Positions 1 through 64,000 of a DNA stretch of 64,000 bases are shown piece by piece. The stretch lies in the NCBI GenBank assembly GCA_965240325.2, contig OZ251228.1:2170001-2234000 (forward strand), written 5' to 3'. Every line of letters begins with the position of its first letter. The stretch's first letter is position 1. Source of the stretch: Rebecca billardiae RCC1528. Taxonomy: Eukaryota; Protista; Haptophyta. Below the pieces are notes generated by a model. It was not told where the DNA came from. It saw nothing but the letters and a program-made list of their open reading frames with translations, and did not search any database. Both the position numbers and the translations under genes were made by a program.

Positions 1-3000
1 GCTCCTCCTCGAACCCGCTCAGGTCGCGCTCGTCGTCGTCCGAGTCCTCCGCGCCGAGCACGGCCCGGTCGTCCTCGGCCGCGTACACCTGCACCCAGCG
101 CGGCACGGCCTCGCCCAGCTTGCGGCACAACGGCTCAAACGAGCCGACCAGCTTGGCGACGTCGGAGATGAGCGACTCGAAGGCGACGCCGATCGCGCGC
201 TTCGCCTGCTGCGACTCGCGCGCGAGCGCCTTCCGCCGCACCGAGCGCACCTGCAGCTGCCGCTCGAGCTCGTACACCGACAGCGCGCGCGCCTTGGCCA
301 GGTCCGCGTCGAGCGCGCCCGACGCGGCGACCGCCGCGGGCAGCGTGCCGCCGTGCGCGAGCAGCAGCGCGGCGACCTCGTACGAGTGCTGCAGCGCGTC
401 GACGAGCGGCGTGTTGCCCCACCGGTCCTTCGCGTTCACGTCCGCGCGCGCCGAGATCAGGTAGTCCACGGCGGACACCGAGCCGGCGCACGCCGCGAGG
501 TGGAGCGCGGTGCGCGCGTCGTAGTCGCCCGCGTCCACGTCCAGCCCGCAGTGCACGAGCAGCCGCAGCCGGCCGATGTCGCCCGAGCCCGCGGACTCGC
601 ACAGCCGCTCGGCGGAGGCCTCCTCGCTCGGCCGGCTGCCCGCGTCGTACAGCAGGTCGGTCACCAGCGCGCGCGAGTTCGTCATCGCGTCGTCCACCGG
701 CGTGCGCCCCCAGCGGTCCTTGACGTTCACGTCGGCCAGCCGGCTGACGAGAAACTCGACCACGCGCACGTTGCCCTCGGCCGCGGCGAGGTGGAGCGCG
801 GTGCGCCGGTCGTAGTCGCCCGCGTTGATCTCGAGGCCGTGCGAGAGGAGCGTCGCGATGTAGGTCACGTCGCCCGCCGACGCGGCGTTGCACAGCGCCG
901 CCGCGGGCTGCTCGAGCTCGAGCTGCGCGCCGCGCTCGCGCAGCGCGGCCGCGACCGCCTCGTGCCTGCCCGACACGGCGTCCTTGATCGGCGCGCCGCC
1001 CCACCGGTCGGTGACGGTGGGGTTGGCGCCGAGGTCGCACAGCAGCTCGACGACCTTGACGTTGCCCTCGGCCGCCGCGAGGTGCAGCGTCGTCCGCCCG
1101 TCGTAGTCCGCCGCGTCGAGGTCGAGCCCCGACTGCGCGAGCGTGCGCACCGTCTCGACGTCGCCCTCGGACGCCGCGTACGTCATCTGCGACAGCGAGT
1201 CCTCGTTGCGCCGCAGGATGGCGTCGCGCACCGTCTGCCGCAGCCGCTCGAAGTCGTCCGCCTCGGACGAGTCGGCGCCGGCGGCGGGCGAGCTGCCGCC
1301 GGCCGCGCCGCCGGCGCCGCCGCCGCCGCCGCCGCGCGGCTGCTGCTGCGCGCTCAGGTCGTTGCCCGCCTTGTCGAGCGCCACGTGCCTTAGCATGTTG
1401 GAGAGCACCACCTCCGCCTGCTCGGGGAAGGCGTCGAGGATCTCGTCGTACGCGCCGCGCGTGAGGAGGAGGAGCGTGACGTCGCCCACGCCGGTGGCGG
1501 AGACGGTGTGCGGCTGGACGATGCCGAGGAAGAAGGAGAACTCGCCCACGACCGCGCTCTCGCCCACGTCCGAGCGGATCGTCGCGATGTGCACGTCCGC
1601 GGCGCGCACGTGCAGCGAGCCGGAGCGGCAGAAGAGCAGCTCGCGCGTGCCGTCGCCCTGCTTCCACAGCACCTCGTTGGGCATGACGTGGCGCTCCTTG
1701 AGCGCGATCACGACCTCGTTGAGGAACTGCGGCGCGGCGCCCTTGAACACCCACGCCGCCTCGATGTGCCGGCGGTACTGCGCCGACGCGACGCGCACCT
1801 TGAGCGAGTGCGGCAGCTGGCCAAACACGTGCGCGTGCGCCGACGACGCCTTTGAGTTTTGAAACTCAAAGTACGCGTGCAGCGCGCGCGCGAGCCGGGC
1901 GGGCAGCTTGCGCGCGCGCGCGTACTCGTCCACCGCGCGGAGCAGGTCCTTGTACCGCGCCGTCCCCTCGTCCGTGCGGAAGAGGTAGTGGAAGAGCGTG
2001 CCGAGCACGAACGCGTAGAAGACGATCTGGCAGAAGCAGACGGCGTTCATCAGCAGCAGCTCCTTGAGCGAGACGGGCACCGTCACGTACCCGAGCGCGG
2101 TCATGCCGCCCATCGCCATGTACAGCGCGGCCCAGTACTTCTCCAAGTCGGAGTTCGTGTCCGGGTCGAACCGCGGGTTGCCCGTCAGCTGGTAGAGCTG
2201 CCCCGCCCACGTGTGCGGCGCGATCGGCCCGTCGTGGTAGCCGCCCACCGCCGCGACGCCGTGCTCGCCCGCCGGCAGCGTCTGCTGCGCGACGAGCCAC
2301 CAGACGCACGCGAGGAGGTGCGGCAGCCCGATCACCACGATGGTGAACTTGAACACGGCGAGGTACAGCACGTTCGTCGTCAGGTCGGTCGACACGCGGC
2401 CCACGTACACGTACAGGTCGAAGACGCGCAGCAGCCGCACCGCCTGCGCCGCGTACCAGGGTGCGTACCCGCCGCCCGCGAGCGCGGTCGCGCGCGCGCC
2501 GTGCAGGAGGAGCACGCCGAGCAGGTCGGGCCCGAGCCGGCCGAGCGTGTACGGGTACAGCGCGGCGCCCGCGTCCTCGCGCTCCTCCGCCGTGAACGCC
2601 GAGCGCAGGTCGGCCTCCGCCAGCACGTCCGCCGCCATGCGGCACAGCTCAAACCAGTCGAGGCTCACGTCGACCGCGAGCGAGAAGGGCGCGTGCGCGG
2701 TGAGCGCGGGGAAGGCCACGCGCATCGGGAGCGAGAAGAACTCGAGCGTGAGGCACGGCATGCGCAGCACCTTGTAGTGCGCCGCGAGCCGCTCGCGCAG
2801 CTGCTGCCGCTGCAGCGCGCGCGCCTGCTCGAGCTCGGCTTCCGCGTCGGCGTCGGCGCCGTCGCCCGCAGCGTCCTCGACCAGCTGCGCCGCCCAGCGC
2901 ACGGCGCGCTGGGAGGCGGCGGAGCGGTAGTGCGCCTTGTACTGGCGCGACGAGCGCAGGATCGGGCGCACGCTCGACTTGGCGCCGTGGGCGCCCGCGC

Positions 3001-3502
3001 CACCGCCGCCCGCGCCACCGCCGCGCAGCTGGCGCCGCCACCGGCTGGTGCCGCCCTCACGCGGCCGCGCACCGCACCGCCCCGCGAGCGTGCGCGCGAC
3101 GCGCTGCGCGCGGAAGAGCACGAGCGTCCAGCCGCTGAGCACGACCCCCGAAGCCTCGAACGCGCCCTGCTCGGCCCCTTTCCCGGCGCCCCGCGCCGCC
3201 GCCGCCGCCGCCGCCGCCGCGCCACCTCCTGGCGCGTTCGTCGAGGCGAGCGATATGCCGTAGCTGTTGTGCGCGAGGAGAGACGAGCGGCGGCCGGAAG
3301 CGGTCGTCCGCTCGACTTCGCCTCGCGAACCCCCCACGCCGCCGCTCGGGGGCTTCCCCGGCGGCTTCTTTTGCGGGCTGCCCCGCCGAGGGCGCGCGGG
3401 CTGCATCTGCCCTAGCGCGGCGAAGGACGTCGCGACGTTGCCCCGCGGCTGTAGCGTTCCCTGTCGGTTCGTACGAGGTCGGGGTGAACCAAATCGATCC
3501 AT
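1..3502 (-). CDS. Shaker/AKT1-like 6TM cation channel with cyclic-nucleotide-binding domain and ankyrin repeats (3' end runs off the window)
   Basis: Manual translation of an open minus frame that is missing from the ORF track because it has no stop in the window. Pore region KYWAALYMAMGGMTALGYVTVP, then C-linker and CNBD (EVLWKQGD...VVGEFSFFLGIVQPHTV), then ankyrin repeats DYDGRTTLHLAAAEGN, DYDRRTALHLAAAEGN, DYDARTALHLAACAGS. Alternative starts at 3406 and 3520. Confidence 0.88.
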   Translation of the reverse strand, partial: MDRFGSPRPRTNRQGTLQPRGNVATSFAALGQMQPARPRRGSPQKKPPGKPPSGGVGGSRGEVERTTASGRRSSLLAHNSYGISLASTNAPGGGAAAAAAAAARGAGKGAEQGAFEASGVVLSGWTLVLFRAQRVARTLAGRCGARPREGGTSRWRRQLRGGGAGGGGAGAHGAKSSVRPILRSSRQYKAHYRSAASQRAVRWAAQLVEDAAGDGADADAEAELEQARALQRQQLRERLAAHYKVLRMPCLTLEFFSLPMRVAFPALTAHAPFSLAVDVSLDWFELCRMAADVLAEADLRSAFTAEEREDAGAALYPYTLGRLGPDLLGVLLLHGARATALAGGGYAPWYAAQAVRLLRVFDLYVYVGRVSTDLTTNVLYLAVFKFTIVVIGLPHLLACVWWLVAQQTLPAGEHGVAAVGGYHDGPIAPHTWAGQLYQLTGNPRFDPDTNSDLEKYWAALYMAMGGMTALGYVTVPVSLKELLLMNAVCFCQIVFYAFVLGTLFHYLFRTDEGTARYKDLLRAVDEYARARKLPARLARALHAYFEFQNSKASSAHAHVFGQLPHSLKVRVASAQYRRHIEAAWVFKGAAPQFLNEVVIALKERHVMPNEVLWKQGDGTRELLFCRSGSLHVRAADVHIATIRSDVGESAVVGEFSFFLGIVQPHTVSATGVGDVTLLLLTRGAYDEILDAFPEQAEVVLSNMLRHVALDKAGNDLSAQQQPRGGGGGGAGGAAGGSSPAAGADSSEADDFERLRQTVRDAILRRNEDSLSQMTYAASEGDVETVRTLAQSGLDLDAADYDGRTTLHLAAAEGNVKVVELLCDLGANPTVTDRWGGAPIKDAVSGRHEAVAAALRERGAQLELEQPAAALCNAASAGDVTYIATLLSHGLEINAGDYDRRTALHLAAAEGNVRVVEFLVSRLADVNVKDRWGRTPVDDAMTNSRALVTDLLYDAGSRPSEEASAERLCESAGSGDIGRLRLLVHCGLDVDAGDYDARTALHLAACAGSVSAVDYLISARADVNAKDRWGNTPLVDALQHSYEVAALLLAHGGTLPAAVAASGALDADLAKARALSVYELERQLQVRSVRRKALARESQQAKRAIGVAFESLISDVAKLVGSFEPLCRKLGEAVPRWVQVYAAEDDRAVLGAEDSDDDERDLSGFEEE

Positions 3503-3979
3503 CAAATGACGATCCGGCATCCTGTTCTTAAATATTGTGCGCGCGTCGCAGGGCTTCCCGGCCCTGAACCAACCGGCTCCTATTGCTTTCCGCCTGAGAA
3601 TGGTATGTGCGTAACGCCCCTCCGGTATGTGGATGCAGGTGCGGTTTGAAGGGGGGGTAAGACGGTAATACGCCCTGAGAAGTTCAGAGTAGGGGGGTAG
3701 TGCTGTCGTCAGTGAATCTTTCCCTCGAGAGAACGAGATGCTGGTCGTCGTTTTGATTCCCCTGGTTGACGAGCGCCCTTTAACGAAAAGTCGAAAACAT
3801 CGATGAGTACTACATAGTACAGTAGGCTTTGACGGAAACGAATGATGATGACCCGATTGACGACGATTAGCTCATCAGGCAGGCGAGATAGTATGACGCT
3901 CAAGGGACCGCGGTTTCGGGGCGCCGGAGCGCTGAGGAACCGAGCCCCTGATTATTATTTTGTCCGAACCCCGCGATCA

Positions 3980-4020
3980 ACTCATTCTATGATTATTATT
4001 TTAACGACACAGGTAGGACG
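3980..4020 (+). repeat. Degenerate copy of the ACTCATTCTATGATTTAACGACACAGGTAGGACG transposon-end motif
   Basis: Matches 27303-27336 with a ~7-nt insertion. Confidence 0.75.
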
Positions 4021-5839
4021 AACTCCAAAAAGCGAACGCCGCCTGACGAACGAAGGTCGGTAGTTGTTGTCAGAGCGAAGGTTCTGCATCCTATACTACA
4101 GGTAAGGACCCTGAGATTCCCCATCAACCGCTCCTGGTTCCTCAAGGAACGTTTCTCGGCACAACCAGCCTGAAGCCCTGAACTCGCTGAGCGTCCGCGC
4201 CGCGGTTGGGCGGTACTCCTCGCGCGCCACGTTGATCGGCACCTCCGTCTCCATGCAATGAACAGTGGTACTAGTAGCCGATGATGGCGACCCACCGCGG
4301 CTCCGACCCTTCAGGCTGGTCACTCACAGTCACGCGATGCCGTTGACACACGTGCACATGCACGCGGACGTGAGACGAGCAAGGCGGCTGTGCAGATGGA
4401 TCATTTTCGTCTCATCAGGTCAATGTGCGCGCCCGTCGTCAGCCCGTGATCGGCGCTGGCTCTCGCATTCAACTTATTGGATTGCTGTCGGGTCGGCAGG
4501 TAGAAGATTCGCGCCCGGTCAGGGCCGCCGACTGAGACCCGCGGACCCGTGAGGTCCTCGACTCCTCGGCGGTTACGCAGGCGTCCGAGATCGTTCGAGC
4601 AAGCTTATTATCAAACTCAGCTGGCCGCAGCACGCCGGACTTGCCATGAATGCATATGTGCACCCCAGCACCGCTTGTGGGCTAAGTGAGTCCCCTGACT
4701 CGCTGCAGTACTACTAGTACGGTACGACTGTACAACGGTACAGTACAACATGATCACATAACATGATCACATAATGCTTTCGGGCCGCGTGCAAGACCAA
4801 GAGACTGCCAACAAGTCCGCGATTCTGCTGAGTGCCCAGATGGCCGAAACAGACAGGCTAGTGCGGGCTGGGTCGCCCGCACAGTGTACCCGCACCCGCA
4901 CCCACCTTCGGAGGTGGCTCCGGGAACGGCATCCCGTGATTCCAGTAATCGGCGCATGCGCTGACTCGGAGGGACCGACGGACTCACACGCTTGATTACT
5001 GTACTCAGTCAGCGACCACTCAGCGGATCGGCCGGATGTCCATCGCGCCAGGTTTGCCAGCCAGCAGTGCCCGCTGAGTCAGCTATGCGCGCATATCCGT
5101 GTCACTCAAACAGCAGTGCGCTTATCAGTACCGCGTACTGATACGGGCGCTGTCGTCCCAGGCAAGCGCTCGCGGCGAGTCCTTGTGGCCGGGCGTCGAG
5201 CGGCCTTGACGCTGCCGCTGGGACGTGCAGGAAGGGGCGTGGGTACCATCCGGCGCCATCATGATCATTATTGCCGCCCTATAATAATAAGTATATAAGC
5301 TAAGCAGGCCGGTTTTTGGCGCGCTCCGTAACTTCTAAGGCGAAGCGGTACACGGTGATGAGTGATGAACTGAGCAGGCAGCTCACTCGGACTCGTACTG
5401 ATCTGAGCCGCCGCGTGTGAGAGTGCCACGGACGACGACATCGCGGACCGAGTAGACTGAACTGTCACAGCACGGTAGGTTTGTCAGTTACGGTTGTCAG
5501 TTAGCATTGGACCGTAGTAGTGATGACGGCTGCCGGGACAGCCGGGGAATACTAGGACCGAGAAAGAACGGCCCCAGCGGCAGGGCTGCCTAGCTAACCA
5601 CGCGGTGCGCCGGACCGTGTCGACCGCGACGGACTCTGCGCCACCGCGCGGAGCCGCGCGGGAGCCGCCGCCGCAGGGTCCCATGCCGCCCAGGGGCAGG
5701 GACCGCCGGACACAATGCAGGGTGCGGCCGTCGGGACTCGGGACCGACAGAACCGTGGCACTGGTGATGACTCCGGTGGCCTGCGCAGCCAGTTCGGCCA
5801 GCGCTCGGCCACGGAGGAGCCGAGCCGGCTGTGGTGTGC

Positions 5840-7366
5840 TCACGGGAAGGAGGCGTCGAGCGAGGAGGGCGGCACCTCGAGGCCCACGCCCTGCACGCCC
5901 GAGGGCAGCGTGTACCGCAGCGTCGGCGTCGCGCGCAGCGCGTGCGCGAACGCGAGCGCAAACAGCGCCGGCTCGGCGCGCAGCCCGTCGCACTCGCCCA
6001 TCTCGAGCTGCGAGATGTGCGGCGCGCGCTGCACGATCGTGTACAGGCCCGCGGCCGAGAGCGCGGTGCAGCCCTCGAGCAGCAGCGTGCGCAGCGCGGG
6101 CAGCGCGCCCGTGGCCGCCAGGCTCGCGCGCGCGTTCCACCGGATGTCCAGCGCCTCGAGCCGCTCCGCGTCGTGCAGCCGCACCGCCGCCAGCCCCTCA
6201 AACACAAACGGGTCCTGGTGCACGTCGAGCGAGACGAGCCGCGGGCAGCGCGTCTCGAGGCGGCACGCGTGGTTGAGCAGCAGCGCGGAGAGGTTGAGCG
6301 TGCGCAGCTCGGCGTGCGCGAGCTCGAGCACCGCCGCGCCGCGGTCGGAGTACGCGCCCGCGCACGTGAGCGCGCGCAGCCGGGGCAGCGCGGCGCACGC
6401 GTCGAGCGCCACGCCCAGTGGCATGCCCGTGGGCAGCGACAGGTGGACGAGGCGCGCGTGCGCCGCGGAGGCGAGGAGCGGCCGGACCTCGGGCTCGCCG
6501 AGCGCGAAGCACCCCGCGCAGTCGAGCGACTCGATCGCCGGCGGCAGCGCGTCGAGCTCGCCGAGGTCGGTGTCTGACCACGACACGTCGAGCGCGCGCA
6601 TCGCCGGGCAGCGCGGCAGCAGCCAGCGCGCGCCCGCGCGCGAGAGCCCGTCCATGTGGCAGAGCTGCAGCTCTCGGAGCGCCTCGGAGAGGGGCTCGGG
6701 GGGCACGTCGTCCTCGGCCGGGGCATCCTCCGCGCCCTGCGCCTCCGCACCCTCCGCCTGCGTCACGGCGGCCGCCGCTGCGGCCGGCGCGTCCTCGGCG
6801 CGCGCGTCCGCGGTCGCGGGCGTGAGCGCGACCTCGTTCTCGGCGGTGGCGCTGAGGAGGGCGGGCGGTGGCGCGAGCGCGCTGCCCGAGCACTGGCGCA
6901 GCGCGAGCGCGCGCAGCCCCGCGCACCGACGCACGAGGTGCACCACCAGCCCGAGCAGCGCGTCCGAGGGGTCCTGCCCCGGCGCGCGCTCGTACCCGGC
7001 GGCCGGCGCGCCGCTCAGCCGCACGGAGCTCACAGACAAGGCGCGCACGCGCGGGGTGAGCGCGAGGAGGCGCTCGAGATCGAGAAAGTCGAGCTCAGAC
7101 TCGCCATCAGCGCACACGAGGGACACGACCGCCTCGGCGGTCACGGCAGGTGACGGGTCGTCCGTGCGCGAGCTCAGGCACGCTGACACGCCGCCGCCCG
7201 CCGCCGCGTCGATGGCGACGTGTGTGACCGTTGCCCAGCACGCACGTGCGGCCGACCGCCAGGAAGAGCAGACCAACGACGCGGCACCCCATGCGCGGGG
7301 CCCCGCCCCAGCGATCACGTGGACCAGCACGTCGTGGGGCAAGGCGGGCGGGACGCCCCCCTCCAT
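5840..7366 (-). CDS. F-box/LRR (FBXL-like) protein
   Basis: N-terminal F-box ALPHDVLVHVI...ASLVCSSWRSAA followed by LRRs (LRELQLCHM, MRALDVSWS, LRTLNLS, LRTLLLEGC). Confidence 0.8.
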   Translation of the reverse strand: MEGGVPPALPHDVLVHVIAGAGPRAWGAASLVCSSWRSAARACWATVTHVAIDAAAGGGVSACLSSRTDDPSPAVTAEAVVSLVCADGESELDFLDLERLLALTPRVRALSVSSVRLSGAPAAGYERAPGQDPSDALLGLVVHLVRRCAGLRALALRQCSGSALAPPPALLSATAENEVALTPATADARAEDAPAAAAAAVTQAEGAEAQGAEDAPAEDDVPPEPLSEALRELQLCHMDGLSRAGARWLLPRCPAMRALDVSWSDTDLGELDALPPAIESLDCAGCFALGEPEVRPLLASAAHARLVHLSLPTGMPLGVALDACAALPRLRALTCAGAYSDRGAAVLELAHAELRTLNLSALLLNHACRLETRCPRLVSLDVHQDPFVFEGLAAVRLHDAERLEALDIRWNARASLAATGALPALRTLLLEGCTALSAAGLYTIVQRAPHISQLEMGECDGLRAEPALFALAFAHALRATPTLRYTLPSGVQGVGLEVPPSSLDASFP

Positions 7367-7591
7367 GATGATGAACGGATCTTGAATGCTGCTCGTTGAG
7401 CAGGCACCCGGCGGCGGGGCCGAAGCCGGCTGGGCGGGCAGCGGGCGTGGACGCACGCTGTCGATCGTCGGCGGGTGGGGCGGCCCGGCCTCTTCGGGCT
7501 CCGATCAGCAAGAATGTTCTGACGCGTTCGCCAGGACTCGCGCCCGACAAGGTCCGTGAGCCGAGGGACAAGGGTGGTCGGACAGGTCACC

Positions 7592-8293
7592 ATGGCGGAC
7601 GCCGCGCGCAAGCAGTTCTGGCTGCCGCTCGAGTCCAACCCCGAGATGCTGAACGAGTTCTCGGCGAAGATCGGCGCCGGCGGGGGCGCGTTCGCCTTTC
7701 ACGACGTGTACGGCCTCGACGCCGAGCTGCTCGCCATGGTCCCGAAGCCGTGCGCAGCGGTGACCCTGCTCTTCCCTTCGAGCAAGCTGAAGGAGGCCAA
7801 AGCGACGCAGCTGCAGGAGCTCGAGAAAAGCGGGTACGCGCCGGACGACGGCATCTTCTTCATCAAGCAGTACGTTGGCAACGCATGCGGCACCATCGCC
7901 GCCTTGCACGCGCTCTCCAACAACCCGCACCTCATCCAGGAGGGCTCGGACTTGGCAACGTTCGTCGCGGCCAACAAGGAGCTCGCGCCTGCCGAGCGAG
8001 GCAACAACCTGTCGAGCGCGGAGTTCGTGCGCGCCGCCACGTCTGCGAGCGCCCAGGGCGGGCAGACGCAAACCCCCGAGCTCGGTGAGGACGTCGACCA
8101 CCACTTCATCACCTTCATCTCGCACGCGGGGGCCGTGTACGAGCTCGACGGCGCCAAGCCGTACCCGATCAACCACGGACCGGCGGGCGACGACCTGCTC
8201 GCCGCCGTCGCGGAGGTCATCAAGGCGCGCTTCATCGCCGTCGCGCCCGATGGCATGTTCAACATGATGGCGCTAGCGCCAGCGGCGGAGTGA
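7592..8293 (+). CDS. Ubiquitin C-terminal hydrolase (peptidase C12, UCH-L3-like)
   Basis: WLPLESNPE, KQYVGNACGTIAALH (catalytic Q/C), DHHFITF (H), YELDG (D). Confidence 0.95.
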   Translation: MADAARKQFWLPLESNPEMLNEFSAKIGAGGGAFAFHDVYGLDAELLAMVPKPCAAVTLLFPSSKLKEAKATQLQELEKSGYAPDDGIFFIKQYVGNACGTIAALHALSNNPHLIQEGSDLATFVAANKELAPAERGNNLSSAEFVRAATSASAQGGQTQTPELGEDVDHHFITFISHAGAVYELDGAKPYPINHGPAGDDLLAAVAEVIKARFIAVAPDGMFNMMALAPAAE

Positions 8294-9438
8294 TCAGGCG
8301 CCTTAGCCCGTGCCGCCGACTGCCCCGTCAGGCCCGGAGCCCCCCCGTGGAGGCGGCCCAGCCCCGAATCGGTCAGTCTGTTGGCACCATTGCCCTTGAA
8401 CATGTGGTGTTGCGCAATTTTCACCGCGGTACGTCGATCGCGCATGTAATTTCTGATTATATGAGCGAGTTCGTCGTCGGCACTCGCCGCCGCTCACCCG
8501 TCTGTCTGACGCCCTAGCGCTCCCGCCTCCCGAGGAGGCCTGACCGTGTCTGAGTGACCCGCCGCCTGGGACCAGTGCTGCCAAAATCGGACCGCGCCAC
8601 CGCGGGCCACATCACTCATCAGAAATCACATCATTCGATATCTTTCTCACGACGACTGCTCATCCTGTGTGCAATTCGGCTTGCATCAGCCGGCCGGCGC
8701 GCAGTCTCATCATCAGGCCTGCCGGCGATAGATACCGTGACTGACTGACAGTCTCTGAGTCATACTGCTGCAGCTGCTGGCTGCTAGTAGTGCTGCCCGT
8801 GGCCGTGACTCGTGAGACGTCAGAGGTGACTGTGAAGTGTGAGGGCTGACCGTTGACTTGACTAACCGTTGAGGGAGTCACTCAGTCACTGAGGCCTGGC
8901 GGAAGCGGTCGCGCGTCGCGGTATGACTATGACTACGGCCGACGGCCCCCAGTGGCCGTGACGAATTACGGTCCCAGTGCCGCGCCCTGGCATTGAGTCG
9001 CACAGCCACGGATCTGCCACTGTGCTGCATCGTGGCCATGCACTATGCAGCTGACGATCCGGGGCCGGAGCGCGCGCGGGCATGCAAGCCGGCTGCTCCG
9101 GCGGCCGTGCCGACCGGCTGGCACCCTTGCCAACGCAGCTTGCCAACTCACTCAACTGGCCGTCTGGCGGGGGCGACGAGTGATCCGGGAATATATATAT
9201 ATACTCATCAAGCAGTAGAACTCCACTACGCTACGACTCTTTAATCGTCAAGACTGATGAGTCAGCTTAGAGATGTCGTGACATAATCTGGCAGTGTATA
9301 GTAGTGACACTGACAGGCGCGCGGCCGCGGCCCGCACTCGGGCCCGGGGCGGCAGGCGGGCCCGACCGGCGACCCAGCCAGGTAGTGCGGCGCAGCTCAC
9401 GGAGGCGAGAGACTGCCGCACCGCCACCGTCGAGTCTG

Positions 9439-10719
9439 CTACGGCGAGCCGCGGGCTCTGGGCCTGGCCTTGGGGCTGCCAGCGGCAGGGGTCCCGGGGC
9501 TGCGTGGACCATGGCGCGAGCCGGCCGCCGGGCTGTGCCGCGTGCCGCTCTGACGTGGCCCGCGTTGCGGACTGCTCTGATCGGCGCTGCTTGCGCTGGC
9601 AACGCCGCGGCCAGCGCTGCTGCCACCACGCCCGCGTCGACCGCGAGGATGCGACTGCGCCGGTGGTGACTGCTGCGCGTCGTGCCCCACCCGCCCGCGG
9701 CCCCGCCCGCCGCGGCCGCGGCCCCGCTCGCTGTGGCCTGCAGATGCGGCGTGTGGCTGCGCGCCGGCTGAGCCGGCCGCGACGGGCAGCTTCGCCACGG
9801 CCGGGGTACCCACTGGTTCTCGCCAGGCGGCGAGGAACGGGCTGAGCGCGATGACGACCACCGAGACGTTGTCTTCGCACATGACGCTCGCGAGCGCGCG
9901 CTGCACCAGCCCCGCCGCGACCTGGTCGAGCCCTGAGGGCTGGCCGCGCGCGCGGCGGAAGAGCTTGTGCGCGCACTCGACCGCCTCCTCCGGCGACAGC
10001 ACGTCCCACAGCCCGTCGCACGCGATGATGATGAACTCGTCCGTGTCCTGCACCTCGAAGCGCCGGACGTCAGGCACCGCACTCACCAGGTCCGGCTTGT
10101 ACTCCACGTCGCCGAAGCCACGCGAGACGCTGAGGTCGCCCATCAGCCGCTCGATGCCGGCGACGATTCTCACAAACCCGCCCGCGCGCTGAATGCGCTC
10201 GAGCTCGGACGGGTCTCCCGGCTTGTGGTCCACGGTGAGCGGCAGCGCAACGCCTGCGCGGCTGAGTACCGCTCGCGAGTCGCCGAGGTTCGCAGCGTAC
10301 AGCGCGCGCCCGAGCAGAATGACGGAGCATGCAGTGGAGCCATCCTCCCAGTCGGCGCGGGGCGGAGCGTGCGCGCGCGCGGCAATCTCGGCCTCGGTCC
10401 GTTCGAACGCGCCGACAATGGCGTCAGTGACAAGGTCGCCGTCTTCGAGCCCGTTCGCCCCAAGAGGGTACAGCTGCTTGGCCAGCGCGACGTAGAGCGT
10501 GCTCGCGGCAACCTTGGCGGCACGCACGCCACCATGGCCATCAAAGACGGCATAGAATGCGCACGGCGGCAGCCCGTCGGGCTTCTTGCACACGTGCGCG
10601 GCGGCGGACCATAAGGACTCGGCCGTGACGTGGCGGTCCTCCATTGACGGGCGCCGCCCCTGCGCGCACGCCGCGGCCGACGCCACCGGCCACGGCGAGC
10701 CAGCAGGCTGCACGGCCAT
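9439..10719 (-). CDS. Protein phosphatase 2C with RG/RGG-rich C-terminal tail
   Basis: QGRRPSMEDRH, VFDGHGG, DGSTA, ANLGDSRAVL, DHKP, LSVSRGFGD, IIACDGLWDV, EDNVSVVVI. Confidence 0.95.
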   Translation of the reverse strand: MAVQPAGSPWPVASAAACAQGRRPSMEDRHVTAESLWSAAAHVCKKPDGLPPCAFYAVFDGHGGVRAAKVAASTLYVALAKQLYPLGANGLEDGDLVTDAIVGAFERTEAEIAARAHAPPRADWEDGSTACSVILLGRALYAANLGDSRAVLSRAGVALPLTVDHKPGDPSELERIQRAGGFVRIVAGIERLMGDLSVSRGFGDVEYKPDLVSAVPDVRRFEVQDTDEFIIIACDGLWDVLSPEEAVECAHKLFRRARGQPSGLDQVAAGLVQRALASVMCEDNVSVVVIALSPFLAAWREPVGTPAVAKLPVAAGSAGAQPHAASAGHSERGRGRGGRGRGRVGHDAQQSPPAQSHPRGRRGRGGSSAGRGVASASSADQSSPQRGPRQSGTRHSPAAGSRHGPRSPGTPAAGSPKARPRARGSP

Positions 10720-10919
10720 TTCAACTGGCTCTCTGCTCCGCCTGGACGGCTGTGCTGCGGTGGTCAGCTCGGTCCTTGGGACGAACAGCTTTATTTACCT
10801 TTATCTTTTCGAGTCGTTCGTTTTCAGTTGGTGTTGGTGGGCCCGCCGAGCCGCCGCACGATGGCGGTTTGAGCGGAGGCGCCACTCTTGATCACAAGGG
10901 GGTGGAGCGTGGGCTCCCG

Positions 10920-13001
10920 ATGGCCGCCGCCACGAAGCCAGCGGCCAAGACGCCGTGGCTCCACGCGTGGCGTGACCCTGTGGCTGACCTCAAGGCCTAC
11001 TCGCCGTGCATCCGGCTGGTGGACTTGAATGGTGCGCGCGCGAGCGCCGGCCGCGCAACGCGCTTCGCCGAGCCGGCCACATGACCGTTGCGCGCGGCCG
11101 TCCGCACCGTGCGCGCGACGGCGCGCGCGCGCAGGCGACGGCGAGTACAAGCTGATCGTTGCCGACGCGGCGCGCCGCCTCAAGGTGTACCGCAACACCT
11201 CGCTCATCTCGGAGAACGTGCTGCTCGACCAGCCGGTCGCGCTGTGCGTCACGTACAACGAGGCGACCAAGCCGCGCGTGCCGTGCGTCTCGGTCGCGGC
11301 CGGCCCGCACGTGTTCATCTACCGCAGGTTACGGCCGTACTTCAAGTTCACCGTGCCACCGACGCCGCTCGCCGCGGCGGAGGCCGACGTGTGGACGCGG
11401 CTGAGCAGCGGGCACGCGGACATTGGCGGCGCCGTCGAGCAGCTCGTGACGATGCGCGACGCGGGCACCGCGCTCTCGACGCGCTCGGTCGACCTGATCA
11501 ACACGGAGGACGCGGCCGAGCGGCGCGCGCTGGTCGAGACGTGGAAGGGCGCGCCGCTCAACCAGCAGACCGTGATCACCTGCATGGAGGTCGTCAAGAA
11601 GAACATGGACGAAGACGACGCGCTCTCGCAGCTCGTGATCGGCACCGAGTCGGGCGCGGTGCTCATCCTCGACGTGTCCGGCGTGACGATCCTCAACCGC
11701 TTCGTGCTGCCCGCCGCGCCGGTCTTCCTCGCGGTGACCGGGCTGTACGACGTCGAGTACCGCGTCGTCTGCGCCTGCCGCAACGGCTCGGTGTACACGA
11801 TCAAGAACGGCGAGCTCACCGGGATGGTGATCGAGCTCGAGGCGCAGCCGTGCGGGCTGTGCCGGCTCGACAAGTCGATCGTGGTCGCGTGCATGGGCAA
11901 CGTGGTGCACTCGTACCACATCAAGGGGAAGAAGAGCTTCTCGCTGTACATGCCCGCCCCCGTCGCCGCGGTCGAGGTGCTCCAGCTCACGCGCATGCGC
12001 ACGCTGCGCGCGCTGCTCGTCTCGCTGCACAACGGCGAGGTGCGCGTGTACAACGACAAGGACCTGGTGCACACGCTCGCCACCGACGACCCGGTGGTCG
12101 GCATGCGGTTTGGGTCGTACGGCCGCGAGGAGGGCGCGCTCGCGATGGTGGGCAAGGCGGGCACGCTGCTCATCAAGATGCTCCAGCGCTCCGCCTCGCT
12201 CGACTCGGCGAGCGCGCCGCCCGGACCCCCGCCCGAGCAGGACATCCCGCTCGCCATCCCGAAGAAGACCAAGCTGTACGTCGAGCAGACGCAGCGCGAG
12301 CGCGACCAGGCGACGGAGATGCACCGCATCTTCCAGCGCGACCTGTGCAAGCTGCGGCTGAGCACGGCGCGCGCGTACGTCAAGGTGCTCACCGACGGGC
12401 AGGTGCGCGCCGCGCGCCGCGCCACCTCGCGCGCGGTCCCGCGACGGCGCGCGCGGCCCCCCGGGCCTCGCTCACCGCCGCGCGCGCGCCGCGCCGCCCG
12501 GCCCGCGCGCAGGGCCCCCAGTCGTACACGCTCGGCGAGTCCATCCGGCTGACCGCGCAGGTGCAGGGCCTCGGCCCCCTCTTCAAGCTCAAGCTCAACC
12601 TGCAGAACATGGGCACCAAGCCCATCCAGGACCTCGAGATGACCTTTGCCGCCAACCCGATGCTGTACAAGCTCAAGGCGCGCGTGCTGCATGTACGCAC
12701 GCAGCGCAGCGCGGCGCGGCCGCGCGCACGCGCGGCGGCGCGAACCTAGGCGCGCACGCGAGATCGAGCGAGAAGAGGGCGCGCGCGCGCGCGCTGACGC
12801 ACGCCGCGCGCCGTGCCGCGCGCGCAGGTGGGCATGCTCCTGCCGAGCGTCACGTACCGCTGCGAGTGCGAGCTGCAGAGCGTCGACGAGGGCGGCGCGG
12901 CCGACAGCGTGCGCGTGTTCGTGTGCAACCGCACGAGCAAGCTGCCCATCATCTCGGCGGTGGTGGCGATGCCGATCAGCGAAGCAGTCATGCCGGACTG
13001 A
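10920..13001 (+). CDS. BBS1: Bardet-Biedl syndrome 1 protein (BBSome); exons 10920-11031, 11135-12402, 12513-12692, 12828-13001
   Basis: WLHAWRDPVA..DLNGDGEYKLIVAD, YRRLRPYFKFTVP, FGSYGREEG, IPKKTKLYVEQTQRERD, VQGLGPLFKL; three GT-AG introns restore the frame. Confidence 0.95.
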
Positions 13002-13574
13002 GTGGGCTTGCCCGGCGGACGGCTCGGCGTGGCCGCTCGTGCCGCGCCAACCGCACGGCCGCGCCGGTCGGCGCGAATGCAGAGCCCACGCGGCGGCCGA
13101 GGTCACAATCGTCCTGGCAACACGGGCTGCACGGTCACGGGCGGCGAGCAATCGGGACACTGCCTGGTGCGAGCGCCTGCCTACTGCGGGCTCCTACCTG
13201 CAGCGAGCTCGGAACGGTGCGGGATGCTCTCGTGGCATGGCATGGCCGGCAAGCTCTCAAGTCTTGCGTCGACTCTACTCGCCCTGCGACTCGCGAGCCT
13301 TGCAATCGGTCAAGGCCCGGGTTCACTACCTGCCCAGATCGGGATGAGCAGCTCATCACGTAATAATATCCCGGCGACGAGCTAGACCGGCGGCCGCAGC
13401 GCCGCGCGGCAGCTGCCACGGTCCAGCAGATCGATCTATCTATGCGGGCGCGACTGGGCTTCGCCGCCCCGGCCGCCCGCTTCGCGTTCGCCGGACGTTG
13501 ACGATGCCGATGACAAAGAGTGACGATTAGACGAGTGAGTCTGTCCGGTAACTCGGGTATAAGTGACTCTCTCC

Positions 13575-13575
<1 letters not shown>

Positions 13576-13620
<45 letters not shown>
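13576..13620. repeat. (TC)n microsatellite
   Basis: Seen directly. Confidence 0.95.
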
Positions 13621-13623
<3 letters not shown>

Positions 13624-13954
13624 CATACTGCGACTAACGACACGCCCCGTAAGCCCGCCGCGCCCGGCTCGTCTGAGACGGTCCAGTCACAGACAGACGC
13701 ACACTCATCACACAGTGACTGCTTGAGTTGTCTTGAGTGAGAGCCACTCGTAACTGTGTACATCGTTAGTATCGTAGTCATGATAGAGTCTACGACTGCT
13801 GCTACGGTGAGTGCTACTGCTTCATGTAACTAGCAGCTTCAGATATAGATATATATATATACCTATATATATATATCTATATATATATAGATATAGATAT
13901 ATATCGCCGCCGCTATAACGCCAGTACATATAGCAGTCGTTATAACGATTAAGG

Positions 13955-15376
13955 TCACCGCCCCCGCCACGGCCACAGCCAACTACCACCAGAAAAGAGC
14001 GCAGCGAGGCCTGATAATGTGGTACTCTGCTGCGCGGTACCAGGGCTTCCCACGGCCGAGGCTGAGCTCCGTGGGCTGTTGATGGGCGCGCGCTGGGCCA
14101 TGCGCATGGGTGCGACGGCAGCTGCCTTCGATGCCGTTGTCGCTTTCGCTGGCTTCGCCACCTTGGCCGCGGGAGCCTCAGCTGGCGTCGCCGCAGCGTC
14201 AGCAGCAGCTCCATCGGCTGCGCGGCGGCAGCCAGCGCGTGCAGAGGCATTGGAGGACTTGCGGTACAGTGCCGCCCACGCCGCGTCCATGTTGCTCCAG
14301 CTGCGCGTGCCAAGCATCGCCTCGCGCACCGCCGCGACCGTCGCCGAGAGCGTCGACGGTGGCGTGCCGAGGAACAGGCGCGAGCGGATGAGAAGCAGCA
14401 TGTCTACGAGGACGGACGGCGGGGCTGCGCTCGGGCGCGGCACGAGCGAGGAAGGGAGGAGCACGTTGAAGCGCTGCTTGAGCCGCGCGATGGTCGGCGA
14501 GCTCGCCGGGAAGTCGTGCGGGTCGTGCGCGAGCACGAGAGGCGTGCTGGGCGGCAGCGCCGCGCGCTCCAGCCACCCCTGCACGTACTCGATGCTCAGC
14601 TGGCACACGTCTGCCGGGCGCCAGATGGGCTCGCGCGTGGGATAGATGAGGTGCGAGACGTCGGCGCTGCCGCACGCCTCGCCGAGCGGGAGGACGAGCC
14701 GCTCGACGCACGCCTTCTCCACCCAGCGCAGGTGCGCGCCCACGTAAGCGGCGCGACCGCCCTGCAGGTGGCGCTCGATGAAGCTGTCCACGGCTGCGCG
14801 CAGCGCGCGCGACGGGCGCAGCAGCAGCTGCGCGCTCAGCGTGCCGAAGAAGAGCTCGGAGGCGGGCGTGCGCGCGTAGAACAGCCGCTTCGTCTCGAGG
14901 CGCGCGATTCGTCGCCCCTCCTTTTCGAGCCGCGCCTCATCGCTCGCGTCGGCGACGCAGAGCCAGCTGTCGAAAGCGCCGCGATAGTCGAGGTGCTCAC
15001 CAAAGTGATGGGTGAAGGCCCTGGGTAGGAGCATGCGCGCGTCCTCGCCCGCGTCGGCTCGTGTGGCCACGAAGGCGGCAAGGCTGCTCAACTCGCTGAG
15101 GAAGTTGTTCAGCCGCCCGTACGCCTCGCGAAAAGTATAGTATGTCGCGTTGCGGCCGCTGCAGCTCACGACCGCCGCTCCGATGGCCGGCGGCTCACCG
15201 AACGGCTGATACCATCCGCGCACGAGCCGCGGCGGATCCCACGCGAAAGGGTGCTCGGGGACCTCAAGCGTCGGCACCACGCCGGGCCTGGCGTCGATGC
15301 TGCGGCTGTCGAGCGCCGTGCCAAGCATCAAGCTCGCCATGGTGACAAGCGCGGCGCGATGAGCAGCGGCAGCCAT
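13955..15376 (-). CDS. GDP-fucose O-fucosyltransferase-like glycosyltransferase (copy 1)
   Basis: Hydrophobic N-terminus MAAAAHRAALVTMASLMLG; motifs YGRLNNFL, YVGAHLRW, VDMLLLIRSRLFLGTPPSTLS resemble GT-B fucosyltransferases (POFUT/FUT8/NodZ-type). Confidence 0.75.
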   Translation of the reverse strand: MAAAAHRAALVTMASLMLGTALDSRSIDARPGVVPTLEVPEHPFAWDPPRLVRGWYQPFGEPPAIGAAVVSCSGRNATYYTFREAYGRLNNFLSELSSLAAFVATRADAGEDARMLLPRAFTHHFGEHLDYRGAFDSWLCVADASDEARLEKEGRRIARLETKRLFYARTPASELFFGTLSAQLLLRPSRALRAAVDSFIERHLQGGRAAYVGAHLRWVEKACVERLVLPLGEACGSADVSHLIYPTREPIWRPADVCQLSIEYVQGWLERAALPPSTPLVLAHDPHDFPASSPTIARLKQRFNVLLPSSLVPRPSAAPPSVLVDMLLLIRSRLFLGTPPSTLSATVAAVREAMLGTRSWSNMDAAWAALYRKSSNASARAGCRRAADGAAADAAATPAEAPAAKVAKPAKATTASKAAAVAPMRMAQRAPINSPRSSASAVGSPGTAQQSTTLSGLAALFSGGSWLWPWRGR

Positions 15377-15500
15377 GCTGCCTCGCGGACATATCATTAC
15401 AAGGAATCCCAGGCGGCACACCGAAGCCGCAACTGGAGGGCTGCCGTCGTCGATCGGCGACGCGCGCGCCAGCCGGTGCTCCGCGCACAAGCTGGCCGGC

Positions 15501-16961
15501 ATGGTCGACGTGAGGAACCCCAAGTGTGATCACGCGGGCTGCACCACGCGGCCTAACTTCGGCATGCCGGGCGACGCGCGCGCCAGCCGATGCGCCACGC
15601 ACAAGCTGGCCGGGATGGTCGACATGAAGAGCCCCAAGTGTGATCACGCGGGCTGCACCACGCGGCCTTTGTTCGGCATGCCGGGCGACTCGCGCGCCAG
15701 CCGGTGCGCTACGCACAAGCTGGCCGGCATGGTCGACGTGAAGAGCCGCAAGTGTGATCACACGGGCTGCACCAAGGGGCCTTCGTACGGCATGCCGGGC
15801 GACGCGCGCGCCAGCCGGTGCGCCACGCACAAGCTGGCCGGCATGGTCAACGTGGTGAGCCCCACGTGCGATCACACCGGCTGCACCAAGGTGCCTTCTT
15901 TCGGCATGCCGGGCGACGCGCGCGCCAGCCGGTGCGCCACGCACAAGCTGGCCGGCATGGTCGACTTGGTGCACCCCAAGTGTGATCACACCGGCTGCAC
16001 CACACGGCCTACCTTCGGCATGCCGGGCAACGCGCGCGCCAGCCGGTGCGCCACGCACAAGCTGGCCGGCATGGTCGATGTGAAGAGCCCCAAGTGTGAT
16101 CACACCGGCTGCACCACACGGCCTACCTTCGGCATGGCGGGCAACGCGCGCGCCAGCCGGTGTGCTACGCACAAGCTGGCCGGCATGGTCGACGTGAGGA
16201 GCCCCAAGTGTGGTCACACCGGCTGCACCAAGGGGCCTTCATTCGGCATGCCGGGCGACGCGCGCGGCAGCCGGTGCGCCACGCACAAGCTGGCCGGCAC
16301 GGTCGACTTGGTGCACCCCAAGTGTGATCACACCGGCTGTACCACACGGCCTACCTTCGGCATGCCGGGCGACGCACGCGCAAGCCGGTGCGCTACGCAC
16401 AAGCTGTCCGGCATGGTCGGCTTGGTGCACCCCAAGTGTCATCACGCGGGCTGCACCAAGGGGCCTGCGTTCGGCATGCCGGGTGACACGCGCGCCAGCC
16501 GGTGCGCTGAACACAAGCTGGCCGGCATGGTTAACACTCGGCTTGCCGTCCCCAAGCGCAGGCTGGAGCATGGCACCGGCGACCAGGGCACGCGCGCAGC
16601 GAAGCGACAGCACAAAACCACAAGCTGCGTTGCCGCTGTTTTGGACGCCGCGCCGCAGCTTTCCCCACCGCCGCCGCTGGTCGCTGTCAGCATCGTCCGC
16701 TGGCGCTCGCCAGATGGCACGATCCGTTCGGTTGACGACGGGGTGGTCAATGATGGTGCCTGGGCCCTGGACGAGCGGCACCTGTCCGCCTTGCCCGGCA
16801 ACGCAGGTGGCGACGCAGTCCGGGCTGCCCATGGCAGCTACGACCAGGGTCTACCAGCACTACCGTCATCATCGATGGCGGCTGGAGCAGCACCGCGGCA
16901 GCAACCACAGGACATACCTGTGGTGATGGCCAGGAGGGTGGTCCGCGACGGTGCAGGCTGA
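15501..16961 (+). CDS. EsV-1-7 cysteine-rich repeat protein (copy 1, 9 repeats; upstream in-frame ATG at 15375)
   Basis: 38-aa repeat GMVDVKSPKCDHTGCTKGPSFGMPGDARASRCATHKLA x9 (15501-16526), then basic PKRRLE..AAKRQHK and a unique C-terminus. Confidence 0.85.
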   Translation: MVDVRNPKCDHAGCTTRPNFGMPGDARASRCATHKLAGMVDMKSPKCDHAGCTTRPLFGMPGDSRASRCATHKLAGMVDVKSRKCDHTGCTKGPSYGMPGDARASRCATHKLAGMVNVVSPTCDHTGCTKVPSFGMPGDARASRCATHKLAGMVDLVHPKCDHTGCTTRPTFGMPGNARASRCATHKLAGMVDVKSPKCDHTGCTTRPTFGMAGNARASRCATHKLAGMVDVRSPKCGHTGCTKGPSFGMPGDARGSRCATHKLAGTVDLVHPKCDHTGCTTRPTFGMPGDARASRCATHKLSGMVGLVHPKCHHAGCTKGPAFGMPGDTRASRCAEHKLAGMVNTRLAVPKRRLEHGTGDQGTRAAKRQHKTTSCVAAVLDAAPQLSPPPPLVAVSIVRWRSPDGTIRSVDDGVVNDGAWALDERHLSALPGNAGGDAVRAAHGSYDQGLPALPSSSMAAGAAPRQQPQDIPVVMARRVVRDGAG

Positions 16962-17456
16962 TGAAGCCGTAAAGCGTGGCTCGTCGTGATGATCTCCCAA
17001 CGATCATCACGACGAGCTTTCGTTCGAGCGAGCGCTGGCATCGGGCCGCCGATTCCGAGACGCCACCGGGCACGGCAGAAGTTCTTCACCGCGCTCGACT
17101 TCACGCCCCTGTTCCGCTCATGTCGACCGGCGCCCCTCCACTCACGGCCGGCAGGGGCTGGCCCACCAAGCTGCTCAAGACCTTCATCGTCACTAACTCT
17201 TACTGGGACCTGCCAGCCGCACATCGGCACGCTCTGCAAGCAGCTGGCCTTCCCGGAGGCGTGCGCGATGGCGCAGAAGCACGGGCCCAACACGGTGCAT
17301 CTCGACGTGGACTTACTGCTCGAGCACGGGCCTGACCGCTGACGCGGTAGTCGCGCTGCTCGCGTGCAGCACTGCCTCCAGCCCGGGCGGCTGGCGCTTC
17401 CCCCCGTGCCACCTACGGCACCACCTCTCCGACGCCTGACGCCTGTGCAGAGGCTC

Positions 17457-17965
17457 GGGCTCTGGCTTCGGTTGACCCCTGCCAGAGACGGGCACTGTGA
17501 GCTCTTTCATGAAGTCACTCGTGAAAACCGCACAGGAGGACCTCAATGGATGCTGCCTAGATGATGACTTCAGAGCGATTATTGGGCCAACAAGCGCAGG
17601 TTTCCTCTATAGTTAAAGTTATTTAGCAGTAGTTCAGACTCTATTTTACTATGTATTTACCCATTTCAGACTCCGGTCAGAATGTCAGAACACGGTCCGG
17701 GAGCGATCCGGATGCACCCGTAGCTATTGGAAATGTGTCACCGGACTGGTTAAATAGCTAGGAGAAATAGTAGAGTCTGAAGTAGTCACAAAGTGAGAGT
17801 TTCACACCCTCCAGGGCACTTGTTGGCCATTCATAGCAACTCTACTTGGGGCCCTGTGGGACACTTCGGGCGTATTCATTCGGCCGCGCAGGAATGCGAA
17901 GATCATTTTCGGTACTGCCCGGTTTCTATGACCGGACTGGCAGGGGTCCACCGGAGCCAGAGCCC
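17457..17965. mobile_element. 509-bp MITE with ~29-bp TIRs (unit 1)
   Basis: GGGCTCTGGCTTCGGTTGACCCCTGCCAG ... CTGGCAGGGGTCCACCGGAGCCAGAGCCC; absent from unit 3. Confidence 0.85.
17633..17781. mobile_element. 149-bp mini-MITE nested in the 509-bp MITE (second copy 21744-21892)
   Basis: TTCAGACTCTA...TAGAGTCTGAA termini with longer imperfect inverted repeat; GTAG on both flanks. Confidence 0.75.
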
Positions 17966-18061
17966 AGATCCGATATGTGCTGATGATTCGGATGCTGCGC
18001 GTGACAAAGTGCGCAATTATTCCGCAATAAAATTTACTGTAACAAAGCGCCTCGCCAACTA

Positions 18062-18063
<2 letters not shown>

Positions 18064-18129
<66 letters not shown>
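18064..18129. repeat. (GA)n microsatellite between units 1 and 2
   Basis: Seen directly. Confidence 0.95.
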
Positions 18130-18132
<3 letters not shown>

Positions 18133-18177
18133 CCGCCGCTATAACGCCACATATAGCAGTCGTTATAACGATTAAGG

Positions 18178-19596
18178 TCACCGCCCCCGCCACGGCCACA
18201 GCCAACTACCACCAGAAAAGAGCGCAGCGAGGCCTGATGTGGTACTCTGCTGCGCGGTACCAGGGCTTCCCACGGCCGAGGCTGAGCTCCGTGGGCTGTT
18301 GATGGGCGCGCGCTGAGCCATGCGCATGGGTGCGACGGCAGCTGCCTTCGATGCCGTTGTCGCTTTTGCTGGCTTCGCCACCTTGGCCGCTGGAGCCTCA
18401 GCTGGCGTCGCCGCAGCGTCAGCAGCAGCTCCATCGGCTGCGCGGCGGCAGCCAGCGCGTGCAGAGGCATTGGAGGACTTGCGGTACAGTGCCGCCCACG
18501 CCGCGTCCATGTTGCTCCAGCTGCGCGTGCCAAGCATCGCCTCGCGCACCGCCGCGACCGTCGCCGAGAGCGTCGACGGCGGCGTGCCGAGGAACAGGCG
18601 CGAGCGGATGAGAAGCAGCATGTCTACGAGGACGGACGGCGGGGCTGCGCTCGGGCGCGGCACGAGCGAGGAAGGGAGGAGCACGTTGAAGCGCTGCTTG
18701 AGCCGCGCGATGGTCGGCGAGCTCGCCGGGAAGTCGTGCGGGTCGTGCGCGAGCACGAGAGGCGTGCTGGGCGGCAGCGCCGCGCGCTCCAGCCACCCCT
18801 GCACGTACTCGGTGCTCAGCTGGCACACGTCTGCCGGGCGCCAGATGGGCTCGCGCGTGGGATAGATGAGGTGCGAGACGTCGGCGCTGCCGCACGCCTC
18901 GCCGAGCGGGAGGACGAGCCGCTCGACGCACGCCTTCTCCACCCAGCGCAGGTGCGCGCCCACGTAAGCGGCGCGACCGCCCTGCAGGTGGCGCTCGATG
19001 AAGCTGTCCACGGCTGCGCGCAGCGCGCGCGACGGGCGCAGCAGCAGCTGCGCGCTCAGCGTGCCGAAGAAGAGCTCGGAGGCGGGCGTGCGCGCGTAGA
19101 ACAGCCGCTTCGTCTCGAGGCGCGCGATTCGTCGCCCCTCCCTTTCGAGCCGCGCCTCATCGCTCGCGTCGGCGACGCAGAGCCAGCTGTCGAAAGCGCC
19201 GCGATAGTCGAGGTGCTCACCAAAGTGATGGGTGAAGGCCCTGGGCAGGAGCATGCGCGCGTCCTCGCCCGCGTCGGCTCGTGTGGCCACGAAGGCGGCA
19301 AGGCTGCTCAACTCGCTGAGGAAGTTGTTCAGCCGCCCGTACGCCTCGCGAAAAGTATAGTATGTCGCGTTGCGGCCGCTGCAGCTCACGACCGCCGCTC
19401 CGATGGCCGGCGGCTCACCGAACGGCTGATACCATCCGCGCACGAGCCGCGGCGGATCCCACGCGAAAGGGTGCTCGGGGACCTCAAGCGTCGGCACCAC
19501 GCCGGGCCTGGCGTCGATGCTGCGGCTGTCGAGCGCCGTGCCAAGCATCAAGCTCGCCATGGTGACAAGCGCGGCGCGATGAGCAGCGGCAGCCAT
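18178..19596 (-). CDS. O-fucosyltransferase-like glycosyltransferase (copy 2)
   Basis: Near-identical to copy 1. Confidence 0.75.
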   Translation of the reverse strand: MAAAAHRAALVTMASLMLGTALDSRSIDARPGVVPTLEVPEHPFAWDPPRLVRGWYQPFGEPPAIGAAVVSCSGRNATYYTFREAYGRLNNFLSELSSLAAFVATRADAGEDARMLLPRAFTHHFGEHLDYRGAFDSWLCVADASDEARLEREGRRIARLETKRLFYARTPASELFFGTLSAQLLLRPSRALRAAVDSFIERHLQGGRAAYVGAHLRWVEKACVERLVLPLGEACGSADVSHLIYPTREPIWRPADVCQLSTEYVQGWLERAALPPSTPLVLAHDPHDFPASSPTIARLKQRFNVLLPSSLVPRPSAAPPSVLVDMLLLIRSRLFLGTPPSTLSATVAAVREAMLGTRSWSNMDAAWAALYRKSSNASARAGCRRAADGAAADAAATPAEAPAAKVAKPAKATTASKAAAVAPMRMAQRAPINSPRSSASAVGSPGTAQQSTTSGLAALFSGGSWLWPWRGR

Positions 19597-19725
19597 GCTG
19601 CCTCGCGGACATAAAGTAATCCTCAATCCGCCCAGGCGCGCGGCACACCGAAGCCGCAACTGGGGCTGCCGTCGTCGATCGGCGACGCGCGCGCCAGCCG
19701 GTGCTCCGCGCACAAGCTGGCCGGG

Positions 19726-21072
19726 ATGGTCGACATGAAGAGCCCCAAGTGTGATCACGCGGGCTGCACCACGCGGCCTTTGTTCGGCATGCCGGGCGAC
19801 TCGCGCGCCAGCCGGTGCGCTACGCACAAGCTGGCCGGCATGGTCGACGTGAAGAGCCGCAAGTGTGATCACACGGGCTGCACCAAGGGGCCTTCGTACG
19901 GCATGCCGGGCGACGCGCGCGCCAGCCGGTGCGCCACGCACAAGCTGGCCGGCATGGTCAACGTGGTGAGCCCCACGTGTGATCACACCGGCTGCACCAA
20001 GGTGCCTTCTTTCGGCATGCCGGGCGACGCGCGCGCCAGCCGGTGCGCCACGCACAAGCTGGCCGGCATGGTCGACTTGGTGCACCCCAAGTGTGATCAC
20101 ACCGGCTGCACCACACGGCCTACCTTCGGCATGCCGGGCAACGTGCGCGCCAGCCGGTGCGCCACGCACAAGCTGGCCGGCATGGTCGATGTGAAGAGCC
20201 CCAAGTGTGATCACACCGGCTGCACCACACGGCCTACCTTCGGCATGGCGGGCAACGCGCGCGCCAGCCGGTGTGCTACGCACAAGCTGGCCGGCATGGT
20301 CGACGTGAGGAGCCCCAAGTGTGGTCACACCGGCTGCACCAAGGGGCCTTCATTCGGCATGCCGGGCGACGCGCGCGGCAGCCGGTGCGCCACGCACAAG
20401 CTGGCCGGCACGGTCGACTTGGTGCACCCCAAGTGTGATCACACCGGCTGTACCACACGGCCTACCTTCGGCATGCCGGGCGACGCACGCGCAAGCCGGT
20501 GCGCTACGCACAAGCTGTCCGGCATGGTCGGCTTGGTGCACCCCAAGTGTCATCACGCGGGCTGCACCAAGGGGCCTGCGTTCGGCATGCCGGGTGACAC
20601 GCGCGCCAGCCGGTGCGCTGAACACAAGCTGGCCGGCATGGTTAACACTCGGCTTGCCGTCCCCAAGCGCAGGCTGGAGCATGGCACCGGCGACCAGGGC
20701 ACGCGCGCAGCGAAGCGACAGCACAAAACCACAAGCTGCGTTGCCGCTGTTTTGGACGCCGCGCCGCAGCTTTCCCCACCGCCGCCGCTGGTCGCTGTCA
20801 GCATTGTCCGCTGGCGCTCGCCAGATGGCACGATCCGTTCGGTTGACGACGGGGTGGTCAATGATGGTGCCTGGGCCCTGGACGAGCGGCACCTGTCCGC
20901 CTTGCCCGGCAACGCAGGTGACGACGCAGTCCGGGCTGCCCATGGCAGCTACGACCAGGGTCTACCAGCACTACCGTCATCATCGATGGCGGCTGGAGCA
21001 GCACCGCGGCAGCAACCACAGGACATACCTGTGGTGATGGCCAGGAGGGTGGTCCGCGACGGTGCAGGCTGA
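19726..21072 (+). CDS. EsV-1-7 repeat protein (copy 2, 8 repeats)
   Basis: 114-bp repeats 19726-20637; same C-terminus. Confidence 0.85.
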   Translation: MVDMKSPKCDHAGCTTRPLFGMPGDSRASRCATHKLAGMVDVKSRKCDHTGCTKGPSYGMPGDARASRCATHKLAGMVNVVSPTCDHTGCTKVPSFGMPGDARASRCATHKLAGMVDLVHPKCDHTGCTTRPTFGMPGNVRASRCATHKLAGMVDVKSPKCDHTGCTTRPTFGMAGNARASRCATHKLAGMVDVRSPKCGHTGCTKGPSFGMPGDARGSRCATHKLAGTVDLVHPKCDHTGCTTRPTFGMPGDARASRCATHKLSGMVGLVHPKCHHAGCTKGPAFGMPGDTRASRCAEHKLAGMVNTRLAVPKRRLEHGTGDQGTRAAKRQHKTTSCVAAVLDAAPQLSPPPPLVAVSIVRWRSPDGTIRSVDDGVVNDGAWALDERHLSALPGNAGDDAVRAAHGSYDQGLPALPSSSMAAGAAPRQQPQDIPVVMARRVVRDGAG

Positions 21073-21567
21073 TGAAGCCGTGAAGCGTGGCTCGTCGTGA
21101 TGATCTCCCAACGATCATCACGACGAGCTTTCGTTCGAGCGAGCGCTGGCATCGGGCCGCCGATTCCGAGACGCCACCGGGCACGGCAGAAGTTCTTCAC
21201 CGCGCTCGACTTCACGCCCCTGTTCCGCTCATGTCGACCGGCGCCCCTCCACTCACGGCCGGCAGGGGCTGGCCCACCAAGCTGCTCAAGACCTTCATCG
21301 TCACTAACTCTTACTGGGACCTGCCAGCCGCACATCGGCACGCTCTGCAAGCAGCTGGCCTTCCCGGAGGCGTGCGCGATGGCGCAGAAGCACGGGCCCA
21401 ACACGGTGCATCTCGACGTGGACTTACTGCTCGAGCACGGGCCTGACCGCTGACGCGGTAGTCGCGCTGCTCGCGTGCAGCACTGCCTCCAGCCCGGGCG
21501 GCTGGCGCTTCCCCCCGTGCCACCTACGGCACCACCTCTCCGACGCCTGACGCCTGTGCAGAGGCTC

Positions 21568-22076
21568 GGGCTCTGGCTTCGGTTGACCCCTGCCAGAGAC
21601 GGGCACTGTGAGCTCTTTCATGAAGTCACTCGTGAAAACCGCACAGGAGGACCTCAATGGATGCTGCCTAGATGATGACTTCAGAGCGATTATTGGGCCA
21701 ACAAGCGCAGGTTTCCTCTATAGTTAAAGTTATTTAGCAGTAGTTCAGACTCTATTTTACTATGTATTTACCCATTTCAGACTCCGGTCAGAATGTCAGA
21801 ACACGGTCCGGGAGCGATCCGGATGCACCCGTAGCTATTGGAAATGTGTCACCGGACTGGTTAAATAGCTAGGAGAAATAGTAGAGTCTGAAGTAGTCAC
21901 AAAGTGAGAGTTTCACACCCTCCAGGGCACTTGTTGGCCATTCATAGCAACTCTACTTGGGGCCCTGTGGGACACTTCGGGCGTATTCATTCGGCCGCGC
22001 AGGAATGCGAAGATCATTTTCGGTACTGCCCGGTTTCTATGACCGGACTGGCAGGGGTCCACCGGAGCCAGAGCCC
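21568..22076. mobile_element. 509-bp MITE (unit 2)
   Basis: Same as 17457-17965. Confidence 0.85.
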
Positions 22077-22172
22077 AGATCCGATATGTGCTGATGATTC
22101 GGATGCTGCGCGTGACAAAGTGCGCAATTATTCCGCAATAAAATTTACTGTAACAAAGCGCCTCGCCAACTA

Positions 22173-22174
<2 letters not shown>

Positions 22175-22260
<86 letters not shown>
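22175..22260. repeat. (GA)n microsatellite between units 2 and 3
   Basis: Seen directly. Confidence 0.95.
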
Positions 22261-22263
<3 letters not shown>

Positions 22264-22308
22264 CCGCCGCTATAACGCCACATATAGCAGTCGTTATAAC
22301 GATTAAGG

Positions 22309-23727
22309 TCACCGCCCCCGCCACGGCCACAGCCAACTACCACCAGAAAAGAGCGCAGCGAGGCCTGATGTGGTACTCTGCTGCGCGGTACCAGGGCTTC
22401 CCACGGCCGAGGCTGAGCTCCGTGGGCTGTTGATGGGCGCGCGCTGAGCCATGCGCATGGGTGCGACGGCAGCTGCCTTCGATGCCGTTGTCGCTTTCGC
22501 TGGCTTCGCCACCTTGGCCGCTGGAGCCTCAGCTGGCGTCGCCGCAGCGTCAGCAGCAGCTCCATCGGCTGCGCGGCGGCAGCCAGCGCGTGCAGAGGCA
22601 TTGGAGGACTTGCGGTACAGTGCCGCCCACGCCGCGTCCATGTTGCTCCAGCTGCGCGTGCCAAGCATCGCCTCGCGCACCGCCGCGACCGTCGCCGAGA
22701 GCGTCGACGGCGGCGTGCCGAGGAACAGGCGCGAGCGGATGAGAAGCAGCATGTCTACGAGGACGGACGGCGGGGCTGCGCTCGGGCGCGGCACGAGCGA
22801 GGAAGGGAGGAGCACGTTGAAGCGCTGCTTGAGCCGCGCGATGGTCGGCGAGCTCGCCGGGAAGTCGTGCGGGTCGTGCGCGAGCACGAGAGGCGTGCTG
22901 GGCGGCAGCGCCGCGCGCTCCAGCCACCCCTGCACGTACTCGGTGCTCAGCTGGCACACGTCTGCCGGGCGCCAGATGGGCTCGCGCGTGGGATAGATGA
23001 GGTGCGAGACGTCGGCGCTGCCGCACGCCTCGCCGAGCGGGAGGACGAGCCGCTCGACGCACGCCTTCTCCACCCAGCGCAGGTGCGCGCCCACGTAAGC
23101 GGCGCGACCGCCCTGCAGGTGGCGCTCGATGAAGCTGTCCACGGCTGCGCGCAGCGCGCGCGACGGGCGCAGCAGCAGCTGCGCGCTCAGCGTGCCGAAG
23201 AAGAGCTCGGAGGCGGGCGTGCGCGCGTAGAACAGCCGCTTCGTCTCGAGGCGCACGATTCGTCGCCCCTCCCTTTCGAGCCGCGCCTCATCGCTCGCGT
23301 CGGCGACGCAGAGCCAGCTGTCGAAAGCGCCGCGATAGTCGAGGTGCTCACCAAAGTGATGGGTGAAGGCCCTGGGCAGGAGCATGCGCGCGTCCTCGCC
23401 CGCGTCGGCTCGTGTGGCCACGAAGGCGGCAAGGCTGCTCAACTCGCTGAGGAAGTTGTTCAGCCGCCCGTACGCCTCGCGAAAAGTATAGTATGTCGCG
23501 TTGCGGCCGCTGCAGCTCACGACCGCCGCTCCGATGGCCGGCGGCTCACCGAACGGCTGATACCATCCGCGCACGAGCCGCGGCGGATCCCACGCGAAAG
23601 GGTGCTCGGGGACCTCAAGCGTCGGCACCACGCCGGGCCTGGCGTCGATGCTGCGGCTGTCGAGCGCCGTGCCAAGCATCAAGCTCGCCATGGTGACAAG
23701 CGCGGCGCGATGAGCAGCGGCAGCCAT
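22309..23727 (-). CDS. O-fucosyltransferase-like glycosyltransferase (copy 3)
   Basis: Near-identical to copies 1 and 2. Confidence 0.75.
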   Translation of the reverse strand: MAAAAHRAALVTMASLMLGTALDSRSIDARPGVVPTLEVPEHPFAWDPPRLVRGWYQPFGEPPAIGAAVVSCSGRNATYYTFREAYGRLNNFLSELSSLAAFVATRADAGEDARMLLPRAFTHHFGEHLDYRGAFDSWLCVADASDEARLEREGRRIVRLETKRLFYARTPASELFFGTLSAQLLLRPSRALRAAVDSFIERHLQGGRAAYVGAHLRWVEKACVERLVLPLGEACGSADVSHLIYPTREPIWRPADVCQLSTEYVQGWLERAALPPSTPLVLAHDPHDFPASSPTIARLKQRFNVLLPSSLVPRPSAAPPSVLVDMLLLIRSRLFLGTPPSTLSATVAAVREAMLGTRSWSNMDAAWAALYRKSSNASARAGCRRAADGAAADAAATPAEAPAAKVAKPAKATTASKAAAVAPMRMAQRAPINSPRSSASAVGSPGTAQQSTTSGLAALFSGGSWLWPWRGR

Positions 23728-23855
23728 GCTGCCTCGCGGACATAAAGTAATCCTCAATCCCAGGCGCGCGGCACACCGAAGCCGCAACTGGAGGGCTGCC
23801 GTCGTCGATCGGCGACGCGCGCGCCAGCCGGTGCTCCGCGCACAAGCTGGCCGGG

Positions 23856-25430
23856 ATGGTCGACATGAAGAGCCCCAAGTGTGATCACGCGGGCTGCACC
23901 ACGCGGCCTTTGTTCGGCATGCCGGGCGACTCGCGCGCCAGCCGGTGCGCTACGCACAAGCTGGCCGGCATGGTCGACGTGAAGAGCCGCAAGTGTGATC
24001 ACACCGGCTGCACCAAGGTGCCTGCGTTCGGCATGCCGGGTGACTCGCGCGCCAGCCGGTGTGCTGAGCACAAGCTGGCCGGCATGGTCGACGCGAGGCA
24101 CCCCAAGTGTGATCACGCGGGCTGCACCACGCAGCCTTCGTTCGGCATGCCGGGCGACGCGCGCGGCAGCCGGTGCGCCACGCACAAGCTGGCCGGCATG
24201 GTCGACTTGGTGCACCGCACGTGCGATCACGCGGGCTGCACCAAGCAGCCTTCGTTCGGCATGCCGGGCGACGCGCGCGCCAGCCGGTGCGCTACGCACA
24301 AGCTGGCCGGCATGGTCGACATGAAGAACCCCAAGTGTGATCACACGGGCTGCACCAAGGGGCCTTCGTACGGCATGCCGGGCGACGCGCGCGCCAGCCG
24401 GTGCGCCACGCACAAGCTGGCCGGCATGGTCAACGTGGTGAGCCCCAAGTGTGGTCACACCGGCTGCACCAAGGGGCCTTCATTCGGCATGCCGGGCGAC
24501 GCGCGCGGCAGCCGGTGCGCTACGCACAAGCTGGCCGGAATGGTCGACGTGAAGAGCCCCAAGTGTGGTCACACCGGCTGCACCAAGGGGCCTTCATTCG
24601 GCATGCCGGGCGACGCGCGCGGCAGCCGGTGCGCTACGCACAAGCTGGCCGGAATGGTCGACGTGAAGAGCCTCAAGTGTGATCACACCGGCTGCACCAA
24701 GCGGCCTTCGTTCGGCATGCCGGGTGACGCGCGCGCCAGCCGGTGCGGTACGCACAAGCTGGCCGGTATGGTCGACGTGAAGAACCCCAAGTGTGACCAC
24801 GCGGGCTGCACCAAGGGGCCTTCGTTCGGCATGCCGGGTGACGCGCGCGCCAGCCGGTGCGGTACGCACAAGCTGGCCGGCATGGTCGACATGAAGAACC
24901 CCAAGTGTGATCACGCGGGCTGCACCAAGGGGCCTTCATTCGGCATGCCGGGTGACACGCGCGTCAGCCGGTGCGCTGAACACAAGCTGGCCGGCATGGT
25001 TAACACTCGGCTTGCCGTCCCCAAGCGCAGGCTGGAGCATGGCACCGGCGACCAGGGCACGCGCGCAGCGAAGCGACAGCACAAAACCACAAGCTGCGTT
25101 GCCGCTGTTTTGGACGCCGCGCCGCAGCTTTCCCCACCGCCGCCGCTGGTCGCTGTCAGCATCGTCCGCTGGCGCTCGCCAGATGGCACGATCCGTTCGG
25201 TTGACGACGGGGTGGTCAATGATGGTGCCTGGGCCCTGGACGAGCGGCACCTGTCCGCCTTGCCCGGCAACGCAGGTGACGACGCAGTCCGGGCTGCCCA
25301 TGGCAGCTACGACCAGGGTCTACCAGCACTACCGTCATCATCGATGGCGGCTGGAGCAGCACCGCGGCAGCAACCACAGGACATACCTGTGGTGATGGCC
25401 AGGAGGGTGGTCCGCGACGGTGCAGGCTGA
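23856..25430 (+). CDS. EsV-1-7 repeat protein (copy 3, 10 repeats in a different order)
   Basis: 114-bp repeats 23856-24995; same C-terminus. Confidence 0.85.
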   Translation: MVDMKSPKCDHAGCTTRPLFGMPGDSRASRCATHKLAGMVDVKSRKCDHTGCTKVPAFGMPGDSRASRCAEHKLAGMVDARHPKCDHAGCTTQPSFGMPGDARGSRCATHKLAGMVDLVHRTCDHAGCTKQPSFGMPGDARASRCATHKLAGMVDMKNPKCDHTGCTKGPSYGMPGDARASRCATHKLAGMVNVVSPKCGHTGCTKGPSFGMPGDARGSRCATHKLAGMVDVKSPKCGHTGCTKGPSFGMPGDARGSRCATHKLAGMVDVKSLKCDHTGCTKRPSFGMPGDARASRCGTHKLAGMVDVKNPKCDHAGCTKGPSFGMPGDARASRCGTHKLAGMVDMKNPKCDHAGCTKGPSFGMPGDTRVSRCAEHKLAGMVNTRLAVPKRRLEHGTGDQGTRAAKRQHKTTSCVAAVLDAAPQLSPPPPLVAVSIVRWRSPDGTIRSVDDGVVNDGAWALDERHLSALPGNAGDDAVRAAHGSYDQGLPALPSSSMAAGAAPRQQPQDIPVVMARRVVRDGAG

Positions 25431-26027
25431 TGAAGCCGTAAAGCGTGGCTCGTCGTGATGATCTCCCAACGATCATCACGACGAGCTTTCGTTCGAGCGA
25501 GCGCTGGCATCGGGCCGCCGATTCCGAGACGCCACCGGGCACGGCAGAAGTTCTTCACCGCGCTCGACTTCACGCCCCTGTTCCGCTCATGTCGACCGGC
25601 GCCCCTCCACTCACGGCCGGCAGGGGCTGGCCCACCAAGCTGCTCAAGACCTTCATCGTCACTAACTCTTACTGGGACCTGCCAGCCGCACATCGGCACG
25701 CTCTGCAAGCAGCTGGCCTTCCCGGAGGCGTGCGCGATGGCGCAGAAGCACGGGCCCAACACGGTGCATCTCGACGTGGACTTACTGCTCGAGCACGGGC
25801 CTGACCCCTGACGCGGTAGTCGCGCTGCTCGCGTGCAGCACTGCCTCCAGCCCGGGCGGCTGGCGCTTCCCCCCGTGCCACCTACGGCACCACCTCTCCG
25901 ACGCCTGACGCCTGTGCAGAGGCTTGGATCCGATTTGTGCTGATGATTCGGATATGCTGCGCGCAAAGTCGTGCGCAATTCCGCCCGGCAATAAAATTTT
26001 CTATAACAAAGCGCCTCGCCAACTAAG

Positions 26028-26045
26028 GAGAGTGAGAGAGAATGA

Positions 26046-26121
<76 letters not shown>
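26028..26121. repeat. (GA)n microsatellite closing the array
   Basis: Seen directly. Confidence 0.95.
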
Positions 26122-26123
<2 letters not shown>

Positions 26124-26124
26124 A

Positions 26125-26440
26125 TATATATGACCGCGTTCCGCGGTCCTTTTCTGCATCATAGAATCAACGCAGTTGGGGGCCCGCGGTGGCCGTGCAA
26201 TCGCGGCTCTCCGCCGTGGCAGTTCGCCAGTTGAAGTACGGTTCTGAGTCCGACCGTTGATGCATCATGTGTTTGTGACTGATCAGCTCGGATCCGACCC
26301 GTCCGCGATCGTGCCGAGTGAGTCGTGCCGCGGAGCTCGGAGTACTGAAGGAGTCGGGTGTGACAGCAGGGTGCTTTAGCGCTGCGGCTCGTGTCAGCCA
26401 ACGACCACAGACGTACTCTGGCCACTTGACCCGTTGCACG
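26125..26440 (+). repeat. Interspersed repeat module beginning TATATGACCGCGTTCCGCGGTCCTTTTC (other copies ~27683-28100 on +, ~38641-38745 on -)
   Basis: Aligned by eye: ..CCGCGTTCCGCGGTCCTTTT..AGAATCAACGCAGTTGGGGGCCCGCGGTGGC..CAGTTG. Confidence 0.7.
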
Positions 26441-27301
26441 GGTGAGTGACCGTACGCCCTCAGCAGGCCATAGACACCAATCCAATCCGCTCGTCGTCAG
26501 GTGGCGCCGTTGCTGAGATCGAGCTGCAAAACCCTCAGCAGGTGGGCAAGTGAGTGAAGGAAACTGGGGGAGGACTGTCGCAGCGCGCGCCGCGGTGGGA
26601 AGAGTCAAGAGATCGAAGACTTGCCTCGCATCTGCAGCTCTGGCAGCGTTCCCTCTCGCGGCGGTGGAAGCCGACGACGAGGAGGATTCTGACGACGCAA
26701 TTGTCGACGACTGCTGGGAAGCCGCTGCGGTGAGACTGTGCCGTGTGCACAGCTGCTGAAATGGTACTGAAATGCTACTGCGCGCGCCGCGCGACTCGGG
26801 GTGATGGAGAGCGGATGGCGACAGCAGCAGCAGTCCTCATGAAGACGATGAAGCTGGCGGCACGGGTGCACGAGGTGGCAGGCGAAAGCGCGCAGACGAG
26901 ACCGTATTGGACACACCTGAGCCGCACGCGCGTGCCTGGCGCCGAGCGCGAGCCGCTGCAAACGCAACATGATGAACTCAGCAACTAGCTACCGCGCGCG
27001 CCACGACGGCGCGGCACTAGCTGATGCAGGCCGTACTGCCGTCACTGCTTCTGCGATCATGCGCCACGGTCGCAGCTGACTGCGTGAGCAGCAAGCGGGA
27101 GGCGGGTCCGGAGGCACGTGCAGGCGCGCTCGCAGCCAGGGGTTGGTCCCCGATCCGCCATCGTGCGGGGCCACGTGACTCACCTCCGATCCGGATGAGT
27201 GGCCCAGTCCGGACGTCACGCGATCCGGGACGACGAATACGGTTCGCTCGTAACGAACCGTTACGCTAAAGTCACGGCCGGCTCACGTCCAGATCGCGCT
27301 T

Positions 27302-28482
27302 GACTCATTCTATGATTTAACGACACAGGTAGGACGACGCGGGTCTCCTGATTCGTCGGCGGCAGTCAGCCCGATCGTCGACACGAAGTCGGCGAGTTGG
27401 TGAATGGTGGCAGAGCATAGCCTGCACCGCGATCGTAAAGCTTGAGCGCAGTAGGGAATATCGTGGGCGCGTCCATTACTCGCCGAATGAACGTCTCTAT
27501 GCGGTCTCAAAAAATCGAAACTCGGTCTCCCCCTCCCTGAAAATCGCCCCAGCCCCGTCCCTTTTTTCTTGATCACTGAAAGATCTTTTTGAAACGTGGT
27601 TAGGGCCCGCACTGCGGGCTCCACGCTGCGCGCTCCGCCCTGCACCGCGGGCCATAAGCTAATTTTGCTAATAATGTCATCAGCCGCGTTCCGACGCGGT
27701 CGTCCTTTTATTGATGAGTCAGAGTGCTTATCCGTAACTATATAGAATCAACGCAGCGCTATATATATATAGTTGGGGGCCCTGACAGTGGCGGTCTCTC
27801 TGACTCTCACTCTCTCCGTCGCAGTTGAAGTACTCCTCACGATGTTCGTTTGCCTGCCCGGTGCCCCGGTCAGCCGGGACTCCGCACGGTCGAATGTCAC
27901 TTGATCGATATCATCCGATCAGCATTCAGCTGAACCGACGGCGACAGCAGTCGCGTGAGTCGACTACAGAGTACAGACGAGTACAGTACACCTACGGCTA
28001 CGGTCGTGCCGCGTCACAGGCTGCTGACTTGAAAGGAGACGGCCTGACGGGTGCGTGACAGCAAGGAGCTTATTTAGCGCTGCGGCCGATAGGTTGCACG
28101 CGGAAAAACCGGTCTTAATTAAATCGGACCGGCCGCCCGCGCCCTCGACTGAGCCTACTGACGTAACTTACTACTTAGTCACTGCGGGAGTGTTAGTGTT
28201 ACAGTACGTTCTAATCATTCACAAATCACAGAGTGGTCTTAGGCTCCGGCTCCGGTCCACCCCCCCAGCTCCATTGACCATTAATTACATCTTGGCCTTG
28301 GGCCCCCCGAGCCGAAGTCCGAACCAAGCATAGCGGACCATGCAGCAGTGAGCAGAGTCCCTTCCGACCCGCCCGATTGATGACTTCAACTTAACTATCG
28401 AGAAATGTGTTAATGTCGCATCCGACCGGCTTCGGCCGCCCGCGTCACGTCCTACCTGTGTCGTTAAATCATAGAATGAGTC
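27302..28482. mobile_element. 1.18-kb non-autonomous TIR element
   Basis: Perfect 35-bp inverted termini GACTCATTCTATGATTTAACGACACAGGTAGGACG / CGTCCTACCTGTGTCGTTAAATCATAGAATGAGTC; no transposase ORF; no clear TSD. Confidence 0.85.
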
Positions 28483-28680
28483 TGATCACCCGGAGCCCGT
28501 TATAAAGGGGAATTTAGACCTCCCAATAGGTTCAGACTCTATGGCGGGCCGTAGGTCCGCCCCTTGTAGTGCCCGGGAAAAAGAAAAGAAAAGAAAAGAA
28601 AAAGAAACTCGCCTCGCAAAGAAAAGAAAATCGCCTCGCTCGGCTACCGGGCGCCCTCGCAGCTCCCACTACTCGGACTC

Positions 28681-28725
28681 GACACAGGTAGGACGACGCG
28701 GGTCTCCTGATTCGTCGGCGGCAGT
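28681..28725 (+). repeat. Partial copy of the same element end
   Basis: GACACAGGTAGGACGACGCGGGTCTCCTGATTCGTCGGCGGCAGT matches 27322-27366. Confidence 0.8.
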
Positions 28726-29957
28726 GCCTACTCGGACTGGGGACGCTCGGCCCGAAAAAGGGTCCCGGATGGCGCGGAGCGCGTGGGCGCCGCGCGCCAG
28801 ATCCAACGCCGGCACGGACATCGTGAGAGGACTCCCGAGGGTTTTTTCCGCCCGATTCGCGATTGCTGCCCTCGTCGTCTCGCGTGCAGGTCGAACGGGG
28901 GCCAAAGTCGACGCGTTTGGAGGTACTGTCGCGACAGCTCCTCGTGCCGCCGAGCACGCAAGGCGCCATACCTGTCGAAGAGGCGAAGAGCGACGACCGC
29001 GTGAACGTCAACGCGCTCGTGCTCAGCGTGGCGGCCGTGTACGATGTCAACGCGACCTGCGCCGAGCCCATCATGCCCGGAGCGGACATCGGCAAGCGTC
29101 CTCGCGACGAGAGGCGCTCGATTACGCCATCGCGGTCGAGATGCGGCACATACAGACTTGCGCGGAGCAACGGGCTACCCGCCCCGCCCCGCGTGCTGCA
29201 CGTTCCCTCGTGGGTGTGGGCCTCACTGATGCGCACGGACGCGTAAAGCACGTGGTCCGAGAACTTCACAGGTGTCACGGGTCCGACTGTCCGTCAACCA
29301 TTGACGGCACGAGCGAATGGCTGTACGGGCTGGCGGTCTAACTGTTAGTGTTACTGTAGTCAGACTGCAGCTCCACACCAGCAAAACGACGCTTCGCGCG
29401 CACCCGGCGCGCCGACACAGCCTGCCCGGGAGAAGCCCGCCGGGGCTGACCTTGGGCGACAGCCATACATGCAGGCCAGCATGGGCGGCGGGGTGGCATC
29501 AGTGCCGGCCCCGCAGCCCGCAAACGCAAACAGCCGGACGCCCCGGCCCACGCAGCTGATGCGCCAGCAAACCCTGCTCCGGGCAACAGAACCCTGCCGC
29601 CGGCTTTGAGGCCGACACGCCACACTGGGGCACATATCACCTGAGGGCCAGGCCTTCTGTGTGATAAGCTACCCCAGTCATGCCGCTTGATACACGCCTT
29701 CCCCAACCGACAGTGGGGCTCTACATTCCCTACTACATCCTCATCCTGTCGGCGCGCTGTCGCATCGGCGCCCAGTCGGCGAGTTCGGACGACGACGTTT
29801 TGTGGACGACGGTGGGGCGAGGACGACGGGCGCTGGCACGCCGCGAGGCGGCCGCAGCCCTCGTACAGGCCTCGCAGGCGGACGGCTGAACGAATTTTTC
29901 CGGCGGCGCTACCATCGGCGACGGCTTCATGGGCGGTGACAGTTGGCGGGCGTCAAT

Positions 29958-30121
29958 CTCGCCTGCCTGAGCTGTGTGCGTCTCTTATTCTTATAGTAAA
30001 CTGTAACGCGCCCCTCACCTGCCTGCGCCGGTCTGTTTTGTGGCGGTGTCTTTGTGCAGTGTTGGATGGCGTCAATCACGCATTAACCAAGTGTGCACGT
30101 TAAAACATATAGTAAACTGTA
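29958..30121 (+). repeat. Two adjacent related element ends, each finishing ..TAGTAAACTGTA
   Basis: 29958-30005 matches 53335-53381 (reverse complement), 55457-55504 and 53210-53251; 30005-30121 matches 34382-34496. Confidence 0.8.
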
Positions 30122-30326
30122 GAAAGACGCGTCTGCTCAAAGTTACGGCGTCTTAATTAAGTGTACAACGGAGTCATCCGTCCGCGTTATAACGGTAAGT
30201 AAGCCGCCCGAATAATGCTCGGTCTCCGAGCCGGCAGCGCAGGCGCGGCCGATCGAGGATCTGAGAAAGCAGCCTGCTCGCTCACTCGAGCTGGGCAAGT
30301 GGGCAGCCGCCAAGAGGCGCGGCCGA

Positions 30327-31324
30327 TCATTTTCCCTTTGCTGGCGGCGCTGCCTCGAGCGCAGCAATCTTCTTAAGTAACCGCGCCTCCCTCTCCTGGT
30401 GCGCCGCATCCATCTCGCGCTGCAGCTTCGCCACCTCCACCTGGATTTTCCGCAGGATGACGTCTTTCATCTCCTCCGGCACGTCTAGCCCGAGATCCTC
30501 CGCGGCCGGGCTCGCCTCGGGCGCCGCCGCGGGCGCCTCCGCGACGCCTTCGGCCGGGTCCGCCGCTGGTGCCGGGACGACGACACGCGCTGGCACGGCC
30601 TCGGCGAGCGGCAGGAACGCGGGTGGGGCGGTCTCCGCGGGGTTCGAGCGCGACGTGAGCACGAGCACGTGACTCTGGGTGAAGCAGTACTGAAAGAGTT
30701 TGAAGTTCTGGTAGTATCTGCTCGCAGGCGCGTGCGGCGCGTGGCAGGGCAGCGCACACGTCACGCGCAGGCGGCGTGCGCACTGCGCGTGCGCGTGCGC
30801 TCGCACGCCGGGTCGCAGCACTCACGTGGTGTTCACGTAGTCGGTGACAAGTTCGATGTCCTTGTAGTTGAAGATCCCTACGCTGTACGGTGGCCGCTGC
30901 ACGGCGTGCGTGAGCAGCAGCTGCTGGAAGTACTGCAGGCTCTGCTCGATCGAGAGGTAGCCGCGCACCATCTCCTCGTGGTTCGCCTTGAGGATCGAGA
31001 AGAGCGCGGAGGTCTTCTCGACTGTGAACTTGCTCTCGGCGGCAAAGCGCAGCGTGTTCAAGTAGAACTCGAGCAGGACGCGCTCCTTTGGCACGGGCTC
31101 CGCCGCAAACCCCATGATCTCGGCGAGGTGCCTGCGCCGAACGCACGCACCGGGCACCGCGCGGCGAGTGGGATGATCACGAGCGCGCGGGCTGACGCCT
31201 ACTAGTCGGGCGCATGGCCATGGACACCCCAGGCATACCTTCGGGCCTCGTCAACGTCCCGCGCCTCCTGGAGGAGCGCGACATCCTCCGCGGATAGGTC
31301 TGCCCAGAGCAAAGAGTTCGCCAT
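30327..31324 (-). CDS. CFAP119: Cilia/flagella-associated protein 119-like (CLAMP/C1a-32 domain); exons 31324-31239, 31131-30826, 30717-30327
   Basis: FTVEKTSALFSI..FQQLLLTHAVQRPPYSVGIF..YVNTTYYQNFKLFQYCF; two GT-AG introns join the frames. Confidence 0.85.
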
Positions 31325-31554
31325 GGCGGCCGCAGGAAACGTTCGCCCGATGGCGGCGGCTGCTTGCCGAGGAGCATTGACGGAACACTCGAGCGCATCG
31401 AGGTTCCAGGCCGCCGGGCGCGCGCCGAACACCGCGCGAGGCCAAAGGCCGACGGGTTGCTCGTGCTGCTTCAGAGGCTCGGCTCTGGCGCCGCTCGCCA
31501 CCGCACGGCGCTCAACATCTCGACGTCGCGCGTAGCGGCGCCCCCCGCGGCGCC

Positions 31555-33114
31555 ATGGACTGGAGCCTGATGTTCGATGACCATGGCGACGTCGCCGACT
31601 TCACGACTATCGACATGCTGCTCAGCTCGCGCATGGGCCGCTTCGCCGGGCTGTCGGCGAGCACGGGGTACGGGCGGCGCGCGATGCTGTGCTTCACGCT
31701 CAACTACATCGTCGGCGTGGGCACGCTCGGCCTGCCCTACGCGTTCCACAAGGTGGGCGGCGCGTTGGGCACGGCCGCGCTGCTGGGTGTCGCCTGCCTC
31801 ACGATGATCACGGTCGGCTTCTGCATGGAGGTGTGCCTCCGCGCCGCCGAGCTGCCGCGCATGCTCTCGAAGCAGTCGCGCTCGGCGGGCGGCGGCGCGG
31901 GCGCCGGGCGCGACATCGCGTACGAGCGCAGCGACGACTCCCTGCAAGCCGAGCTGATGGGCACGCCCGAGTGCCTCTGGGGGCGCAAGCTGCCCGAGCT
32001 CACGCAGTGCTGCACGCACTACCTGGGCACGCCCGCGCAGGTGTGCTTCCAGGTGGCGCTCACGGGCCTGATGTTCGCCGGGATGACGGCGTACACGCAG
32101 GTGTTCGTCCACGCCGTGCGCACCGACATCCCGGTGGCCGCGCGGCTCTCGGGCGGCGCGGTCGAGCTCGTCTTTGCAGCCATCGTGCTGCCGCTCAGCT
32201 GCGCCGAGCTGACGGAGCAGGTGGGCGTGCAGACGCTGATGGCGGCGGTGAACGTGCTGCTCCTCGTGCTGATGATGGGCTCGAGCCTGCTCGCCGCCTT
32301 CGCCGAGCACGAGCCCAGCGCGGAGGTGGTGGGCGCGCTCGAGCACACCGACTGGAGCGCCGCCGGGCTCATGTTCTCAACGGCTGTCTTCTCGCAGCTC
32401 TTCCAGCACTCGGTGCCCGGGCTGATGCGCCCGCTGCGCGCGGCGGAGCAGCGCGCCGCGCCCGCCGTCTTCCGCACGGCGATCGGCGGCACGGCGCTCT
32501 TCTACGTGCTGCTCGGCCTCAGCTGCTCCGCCTACTTTGGCGCGGCGATCCGGCCGGCGTGCAACCTCAACTGGACGCGCTTTGCGTGGCCGGGCGGCGG
32601 CGGGCGCGGCGGCGAGGAGGCGTGGTGGGCGGCGGGCCTGTCGCAGGCGATCATCCTGTTCCCCGCGCTGAACACGATCTCCGTCTTCCCGCTCATCGCG
32701 ATCACGCTGGGCAACAACCTGATGCACTACTTCCCGCAGCTGAAGCGGCTCGACGTCGGGCCCAACCCGGTGCTCGACCGGCCCGCGCGCCGCCGGCTGC
32801 ACACGACGTGCTGGAGGCTCGTCGCGGCGCTGCCGCCGATCATCGCGGCGCTGTGGGTGTCCGACCTGTCCGTCACCATGCAGGTCGCCGGGCTGTTTGG
32901 GATCTACGTCGCCTTCGTGACGCCCGCGCTGCTGCAGCTGCGCTCGCGCGCGCGCGCGCGCTCGTTGGGCGCGGACGGTGCGACCGCCTTTGAGTGGGCG
33001 CTGAGCGGGGACGGCGTGGCGCGCGCGGTGCTGGCGTTTGCTGTCGTGGCCATGGGCGTCGTGCTCGCGCAGATCGCCATCGCGCTCGCCGGACCCAACG
33101 GCGTCTCATCATAG
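31555..33114 (+). CDS. Amino-acid transporter (Aa_trans/AAAP family, TMEM104-like)
   Basis: FTLNYIVGVGTLGLPYAF, FQHSVPGL, SVFPLIAITLGNNL; about 11 hydrophobic segments. Confidence 0.88.
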   Translation: MDWSLMFDDHGDVADFTTIDMLLSSRMGRFAGLSASTGYGRRAMLCFTLNYIVGVGTLGLPYAFHKVGGALGTAALLGVACLTMITVGFCMEVCLRAAELPRMLSKQSRSAGGGAGAGRDIAYERSDDSLQAELMGTPECLWGRKLPELTQCCTHYLGTPAQVCFQVALTGLMFAGMTAYTQVFVHAVRTDIPVAARLSGGAVELVFAAIVLPLSCAELTEQVGVQTLMAAVNVLLLVLMMGSSLLAAFAEHEPSAEVVGALEHTDWSAAGLMFSTAVFSQLFQHSVPGLMRPLRAAEQRAAPAVFRTAIGGTALFYVLLGLSCSAYFGAAIRPACNLNWTRFAWPGGGGRGGEEAWWAAGLSQAIILFPALNTISVFPLIAITLGNNLMHYFPQLKRLDVGPNPVLDRPARRRLHTTCWRLVAALPPIIAALWVSDLSVTMQVAGLFGIYVAFVTPALLQLRSRARARSLGADGATAFEWALSGDGVARAVLAFAVVAMGVVLAQIAIALAGPNGVSS

Positions 33115-33250
33115 TTCTGGGTAGCTGATGAAATATGGCGTGGCAGGCTCTGCATGATGCGGTCGTGCACGCAGTGTCGCAACAACACGCGCGGGATGGC
33201 CCCGCGGGAAGTAGTCCAATACTGTACTGTCCTCGTCGCCACCCTCCGCG

Positions 33251-34021
33251 ATGGAGTGTGGCCCGCCCGACGCTGACCAGGCGATGGGCGTGCCGACGGG
33301 GGTGGGGCCGACGATGGCGCGCGCGGTGGCGGACGAGACGGCGAGACTCGTCGACCACCTGCTCGCCCGCGACCCGGCCCGCAGCTACACCGTGGAGGCG
33401 AGGGTCACCGGCGACGGTGGCTTTCAAATCAAGGTGTTCATGTCGGGCAACTCCCCTGGGGACGTGGACGGTGCGGCGACCCCACAGGGCGGGGCTGGGC
33501 TTCCGAGTAGGAGCCGCGGCCCCGCCCCCAGCGCCCCGGCCCGCGGGCCGGTCCCACCTCGCAAGGGGGGGGCAGCCACGCCAGCCTCTGGTGTGCCTGG
33601 TGCTGCGAAGAGGTCCAAGTGTTGGAAGAAGAAGCACCGCGCGGATGGCTCGCTGAAGCCGGCTGCGCGTGCGCGGCGGGACAAACGCGCTGCCGAGGCG
33701 AGTGATGGCCCGACGCCGCAGCTTCCCAACTCTGGCCCCTTCCGTGAGCTCGCGCCTTCGGCATCGTCGGACCCGTCGTCGCGGCCGTCCCGCATGTCTT
33801 CGGACCGCCAAGAGGCCGGGGGCTGCCATCACCCTCTGGGTGATGGCGCCCCGGCTGCGGCGTCTGGGCATGAGGGCGCGGCGTCGGCGACGACCGACGA
33901 GGTCGTGGGCGCGCTCTTCGCGGGCCCACTCGTCCCGATGGGGCGTGGGGCCGCGCCTGGCCCTGTTCACAAGGTGTTTGTGTTCGGGGCAGGCGAAGGC
34001 TCTGTGCCACAACCGGGGTAG
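33251..34021 (+). CDS. Hypothetical ORF, possibly transposon-associated
   Basis: 256-aa ATG ORF with a basic KRSKCWKKKHR stretch; codon bias looks weaker than in neighbouring genes; lies upstream of a repeat end at 34382-34496. Confidence 0.3.
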   Translation: MECGPPDADQAMGVPTGVGPTMARAVADETARLVDHLLARDPARSYTVEARVTGDGGFQIKVFMSGNSPGDVDGAATPQGGAGLPSRSRGPAPSAPARGPVPPRKGGAATPASGVPGAAKRSKCWKKKHRADGSLKPAARARRDKRAAEASDGPTPQLPNSGPFRELAPSASSDPSSRPSRMSSDRQEAGGCHHPLGDGAPAAASGHEGAASATTDEVVGALFAGPLVPMGRGAAPGPVHKVFVFGAGEGSVPQPG

Positions 34022-34381
34022 GTGGGCAGACAGGGGCTGGCGGCAGCCGAGAGGGGCCGCTTTCCCCCGCCCCCGCTGCTGCGAAGGCGGCGGGGGTGCG
34101 CTGCTTGCCTCCGCAGGCGAGCAGCGCGCAGTTTACGCCGGGCATGTGGACCTGCCCACCCTTCATCTTCCAGTTCTTCCCTTCGGCTGGGGCTCGATCA
34201 GTCGACGTGGCGTCGCTCACAGCGCAGGCAGGTGTTTGGCGCGGCTGCACTCTCGAGGTGGCTGGGATACAACATCCAGGTGCAGCACCCTCCCCGTGTG
34301 GTGTCAGAGCGCGCTCCCGAGCGCGTGCCTCCGAGCGCGGGGCGGCCGCTTGCTGCGATGGCCGCCTCGATGAGGTGCGGC

Positions 34382-34496
34382 AACGCGCCCCTCACCTGCC
34401 TGCGCCGGTCTGTTTTGTGGCGGTGTCTTTGTGCAGTGTTGGATGGCGTCAATCACGCCTTAACCAAGTGTGCACGTTAAAACATAGTAAACTGTA
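34382..34496 (+). repeat. 115-bp direct copy of 30005-30121
   Basis: Near-identical sequence. Confidence 0.9.
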
Positions 34497-34753
34497 AAGA
34501 CGACGCGAAATAAGTGCTGCTGATGCGCTGAGAAACTCAGAAATGCTGAATAACAGTTTGGCCAAATCACCGACGACTTTTCAGCGCCGCCAGCTGGCGC
34601 CGGCTCAGTTTTCAAATAGCGATCATCAACGGACTCGACCGGTGTGAGCGCTGTGCAGAGGGCTGTGCGGGGTGGTCGTGCTCATCGCAGCCTCGGCGGC
34701 GAAACCAGAGAGCACGCTCAGCGCTCTGCTCTGAGGCTGCGCACGTGAGCAAC

Positions 34754-36427
34754 ATGCGAACTGCCGCGATCGCATCCGCGGTCCTCGTCGCCACGAGCCT
34801 CACCGCACTCGCGCTCACCACGTGGTACGGGCAGACGGCGCCCGTGGCAGACAAGCGCAGGCGCGACAACGACGCGCAGAGCTCTGGTGGCTTGTTCGAC
34901 TCGTGGTTCGGCTGGCTGGACCCGTTCCAGGAGGAGGTGCAGACAGAGTACGAGCAGCACCCCAACGGGCTGACCTCCGTCGGCCCGTGGAAGGCGGGCG
35001 ATCCGTGGCCGGGCGGGTACGAGTGCACTAAGGGGCAGTCGGACGCCTTCCACATGAAGCCGGACAAGGGGTGCGAGCCGGACTGCGAGCAGTGCCAGAT
35101 GGTGTGCATCCCGAGCGCGTTCCTCGGCCCCTTCAAGAACCACGGCGGCGAGGTCGGCGGCAACTGCTTCGAGCGCGGCTGCCTCCAGCCGGCGGGTGAG
35201 GGCAAGCGGTCGGGCGTGACCTACTTCATGTTTGACTGCGACAAGGCGCTGCTGCAGGAGTGGACGGAGAAGCAGAAGGCGGCGTCGGAGTCGCCGGAGG
35301 TGGTCGCGGAGACCAACCGCACCACGTGCATCGCCAAGTGCTCCAAGCGCGACAAGGACTGCCTGAAGGACTGCGAGACCAAGTTCATGATGGCGCTCGG
35401 CCTCAGCGCGCAGCAGGCGGCGCAGCAGCAGAAGTCGCTGCAGGAGTGCCTCGACGAGTGCGGCAAGCGCGACAAGGACTGCCAGATCAAGTGCGAGGAG
35501 ACCCACAAGGAGGTGCGCGCGACCCCACACCGCGCGATCACGCGGCGAGCCGCCCGTGTGCGCGCGCGCCCCCTCCGGCGTGCAAGCCGCCCGCTGGCCC
35601 GGTCGGCGTCGGCCCACCGCGCGCGCCCCTCGCCGTGCCGTGCCGTGACGTCCGCAGGAGCTGGCCAACTTGACGATTGCCAGGCACAAGGTGGCGGGCG
35701 TGCAGGGCGAGCACGCCGACGCGGCGCAGACCGGCATGGCGATGGGCATTGCGATGTGCGTGGTGATCATACTCGCGCTGCTCGGCTGCTTCTTCATACA
35801 CAACAGGCACATGAAGGATAAGCTCAACAAAAAGCCGACCAAGGTGGCGGCCAAGGCGGAGGCCAAGGCGGAGGCGGGGGCCAAGGGGGAGGGGCAGGCG
35901 CCCGCGCTCGACCAGGAGGTGCGCGCGGCGTGGCGTCCCTCGCGCGGACCGGCCTCAGCACGCGCGAGCGCGCGCTCCCTCATCGCGCACGCCACGCGCT
36001 GCGGCCGGCGCCGCCCCCCGCCCGGCGCCACCCGCGCCCGCAGGCTGCCTACCAGGTGAACATCCAGGGGAAGGTGATCCAGATCACGCAGGGCCCGCAC
36101 GACGAGCTGGTGGCGCTCACGGAAGACGGGCGCGTGTTCACGTGGGACCTGTCGTCGGCGTCAAAGACGCAGACCAGCATCGACGGCCGGCTCGTCAAGG
36201 GCTCAGACCGCGACGACACGCGGCGGGCAGCCAACGGGGAGCTGGCTGCGGCGAGGCAGGCGGTGTCGACGCCGGCGCCATCCGCGACCTCGCCGACGCG
36301 GCGGCCACCGTCGCCCACGCGGCAGCTGTCCTCGCCATCAAAATCCGCCTCGGCGACGCCCGCACAGCCTCGCAAGCAGAGCATCTCGGCACTCAAGAAG
36401 AGCGTCAACGTGATCCGCGCGACTTGA
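34754..36427 (+). CDS. Cys-rich single-pass membrane protein of unknown function; exons 34754-35512, 35658-35918, 36044-36427
   Basis: Signal-like N-terminus, duplicated CxxxCxKRDKDCxxxC, TM segment GMAMGIAMCVVIILALLGCFFI; two GTGCGC..CAG introns. Confidence 0.75.
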
Positions 36428-36930
36428 TTGAGGACGCGCGGTGCCGAGCGGCGGGTGGCCACCTTTGCGCACGGTGGCGGCATTCGCAAGTCGCATCTGC
36501 TGGTCGCGCGGTTTTCGACGGCGCGCGTTCGAGGACATTGGCGGGATGCAACAGCTGCCGAGGCGCACGCGCAACTCAGTCCACCTCCCGCACCATGCCT
36601 CAAAGAGGGCAGCAACGTTTTTAAATATTTCGCGTACCTGCTGGGAACTGCCGCCACGCCGCGCCGCGGTGAGTCCGGTGGCGCTAAGGTCAGTGTCACC
36701 GGTTGTCTTGATGGTGTTGATCGTCGTCGCCAGGTAGTGGAGTACTATGAGCGATGGTGGGCCACTAGGACTAATTACTCACTAATTATTAATTATTATA
36801 ATAATAGTAATTACTGATGATATATATATGATGACAATTGATCGGATGCGCCGAGGCCGAGCGTGGCCGCGTGGCGAACTTTCCGCTGTTGCCGGCCGGA
36901 GGCGCCTAACTAACTATTACTGACGAGGAT

Positions 36931-37102
36931 ACTCATTCGTCTATGATTTAATAATTACGACACAGGTACTAGGTAGGACGGCGCAGGTCTCCTGATACTG
37001 GATCTGGACGGATACGCTGCCATCATTAGATATACGATTGAATAACGACACAGGTAGCGGACAGGCGCAGGTCACTCCTGATACTGGATCTAGACGGATA
37101 CG
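36931..37102 (+). repeat. Two insertion-degenerated copies of the ACTCATTCTATG..ACAGGTAGGACG end
   Basis: 36931-37016 and ~37041-37102. Confidence 0.75.
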
Positions 37103-37122
37103 AATCATTATACGATTGATGA

Positions 37123-37275
37123 TGGCCCGCGGTGCAGGGCGGAGCGCGCAGCGTGGAGCCCGCACCAGCGGGCCCGAACCACGTTTCAAAAAGATCTTTG
37201 ATCAAAGAAAAAAGGGACGGGGGACGATTTTCAGGGCTGGAGCCGGAGGAGACCGAGTTTCGAATTTTGAGACTC
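37123..37275 (+). repeat. Repeat module, inverted copy of ~27503-27653
   Basis: GGCCCGCGGTGCAGGGCGGAGCGCGCAGCGTGGAGCCCGC..AACCACGTTTCAAAAAGATCTTT..GAGACCGAGTTTCGA. Confidence 0.85.
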
Positions 37276-39860
37276 CCTTACAGGTGCATCCTCGTCGAAA
37301 AAGGGCGCGTCCGCCGTCTTGAATAGTGAACAGAGGAATCAACGAAACCCACGCCCAAGTGTGCGAGGGTGAGTAATTACGGGTGGACTCAGTCGTTCAT
37401 GTGTGACCATAGTAAATAAATATGGGCCTCGCCGCCGCAAGAACGACTCTCACCAACTCCAATACTGCGAAACATTGAAAAAAATACCCGCAGCTATTCG
37501 TCGCCAGCCCATTTCATAGTCACTGATCGACGCACCGAGCTGGCGAGCCTCAAAACTCGCCGTCGTCGCAAGGCAGCAGCGGTTTGAGCCCGCGTTTCGG
37601 AGGTGGCGAGGGCGCCGCGCGACTCTCGCCTCCAAGCAAGGGCGGGCGATGGGCAGGTGCGCGCGGCCAGTGGCGCCTGGAGCGCGCGTCTGCGGCGGGT
37701 CCCGACGGCCGTCGACATCGTGTTCGTGCCCCGCTCACTAGTCACTCCGCGCGCCCCTGCCGCCCTGTCGATGCCTGCGCGGCCGGGGCCGCGCGTCAGC
37801 GCAGCCGCCGCCCTTTGTTCGGGCTCTCGCAAGCTCGGGGGCAGCGGCGCCTGACTGATGCCGGACTGATCGATCTCTGAGTCTCCTACTTCACCACACG
37901 CCCCCCTTGTCATGCCTCTCCGCCAGGGTCTCCCAGAACTCTTCTTCAGAGCAGGCGCGCCAACCCGAATCCATCGATCTGTTCCGTGCCGGCACTCTCG
38001 GCCCGCGCCGGCAAGTCTGTCTGCAGCGCTGGACGGGCGGACCTAGGAGGACGAGCTGCGGCGCGGACGACGGTGGTGCGCGACGTCCCCAGAGCTGGCC
38101 GTGCCTCTGCGACGCGTGCCGAGCCTGACCGAGGTGTGTCACCCCGTGACCCCGTGCAGTTCAACCGCGGCGTGCGGAGTGAATAACAATCACCGGTGCC
38201 CTCGCACCTCGGCACACACAGTGCTCCCTCTGGCTGTCTGCTCCGCGTGGCCTGGCGTGCACGTAGATAGAGTTGCGCTCATGCGTCGATCACGCCTCGC
38301 GCCCGCCTGTCGGCCGTCGCGCAGGCGCTGGTCGAACCCTACTCGGACCAGTGCAAATCATCTACTCCTGGCGCTGCCCGCCCGGCGGCGCGCGGTGACG
38401 ACAGACAGCGCGGTCAGCAGCAGCGGCCCGAACGAATCCGCGGCCCCGCACCGTGTTCCCTGGCTGTCAGCTCCACGTGGCCTGGCGTGCACGTGGAGTC
38501 GCGCTCATGCGTCGATCACGCCTCGTCGCATCCGCCTGTACACAATCCGGGCGCCGGCGCCGGCGGCTGCGATGGGCCCGCGCCCGGCGCCGGCACCGGG
38601 GCGCAGCGGCGCGCCGCTGGAGTCTAGTTGTACGGGCATGCAACTGGTCTGTCAATAGACGACTGCGACGGAGGGTGCACCGCCACCGCGGGCCCCGAAC
38701 TACGTTCGTTCTACGGAAAAGGACCGCGGAACGCGGTCATATACAGTCCTCTCAACAATAAATTACCCTATGGAGAGCACACCTGCACATCACACCTTCT
38801 CCTGGCCGCCTAGGCTTGCATGACGGGCACCTGCGGCCCCAGCACTCTCCATTCGGTCGAGCTGCACCCACCCATCATGACTTCAGCCGGGTGGGTGACA
38901 ATTGGAGGACTCCTCTGGGCAGCACGTGAAGCCGGCCAGCTCGGACGTGACAGTGGCCGACAGGCTCTCGACTGGCTCCCACACCCCTTTCAGCCCAGCT
39001 TGTAGCACAGCGCGCCGCTGATTTTCGGCGGAGCCTCGTGTGCTGTGCTACAGGGCATACCCAATCAGCAGGTGGGCCGCTGGCAGGCTAGGTGCATCTG
39101 GTGCACTGTGGTGGCCATTCCCCGACCACCACCCGCAGAGACGTGGCCTGCGCACTGAAACCGCACTGCTCACGCCAGGCTGTGCTGCTAGGCTGGCTGC
39201 TAGGCAGTATCGTAGGCCATCCAGCTGCAGCGCCAGGGCCCACTATACAGCTGCTACACTCCCAGCCAGCCAGCCCACAGCCTGCTCAGCGGGTGAATTT
39301 CCATCCCTGCCTGCCCTCGTGGTGGTCCAGCACCCCCGCGCAGCACCCGTCAGCCGGTTGTGCAATGTGCACCTGCATTCAATTTATCTGACTGACTCAG
39401 CCCACACACCCGCCCAGCTCATACCCACCTGGTCTGTGAGGGCTATAGGTGCAGTAACAGATAGCATGCAGCAGTCGTGGGCCTCAAACAGTGCCACTGA
39501 GCTGGTATCATATAGACAGCCAAACACAAGGTCAAGGGTAACCAATTGTTGAGGGGACTGTATATACGGCCACGTATACTACTCCCGGATATAGCAGTAG
39601 GCTTCAGCACTGCACAGATACTATACTAGATAGCTATAGCACTCAGCATCAGGCGAAGTGAGGCGGCGTCAGTGGCCCGAGCAGCATCTAACTATATCCG
39701 AATCCGGCGGCAGTACTGACTAGTAGTAGTTACGGCATCAGGCGCATTATGACACTACGAGTACGGATTACGGATAGCGCTGCTGACCGCTACTGTCAGT
39801 ACGGAGTTGTCATCCGCATCATGCTGCTGCTGACTCCGATGCTGAGATTATCATTATTGA

Positions 39861-41484
39861 TTAATCCATGCTCATCATGGCGGTCTCATCATCGTAATTG
39901 CTCAGACCGGGCGACCGCTCGCATGTCGAGTAGTGCACCGCGAACGGGAGCAAGAAGCCGAGGCAGATCGCGTGAATGGAGACAAGCGTAGTAAGCGTGT
40001 ACGTGTACGCGTCGACCAGCGTGCGCTCGCGCCAGAGGACGTGCACCTCGTGCACAAAGCTCGAGACCGTGGTGAACGTGCCGCAGAACCCCAGGCTGAT
40101 CGCGAGCAGCCACTCCTGCAGCATGGCTGGCCGCCCGCCCAGCTTGCCGAGGTCGCCGGCCGGCAGCGCCTTCGACAGCAGCGCGTAGATCAGGATCGAG
40201 ATGACGCTGCCGATCATGTTGGCCAGGTACGTGTACACCGGGAACGAGGGCGTGTTCTTGTTGTTGAACCCGAGCAAGTAGCGCAGCCACGCGCCCAGGG
40301 GCGCGATGATGCAAGCGAGCAGCAGCTCGCGTGCCGACGCTGCGCGAGAGGTGCGGAGCAGGGCGCGCGGGCGCAGCCGCGCCGCGGCACCGCGCCGGCA
40401 GGTGAGCGGGCAGCGACGGGGCGGCGACAGCGCAGCCCAGCCAGCGCCTGGCTGCGCGAGCAGATGGCAGGGCGCCACGCCAGGGGGCGCGGGCGCGCGT
40501 GGCGCGCGCACCTGTGATCGCGTTCGCGTAGCACACGACGTACGCTGCGGAGAGGGTGAGCCACACGCCGAGCGCGAAGAGGAGGCTCATGAATTCGCGC
40601 GCGGTCGAGGTGATGTCCTGCTCGTACAGATACTTCACCGTCGAGCGGCGCTGCGTCAGCGCGGGCGCGCCCAGCGTGACGGGCTGGTACGATTCGTCAG
40701 CGCCCGGCGCCATCGCCTCTGAATCATCCACGTGCAGCGACGAGCCGCCAAACTCGCCGACGGCGGCCAGAGCGTCGGCCTCCGCGGCGAAGTGGGCCTC
40801 GCACACGTCATGGCCGCCGCCGTGGCCCTGCTCGCCTCGCGAGCCGAGCAGTTCCGCCTTGCCTTGCTGCCACTCGCACGAGCGCTTGCAGAGCGATCGG
40901 CAGCACAGGGCGGTGTGCTGACCGACAGCATGCGCGCCGTACGAGAGCGAGAAGCCGACGACGGTACCGAGGAACGCGCTCACGGGGTAGAGGGAGCAGC
41001 CGTCGTCAAAGTCCCACGCCAGCACCACCATCGCGCTCATCCACGCCGAGAAGGTCGTCGAGCAGCCACACAGCCCAGAGGTGAGACCCACGTACAGCGC
41101 GGGCGAGATCGCTTGCAGCTCGTTGTGAAAGGCAGTGAGGAGGCCCATCAGCCAGCAGCCGAGCACGTTGATCACCAGGTCGTGGAAGAGCACGCCGGAC
41201 GGGTCACGCAGATTCTTCGGCATCGTCGTCTGCAGGAAGTCGGAGAAGAAGGAGCCATTGCCCCAGCGCAGCAGCACGCCGATCGACGAGAACGCGGCAA
41301 TCGACGCGAGATTGCACACCTTGCGGCTGTCGACCGAGAGGGTGTAGTACTCGGAGAAGACGGTCGAGGCCATCGAACGCATCGCATGCACCGGCGGCGG
41401 CGGCGAGCCCATCTGCGCCAAGCGACGAGGGCTGGGTAGCGGGGAGGAGGTTGACCCTGCTTGTCTTCGAGTTGCCGCCGCCAT
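39861..41484 (-). CDS. FEX: Fluoride exporter with two CrcB/Fluc domains; intron 40340-40511
   Basis: GVLLRW..NVLGCWLMG..GLTSGLCGCSTTFSAW and GAWLRY..ANMIGS..GFCGTFTTVSSF. Confidence 0.9.
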
Positions 41485-41719
41485 CGTGCTTTGCGAAAGT
41501 CGGCAACGCGTTGCTCCCACGCCCCGATTTGTCCCGGATTCACGTTTGAGGTGCTGCGCAGCCTGATGTTCATCAGGCGCATTGTGACGAGCCTGAAAAT
41601 CCCTGAATCATTGGAATCTTTAATTTAGTCACCATACGAGCTGGGGACTCCAGGAACCGGCCACCCGCCACTCCGGAACTCTTTTCATCATCTGTCACGT
41701 CAGCATCCGTCCCTTCCGG

Positions 41720-42859
41720 ATGGCCAGCGTCGCCGCGCTCGCCTCGACGGTGCTCGTCGCGTACCTGGCGGCAACCCGCCGCTCGCGCGCACAGGCGCAG
41801 GTGGCGGAATGGGGCCCACGTTGGCTCGCCCGTCGTGTCGCCGCTTTGCTCCGGCTGCTCGCACACCTGGGCGGCGTGCGCCTGAAATCGGTGGCCGCGC
41901 CGTACGTGCCACCCAAGTCGGATCAGCCGCAGTACCTCCTCGTGTGGCACCCGCATGGCGCGCTTACCTTCGCCGCGCTCTTCCTGGGCTCAAGCATCGC
42001 CCTCGACCCGGCGGGCCCGGTGAGCTGGTTCACCGCCGTCGCGCCGATCCTCTTCAAGATGCCGCTGCTGCGTGAGGTGCTGCTGCTGCTGAACGCGCGC
42101 GAGGTGGCGGGCTCGACGATGGAGCGGCTCATGCGCGCGGGGCGCACGGTGGGCGTGCAGCCAGGCGGGATCCCCGAGCAGCTGCGCACCGATCACCGGC
42201 GCGAGGTCGCCTACTTCCCGCCCAACCTCAGCTTCTGCCGGCTCGCGCTCGTGCACGGCACCCCGCTCCTGCCGGTGTACATCTTTGGCGAGAACCAGTG
42301 CTACGAGACGAACAGCTCGGCGCAGCGCCTCGCGCGCGCCGTGCACGCGGCGTGCGGCCTGCCCGCCGTCGTGCCCTTCGGCCGGTTTGGCCTGCCCTCG
42401 CTGCTCCCGCGGTCCACGGACGTGCACGTGCGCTTTGGTCGCCCCGTCCCGGTCGGCCCGCCGACGGCCGAGCCGACGGCCGCGCAGGTGCGCGAGCTCT
42501 TCGGGCGGTACGTACACGAGCTGCGCCGCGTCTTCGACGAGAACGCGCGTGACTGCCTGCCGCCCGAGATTGCGGCGCGCGGGCTCGCTGTGCTCCACAG
42601 GCAACGCGACGGCCGCACCGTGCGTGTGGACGTGGACGCAGCGAGCGAGCTCCGCTCCACAGAGGCCGGCACTGATGCTTCCAAGCGAGCCGCACTCGGG
42701 CTGGGCGACACCGAGTCGAGCTCGAGCGAGCCCGAGTCGCCGAGCAGGCCCTCCGTGGATGCACGCCACGCCGCCATGACCTCTGACTCATCCGCCTCGC
42801 TGCTCTCCGAGCGCAGTGCGAACACGGACAAGCGCGACGCGCCTCGCTCGGCGCTTTGA
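41720..42859 (+). CDS. DGAT2: Diacylglycerol acyltransferase type 2 (DAGAT family)
   Basis: WHPHG, QPGGIPE, LALVHGTPLLPVYIFGEN, RFGRPV. Confidence 0.88.
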   Translation: MASVAALASTVLVAYLAATRRSRAQAQVAEWGPRWLARRVAALLRLLAHLGGVRLKSVAAPYVPPKSDQPQYLLVWHPHGALTFAALFLGSSIALDPAGPVSWFTAVAPILFKMPLLREVLLLLNAREVAGSTMERLMRAGRTVGVQPGGIPEQLRTDHRREVAYFPPNLSFCRLALVHGTPLLPVYIFGENQCYETNSSAQRLARAVHAACGLPAVVPFGRFGLPSLLPRSTDVHVRFGRPVPVGPPTAEPTAAQVRELFGRYVHELRRVFDENARDCLPPEIAARGLAVLHRQRDGRTVRVDVDAASELRSTEAGTDASKRAALGLGDTESSSSEPESPSRPSVDARHAAMTSDSSASLLSERSANTDKRDAPRSAL

Positions 42860-44036
42860 CTGAGTGCGCGGCGCATCCGCATGGTGCAGTGCTGCGCCCG
42901 CGCGCTGCAGCAGCATCGTCAAGGCTCCGGCAGGACTTGGCTAGGCGCGCGTGGAGGACGACGCAGTCCGCGTAAGGGCATAACCGTCGCTCTGCATCCC
43001 CAAGATCGGCCCGCGTGCGCTGGCAATCCTTCGATTCAGGCAGCGGCCGGCGTCACAGCTTGATCACTCGGTTGATGACTACGAGTCTCACGATGTTGCG
43101 TTCTGCTGCAATCTGATGATGAACGACGATTCCTATGATGTATACTGTCGTATTGAACCGTAGTTCGTCTCAGCATCACGGCGCATCACCGGGATCATCA
43201 AGGCCATTGTCCTAAGGGCTGCGGCGCAGGTAGTAGGACCGCCGGTTCAGACTTTATTATGAGCCAGTATATGTGGGGTTATTGGCACAATAACTGATTG
43301 TCTAAGAGGACGGTGGGAGCGCAATGCGCCGTATGGTATCAACACCTGCCTGCCAATCGGCCCGAGGCAGGCGGCCGAGCGCAAGTCCGGCTGCCATCTT
43401 GGCCACCCTCTTCTCGTGCCACGAGGGTCTTTCGAGCCTGCTCTGTGCTCGCGCACAACGGCCCAGAACTAGCTAACTCGTTGTGCTGCTCCTGAGCTTT
43501 GAGCGGGTTGGCATGGTGGCTCTGGACAGCCAATTGGTGGCCTGGGTTCTTTCATCTGGCGCCGAGCCGACCGACGCGGCCCTGTGTCTCTCTCGCTCAC
43601 GCAGCGGACGACGCCCTTCGTTTCGGAAGCGCCCACTGTCCTGATGGCTGCAGCTGTTCTGGGCCTGCATCTTTCAGGGCGCCCGCCTCTGCACGATGGT
43701 GCCTCGTGCCTCGCTCTCGTGCGGCTTGGCGGCTCTCGAGCTGCATCTTCCAAGCTTGCCGCGCGCTCGGCCTGAGCGGCTGCCGCTCGCACTTTGTTTC
43801 CGAGGAACAAAAATCCCTTATTCAATGTATAGAGTCTGGTATCTCGCAGCGTGGCTCCGCCCTGCCCGGCGTGTGCCTCGCCTCCTCGCTGCATCTGGAT
43901 GGCGCAGGCGCTTCGAGGACGGCTAGACATATATATATATACGTATATATGACTAATAATGATGACGATATACAGATGCGTGCTGTGGCGCCTCGCGAGT
44001 CGAGCCAGCAGCTACGACTTACGCGCGGTGTTGCTC

Positions 44037-44903
44037 TCAGCTCGTCGAGGCTGTCGCCACGCCGCCCTCTGCCTCCGCAGCAGCCGGTGCCTCGCTCGCC
44101 GGCAGGCCGAAGCCCTGCAGCAGCTCCTCCTCCAGCGGGTGCGGGTCGCCCACGATGACCATGCTGTGCAGCGGCGGCCCAAACTCGACCGAAAGGAGCT
44201 CGGCCGCTGTGCCCACAACGATGCGCTGGTCGGCGCAGCCGACGCGCGCGACGCCAATGCACCTCGCCTCGGGCGTGCACACGCCCTCGCCCCGCGCGCG
44301 CTCGATCTCGAGCAGCTGCTCCAGCGCCGTGTTCACGCTCATGAACCGAGGCGGCATGTACACGGGCTTGCCGCGCGCGAGGCTTTCGAGCGTCGGCTCC
44401 TTCACCTTGATGTCGAGGAGGCAGAGCGTGTGCAGGCCGTTGCGCCGGTTGGCGACGATTCGGTCGTAGAACGAGTCAGGCCGCCACTCGTCCGTGAAGA
44501 ACGGGATCGACACCGTCTCGCCGTACCTGTACAGGCTGAGGCCGCAGCAGCCGATCGCGTTCATGATTGAGGCGTTGTAGATGACCTCGACGCCGATGCC
44601 GAGCTTGCGCGCGCGCAGCACGAGGTCCGCGTGGGTGGTCGCGCCGTACGGGTCGCCCACCACGAGTAGCGCCACGCCGCCCTCGCAGCCGCCCTCGAGC
44701 ACGCGGTCGAAGCCCGTCTCGACCATCTCGCGGTCGGCGATCTCGATCGTCACGTTGTAGGCGGCCTCGAGGCGCTCCTTGCCGACGGTGAGGATCGAGG
44801 TGTACGCCTCGAGGTAGACCTTGGCGCACCTCTGCATCGCCTCCACCCCGCGGACGGTGATGTCCTTCTCGTCCGCCAGCCCCAGCCCGATCAAGTACAG
44901 CAT
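44037..44903 (-). CDS. DPH5: Diphthine methyl ester synthase
   Basis: MLYLIGLGLADEKDITVRG, YLEAYTSIL, VGDPYGATTHADL, GLHTLCLLDIKVKE, FGPPLHS. Confidence 0.97.
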   Translation of the reverse strand: MLYLIGLGLADEKDITVRGVEAMQRCAKVYLEAYTSILTVGKERLEAAYNVTIEIADREMVETGFDRVLEGGCEGGVALLVVGDPYGATTHADLVLRARKLGIGVEVIYNASIMNAIGCCGLSLYRYGETVSIPFFTDEWRPDSFYDRIVANRRNGLHTLCLLDIKVKEPTLESLARGKPVYMPPRFMSVNTALEQLLEIERARGEGVCTPEARCIGVARVGCADQRIVVGTAAELLSVEFGPPLHSMVIVGDPHPLEEELLQGFGLPASEAPAAAEAEGGVATASTS

Positions 44904-45290
44904 CGTTGCACGGGCGCGAATCCCACGTCCAGTCAGCGCACGGGCGGACACGGGGCACGCGACCACGATGGCGGCCCAGTCACCCATAGACAGCATAGTA
45001 CCGTTTAGACCGTTGTCGATTGACTGTCGTAGCAGCTCATGTCTATCGAACGCTTCGCAGCTAAGTAGCTACTCTGCTACTGACTAGGACTCGGTCACCA
45101 TCTGCGCCGCCGCGCAAACAGTGAGCCAGCGCCCAGCCGGGCAGCAAGAGAGCGTGTAGTCTGATACATCACGCGAGTTAACAGTAACGGGCCGCCGTCA
45201 CAGACGGCGCCGCGCCCGCGGCGCAGTGAGACTCGCAGACCGCAGCAGTGGTGGGCTGAGCCAACGTGTGGGCGTACGTCGGTCGCCCGC

Positions 45291-48200
45291 TCAGTCGCGT
45301 GCGCGCGACGACGGCGTGCGAGGCGACTTTGGCGTGCGCGGGGGTGTGCGCACCCCCTGCGAGCGCGCGCCGCCGCCGCCGCTCGCGCTTCCCCCGTCCC
45401 CGCCGGCCTTAGAGCCGAGAAGCTTGGCCATCAGCGGCCCGCTGCCGTGGCCGCGCGTGAGCTGGATCGAGTCCGAGGCGCTGATTGGCTGGGCCTGTGC
45501 GGCGGCGAGCGCGGCGGGAACGGGGCGTGCGTCAGCGCACGCCGCCCGCCTCCACCGCTGCTGCGAGCGCGGCCGCAGCTCCCGGCTGCGCCGGAGGGCG
45601 CGGGCGGCGCGGCGCAAGCGTCCGTTGCAGCGCGCACACACCTTGAACCGAGTGCCGCTGCCGACCGCGCTCGCGAGCGAGTCAGCGCCGCCGTCCGTGC
45701 GCAGGTTCTTGAAGGTGACCACGCCTCCGATGGCGTTCCCAGTGAGCTGATCGCTGAGCACGTTCACAGAGGCCACGTCTCCCTCCAGCTTGAGCCTGCG
45801 CGCACAGCGGCGCAGCGGCGCAGCAGCACAGCGGCACGGATTGAGCGGAGGGCGGCGGGCACGCAGCCGGCGCGGCGAGGGATGTGCGCGCGAGCGGGGA
45901 CGAGCACAGCCGAGCGCGCGGCTCCTCGCCGCGCAGGGCCTCGCCCGCGGCGGGCGCGCGGCGCGCACTTGCGCAGGTGGCTCCCGAGCTGCTTGGCCGT
46001 CGTGTCCGGCGGCAGGCCGGCGAGCAGCACGTCAGCGCGGCCGTGCTGCTCCTGGGCGATGCCGCCGGTGGCGTCGGCGCTGGTCTGGAGCTCGGTGCGC
46101 GTGGGCGCGCTGCCCCCGCCGAGCACCGCGCCCATCTGCATCGAGCCCACCAGCTCCGGGTCGGGCGACGCCGCGCGCGGATGCACCCTGCGCGAGGGCG
46201 TCGCGCCGTCCACGGGCTCCGGCGTGTAGGGCGGTTGCGTGCGGCGCGTGCGCCCCGTGGCGGTGGAGTGGTCGGCGTCGTAGCCGCCGGCGGCGGAGGA
46301 GAGCTCGTCGTCGTCGCGCTGGGTGTACGCGTACGGCGCCTCCGACGCTGCGCGCGCCGACGACCCCGCCGGCGCCGCGCGCGCCTCGGCCGCGTACTCG
46401 TCGACCTCGTCGTCCGCCAGCTGGCCGCGCGCGCCCGCCCCCGGGCTCTTGAAGAAGGCAGGCGCCTGTGCTGAGACGACGGTGGCGCCGGCGCGGCGGC
46501 CGGCGCTGTGCTCGTCGGCGCCGTGGGCGATGTGCGTGCGCAGCCCCTTCGAGGGCGTCGCGCCGTCGCCGTCCGCCACCGCCTCGAGCTGCGCGCGCAC
46601 GCCGCCATACCTGCCGCCGCCTTCGCCCGCCTGCTCAACCGAGCGCTTCATGAATGCGGGCGCGCCGGGCGAGACGATGGCGGAGTGCGCGACGTGGCCC
46701 TTGCGGCCCGAGCCGGCGGCGTCGCCGACGCGGTCGCCGACGAGGGTGCGCACGCCGCCGCCGGCGTCGAACGCGTCGTACCCGTCGCGCTTCCCGTGCC
46801 GCCCCTGCGGCTCGCCCTCGCCCTCCGCCGCGTCCTTCATGAAGCGAGGCGCGCCGGGCGAGGTGGCGAGGTTGTCGCGCGCGCGCCCGTCGTCTGACAC
46901 CACCTTCTTGCGCCCGATCTGCGCGTAGCGGCGCGCGTCGTCGGCGCGGCGGCGCGCGCCCGCCTCGTCGTCCTCGTCGTACGCGTCCTCGTCCACGCCG
47001 CGCCGCATGAACGCCGGCGCCGCGTCCGACGTCTTCGAGATGTGCTGCTCGCGCGGCGGGGGCTGCTTCTGCAACGGGTGTGAGGGCGGCGCGCGGCCAG
47101 CACTCGGCTCGTCCTCCTCGTCCGCGGACGCGCCGGCGCTGAGGCGCGGCGAGCGCGTGGGCTCGGCGCCGCGCTGCATGAACTCGGGCGCGAGCGACGA
47201 CGTCGCCGTGCCGTACCGCTGCTTGCCGTCCCGCCCGAGCGGCCCGGCGCCCTTCCGCGGGATCGCGTCGATCTGCGACTCGTCGCGCCGGCTGCCCGCG
47301 CCCGCGCGCCCGCCCGCGTCGGGCCGCGGCCGCGGCTCCTTGCCAAAGTTCTCGGCGAGGCCCTCGGAGAGGCCGTGCGAGTTGACGATGCCGCGCTTGC
47401 GCAGCGGCGGCTGCTCCGCCTGCTCCGTCTCGAAGTTCACCTTGCCGCGGTGCCCGCGGCGCGCCTCGCGCTTGCCGCCCGACGCCTCGCCGTGCGCGCG
47501 CCCGCCCTCCGCGTCGTCCTCCGCCTCGCCGTGCGCGCGCCCGTTCGGCAGCTCGGGCTCGTCGTGCTCCTTGTTCATGTGCGGCAGCGCGGCCGACGCG
47601 GCGGTCTTGTCCTTGCGCGCGCGCTGCGGCCGCTTCGTCTCGTCCGTGCCCGCGAAGCCGAACTCCGACTGCTCGATGTTGTGCGCGTCGCGGTAGTGGC
47701 GGCGGCCCGAGCCGCGCCGCGCGCGGCCGCCGTCGCCGTCGCCGTCGTCGTCGTCGCCGTCGTCGTTGCCGAAGGGGAAGTCGTCCGAGTCGTACCCGCC
47801 GGGCGAGGTGCGCCCGTCGGGCAGGATGATCTTGTCCGACGGCCGCTTCCCCGAGCGCCCCGCCTCCGCCGCGCGCGCGGCCGCCGCCGCCTCCTCCTCG
47901 GCGCTGAGCGGGCGGAAGAATGCCGGGGCGTCGAGGTTGGCGCCCTCGCGCCCGCTCGGGTCGACGGGCACGCGGCGCGCGCCGGCGGCGGTGGGGTCGG
48001 CGACGCGCTTGGCTTTCGCGCCGTACGACGTGGCCACGTGCGAGAGCGTCGCGTGGTTCGCGCCCGCCGCGGGCGCCGTCTCCGCCTTTTGGCGCGCGCG
48101 CTCGGCCTCGATCTGCTCGCGGAGCGAGCCCGCGTCCGCCCACGCGTCGTCGCGCGCGGTGCGCACGGCGCTGGCCCACGCGGTGCCGCTCGGGTCGTAG

Positions 48201-48472
48201 TCGGCGGCGAGGTCGGCCACCATGCGGCGCGTCGCGTTCGTCGAGCCCTCCAGCGTCGGGTCGTCCGAATCGCGCGCCCACTCTGGAAGCCAGTCCTCGC
48301 CCGGCCGCGGCGGCGCGCTCCGCAGCGCGAGCACCTTGTGGACGGCGTCGCCCTCGGCCGCGGCGTCAGCCAGCCGGCCGCCGCGCTCGGGCTCCAAGCC
48401 GCGGCGCTCGACCTCGCTGAGCGCGTCGTACAGCGCCGAGCCGCGCTCGAAGAAGGGCTTGTCGTCGGCCAT
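45291..48472 (-). CDS. Large low-complexity protein with a possible degenerate RRM-like C-terminus; introns 45796-45968 and ~45495-45641
   Basis: Long codon-biased ORF; recurring (S)PGAPxFM motif; spliced C-terminus DVLLAGLPPDTTAKQLGSHL..VASVNVLSDQLTG..GVVTF. Confidence 0.7.
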
Positions 48473-48813
48473 CGGGAACGGGGGCTCGCGCGAGTTGCCG
48501 GGCGCGAGTTGCCGAAATCACGCCGGCACCTCCCCTACCGGTGCGGCACGGGCAAGGGCGCACGGGGCGCCTGTGCCCGGAGCGCTTCACAACCCGGGCG
48601 GAGAGTTGCACCGGACTGCGCGCGAAAGATCGACGCCATGCTGGCGGTGAGATCGCCGAATAAGCAGCGGAACGTGCTTTTTAAAAAGTCGGGCGCCGCC
48701 GCCCGCGCGGCTCCTGACCAGCTCCCCAGCCCGAGCGGCGCCGCCGCCGCCGGCAGGTGGCTCAAGAACTGGGCAGGCTGAGCCCGATCGACGCGCGCGC
48801 GAATCGGTACAGT

Positions 48814-49731
48814 ATGGCCACCCGTCTCCCGCTGCGCGCGGCAAGCAGCGTGGCGGCGCTGTCGAGGCTGGAGGTGTCGCGCCAGGCGCTCAAGGCGTGG
48901 GGCGGGAGGGGCACGGTCACGCTCGAGCGCCACGACTCCGTCGCCACGCTGACGCTCGACTGCACCGCGCAGAAGAACGCGCTCACGCCCAAAATGATGT
49001 TCGAGTTTGCGCAGGCGGTCGACGAGCTCGAGCGGGACGATACGCTCGCGGCGTGCATCCTGCGCGGTGCGGGCGCGACGTTCTGCACCGGTGCCTCCTT
49101 CGACATGTTCGCCGGCACCGCCTCCGACCCGGCCGCTCTGCAGGAGCTCGGGAGGCACATGTGCGCCGTGATGCAGGACGCGACGGGCCGGCTCCTGCGG
49201 CTACCAGCGGTCAGCGTCACACTAGTGGAAGGGCATGCGATCGGCGGTGGCGCCGAGCTCGCGACGTGCACCGACTTCCGCGTGTGGGCGCCGGGCGCCG
49301 TGCTGCGCTTCGTGCAGGCGCGCATGGGCCTGGCTCCCGGCTGGGGCGGGGGCGAGCGGCTCGTGCAGCTCGTCGGCCGGCGGCGCGCGCTCGAGCTGCT
49401 CGGTGGCTCTCGGATCCTGCGAGCGGACGAGGCGCTCGAGATCGGGCTCGCCGACCGCATCGCCGCGTCCGACAGCGCCTTCGACGCGGACGACGCCGTG
49501 CGCGCCGCGCTCGAGCCGTACATCCGGCAGCCGTACGTCGACGCGCTCCGAGGCGTGAAGCGCGCCGTCTCGATCTCTGCCGACGGCGTGAAGACGAGCC
49601 AGCCGGGGGAGGCGGACCTGTTCAACACGCTGTGGGGGCGCGAGTCGAACCTGCACGCCGTGCGGCGGGTGCAGCAGATGCAGCAGCGCAGCGACGACAT
49701 ACAGATGATCAAGCTCAAGCGCGGGGGCTGA
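48814..49731 (+). CDS. Enoyl-CoA hydratase/crotonase family, ethylmalonyl-CoA decarboxylase (ECHDC1)-like
   Basis: KNALTPKMM, FCTGA, GHAIGGGAELATCTDFR, FVQARMGLAPGWGGG. Confidence 0.88.
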   Translation: MATRLPLRAASSVAALSRLEVSRQALKAWGGRGTVTLERHDSVATLTLDCTAQKNALTPKMMFEFAQAVDELERDDTLAACILRGAGATFCTGASFDMFAGTASDPAALQELGRHMCAVMQDATGRLLRLPAVSVTLVEGHAIGGGAELATCTDFRVWAPGAVLRFVQARMGLAPGWGGGERLVQLVGRRRALELLGGSRILRADEALEIGLADRIAASDSAFDADDAVRAALEPYIRQPYVDALRGVKRAVSISADGVKTSQPGEADLFNTLWGRESNLHAVRRVQQMQQRSDDIQMIKLKRGG

Positions 49732-50959
49732 GCCGAATGCTCGGCAGGTCTCGTCGCGTGCGCAGTGTGCACCGCCGTCGGCGCCGCGAGCATCGAGGTC
49801 GATGCCAATACAGGTGAGGCGATGAACACATGCGGGCACGCCGACTGGGGATGGTGCGGATGCGTTGCCCGTCGACGCGGTGCTTGCGAGCGCACCTCAG
49901 GGCCACGACCGTGCGGCCAGCGTCTGACGCGCTGAGCTTAGCTGAGCTGTCTTCGGCTGGAACAGCAGCACTCCGCAGCCTGACGACTTCGGCGTGAGTC
50001 GTAACGGCGACCCAGGCTTCGTGGGAGTGTGCCGCCTCAGGCATTGCCAGGCTGCGGACCCTGCAATCTATCATGCAGGCTGCGCCCGCGGGCGGCTATG
50101 GTCTGAAGCCTGCCTCGTTATCACCCGATGAAGGCGGCTCCGAGCTGCCACCAGTTAAGCCCAGCCAGAGCCAGCTCCGCCGGTCCGACCCGCAGGCTAC
50201 GCCCGCTACACCTACTACCTAGCCGTCAGCCCGTCATGTGCAGGGACGCAGGCCCGCGACGGTGATGCCAACGCCAAGTACGCCAACGGCGTAACTCAAC
50301 GGTACTGTAGCTGAGCCTTATTTAAGAATCGGTCACTCCGCGGCGGACACTCGCCCTCGGAGGCCACGGACGACGACTCGCACGAGTCACGAGTGGCTTG
50401 GACTTGGAGCCTCAGCGTCGGACCGGGCGGTGACCGGGCGGACTCACGTCTCACCGGAGTCGTTGGTGAAGCGGATCGGAGCTGGCAGCTGCCAGTCGGC
50501 GCAGGCTTCGCTACGCCTACTGCCACGGTGACGGTCGGCGCTCGCCGCGGCGCTGCTCGTCACGCGGTCGCGGACGACCGCGCCGCCTCACCGCGCCGGC
50601 GTCGGTCCGACGGTCCGTCACTCCGTCAGACTGCAAGGCCGACTCCGGCCTTTAGCTTGACTAAGCGCAGTATAACCATGCGCGCATATACGATACCGCC
50701 GTTGTTAATTTGCCGCGGACTGCTAAGTCAGCCGCGGTGCCTGTGCCGGGCCCGGGCCCGGGCCGGGCTGCGGCTGCGCCATGCGCGCCGGCCCGCCGGG
50801 GCCGCCGGCGCCGTGCGGCCAGTCCAACCAACTCTCGGACCCGCGGATCGGATTCGGACTCATGAGCCGCTAGTTCGCGGGTCAACGGCACTACTATACT
50901 AGCCTAAGCAGGTAGTCGATGTGCTGTCGGATTCTGTGTACGTGTGCCGAGACGTTGTC

Positions 50960-51433
50960 TCACGTAGTAAGGACCGTCGCCGACAGGCCCCTGGGCGGCG
51001 TCATGCCCTCATTGCCCCTGACATCGATGAGTTCCAGCATTGGCAGCGCACGAAGCAAGTCATCGGGGAGGGACGTGAGCGCGTTGTACGCCAGGTTGAG
51101 CTCCTTGAGCTCGCGAAGGGTACCAACCTCAGCAGGCACGTGCGTGAGCCGGTTGTGACTCAGATCGAGGCGCTGGAGCTTGTGCAGGCGCCACACCTCT
51201 GGCCAACGGTCGATCCCATTCCCGGAGAGGCGGAGGTCGGTGATGCCTCGCAGCTTTGGTAGCGCGATCGAGAAGCGGCAGAGGCAGAGCTCGCCGACCT
51301 TCTCGCACATGAGGTTGTCGCAGATGAGCTCAGAGCTCGCGCTCAGGTCGAGGATGCGCGTGGCAGCACTCACGTTGCGTATTTTGTTGGCGCCGAGCGT
51401 GCACAGCGCTCGCCGCCATCGTGCGGCCATCAT
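50960..51433 (-). CDS. Small leucine-rich-repeat protein
   Basis: ITDLRLSGNGI, LQRLDLSHNRLTHVP, LKELNLAYNALTSLP, LELIDVRGN. Confidence 0.85.
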   Translation of the reverse strand: MMAARWRRALCTLGANKIRNVSAATRILDLSASSELICDNLMCEKVGELCLCRFSIALPKLRGITDLRLSGNGIDRWPEVWRLHKLQRLDLSHNRLTHVPAEVGTLRELKELNLAYNALTSLPDDLLRALPMLELIDVRGNEGMTPPRGLSATVLTT

Positions 51434-51549
51434 TTTCAGGGGACAACCGGTGGCGCGTGTCGTCGCGCCTGCATGCACCGCGGCGAGAGGGCCGGGCGCG
51501 AAGGCACGAGGTGGCGAAGCGCTCGGTGCGCGGGGATCGCAGCGCGCTG

Positions 51550-52878
51550 ATGAATTCGCTGTGGATCGGGCTCGCTCTATGCAGCATCCGCCCCTGGGAG
51601 CACCGCCGCGTGGCGGTGCACGTGACACGCGCCTGCGAGCGACGGCTGCTGTCCTCGGCGGCCGTAGTCGGTGATGGATTCACAGCCGCAGTTGTCTTCC
51701 AGGAGGAGGTCCAGCGCACGAGCTATGACGACGTGCCGCCCGGCACAGTGGGCATCTGTTTCGGCCCCAGCGGGAAGAAGGCGCTCGCCGTCGGCCTGTT
51801 TGACCCGGTGAGCCCGCTGCGGGTGCGCGTACTTGCGCTCGGTGCCACCAGCGCCCCGATCGACAGCGCGTGGGTCGGCCGGACCATCGCACGAGCGGCC
51901 GCTGAGCGAGGGGCGCTCTTCGACAACCACTGCGACGAGGCGACGACGGGGTACCGCCTGGTGAACGGTGAGCACGACGGCCTCCCCGGACTGGTCGTCG
52001 ACCGGTACGGCGACACGCTCGTCGCCAAGTGCTACTCGGCCGCGTGGCTGCCGTGGCGTGAGGAGGTGGCGGCCGCGCTGGTCGATGCGTGCCCCGTCGC
52101 ACAGCGCGTCGTGCTCCTGCAGTCGCGCGAGATCGCGCGCCTCGCGCACGACGCTCGCGCGGGGGCGAGCCACGGCGACGTGCTGCGCGGCGCGCCGCTT
52201 CCGGCCGACGGCCGCGTCCGCTTCCGCGAGAACGGTCTCGAATTTGCATGCCAGCCCGTCGATGGGCAGAAGACGGGCTTCTTCCTGGACCAGAGGGAGA
52301 ACCGCGCGCGCGTGCGCACGCTGGTGCAGCGCGCGGGGGCGAGCGCCGTGCTCAACGTCTTCGCGTACACCGGCGGCTTCTCTCTGTACGCGGCCGACGG
52401 CGGCGCCGCGGCCGTGACCTCGGTGGACCTGGCTGCGCGCGCCATCGCCGACTGCGAGCGCAACTGGGCGCTGAACGCGCACCGCCCGGCGATACGCGCG
52501 GCGTCGCACGAGGGGGTCGTGGCCGACGCGTTCGAGGCGATGGACCGGCTGCGCGCCGACGGGCGCCGCTTCGACCTCGCCGTCGTCGACCCGCCGGCGT
52601 TCGCGCAGCGCGAGCGACACGTGCCCAAGGCTCTCGGCGCGTACTCTGCGCTCGCTCGCGCCGCCGTGCAGCTGGTGGAGCCGGGCGGGCGCGTGCTCCT
52701 GGCGTCGTGCTCGGCGCGTGTTGGCTCCGACGCGTTCCTCGACGCCGTGCGTCGCGGCGCGCAGGCGGCCGGGCGCCCCTTGCGCGTGGAGGACGTGACA
52801 GGGCACGCGGCAGACCACCCGGTCCGTGCGCACGGCGCCACGCCCTACCTCAAGGGCGTGTTCGCGACGGTGCCGTGA
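51550..52878 (+). CDS. RlmI/RlmK-like SAM-dependent rRNA methyltransferase, probably organelle-targeted
   Basis: GYRLVNGEHDGLPGLVVDRYGD, GQKTGFFLDQRENR, VLNVFAYTGGFS, VVDPPAF, LASCS. Confidence 0.9.
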   Translation: MNSLWIGLALCSIRPWEHRRVAVHVTRACERRLLSSAAVVGDGFTAAVVFQEEVQRTSYDDVPPGTVGICFGPSGKKALAVGLFDPVSPLRVRVLALGATSAPIDSAWVGRTIARAAAERGALFDNHCDEATTGYRLVNGEHDGLPGLVVDRYGDTLVAKCYSAAWLPWREEVAAALVDACPVAQRVVLLQSREIARLAHDARAGASHGDVLRGAPLPADGRVRFRENGLEFACQPVDGQKTGFFLDQRENRARVRTLVQRAGASAVLNVFAYTGGFSLYAADGGAAAVTSVDLAARAIADCERNWALNAHRPAIRAASHEGVVADAFEAMDRLRADGRRFDLAVVDPPAFAQRERHVPKALGAYSALARAAVQLVEPGGRVLLASCSARVGSDAFLDAVRRGAQAAGRPLRVEDVTGHAADHPVRAHGATPYLKGVFATVP

Positions 52879-53334
52879 CTGAGCCTGGGGCCTGCCGCCT
52901 GACGGTGAGGGGTGGCCTCGCGCCGTGCTGCACCCTGCGCGGGAGCCAGTCGCAGCTGCGACTTCCACTCGCCCGCGCCCGCAGCGACCGAGCAGGCGAG
53001 TTGTGCTTCGCGGCGCGCGCGCAGTCGCCAGGCCGAACCGGCTGATCGCGATTCGAGAGCTTCTTCACATCACGCAGCCTCAGATGGCCTCGACCGTCGA
53101 CCGCTGCGGACGGAGCCGTGAGCAACCATCGTCGCGCCGCGAGCAGCGGCGCGAGATACGTGCCAGTAGCGCAATCACAGAAAAGCAGGCTGCAACAGAG
53201 CAAAACTTCACGCCCGCCTGAGCTGCGTGCGTCTTACTGTAGTGAACTGTACAGTGAAGTAGTACAGTAGTGTACAGTACGCAGTCGAAGTAAGAGGAAA
53301 GTCATCAAGGCAACAACAAAGGAAACAGTACCGG

Positions 53335-53381
53335 TACAGTTTACTAAGAATAAGAGACGCACACAGCTCAGGCAGGCGAGT
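53335..53381 (-). repeat. Element end TACAGTTTACTAAGAATAAGAGACGCACACAGCTCAGGCAGGCGAG
   Basis: Reverse complement of 29958-30005, 53210-53251 and 55457-55504. Confidence 0.85.
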
Positions 53382-53474
53382 AAGTATCAAGGTGGACACT
53401 CGCACAACCAGTGACGAGCCGCACTGGATGGAGAAGCGGCGCGCACACGAGGGCGGCCCGCGATCTCTGGCGCG

Positions 53475-54887
53475 ATGAAGCGAGTGGCCTTCGGCCTGAA
53501 CCGCAAGGTCAAGGTGAGCGAGGGCAATGCCCTTGGCGAGGTGGGGCATATTCCTAGTGCGGCGGCACCTGGCACGGAAGCTTCCCAATTCCTCGCTGGT
53601 CCGCCAGCCGCCGCTCCTGCAGCGATCGCGGATGGCGCGCAGCAGCCGATCACTTCGCCGGTGGACGGCGTGCCGCCCGTGAGCGCGGCAAGGCGCGAGC
53701 GGCGAAAGAAGTGGGGCTACGTGGCGGGGGCGGGGGCGGATGCGGACAGTGCTGCACAGCCCAAGCGCGAGCGCTCGAAGTGGGGCTACGCCTCGCCAGC
53801 ATCCGAGCCGCCACTGCCCGTCGTGCCACCTGGCGCGCAGCCGCACCTGCCGGCTCAAGTGCAGCTGGCCTCGCTCCCCGCGCAGCCCAAGCCACCCGCG
53901 CCGGCGCCGCCGCTTTCGCAGCCGCCGGTGCCCATCGTGCCCACCCCGCCTCAGCCCGCGCCGCATCCACTGGACGCGGCGGAGCCACCGACGGCCAGCA
54001 CAACCGCCGCGGCCGCCGCCAGTGCTCCGCCCGCGCCCTCGGCCGCAGATGTGCCTCCAGTTCCCAAGGCCAAGGGGATGGATCTGTCCCAAGCCGCGAA
54101 CTCCGCACTGCAGCAGGTCGTCGCAGCGACCGCAGCCATGGCCAACGTGCCTCCAACCGCGGCGATGGCCGCGGTGGCCGCTGCGCTCGGCAACCGCGCC
54201 GGAGTCCTCGGCTTCAACGCTGGAGGCGCCTTGGCGGGCGGCGGCGGCCGCGCGCGGGACGAGGAGCGCGGCGGCGAGGACAAGGATGGCGCGCGTGCTT
54301 CTGCTGAGGGCGCGGGTGACTCTGGCCGGCGGCAGCGGGCGAAGGGCGCAGGCGGCGCGCGCGGCGATCGTCGCAGCCGCAGCCGCAGCCGCAGCCGAAG
54401 CCGCAGCCGCAGCCGCAGCCGCAGCGCGCGCAGGCAGAGCCGCAGTCCGCGACGCGCTTCGCCGCCGCGGCGCGGCGGGAGCTCGCCGACTCGGCGGCAC
54501 ACCGGATCGCCACCGCCACGCCGTTCGAGCCCGCCGCGGCGATTCGACAGGGGCGTCGCGCGCGAGTGGCGCCCGGTGCGCCCGCCGCCGGCCGTCGTGC
54601 GCGAGTGGAAGGGCGGCGCCCACGGGGCTGACGCCAAGCAGCAGCGCGAGCGCGGCGCGGACGCGCCGCAGCGCGCGCCCAAGGGCGGAGCCGCCGATGC
54701 TGCTGCGCCGGCTGCGGAGAGCCGTCCACCCGACGTTCTTCAGCTCGCCGGGCGGTATCTGGATGTCCTCACCGCCGAGCAGCTTGCTGAGCTGCCGGCG
54801 AGCGAGCTGATGCAGCTGCACGCGCGCCATCTGAAGGCACTGCGCGTGCTCTCGGACGTTGAGCAGCGCATGCTGCTCGGCTGCTGA
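53475..54887 (+). CDS. Pro-rich, RS-domain protein (possible splicing-associated factor)
   Basis: 470-aa ORF; RRERRKKWG and KRERSKWG; long RS dipeptide run; helical C-terminus. Confidence 0.7.
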
Positions 54888-55037
54888 CTGGCAAGGGCAA
54901 TGTCAGGGCCGCTGCCGCGACGTTCATGACGAACTCTGGAGACTGCCTCTGATGCCTCTAGATTACTATAGTATATTTAGACACCTACGCAGAATGCCAG
55001 TTGCCGCCTTGCCGGAATTCTTAAACACTGCACTTGA

Positions 55038-55263
<226 letters not shown>

Positions 55264-55456
55264 TGATCCGCCCGGTGCCCATTTAATAATAGACTAATAA
55301 AAGTAAAACTAGTACTAGCTATACTGTCATCATCACTGCTGACGTCATGACGCCGGTTAGCGGCGGGTTATTTCTGCGCGGGTTATTAGACTACTAACGT
55401 ACGTTCCGCGAGTCCGCGACGGTCCGCATCCAGGCGGCTGATCTCGCCTGCCACTC

Positions 55457-55504
55457 GGCCTGCCTGAGCTGTGTGCGTCTTATCTTATTCTTACGGAAAC
55501 TGTA
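55457..55504 (+). repeat. Element end, inverted relative to 53335-53381
   Basis: GCCTGCCTGAGCTGTGTGCGTCTTATCTTATTCTTACGGAAACTGTA. Confidence 0.8.
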
Positions 55505-56215
55505 GTATCATCCGTTGATGATCTCGGATCTAACTACTACTCTACTACTACTAGCTAGCAGCTGTATGACGATATCTATCGCGGAGCGACTCAGGGAAAC
55601 GTGCTGCGAATGACGAATAATTTCATCGTCGTGCTACTTCATCTGCGGAACGTAGCTAGTATCTACAGTAGCCTTCCCGGCCACCATCCCCTCCACTGCT
55701 AACTAACACGGTCAGGCCGACAGGCGCTCCAGCCTGGCCAGCCTGCGGGCGAGCCTGCCCGGCCGCGGCCCAGCCGGCCTTGAAGTTGCGGCAGTTGCCC
55801 GGACTAACTGTCGTCTGTCTGTCACGGCTGAATCGAGACCCCCGCGCACTGGGGCCGCACTGGGCGCGAGCTCGGTGGGGACGTGGCGAGCGGGTCGGTG
55901 CGCGCCGCGAGATGGATGCGCGATTGTACCGACGCAAGGGTTGGCCTAGTCTTCCGCCTCTCGGCTCTCCAGTTTTACCCCGCCAAGACAGGTGCACGCA
56001 ACGCTTGAACAGCCTGGCTGCAGGCCATTCAACGAAGGCAAGCCTACCACCAAGGTGATGGTGGACATGTTGCGGCCACGCGACGCCGCCGCCATCGTGG
56101 CTAGCTGCCTGGAGAGTGGAGACTGTCTTGTCTGCGCTGACGAAGCGCTGCAAGCGCCAAGCTGCACTCGTCAAGACGTGTGGGCACTGCACCGCCGCCA
56201 TAGATTACGGCGACG

Positions 56216-58053
56216 ATGCAAGGCGTCGACGAGCTCCGCGCGGAGCTCAAGCGCGCACGAGACGAGATGGGTCTCGTGCGGACGCCTGGTAAGATCGTGC
56301 GCAACTTCATACTAGTCATCATCGATGGCCTCCACGGCTTGCTCAACCTGCTCCTGCACCACAAGCCGCTGTTTGCATTCGTCGTTGCGCCGCTCCTCGC
56401 TGCGTGGACATTCACGCACATCGCCTACCCGGAGGCGTACCGCCCTCCCGTGTGCGGCGAGATGCCCGGAGGTGCCGGATGGGAGATGGAATTCGCCGTT
56501 CGCGAAGCCGCCTGGTGGATCACCCTCGGCGTGCTCTCGTCTGTCGGGTTTGGCACAGGCCTGCACTCGGGGCTTATGTTCCTCTTCCCGCACGTGATGA
56601 ACGTGGTCCTCACGGTGCGCGCAGGGCGCCGGCCGGCCCTCTCGTCGCGCCAGCTGGGTACAGCCACCTGCGCGCCCGGCAGCCGCCCTCGTGCGCTCAC
56701 TCGCCCGCCGGCCACGCGCGCGCGCCGCGTGGGGCAGGTGGAGAGCTGTGAGACCGTGTCCGGTCTACACACGTCGTACACGCACCCGTGCAAGCTGGAC
56801 TGCTCGACCACGCCGAACTACGACGACGGGACCGCCACCTTCCTCGCGATCGTCGCGAAGGTCTGGCCGTCCTGCTTCCTGTGGGGGCTGGGCACGGCCA
56901 TCGGCGAGCTGCCGCCCTACTTGGTGAGCAAGGCCGCACGGCTGGCCGGGCAGCGCAGCGGCGACTTTGAGGCGGAGATCGAGGCCGCGCGCACGTCGAG
57001 CGACGTGTTCTCGCGGCTCAAGCTGTGGACGATGGACTTCACCGAGAAGCACGGCTTCATCGGCGTGATGCTGCTCGCGGGCTGGCCGAACGCCGCGTTC
57101 GACATGTGCGGCATGTGCTGCGGCTACCTGCTGATGCCCTTCTGGACGTTCTTCCCCGCGGTGGTGGTGGGCAAGGCGGTGCTCAAGGTGAGCGGCCAGG
57201 CGTGCTTCTTCGTCGCGCTCTTCGGCAAGAGCTTCTACGAGACCGTGCTGAACGCAGCCGTCCGGCCGGTGGACGCGCTGAGTGCGCGCTACCTGGGCAC
57301 CTCCTTCTCCCTCGCTGAGCTGGGCAGCCAGAAGCGGCTCGAGCTGCTGCTCAAGTTCAAGAAGCAGGTGCGCGCGCACGCCGGCGCGCGGCGCGGCGCG
57401 CGGCCCGGCGCGCGGCCCGGACTGTCGGCCTGCCGGACCTCGGCGCACGCGCGCGCGCGCATGCGCGTGCGCACACGAGTGCGCGCCTCGCCCCACGCGC
57501 GCGCTCGGTGCAGACACGCTACTCGCCACACACGCTCATGAGCAAGTTTGGCTCGCGCAAGGGCCTGGAGCTCTCGGGCCTGAAGCGACTGTTCACCGAC
57601 TTTGGCGACGCAAACGAGCGCGGCGAGATCGCCAAGCGCGTGCTCAAGCTGTGGGACGACAACGGAGACGGCGCTCTCTCGCACGGCGAGCTCGACCCGC
57701 TCGTCTCCTCGACCGACGGCCAGCTGTCGCTCGGCGAGCTCGACCGCGCGGTCGCCGCAACTTCGCTTGTCAAACGGGTGCGCTGCGCTCGGGCACGCGC
57801 GCGCACACCCGGTTCACACCCTCGGTGCACGCTGCGCTCGGCGGCGCGTCCCTTGCTCTGACCCCGCACCACCCTCGCCTTGCCCGCCCGCGCCCGGCCG
57901 GACGTGCCGCCTCCGCAGGGATGGGAGCTGGTGGTCTTCAGCCTGATCGGCTGGTTTGCCATCTCGACGGTCGTCCAGCTTGCGGTCGCCAAGCAGCTGG
58001 AGATGGACGAGGAGACGGTGGCCAAGCGATCGGCGGGGAAGAAGCAGCAGTGA
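56216..58053 (+). CDS. VMP1: Vacuole membrane protein 1 (VTT domain) with EF-hand insert; introns 56615-56737, 57368-57513, 57778-57918
   Basis: WWITLGVLSSVGFGTGLHSG, WGLGTAIGELPPY, WPNAAFDMCGMCCGYLLMPFWTFF, GKA. Confidence 0.92.
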
Positions 58054-58393
58054 GCACCTCGTCGCCCCGGATTGGCGGGCTCTTTATTCTGCGGGCCGGG
58101 CAGCTGAGCCGTACTACTCACTGATGAGTAGTCGATCGTCATATAATATATAGGGCTCCGTCGTAAACTTTCTGGATCAGACTTGCGAATAAATATACGA
58201 CGTGTCAAGGCTCAAGCTCTGATGATGACGATTTATAATAATATTATTTATTTATTATTAATTATTTATAATAATTTATTTGCAAGCGCCGCTGACTATA
58301 CGGTCGTCATCATGATTCACGAATCATATGATCATCATCATCGCCCGTGACCGTGTCGTCAGCATCAGAATGTCCGTGTCGTCGTCAGCATCA

Positions 58394-59572
58394 TCAGATC
58401 CAGAAGTGTGATCGGATGCCCATCTCGCGGAAGCGTCGCATCAGTCTGAGAGCGTCCTCCACCGAGCCCCCGCGCTGCCGCAGCCGCACAGCCAGCTTCC
58501 CGCCCCAGAAGAACATGAGCTTGCGCTTGTACCCGAATCGGCTCTTCTCACGCACGATGAAGTGATACTCGAAGAAGAGCTCATCGATCAGACGGCTCGC
58601 GTTCGTGCCGCGCGCATTCGTGGCGATCTCGTGGATGATCTCGTGCTCGACCGCAAACATGTCGATGTCGAGCTTGAACGCGACGAAGTCCTCCTCGCGC
58701 GCGACACGCGCAAGCGTGAGGAGCGGGTCAACCTCGTCGCTACCGCCGGTTCTCACCGGCTTGTTCACAAAGGTCAGGTGCGGCCGGACTTCAGCCGGCA
58801 CGCTCCGCCACCACGCCTCCGGTGGGTACGGCTGCGCCTCCCAGCCCCACATGTGGTCAAAGTGCACGCATTGCTCGGCGTACAGCTCGCGGAAGAGGGG
58901 GAGCGATGGGCCCACCGCGAAGCCCGTGTCCTTGCGGGTAGGAACGTGCTTGCGCCGCCCCCGCATGGCCGATTGGTCCCACACCGTGCAGCCCACGTCG
59001 AAGAAGAGGTTGCGCCCAGCTCGTCGGCTCGAGGCCTGCGTCTTGGGGCACTGCGAGTGGAGGATGATGTGCCGGATGTCGAACATGCGCGATTTGTTGT
59101 GCGCCGGCGGCTTTCTCCATCGGGTGGCGTGCGCCGGGCAGCCCACGTCTGCGAGCGGATGCCGAGCGATCGCCGACAGCGGCTCGATCGGCTCAGCAGA
59201 GCAAGCGGCGGTCCCTCCCGGATCTGGCGGCGATGCATCGTGGGCGTTGCTTCGGCAGCGCACGAGCTGTGAGACATGCATTGGTGCGAGCTGAGCGCCG
59301 GCGGCGGGGTGAGCATCGATGATGGGCTCGCCTCGGCGCCATCTCGCTGCGAGGTCGAGCGCCTCGTGCTGAGAAGCGAGCTGGGCAGCGGACTGGGCCG
59401 TCGAGCAGATGCGGCCATCGACGGGGGTGCCGTTGAACCAAGCGCGCTCGGCCACAGATGGGACGTAGAGTAGGGCAGAGTCCAACGCGCTCAGCCCGTT
59501 CAGCTCCCGCGGCGTCGCTGTCACGATCGCGGCGATGGCGGCGATGATGACTGCCGTCGGCCGGCACCCCAT
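58394..59572 (-). CDS. Secreted or membrane-anchored FkbM-like methyltransferase-fold protein
   Basis: Signal-like N-terminus; NLFFDVGC, FDHMWGWEA, DFVAFKLDID..EHEII, LIDELFFEYH. Confidence 0.7.
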   Translation of the reverse strand: MGCRPTAVIIAAIAAIVTATPRELNGLSALDSALLYVPSVAERAWFNGTPVDGRICSTAQSAAQLASQHEALDLAARWRRGEPIIDAHPAAGAQLAPMHVSQLVRCRSNAHDASPPDPGGTAACSAEPIEPLSAIARHPLADVGCPAHATRWRKPPAHNKSRMFDIRHIILHSQCPKTQASSRRAGRNLFFDVGCTVWDQSAMRGRRKHVPTRKDTGFAVGPSLPLFRELYAEQCVHFDHMWGWEAQPYPPEAWWRSVPAEVRPHLTFVNKPVRTGGSDEVDPLLTLARVAREEDFVAFKLDIDMFAVEHEIIHEIATNARGTNASRLIDELFFEYHFIVREKSRFGYKRKLMFFWGGKLAVRLRQRGGSVEDALRLMRRFREMGIRSHFWI

Positions 59573-59638
59573 GACATCTGCAAGCAGCTCGGGCGGCCAG
59601 CCTCGCTGTCTTACTGCAGACTCATCTTCTGTACAACG

Positions 59639-61058
59639 ATGGCGGCCGGCGGCCATCGGCGGCGCCAGCCCTGGCGGGGGCTGCCCCTAACCCTCATGGC
59701 GGCCAGCTGCGCAGTTGGTTCCGCGCGCGGGGTGAACCAGGCGTCGCGCCTGTACGCCCATCTCCACCCGCAACCAGGTGCGCCGCGGCCTGTTCTGTGC
59801 CCGGGCCGTTTTGAACACGCCACGTTCGTGCTGGACGCGCTGGAACACCGACCGTCCGACGCATGCGCCGACGTCAACGTGTCGCGGCCCATCCGCAAGC
59901 TGCGGACGAGCGCTCGTGGGCTGGTCAATCAGCTATACGAGGCCACGAACGCGTTGCGCGAGGCGTGTGCGGCGGGGCACCACCTCTTCGTCGAGGTCTT
60001 CGTGGATATGCGCACCCACCGGCGTGTGCCGATAGACGAGGTGGTTGATGTCGGGATCACCAGCCGCGCGCTGGCCGCGAACGCACATCGGCAGGCACGG
60101 CTGTGCCCGGGGACCGACGTGAGCATGGACTGCTCGCGCACGCGGCTGGTCAGTGCCGCTTGCCTATCCGATCCGCGGGCGCACATCGTATCGGCGGGGC
60201 GCAAGCACATGTTTCCCCGGCAGACCGCTCTGCTTGCCATGCTCGAGCTGCGGAGTCCGCGAGTGCCGTGGCAGCCGACGCACTGCAACTTCAACAAAGG
60301 GGCGAAGTACAATGCAATCCACTTCAACTTTGACGTCGACTGGCTCCTCTTCCTATGCCACAGCCAGCGCACCTACTTGAAATGGTGCGGTCGCAGGCGG
60401 GCCCCGGGATCGATGCGTGAGGAGCACGCGCCGCCCTGTGCTCAGCCCGTGGCCGCGCGCACGCGCCCGCACCCACCGCGCGGCATGCAGGTACGAACAT
60501 CGCATGCCGTACGCCGAGGAGCACTCGCTCGTCGGAGACACCAACAGCCGCGCGCACAAATTCGCGCGCAGGCGTGTGCTGCCCGTCGTCTTGAAGAGCA
60601 TGCGCACTGCGTTCCGCAACCCCGCACTGCCGCTGCTCGTGTGCACCTCCATCGGCAAGCTCACAAACTCGACGACGTGGCTGATCGGCGCGCTCGAAGA
60701 CGCTGTGTACGCGGAGTACGGCATGAACATCACGCTCTCGAGCAGCGCTGTGACCGAGCGCGAGCTCGCCGCGGCATCGGAGCTGCGGCTACTCGGCGGT
60801 GCAGAGGACGTGCTCCTCTTTCCGGGCTCGACCTTCTCGGCGTTCGCTGGGATGCGCGTGTACATGCGCGGAGGGAAGGTCTCATACATTCCCGATCTCC
60901 GGAGCTCGTGCAAACGCGGCTCCGCTTCGAGGTCGTCGATGCACAGCGTCATGGCGCGAGCTATGAAACTCCGTGGCAATCACTCTGCATCCAGCTCCAA
61001 CGCACTCGGGCGCAGCGCTCACGGAGGTGGAGAGGCTTGCAGCGCTGACTTCATCTAA
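59639..61058 (+). CDS. O-fucosyltransferase-like glycosyltransferase; intron 60385-60490
   Basis: Signal-like N-terminus; ARGLVNQL, YNAIHFNFDVDW, RELAAASEL..LLFPGSTFS. Confidence 0.65.
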
Positions 61059-61500
61059 GCCTGCCGGCTGCACTGGCCGTAGCCGGTCGTGCGCGGCGCC
61101 GCCGGCCCGGCAATGACCGGCGACAATAACTATACCACCGTTGACGAGCAACGGATTGCAGTGCCAGTAGCTACTCAGAAGTGAGTAGTGACGTTGAGCC
61201 ACTTGAGATCTAGTCTGACTCTGGGGTCTGAGCCATGTCTGAGCAAGGTCTGAGACTGAGCACCAGTTCAGTATAGTAGATAGGCCTGCTAAGGCCTAAG
61301 CACTTACAGTAGCTACCTCGCCGCCTCCATCTTGCGCACTGCCGCTGGAGAGCTGGGGCACTTGACCTCGCCAGGCTGGCTCGGGCGCCGCCGTCAGTGT
61401 CGACGACGCAGAGCGTTCCTCGCTCGTGGTCAGCAGCTCGTGCCGCTCACCGGGCCGCCGCCGCGCGCGAGGCAGAAGTCGCAGAACCGCTATTAGCGAG

Positions 61501-61965
61501 ATGTCAACGCTCATGATCGAGACCGAGCTGGGTGCCATCAAGCTGCGCTTGCGTCCTGACTCGGCGCCGGTGACCGTGGACTACATCAGCAAGTGCGCGG
61601 CGGCTGGCATGTACGATGGCAAGGGCTCATTCTACCGATCGGATTTCGTGATCCAGTGCGGCCTGCACGGCACAGGCGTGCAGAACCCCTACGGCGATCT
61701 CCCCGTGAATGAGACGAAGACCGGCACCTTCCTGACAAATTCGCGTGGCACAGCAGCCATTGCGCACTTTGACGTGCCAGACTGCGGAAACACCGAATTC
61801 TTCATCAACCTCGGTGCGAATACGCACCTCGACAGCGCGTACGGTGGCTACTGCGTGTTTGCCGTTGTCGAGGATGATGCAAGCTTTGCTGTGGTCGACA
61901 AGATTGCGAATGCAGTGAAGGCCAAGGGCCAGCCAAAGATCACGCGCATGCATGTCGTCGCATAA
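61501..61965 (+). CDS. Cyclophilin-type peptidyl-prolyl isomerase
   Basis: ETELGAIKLRL..APVTV, FYRSDFVIQCG, RGTAAIAH, EFFINL..HLD..YCVF. Confidence 0.9.
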   Translation: MSTLMIETELGAIKLRLRPDSAPVTVDYISKCAAAGMYDGKGSFYRSDFVIQCGLHGTGVQNPYGDLPVNETKTGTFLTNSRGTAAIAHFDVPDCGNTEFFINLGANTHLDSAYGGYCVFAVVEDDASFAVVDKIANAVKAKGQPKITRMHVVA

Positions 61966-62407
61966 CAGTCACCTTCGTGATCGTCTTCTCCGAACTCACG
62001 ATTCGTTCGATCGTGCGATGCCGAGCCCGAGCACGGTCCCAGCAGTGCGAGGAATGCTGATTTTTTCGACTGCAGGTCTTTGCTCGCGCCTGATACTTCC
62101 TCACGACGCGCCGAGGGACGGCTGTATACCTAGCCGTACTGACTCGCAGTCTAGGCTGCCCGCAGCTCGCCGGGGGCCCGCCGCCGGGCGGCCGCAGGGC
62201 CCGCGGGCGCGGGTCGCCCTCGGTCCGCAGCCTGTCGCGCCGTCGGGCTGTCGGCGGCGGCATCGTCGCGGGCCGCATTGTATGAATTCACCGTTCAGGC
62301 GTCCAGCACGCCCTACGAGGCGTGTTCACTCATATGCACTGCAATTGCACCGTACTACGTCTACTGTCGTATTGCCTCTTAATGAGGCGCTAGCAGCAGT
62401 TCAGCAC

Positions 62408-64000
62408 TCACTGCAGCGTCGCACGGTGATGAGGAGGAGCGCTGGCACCAGACGAAGCCTGGTCTGGCCGCTTGCGCATGCCGTTCGAGCCACTGGCGGG
62501 AGCGGTGGTGGCCACTGCGCCGGTCTGGGTGGGCTGAGAGGCGGCAGCCGTGGCCCTGTCCTGCTCGACCATGGCAGCGAGGTATTGGCGGTCACGCATC
62601 GAGAGCAGTGGCATGGTCTTGCCGTGCAGGTTGTACGCGGTCGACTTGGCGTGCACCAGGATGCGGTCGAGCGGCGGCACGACAAACGGCAGGAAGGGGA
62701 GGGCGAGCATGCCGTACAACACGCGCGCCCAGTAGAGGAGCGAGCGCTGCCGCCAGCCGGAGGTCGTGACGAGCGCGTGCAGCGCCAAGATGCCCGCTAG
62801 CATGAAGCACACCAAATCGTACGCCAGCATCGGCCGCAGCGCGCCGCCGCGCTGCAGCGTGTACGTGAGCCAGCCAAAGCACGTGTCCCGGTCGTGCGCG
62901 ATCTCCTCGAGCAGCAGCCGCGTCTCGCCCCGCTGGTACCCGCCGCCCTTCCTGCCGTCAGCGGGCCTGTCCGCGCCGGCTCGTCTGTGCTGCGAGGACG
63001 CGTTCTGCTCCGGCTTGCCGCCCGCAACGGCGACGCTTCCCCGGCCCCCTGTCTCGGTCGATCTGCGGTGCTCGCTGCTGCCGCCTCCGCGCTCGAGGTC
63101 GGGGGCTGTGCCGGCGTGGTTGAGGCTCTTGCGCCCCCAGCGCCGCGGCTCTGGCTGCGGCGGCGCGGGCTCGGCGGCGCGGGCGGGGCTCTTGCGCCCC
63201 CAGCGCCGCGGCTCTGGCTGCGGCGGCGCGGGCTCGGCGGCGCGTGCGGGGCTCTTGCGCGCCCAGCGCCGCGGCTCCGGCTGCGCCTCCGCCCGCGCGG
63301 CGCTGCGCTCGCGCTGCTCCTCGATGGTCGCCGCCTTGACGAGCCGCTGCCGCTCCTCCTGCTCGAGCACCGCGCCGAGCGCGCCCTTCTGCCGCGAGAA
63401 GGGCAGCAGCAGGAACGCGCCCCACACGAGCAGCACGTTGAGCGTGAACGCCACGTTCTCCCACATGAACCCGTAGTACATGCCTGGCGCGCCGCGGCTG
63501 CTCATGTGCTCGCACGTGTCGTGCGCGGCGCAGTACTCGATGCGCACGCCGCCGATCAGCCCCGACATCGTGGCCGAGAGGAACTGGAACCCCTTGAACT
63601 CGAGGATGAACTGCGTGAGCTGGTACTCGTCGTGCTTGTCGCGGAAGAGGAAGAGCGCGAGGAAGGTCATCGGCTGCACGCCGTACACGGGGCAGAGGAA
63701 GCACGCCATCAGCGGCCAGTACAGCCAGAGCTTGATCTGCGCCCAGAAGGAGCGGTCGTACGGGTACAGCGTGTACAGCACCGCCGCGCGCACCTTGCGG
63801 TACGGGCTCGGCCACCACGGCAGCGGGCTCATCGCCTGCCGGATGCGCCGCAGCTCGGCGCGCCGCTTGAGCTGCGCGTAGTACGTGTTCTCGAGCAGGA
63901 TGCCCGCCAGCAGCTCGCGCTCCCACTCGTTCCACGCCCAGCGCGTGAGCCGGCCGATCCGCGCGCGCAGCAGCTCGGGCATGTCCGCGTCAGACGTCAT
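62408..64000 (-). CDS. Multi-pass membrane protein of unknown function (5' end may lie outside the window)
   Basis: 530-aa codon-biased ORF with several TM segments; DEYQLTQFILEFKGFQF. Confidence 0.75.
   Translation of the reverse strand: MTSDADMPELLRARIGRLTRWAWNEWERELLAGILLENTYYAQLKRRAELRRIRQAMSPLPWWPSPYRKVRAAVLYTLYPYDRSFWAQIKLWLYWPLMACFLCPVYGVQPMTFLALFLFRDKHDEYQLTQFILEFKGFQFLSATMSGLIGGVRIEYCAAHDTCEHMSSRGAPGMYYGFMWENVAFTLNVLLVWGAFLLLPFSRQKGALGAVLEQEERQRLVKAATIEEQRERSAARAEAQPEPRRWARKSPARAAEPAPPQPEPRRWGRKSPARAAEPAPPQPEPRRWGRKSLNHAGTAPDLERGGGSSEHRRSTETGGRGSVAVAGGKPEQNASSQHRRAGADRPADGRKGGGYQRGETRLLLEEIAHDRDTCFGWLTYTLQRGGALRPMLAYDLVCFMLAGILALHALVTTSGWRQRSLLYWARVLYGMLALPFLPFVVPPLDRILVHAKSTAYNLHGKTMPLLSMRDRQYLAAMVEQDRATAAASQPTQTGAVATTAPASGSNGMRKRPDQASSGASAPPHHRATLQ
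63124..63285. repeat. In-frame 63-bp tandem repeat, ~2.6 copies (QPEPRRWGRKSPARAAEPAPP)
   Basis: Period 63, copies start at 63124, 63187 and 63250. Confidence 0.9.

Follow-up and report, generated by a model that had tools for sequence, protein, structure and literature searches.

The region 13905-26027 of the window (the whole stretch of 64,000 nucleotides that was analysed) is likely a young tandem segmental duplication, in which a 3.8-4.2-kb block holding two unrelated host genes, adjacent by chance, is present in three copies. Self-BLAST and TRF divide the region into three tandem units, U1, U2 and U3, each followed by a (GA)n tract; these tracts are of unequal length, TRF counting 33, 43 and about 46 repeats. 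The layout is as follows.

13843..13904: (AT)31 microsatellite at the left array edge, preceding U1 (TRF, sequence read)
13905..18063: unit 1 (U1), A-type, 4159 bp (self-BLAST, pairwise identities)
18064..18129: (GA)33 microsatellite, U1/U2 junction (TRF)
18131..22174: unit 2 (U2), recombinant, with a left B-type part (like U3) and a right A-type part (like U1)
22175..22260: (GA)43 microsatellite, U2/U3 junction (TRF)
22262..26027: unit 3 (U3), B-type, 3766 bp, without MITE (self-BLAST)
26028..26121: (GA)n microsatellite at the right array edge (TRF)

Each unit encodes a fucosyltransferase-like enzyme on the minus strand and an EsV-1-7 array protein on the plus strand, and all six ORFs are open.

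15376 (ATG) to 13955 (stop), minus strand: fucosyltransferase-like gene, copy 1, 473 aa, 99% identical to copy 3
19596 (ATG) to 18178, minus strand: fucosyltransferase-like gene, copy 2, 472 aa
23727 (ATG) to 22309, minus strand: fucosyltransferase-like gene, copy 3, 472 aa
15501..16961, plus strand: EsV-1-7 gene, copy 1, 9 full repeats and a 140-aa tail (mechanical ORF from 15375)
19726..21072, plus strand: EsV-1-7 gene, copy 2, 8 repeats corresponding to copy-1 repeats 2-9 with one substitution
23856..25430, plus strand: EsV-1-7 gene, copy 3, 10 repeats in a different order

The divergent start codons lie 125-129 bp apart in all three units (129 bp in U3; 125 bp in U1 when counted from the linker Met at 15501). 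The first-pass annotation of this DNA had described an amplified block of three microsatellite-bounded tandem units, each with the enzyme gene on the minus strand, an EsV-1-7 partner on the plus strand and the two ATGs close together. All of this is confirmed by self-BLAST, TRF, ORF location and the Pfam matches reported below. In U1 the mechanical first ATG of the EsV gene, at 15375, overlaps the enzyme ATG within a CATG; the family-typical linker Met at 15501 is probably the start, and the ATG at 15375 is probably not used. A 716-aa minus-strand ORF in U2 was considered as a longer form of the enzyme and rejected, as it reads through the EsV array in antisense and has a GC3 of 0.58. A small inversion was likewise considered for the divergent segment 15394-15412, which lies immediately upstream of the enzyme start codon in U1, but the segment does not fit a clean inversion. 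Genome-wide, an 84-bp stretch of unique intergenic DNA occurs in full only in U1, U2 and U3; a single partial match lies beside the array of a paralogue.

Outside the repeat arrays the units are 98.8-99.9% identical in pairwise comparison, non-coding DNA included, and the three enzyme copies are mutually 99-100% identical. The first-pass annotation had contrasted a nearly invariant enzyme and EsV tail with a changing repeat array. The pattern stands, but its reading as constraint does not: because the non-coding DNA is equally constant, the constancy of the enzyme and the EsV tail reflects the recency of the duplication. Within the enzyme, 3/7 substitutions between the A and B types are non-synonymous, a weak hint of constraint from few sites. 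Selection for dosage could account for the presence of three intact copies with every ORF open.

The relationship between the units is recorded in the following features.

17458..17964: MITE-like dispersed repeat in U1, about 507 bp, with terminal inverted repeats of about 28 bp
19709..19874: interval containing the exchange point, inside EsV repeats 1-2 of U2
21569..22075: MITE-like insertion in U2; the enclosing 608-bp stretch is 100% identical to that of U1

In the left half, almost all informative sites unite U2 with U3 and distinguish both from U1. U2 equals U3 up to 19874, and from 19875 rightwards it equals U1 shifted by 114 bp; to the right of this position its repeats show 0-1 mismatch each to U1 and 4-55 to U3. 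The MITE-like repeat (at least 40 copies, 76-89% identity, with self-matching terminal inverted repeats) is common to U1 and U2, while U3 has an empty site at 25924/25925. A single right-half site, 16810, is discordant, with U2 matching U3 and not U1, which calls for a subsequent mutation or a short conversion tract. As judged from these sites, U2 joins a left part from one outer copy to a right part from the other, with a single switch point, and the arrays of U1 and U2 differ by a single repeat, which an unequal crossover removed.

The sites show the following order of events. The locus at first had two diverged copies, an A-type (now U1) and a B-type (now U3) about 1% apart, and the MITE entered the A-type copy. 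One out-of-register crossover inside the EsV array then gave rise to a middle copy with a B-type left and an A-type right part, one repeat shorter, this single event taking the locus from two copies to three; U2 later picked up some changes of its own. The (AT)n and (GA)n microsatellites on either side are the probable break sites of the first duplication. Between U1 and U3 the arrays have diverged far more than the flanks, and this larger A/B difference probably arose from intra-array slippage and from exchange with paralogous arrays rather than from selection tied to the enzyme; repeat 9 of copy 3 is identical at 113/114 positions to a repeat of a paralogue located 75 kb away. The process resembles classical unequal crossing-over (non-allelic homologous recombination) in that U2 is a hybrid of the outer copies and in that an exchange inside an internal tandem repeat changed the repeat number by one. 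Nothing distinguishes it from this known mechanism except the probable microsatellite breakpoints of the first duplication.

The copy number of three comes from one assembly. An exact B-left/A-right unit is also what a chimeric read path over a two-copy array could give, in which case the real locus would hold two copies, or a single one, and U2 would be a mis-join. Such an artefact is very unlikely, since several variants are found in U2 alone: the bases 18367 T, 20805 T and 21082 G, one Ala-to-Val replacement in the array, the insertion of CCG at 19628-19630 and the loss of a GA near 19662. In addition, the (GA)n tracts are unequal, and the CCG insertion is present in independent short-read unitigs. 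These Logan unitigs, L011 and L012, contain the B-type left half together with the U2-specific insertion and are silent on copy count. The contiguity of the assembly itself, 72 Mb in 41 contigs, points to long reads and speaks further against a mis-join. The same two unitigs were considered as evidence of transcription and set aside, as they end at repeat or branch points and RNA and DNA are indistinguishable in them.

The EsV partner is unambiguous at the level of its domain. PF19114 (EsV_1_7_cys) matches the three ORFs with E-values of 1e-112 to 1e-141 and scores of 366-461 bits over 8-10 stretches per protein, against a gathering score of 25 bits. Repeats were counted in the structural phase C-x4-C-x16-C-x2-H, the spacing that reportedly defines the EsV-1-7 repeat, and this pattern is kept in 27/27 units (C9, C14, C31 and H34, putative zinc ligands). 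In its tandem C-x4-C-x16-C-x2-H units and in scores far over the cut-off the protein resembles the family to which Ectocarpus IMMEDIATE UPRIGHT belongs. It differs from it in that the units are strictly 38 aa (114 bp) long with about 90% DNA identity, in the 140-aa C-terminal tail common to all members here, and in that the duplicated block also holds an unrelated enzyme gene. Reading of the tail sequence reveals a bipartite NLS-like motif, KRR...KRQHK, and no signal peptide; because of this motif the product is probably nuclear. Brown algae have a much enlarged EsV-1-7 family whose genes are often arrayed in tandem (bioRxiv 10.1101/2024.02.19.579948). The family is also greatly expanded in the present genome, the host here being a pavlovophyte haptophyte: a first-look search with PF19114 returned 2267 candidates genome-wide, the EsV tail has matches at 122 places, and the array gene family comprises well over 100 members sharing the 140-aa tail.

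The assignment of the enzyme is less direct. Against Pfam O-FucT (PF10250) it scores 17.5 bits (E 0.0034), below the gathering score of 31.5 bits. The Pfam domains foreseen in the first-pass annotation are thus recovered for EsV-1-7 and not for O-FucT, and it is at the level of fold and family profile that its fucosyltransferase-like label is upheld. Only three close copies exist in the 72-Mb genome, those of the array, and the wider family consists of seven dispersed genes, 6/7 of which give weak PF10250 matches; a distant relative, P0095, clears the cut-off with 35.6 bits. A word-index protein search retrieved no match to the enzyme but itself, and no protein at least 50% identical to it was found outside this genome among 1.84 billion representatives. 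An exhaustive profile search did find relatives, and the branch has several hundred of them in eukaryotic and metagenomic data. A profile built from 48 sequences of the family matches C. elegans CePOFUT1 (3zy2) with an E-value of 3e-11, mouse and human POFUT1 with about 1e-5 to 1e-4, and POFUT2 with 1e-4.

The AF2 model of the enzyme (pLDDT 76.9, core above 90) gives a consistent picture. Among the Foldseek matches listed with E-values of 0.001 or less, all are fucosyltransferases. VIA Z-scores range from 16.2 to 12.6 across POFUT2, POFUT1, FUT8, NodZ and AtFUT1, the next class, that of non-fucosyl GT-B enzymes, reaching 8.4 and thus clearly set apart. With POFUT2 (GT68) and POFUT1 (GT65) the modelled GT-B fold yields Z-scores of 16.2 and 15.9, respectively, over about 250 aligned residues. 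In the family profile alignment, the HLR and G-N-x-x-S-T-x-S motifs of the array enzyme align with the HLR and STFS motifs of POFUT1, so that HLR and STxS are retained, and across the family H215, R217, S341 and R351 vary little or not at all. The Arg of the HLR motif is the catalytic residue in POFUT1. As in POFUT1/2, the N-terminus carries a signal/anchor helix, modelled at residues 2-25. The enzyme differs from POFUT1/2 in its identity of only 12-18%, in its sub-threshold PF10250 score, in an N-terminal W-D-P-P...W-W motif specific to its family, and in a disordered Ala/Pro-rich tail of about 70 aa. Model and profiles together identify it as a GT-B fucosyltransferase relative distant from POFUT1/2; it is predicted to be a secretory-pathway, fucosyltransferase-like protein and a divergent member of a seven-gene pavlovophyte family.

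The first-pass annotation had further proposed a dedicated module of a variable recogniser and a constant enzyme. In its full form, a shared promoter would co-express a glycan-modifying enzyme and a variable recognition protein, the pair being amplified because dosage or diversity is useful, e.g., in antiviral defence or self-recognition. The start codons 125-129 bp apart in every unit, the six intact ORFs, the coding-like GC3 of both genes and the divergence of the U1 and U3 arrays much beyond their flanks are all in keeping with it, and a putative bidirectional promoter in the roughly 127-bp upstream region, co-regulating enzyme and EsV gene, is possible simply because the genes are so close. 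The module is nevertheless unlikely. The conservation of the flanks stems from recent duplication and not from constraint, and the crossover itself accounts for the array difference between U1 and U2. Enzyme and EsV protein are probably active in separate compartments, since the sequences predict a signal/anchor helix in one and an NLS-like tail in the other. The linkage itself, moreover, is found nowhere else: no EsV repeats occur within 4-5 kb of the six enzyme paralogues or on the five contigs carrying three foreign enzyme homologues, the enzyme is absent beside the seven closest EsV paralogues examined, and at least 120 places in the genome have the EsV tail without this enzyme. Among the loci tested, a set that excludes Diacronema and Pavlovales sp. 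CCMP2436, the pairing appears unique to this locus, a result that the first-pass annotation had itself listed as refuting its proposal.

The adjacency of the two genes has parallels in the head-to-head, bidirectional-promoter pairs of compact eukaryotic genomes. Nearby, PP2C and BBS1 are arranged in this way at 310 bp, and 124 bp separate a close EsV paralogue from the NBAS-like gene that it faces head-to-head; a second close paralogue is likewise head-to-head with an ORF that is at least 1300 aa long and unrelated. The partners of these two paralogues were compared and are not related to each other. The enzyme/EsV arrangement differs from such pairs in that the partner of the EsV gene changes from locus to locus. 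Short head-to-head spacing with unrelated partners is also seen at other EsV genes and at other gene pairs of this genome.

The homology shared by the EsV family spans only 19681 to about 21552, the intergenic DNA and the enzyme lying outside. EsV genes might spread as transcript-sized units (a 45 bp leader plus the coding sequence, followed by some 0.3-0.5 kb of 3' flank), land some 125 bp head-to-head with the starts of unrelated host genes and use their promoters bidirectionally. The enzyme/EsV pair would then be a captured promoter that was later amplified, and the like spacing at two independent loci (125-129 bp here and 124 bp at the NBAS-like gene) would reflect a targeting or selection rule. 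We consider this improbable.

The other origin advanced in the first-pass annotation, a cargo block of viral or transposon descent that carried in both genes and was amplified by its own mechanism, is more improbable still and deserves hardly any credence. The name of the EsV-1-7 repeats comes from a phaeovirus gene, both genes are without introns, and a MITE lies inside 2/3 units. Viral co-option is also discussed in the brown-algal literature (PMC12993054). Against this, the ORFs scanned contain no viral hallmark or transposase domain, and the annotatable neighbours of the array (PP2C, BBS1, an amino-acid transporter, CrcB, DGAT and a diphthine-synthase-like gene) are ordinary cellular genes. 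The units are bounded by microsatellites, with no TIRs or LTRs at their edges in the junction sequences read, and the MITE is a later insertion, as the U3 site is empty. The overall GC of the block is host-like, and the GC3 of its genes (0.82-0.83, versus 0.84-0.95 in host genes) agrees with that of the host. The genes of the enzyme family are scattered through the host genome, and related proteins occur in other eukaryotes. Host genes in the neighbourhood, PP2C and BBS1 among them, usually have intron-free ORFs, and since such ORFs and short head-to-head spacing are both normal here, neither is a sign of viral origin.

As a two-gene system the array matters little, the evidence pointing to accidental neighbourhood and ordinary recombination. 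The locus illustrates that close head-to-head spacing and intron-free ORFs are the rule in this genome, and it defines a divergent, Pfam-subthreshold O-fucosyltransferase-like branch with seven members here. It also provides a clean, dated case of EsV-1-7 arrays gaining and losing repeats by out-of-register crossover and of their swapping repeats with paralogues tens of kb away. Both processes bear on how the huge EsV family diversifies in a haptophyte.

The amplified pair of fucosyltransferase-like enzyme and EsV-1-7 genes in the window most likely arose by ordinary tandem duplication, recently, in an event that caught two chance neighbours within a genome-wide EsV-1-7 expansion. The first-pass annotation accurately described three tandem units with divergent, open enzyme and EsV ORFs, as self-comparison, TRF and ORF analysis confirm. 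The count of three rests on the assembled sequence (72 Mb in 41 contigs, roughly 67% GC), in which the window is C11:2170001-2234000. The features of the array are as follows.

13905-18063: unit U1 (self-comparison, TRF)
18131-22174: unit U2 (self-comparison, TRF)
22262-26027: unit U3 (self-comparison, TRF)
Immediately before U1: (AT)31 microsatellite (TRF)
After each unit: a (GA)n tract, with 33 (U1), 43 (U2) and about 46 (U3) repeats (TRF)
17458-17964 (U1) and 21569-22075 (U2): MITE-like dispersed repeat, 507 bp

The enzyme ORF, on the minus strand, is open in all three units and encodes 472-473 amino acids from ATGs at 15376 (U1), 19596 (U2) and 23727 (U3). The plus-strand EsV-1-7 array ORF is likewise open in all three and matches Pfam PF19114 with E-values of 1e-112 to 1e-141. 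The arrays of U1, U2 and U3 comprise 9, 8 and 10 full 38-residue EsV units, respectively, in the structural phase C-x4-C-x16-C-x2-H, each array being followed by a C-terminal tail of 140 residues. Seven close EsV paralogues all display first a vestigial half-unit and then a Met within a ...LAG-M-VD... linker; by analogy, the likely EsV starts are 15501, 19726 and 23856. With these starts the divergent ATGs are 125-129 bp apart, in agreement with the ~125-130 bp noted in the first pass. A 716-residue ORF on the minus strand of U2 (18178-20328) was rejected as a spurious fusion of the enzyme frame with the open antisense of the EsV array, its GC3 of 0.58 indicating that it is not coding.

A constant enzyme next to a variable EsV array had been read in the first pass as a possible co-regulated unit, a functional module. 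The constancy of the enzyme and of the EsV tail is, however, equalled by that of non-coding DNA: all non-array sequence, non-coding stretches included, is 98.8-99.9% identical across the three units, so that the constancy of the coding parts reflects the youth of the copies. The difference in repeat number between U1 and U2 is in turn accounted for by one unequal crossover. At almost all left-half sites where U1 and U3 differ, U2 is identical to U3, while from position 19875 to the right it follows U1 with an offset of exactly one 114-bp repeat; from there on, each U2 repeat exhibits 0-1 mismatches with offset U1, as compared to 4-55 with U3. U1 and U2 are also 100% identical over a 608-bp stretch harboring the 507-bp insertion, of which the uninterrupted U3 site (25924/25925) is empty. 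This insertion is MITE-like, since it has dispersed copies (at least 40 scored, at 76-89% identity on many contigs, from a first look that gave 207 candidates) and inverted ends, its first roughly 28 bases matching the far end in reverse as terminal inverted repeats (GGGCTCTGGCT...).

The simplest history compatible with these comparisons would begin with two block copies, A (U1-like) and B (U3-like), about 1% diverged. The MITE would then have entered copy A, and a single out-of-register unequal crossover of B with A, inside EsV repeats 1-2 (19709-19874), would have produced the order A, B-left/A-right, B. Being out of register, this crossover would also have left U2 with one EsV repeat fewer than U1. 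Site 16810 is discordant with this history and needs a later change. The private changes that U2 has acquired since the crossover speak for its being a real copy.

The A and B arrays themselves are far more different than their flanks. Repeat 9 of U3 (24768-24881) is identical at 113 of 114 positions to a repeat of the closest EsV paralogue, located 75 kb away, as compared to at most 106 of 114 for any U1 repeat. This suggests that ectopic exchange among paralogous EsV arrays contributes to the A/B difference. To note, the most diverged A/B patch lies just upstream of the enzyme ATG (15394-15412 versus 19614-19639): these 20 bp accumulate 9 substitutions as well as indels, while the remaining unit sequence is about 99% identical.

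Nor did the pairing recur at any of the loci and contigs searched, an outcome that the first pass had itself named as counting against its reading. The three units hold the only close copies of the enzyme in the genome. No EsV repeats were detected within 4-5 kb of any of its six paralogues, with the window itself serving as the positive control, nor on five contigs bearing three foreign enzyme homologues; among 1.84 billion representatives, no relative outside this genome reaches 50% identity. The EsV gene, for its part, belongs to a crowd: a first look gave 2267 PF19114 candidates in the genome, and the 140-residue tail has 122 matches. Its homology to the closest paralogues begins at 19681, where a half-repeat leader of 45 bp precedes the ATG, takes in the CDS and ends in the 3' flank, about 330-480 bp beyond the stop; the enzyme and the other 84 bp of the intergenic DNA lie outside it. 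The shared block is transcript-sized (19681-21552, with counterparts in U1 and U3), which could reflect conserved UTRs or retroposition.

Close EsV paralogues have other partners. At positions 6066-6194 of its locus (C11:2265000-2274999), the closest one, whose tail is 94% identical, faces an unrelated NBAS-like ORF (at least 1269 residues) head-to-head; a second has upstream of it an ORF, likewise unrelated, that spans at least 1300 residues, and further ones are found close to genes for a histidine phosphatase, a PIP5K and a cyclin-like protein. The EsV and NBAS-like ATGs are 124 bp apart, nearly the spacing of the enzyme/EsV pair, which may be a coincidence or a rule for siting EsV genes. 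A promoter shared by the enzyme and EsV genes is possible. In this genome it is normal for divergent genes to lie close together and to have few introns, as illustrated at 9439-12552 by PP2C on the minus strand and BBS1 on the plus strand, both largely single open frames, head-to-head with ATGs 310 bp apart.

A virus- or TE-derived cargo block, the other origin proposed initially, is not borne out. Those neighbours that could be annotated are cellular genes: PP2C, BBS1, an amino-acid transporter, CrcB, DGAT, a diphthine-synthase-like methylase, a SAM methyltransferase and a VTT-domain protein; BBS1 is most similar to that of Pavlovales sp. CCMP2436 (78%), then Diacronema lutheri (77%), which places the host among the pavlovophyte haptophytes. 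The GC3 of the enzyme and EsV genes (0.82-0.83) is near that of host genes (0.84-0.95), and the unit edges are microsatellites, with no element termini seen in the junction sequence. The lack of introns is uninformative, because introns are largely missing from neighbouring host genes too.

The predicted compartments bear on the module as well. In the AlphaFold model the enzyme starts with a helix (residues 2-25) such as signal anchors typically have. At the start of the EsV tail, PKRR...(12 residues)...KRQHK resembles a bipartite NLS, and the EsV protein appears to have no signal peptide. The site of action would be the secretory pathway for the enzyme and the nucleus for the EsV protein; since these compartments differ, a recogniser directly aiming the enzyme is unlikely.

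The annotation of the enzyme as fucosyltransferase-like is sound, on evidence that goes beyond Pfam: against O-FucT the enzyme scores 17.5 bits, for a cut-off of 31.5. Its six paralogues (loci L004-L009, on contigs C29, C23, C1, C17, C7 and C11) share 27-34% identity with it; each consists of one open frame and encodes a hydrophobic helix at the N-terminus as well as a conserved W-D-P-P...W-W motif. Conserved cysteines are common to the seven members, six of which give weak O-FucT matches. An additional short fragment adjoins the C1 copy (L010). A profile of the seven retrieved 482 relatives among the 1.84 billion representatives; those looked up are for the most part metagenomic, with one choanoflagellate, and one relative passes the O-FucT cut-off. 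The AlphaFold model, built from 48 sequences, has a pLDDT of 76.9 (core above 90), and its top Foldseek matches are exclusively fucosyltransferases. VIA-align Z-scores are 16.2 for POFUT2, 15.9 for POFUT1, 14.8 for FUT8, 13.6 for NodZ and 13.1 for AtFUT1, the next GT-B class reaching 8.4. The family profile matches C. elegans POFUT1 (E-value 3e-11), with HLR and STxS aligned, and the Atlas language-model neighbours fall in O-FucT, FUT8 and XG_FTase clusters of haptophytes and green algae. The enzyme is accordingly accepted as a predicted fucosyltransferase-like protein of the GT65/68-related superfamily. It belongs to a seven-member, divergent O-fucosyltransferase-like family that scores under the Pfam threshold and to which several hundred uncharacterised metagenomic proteins are related.
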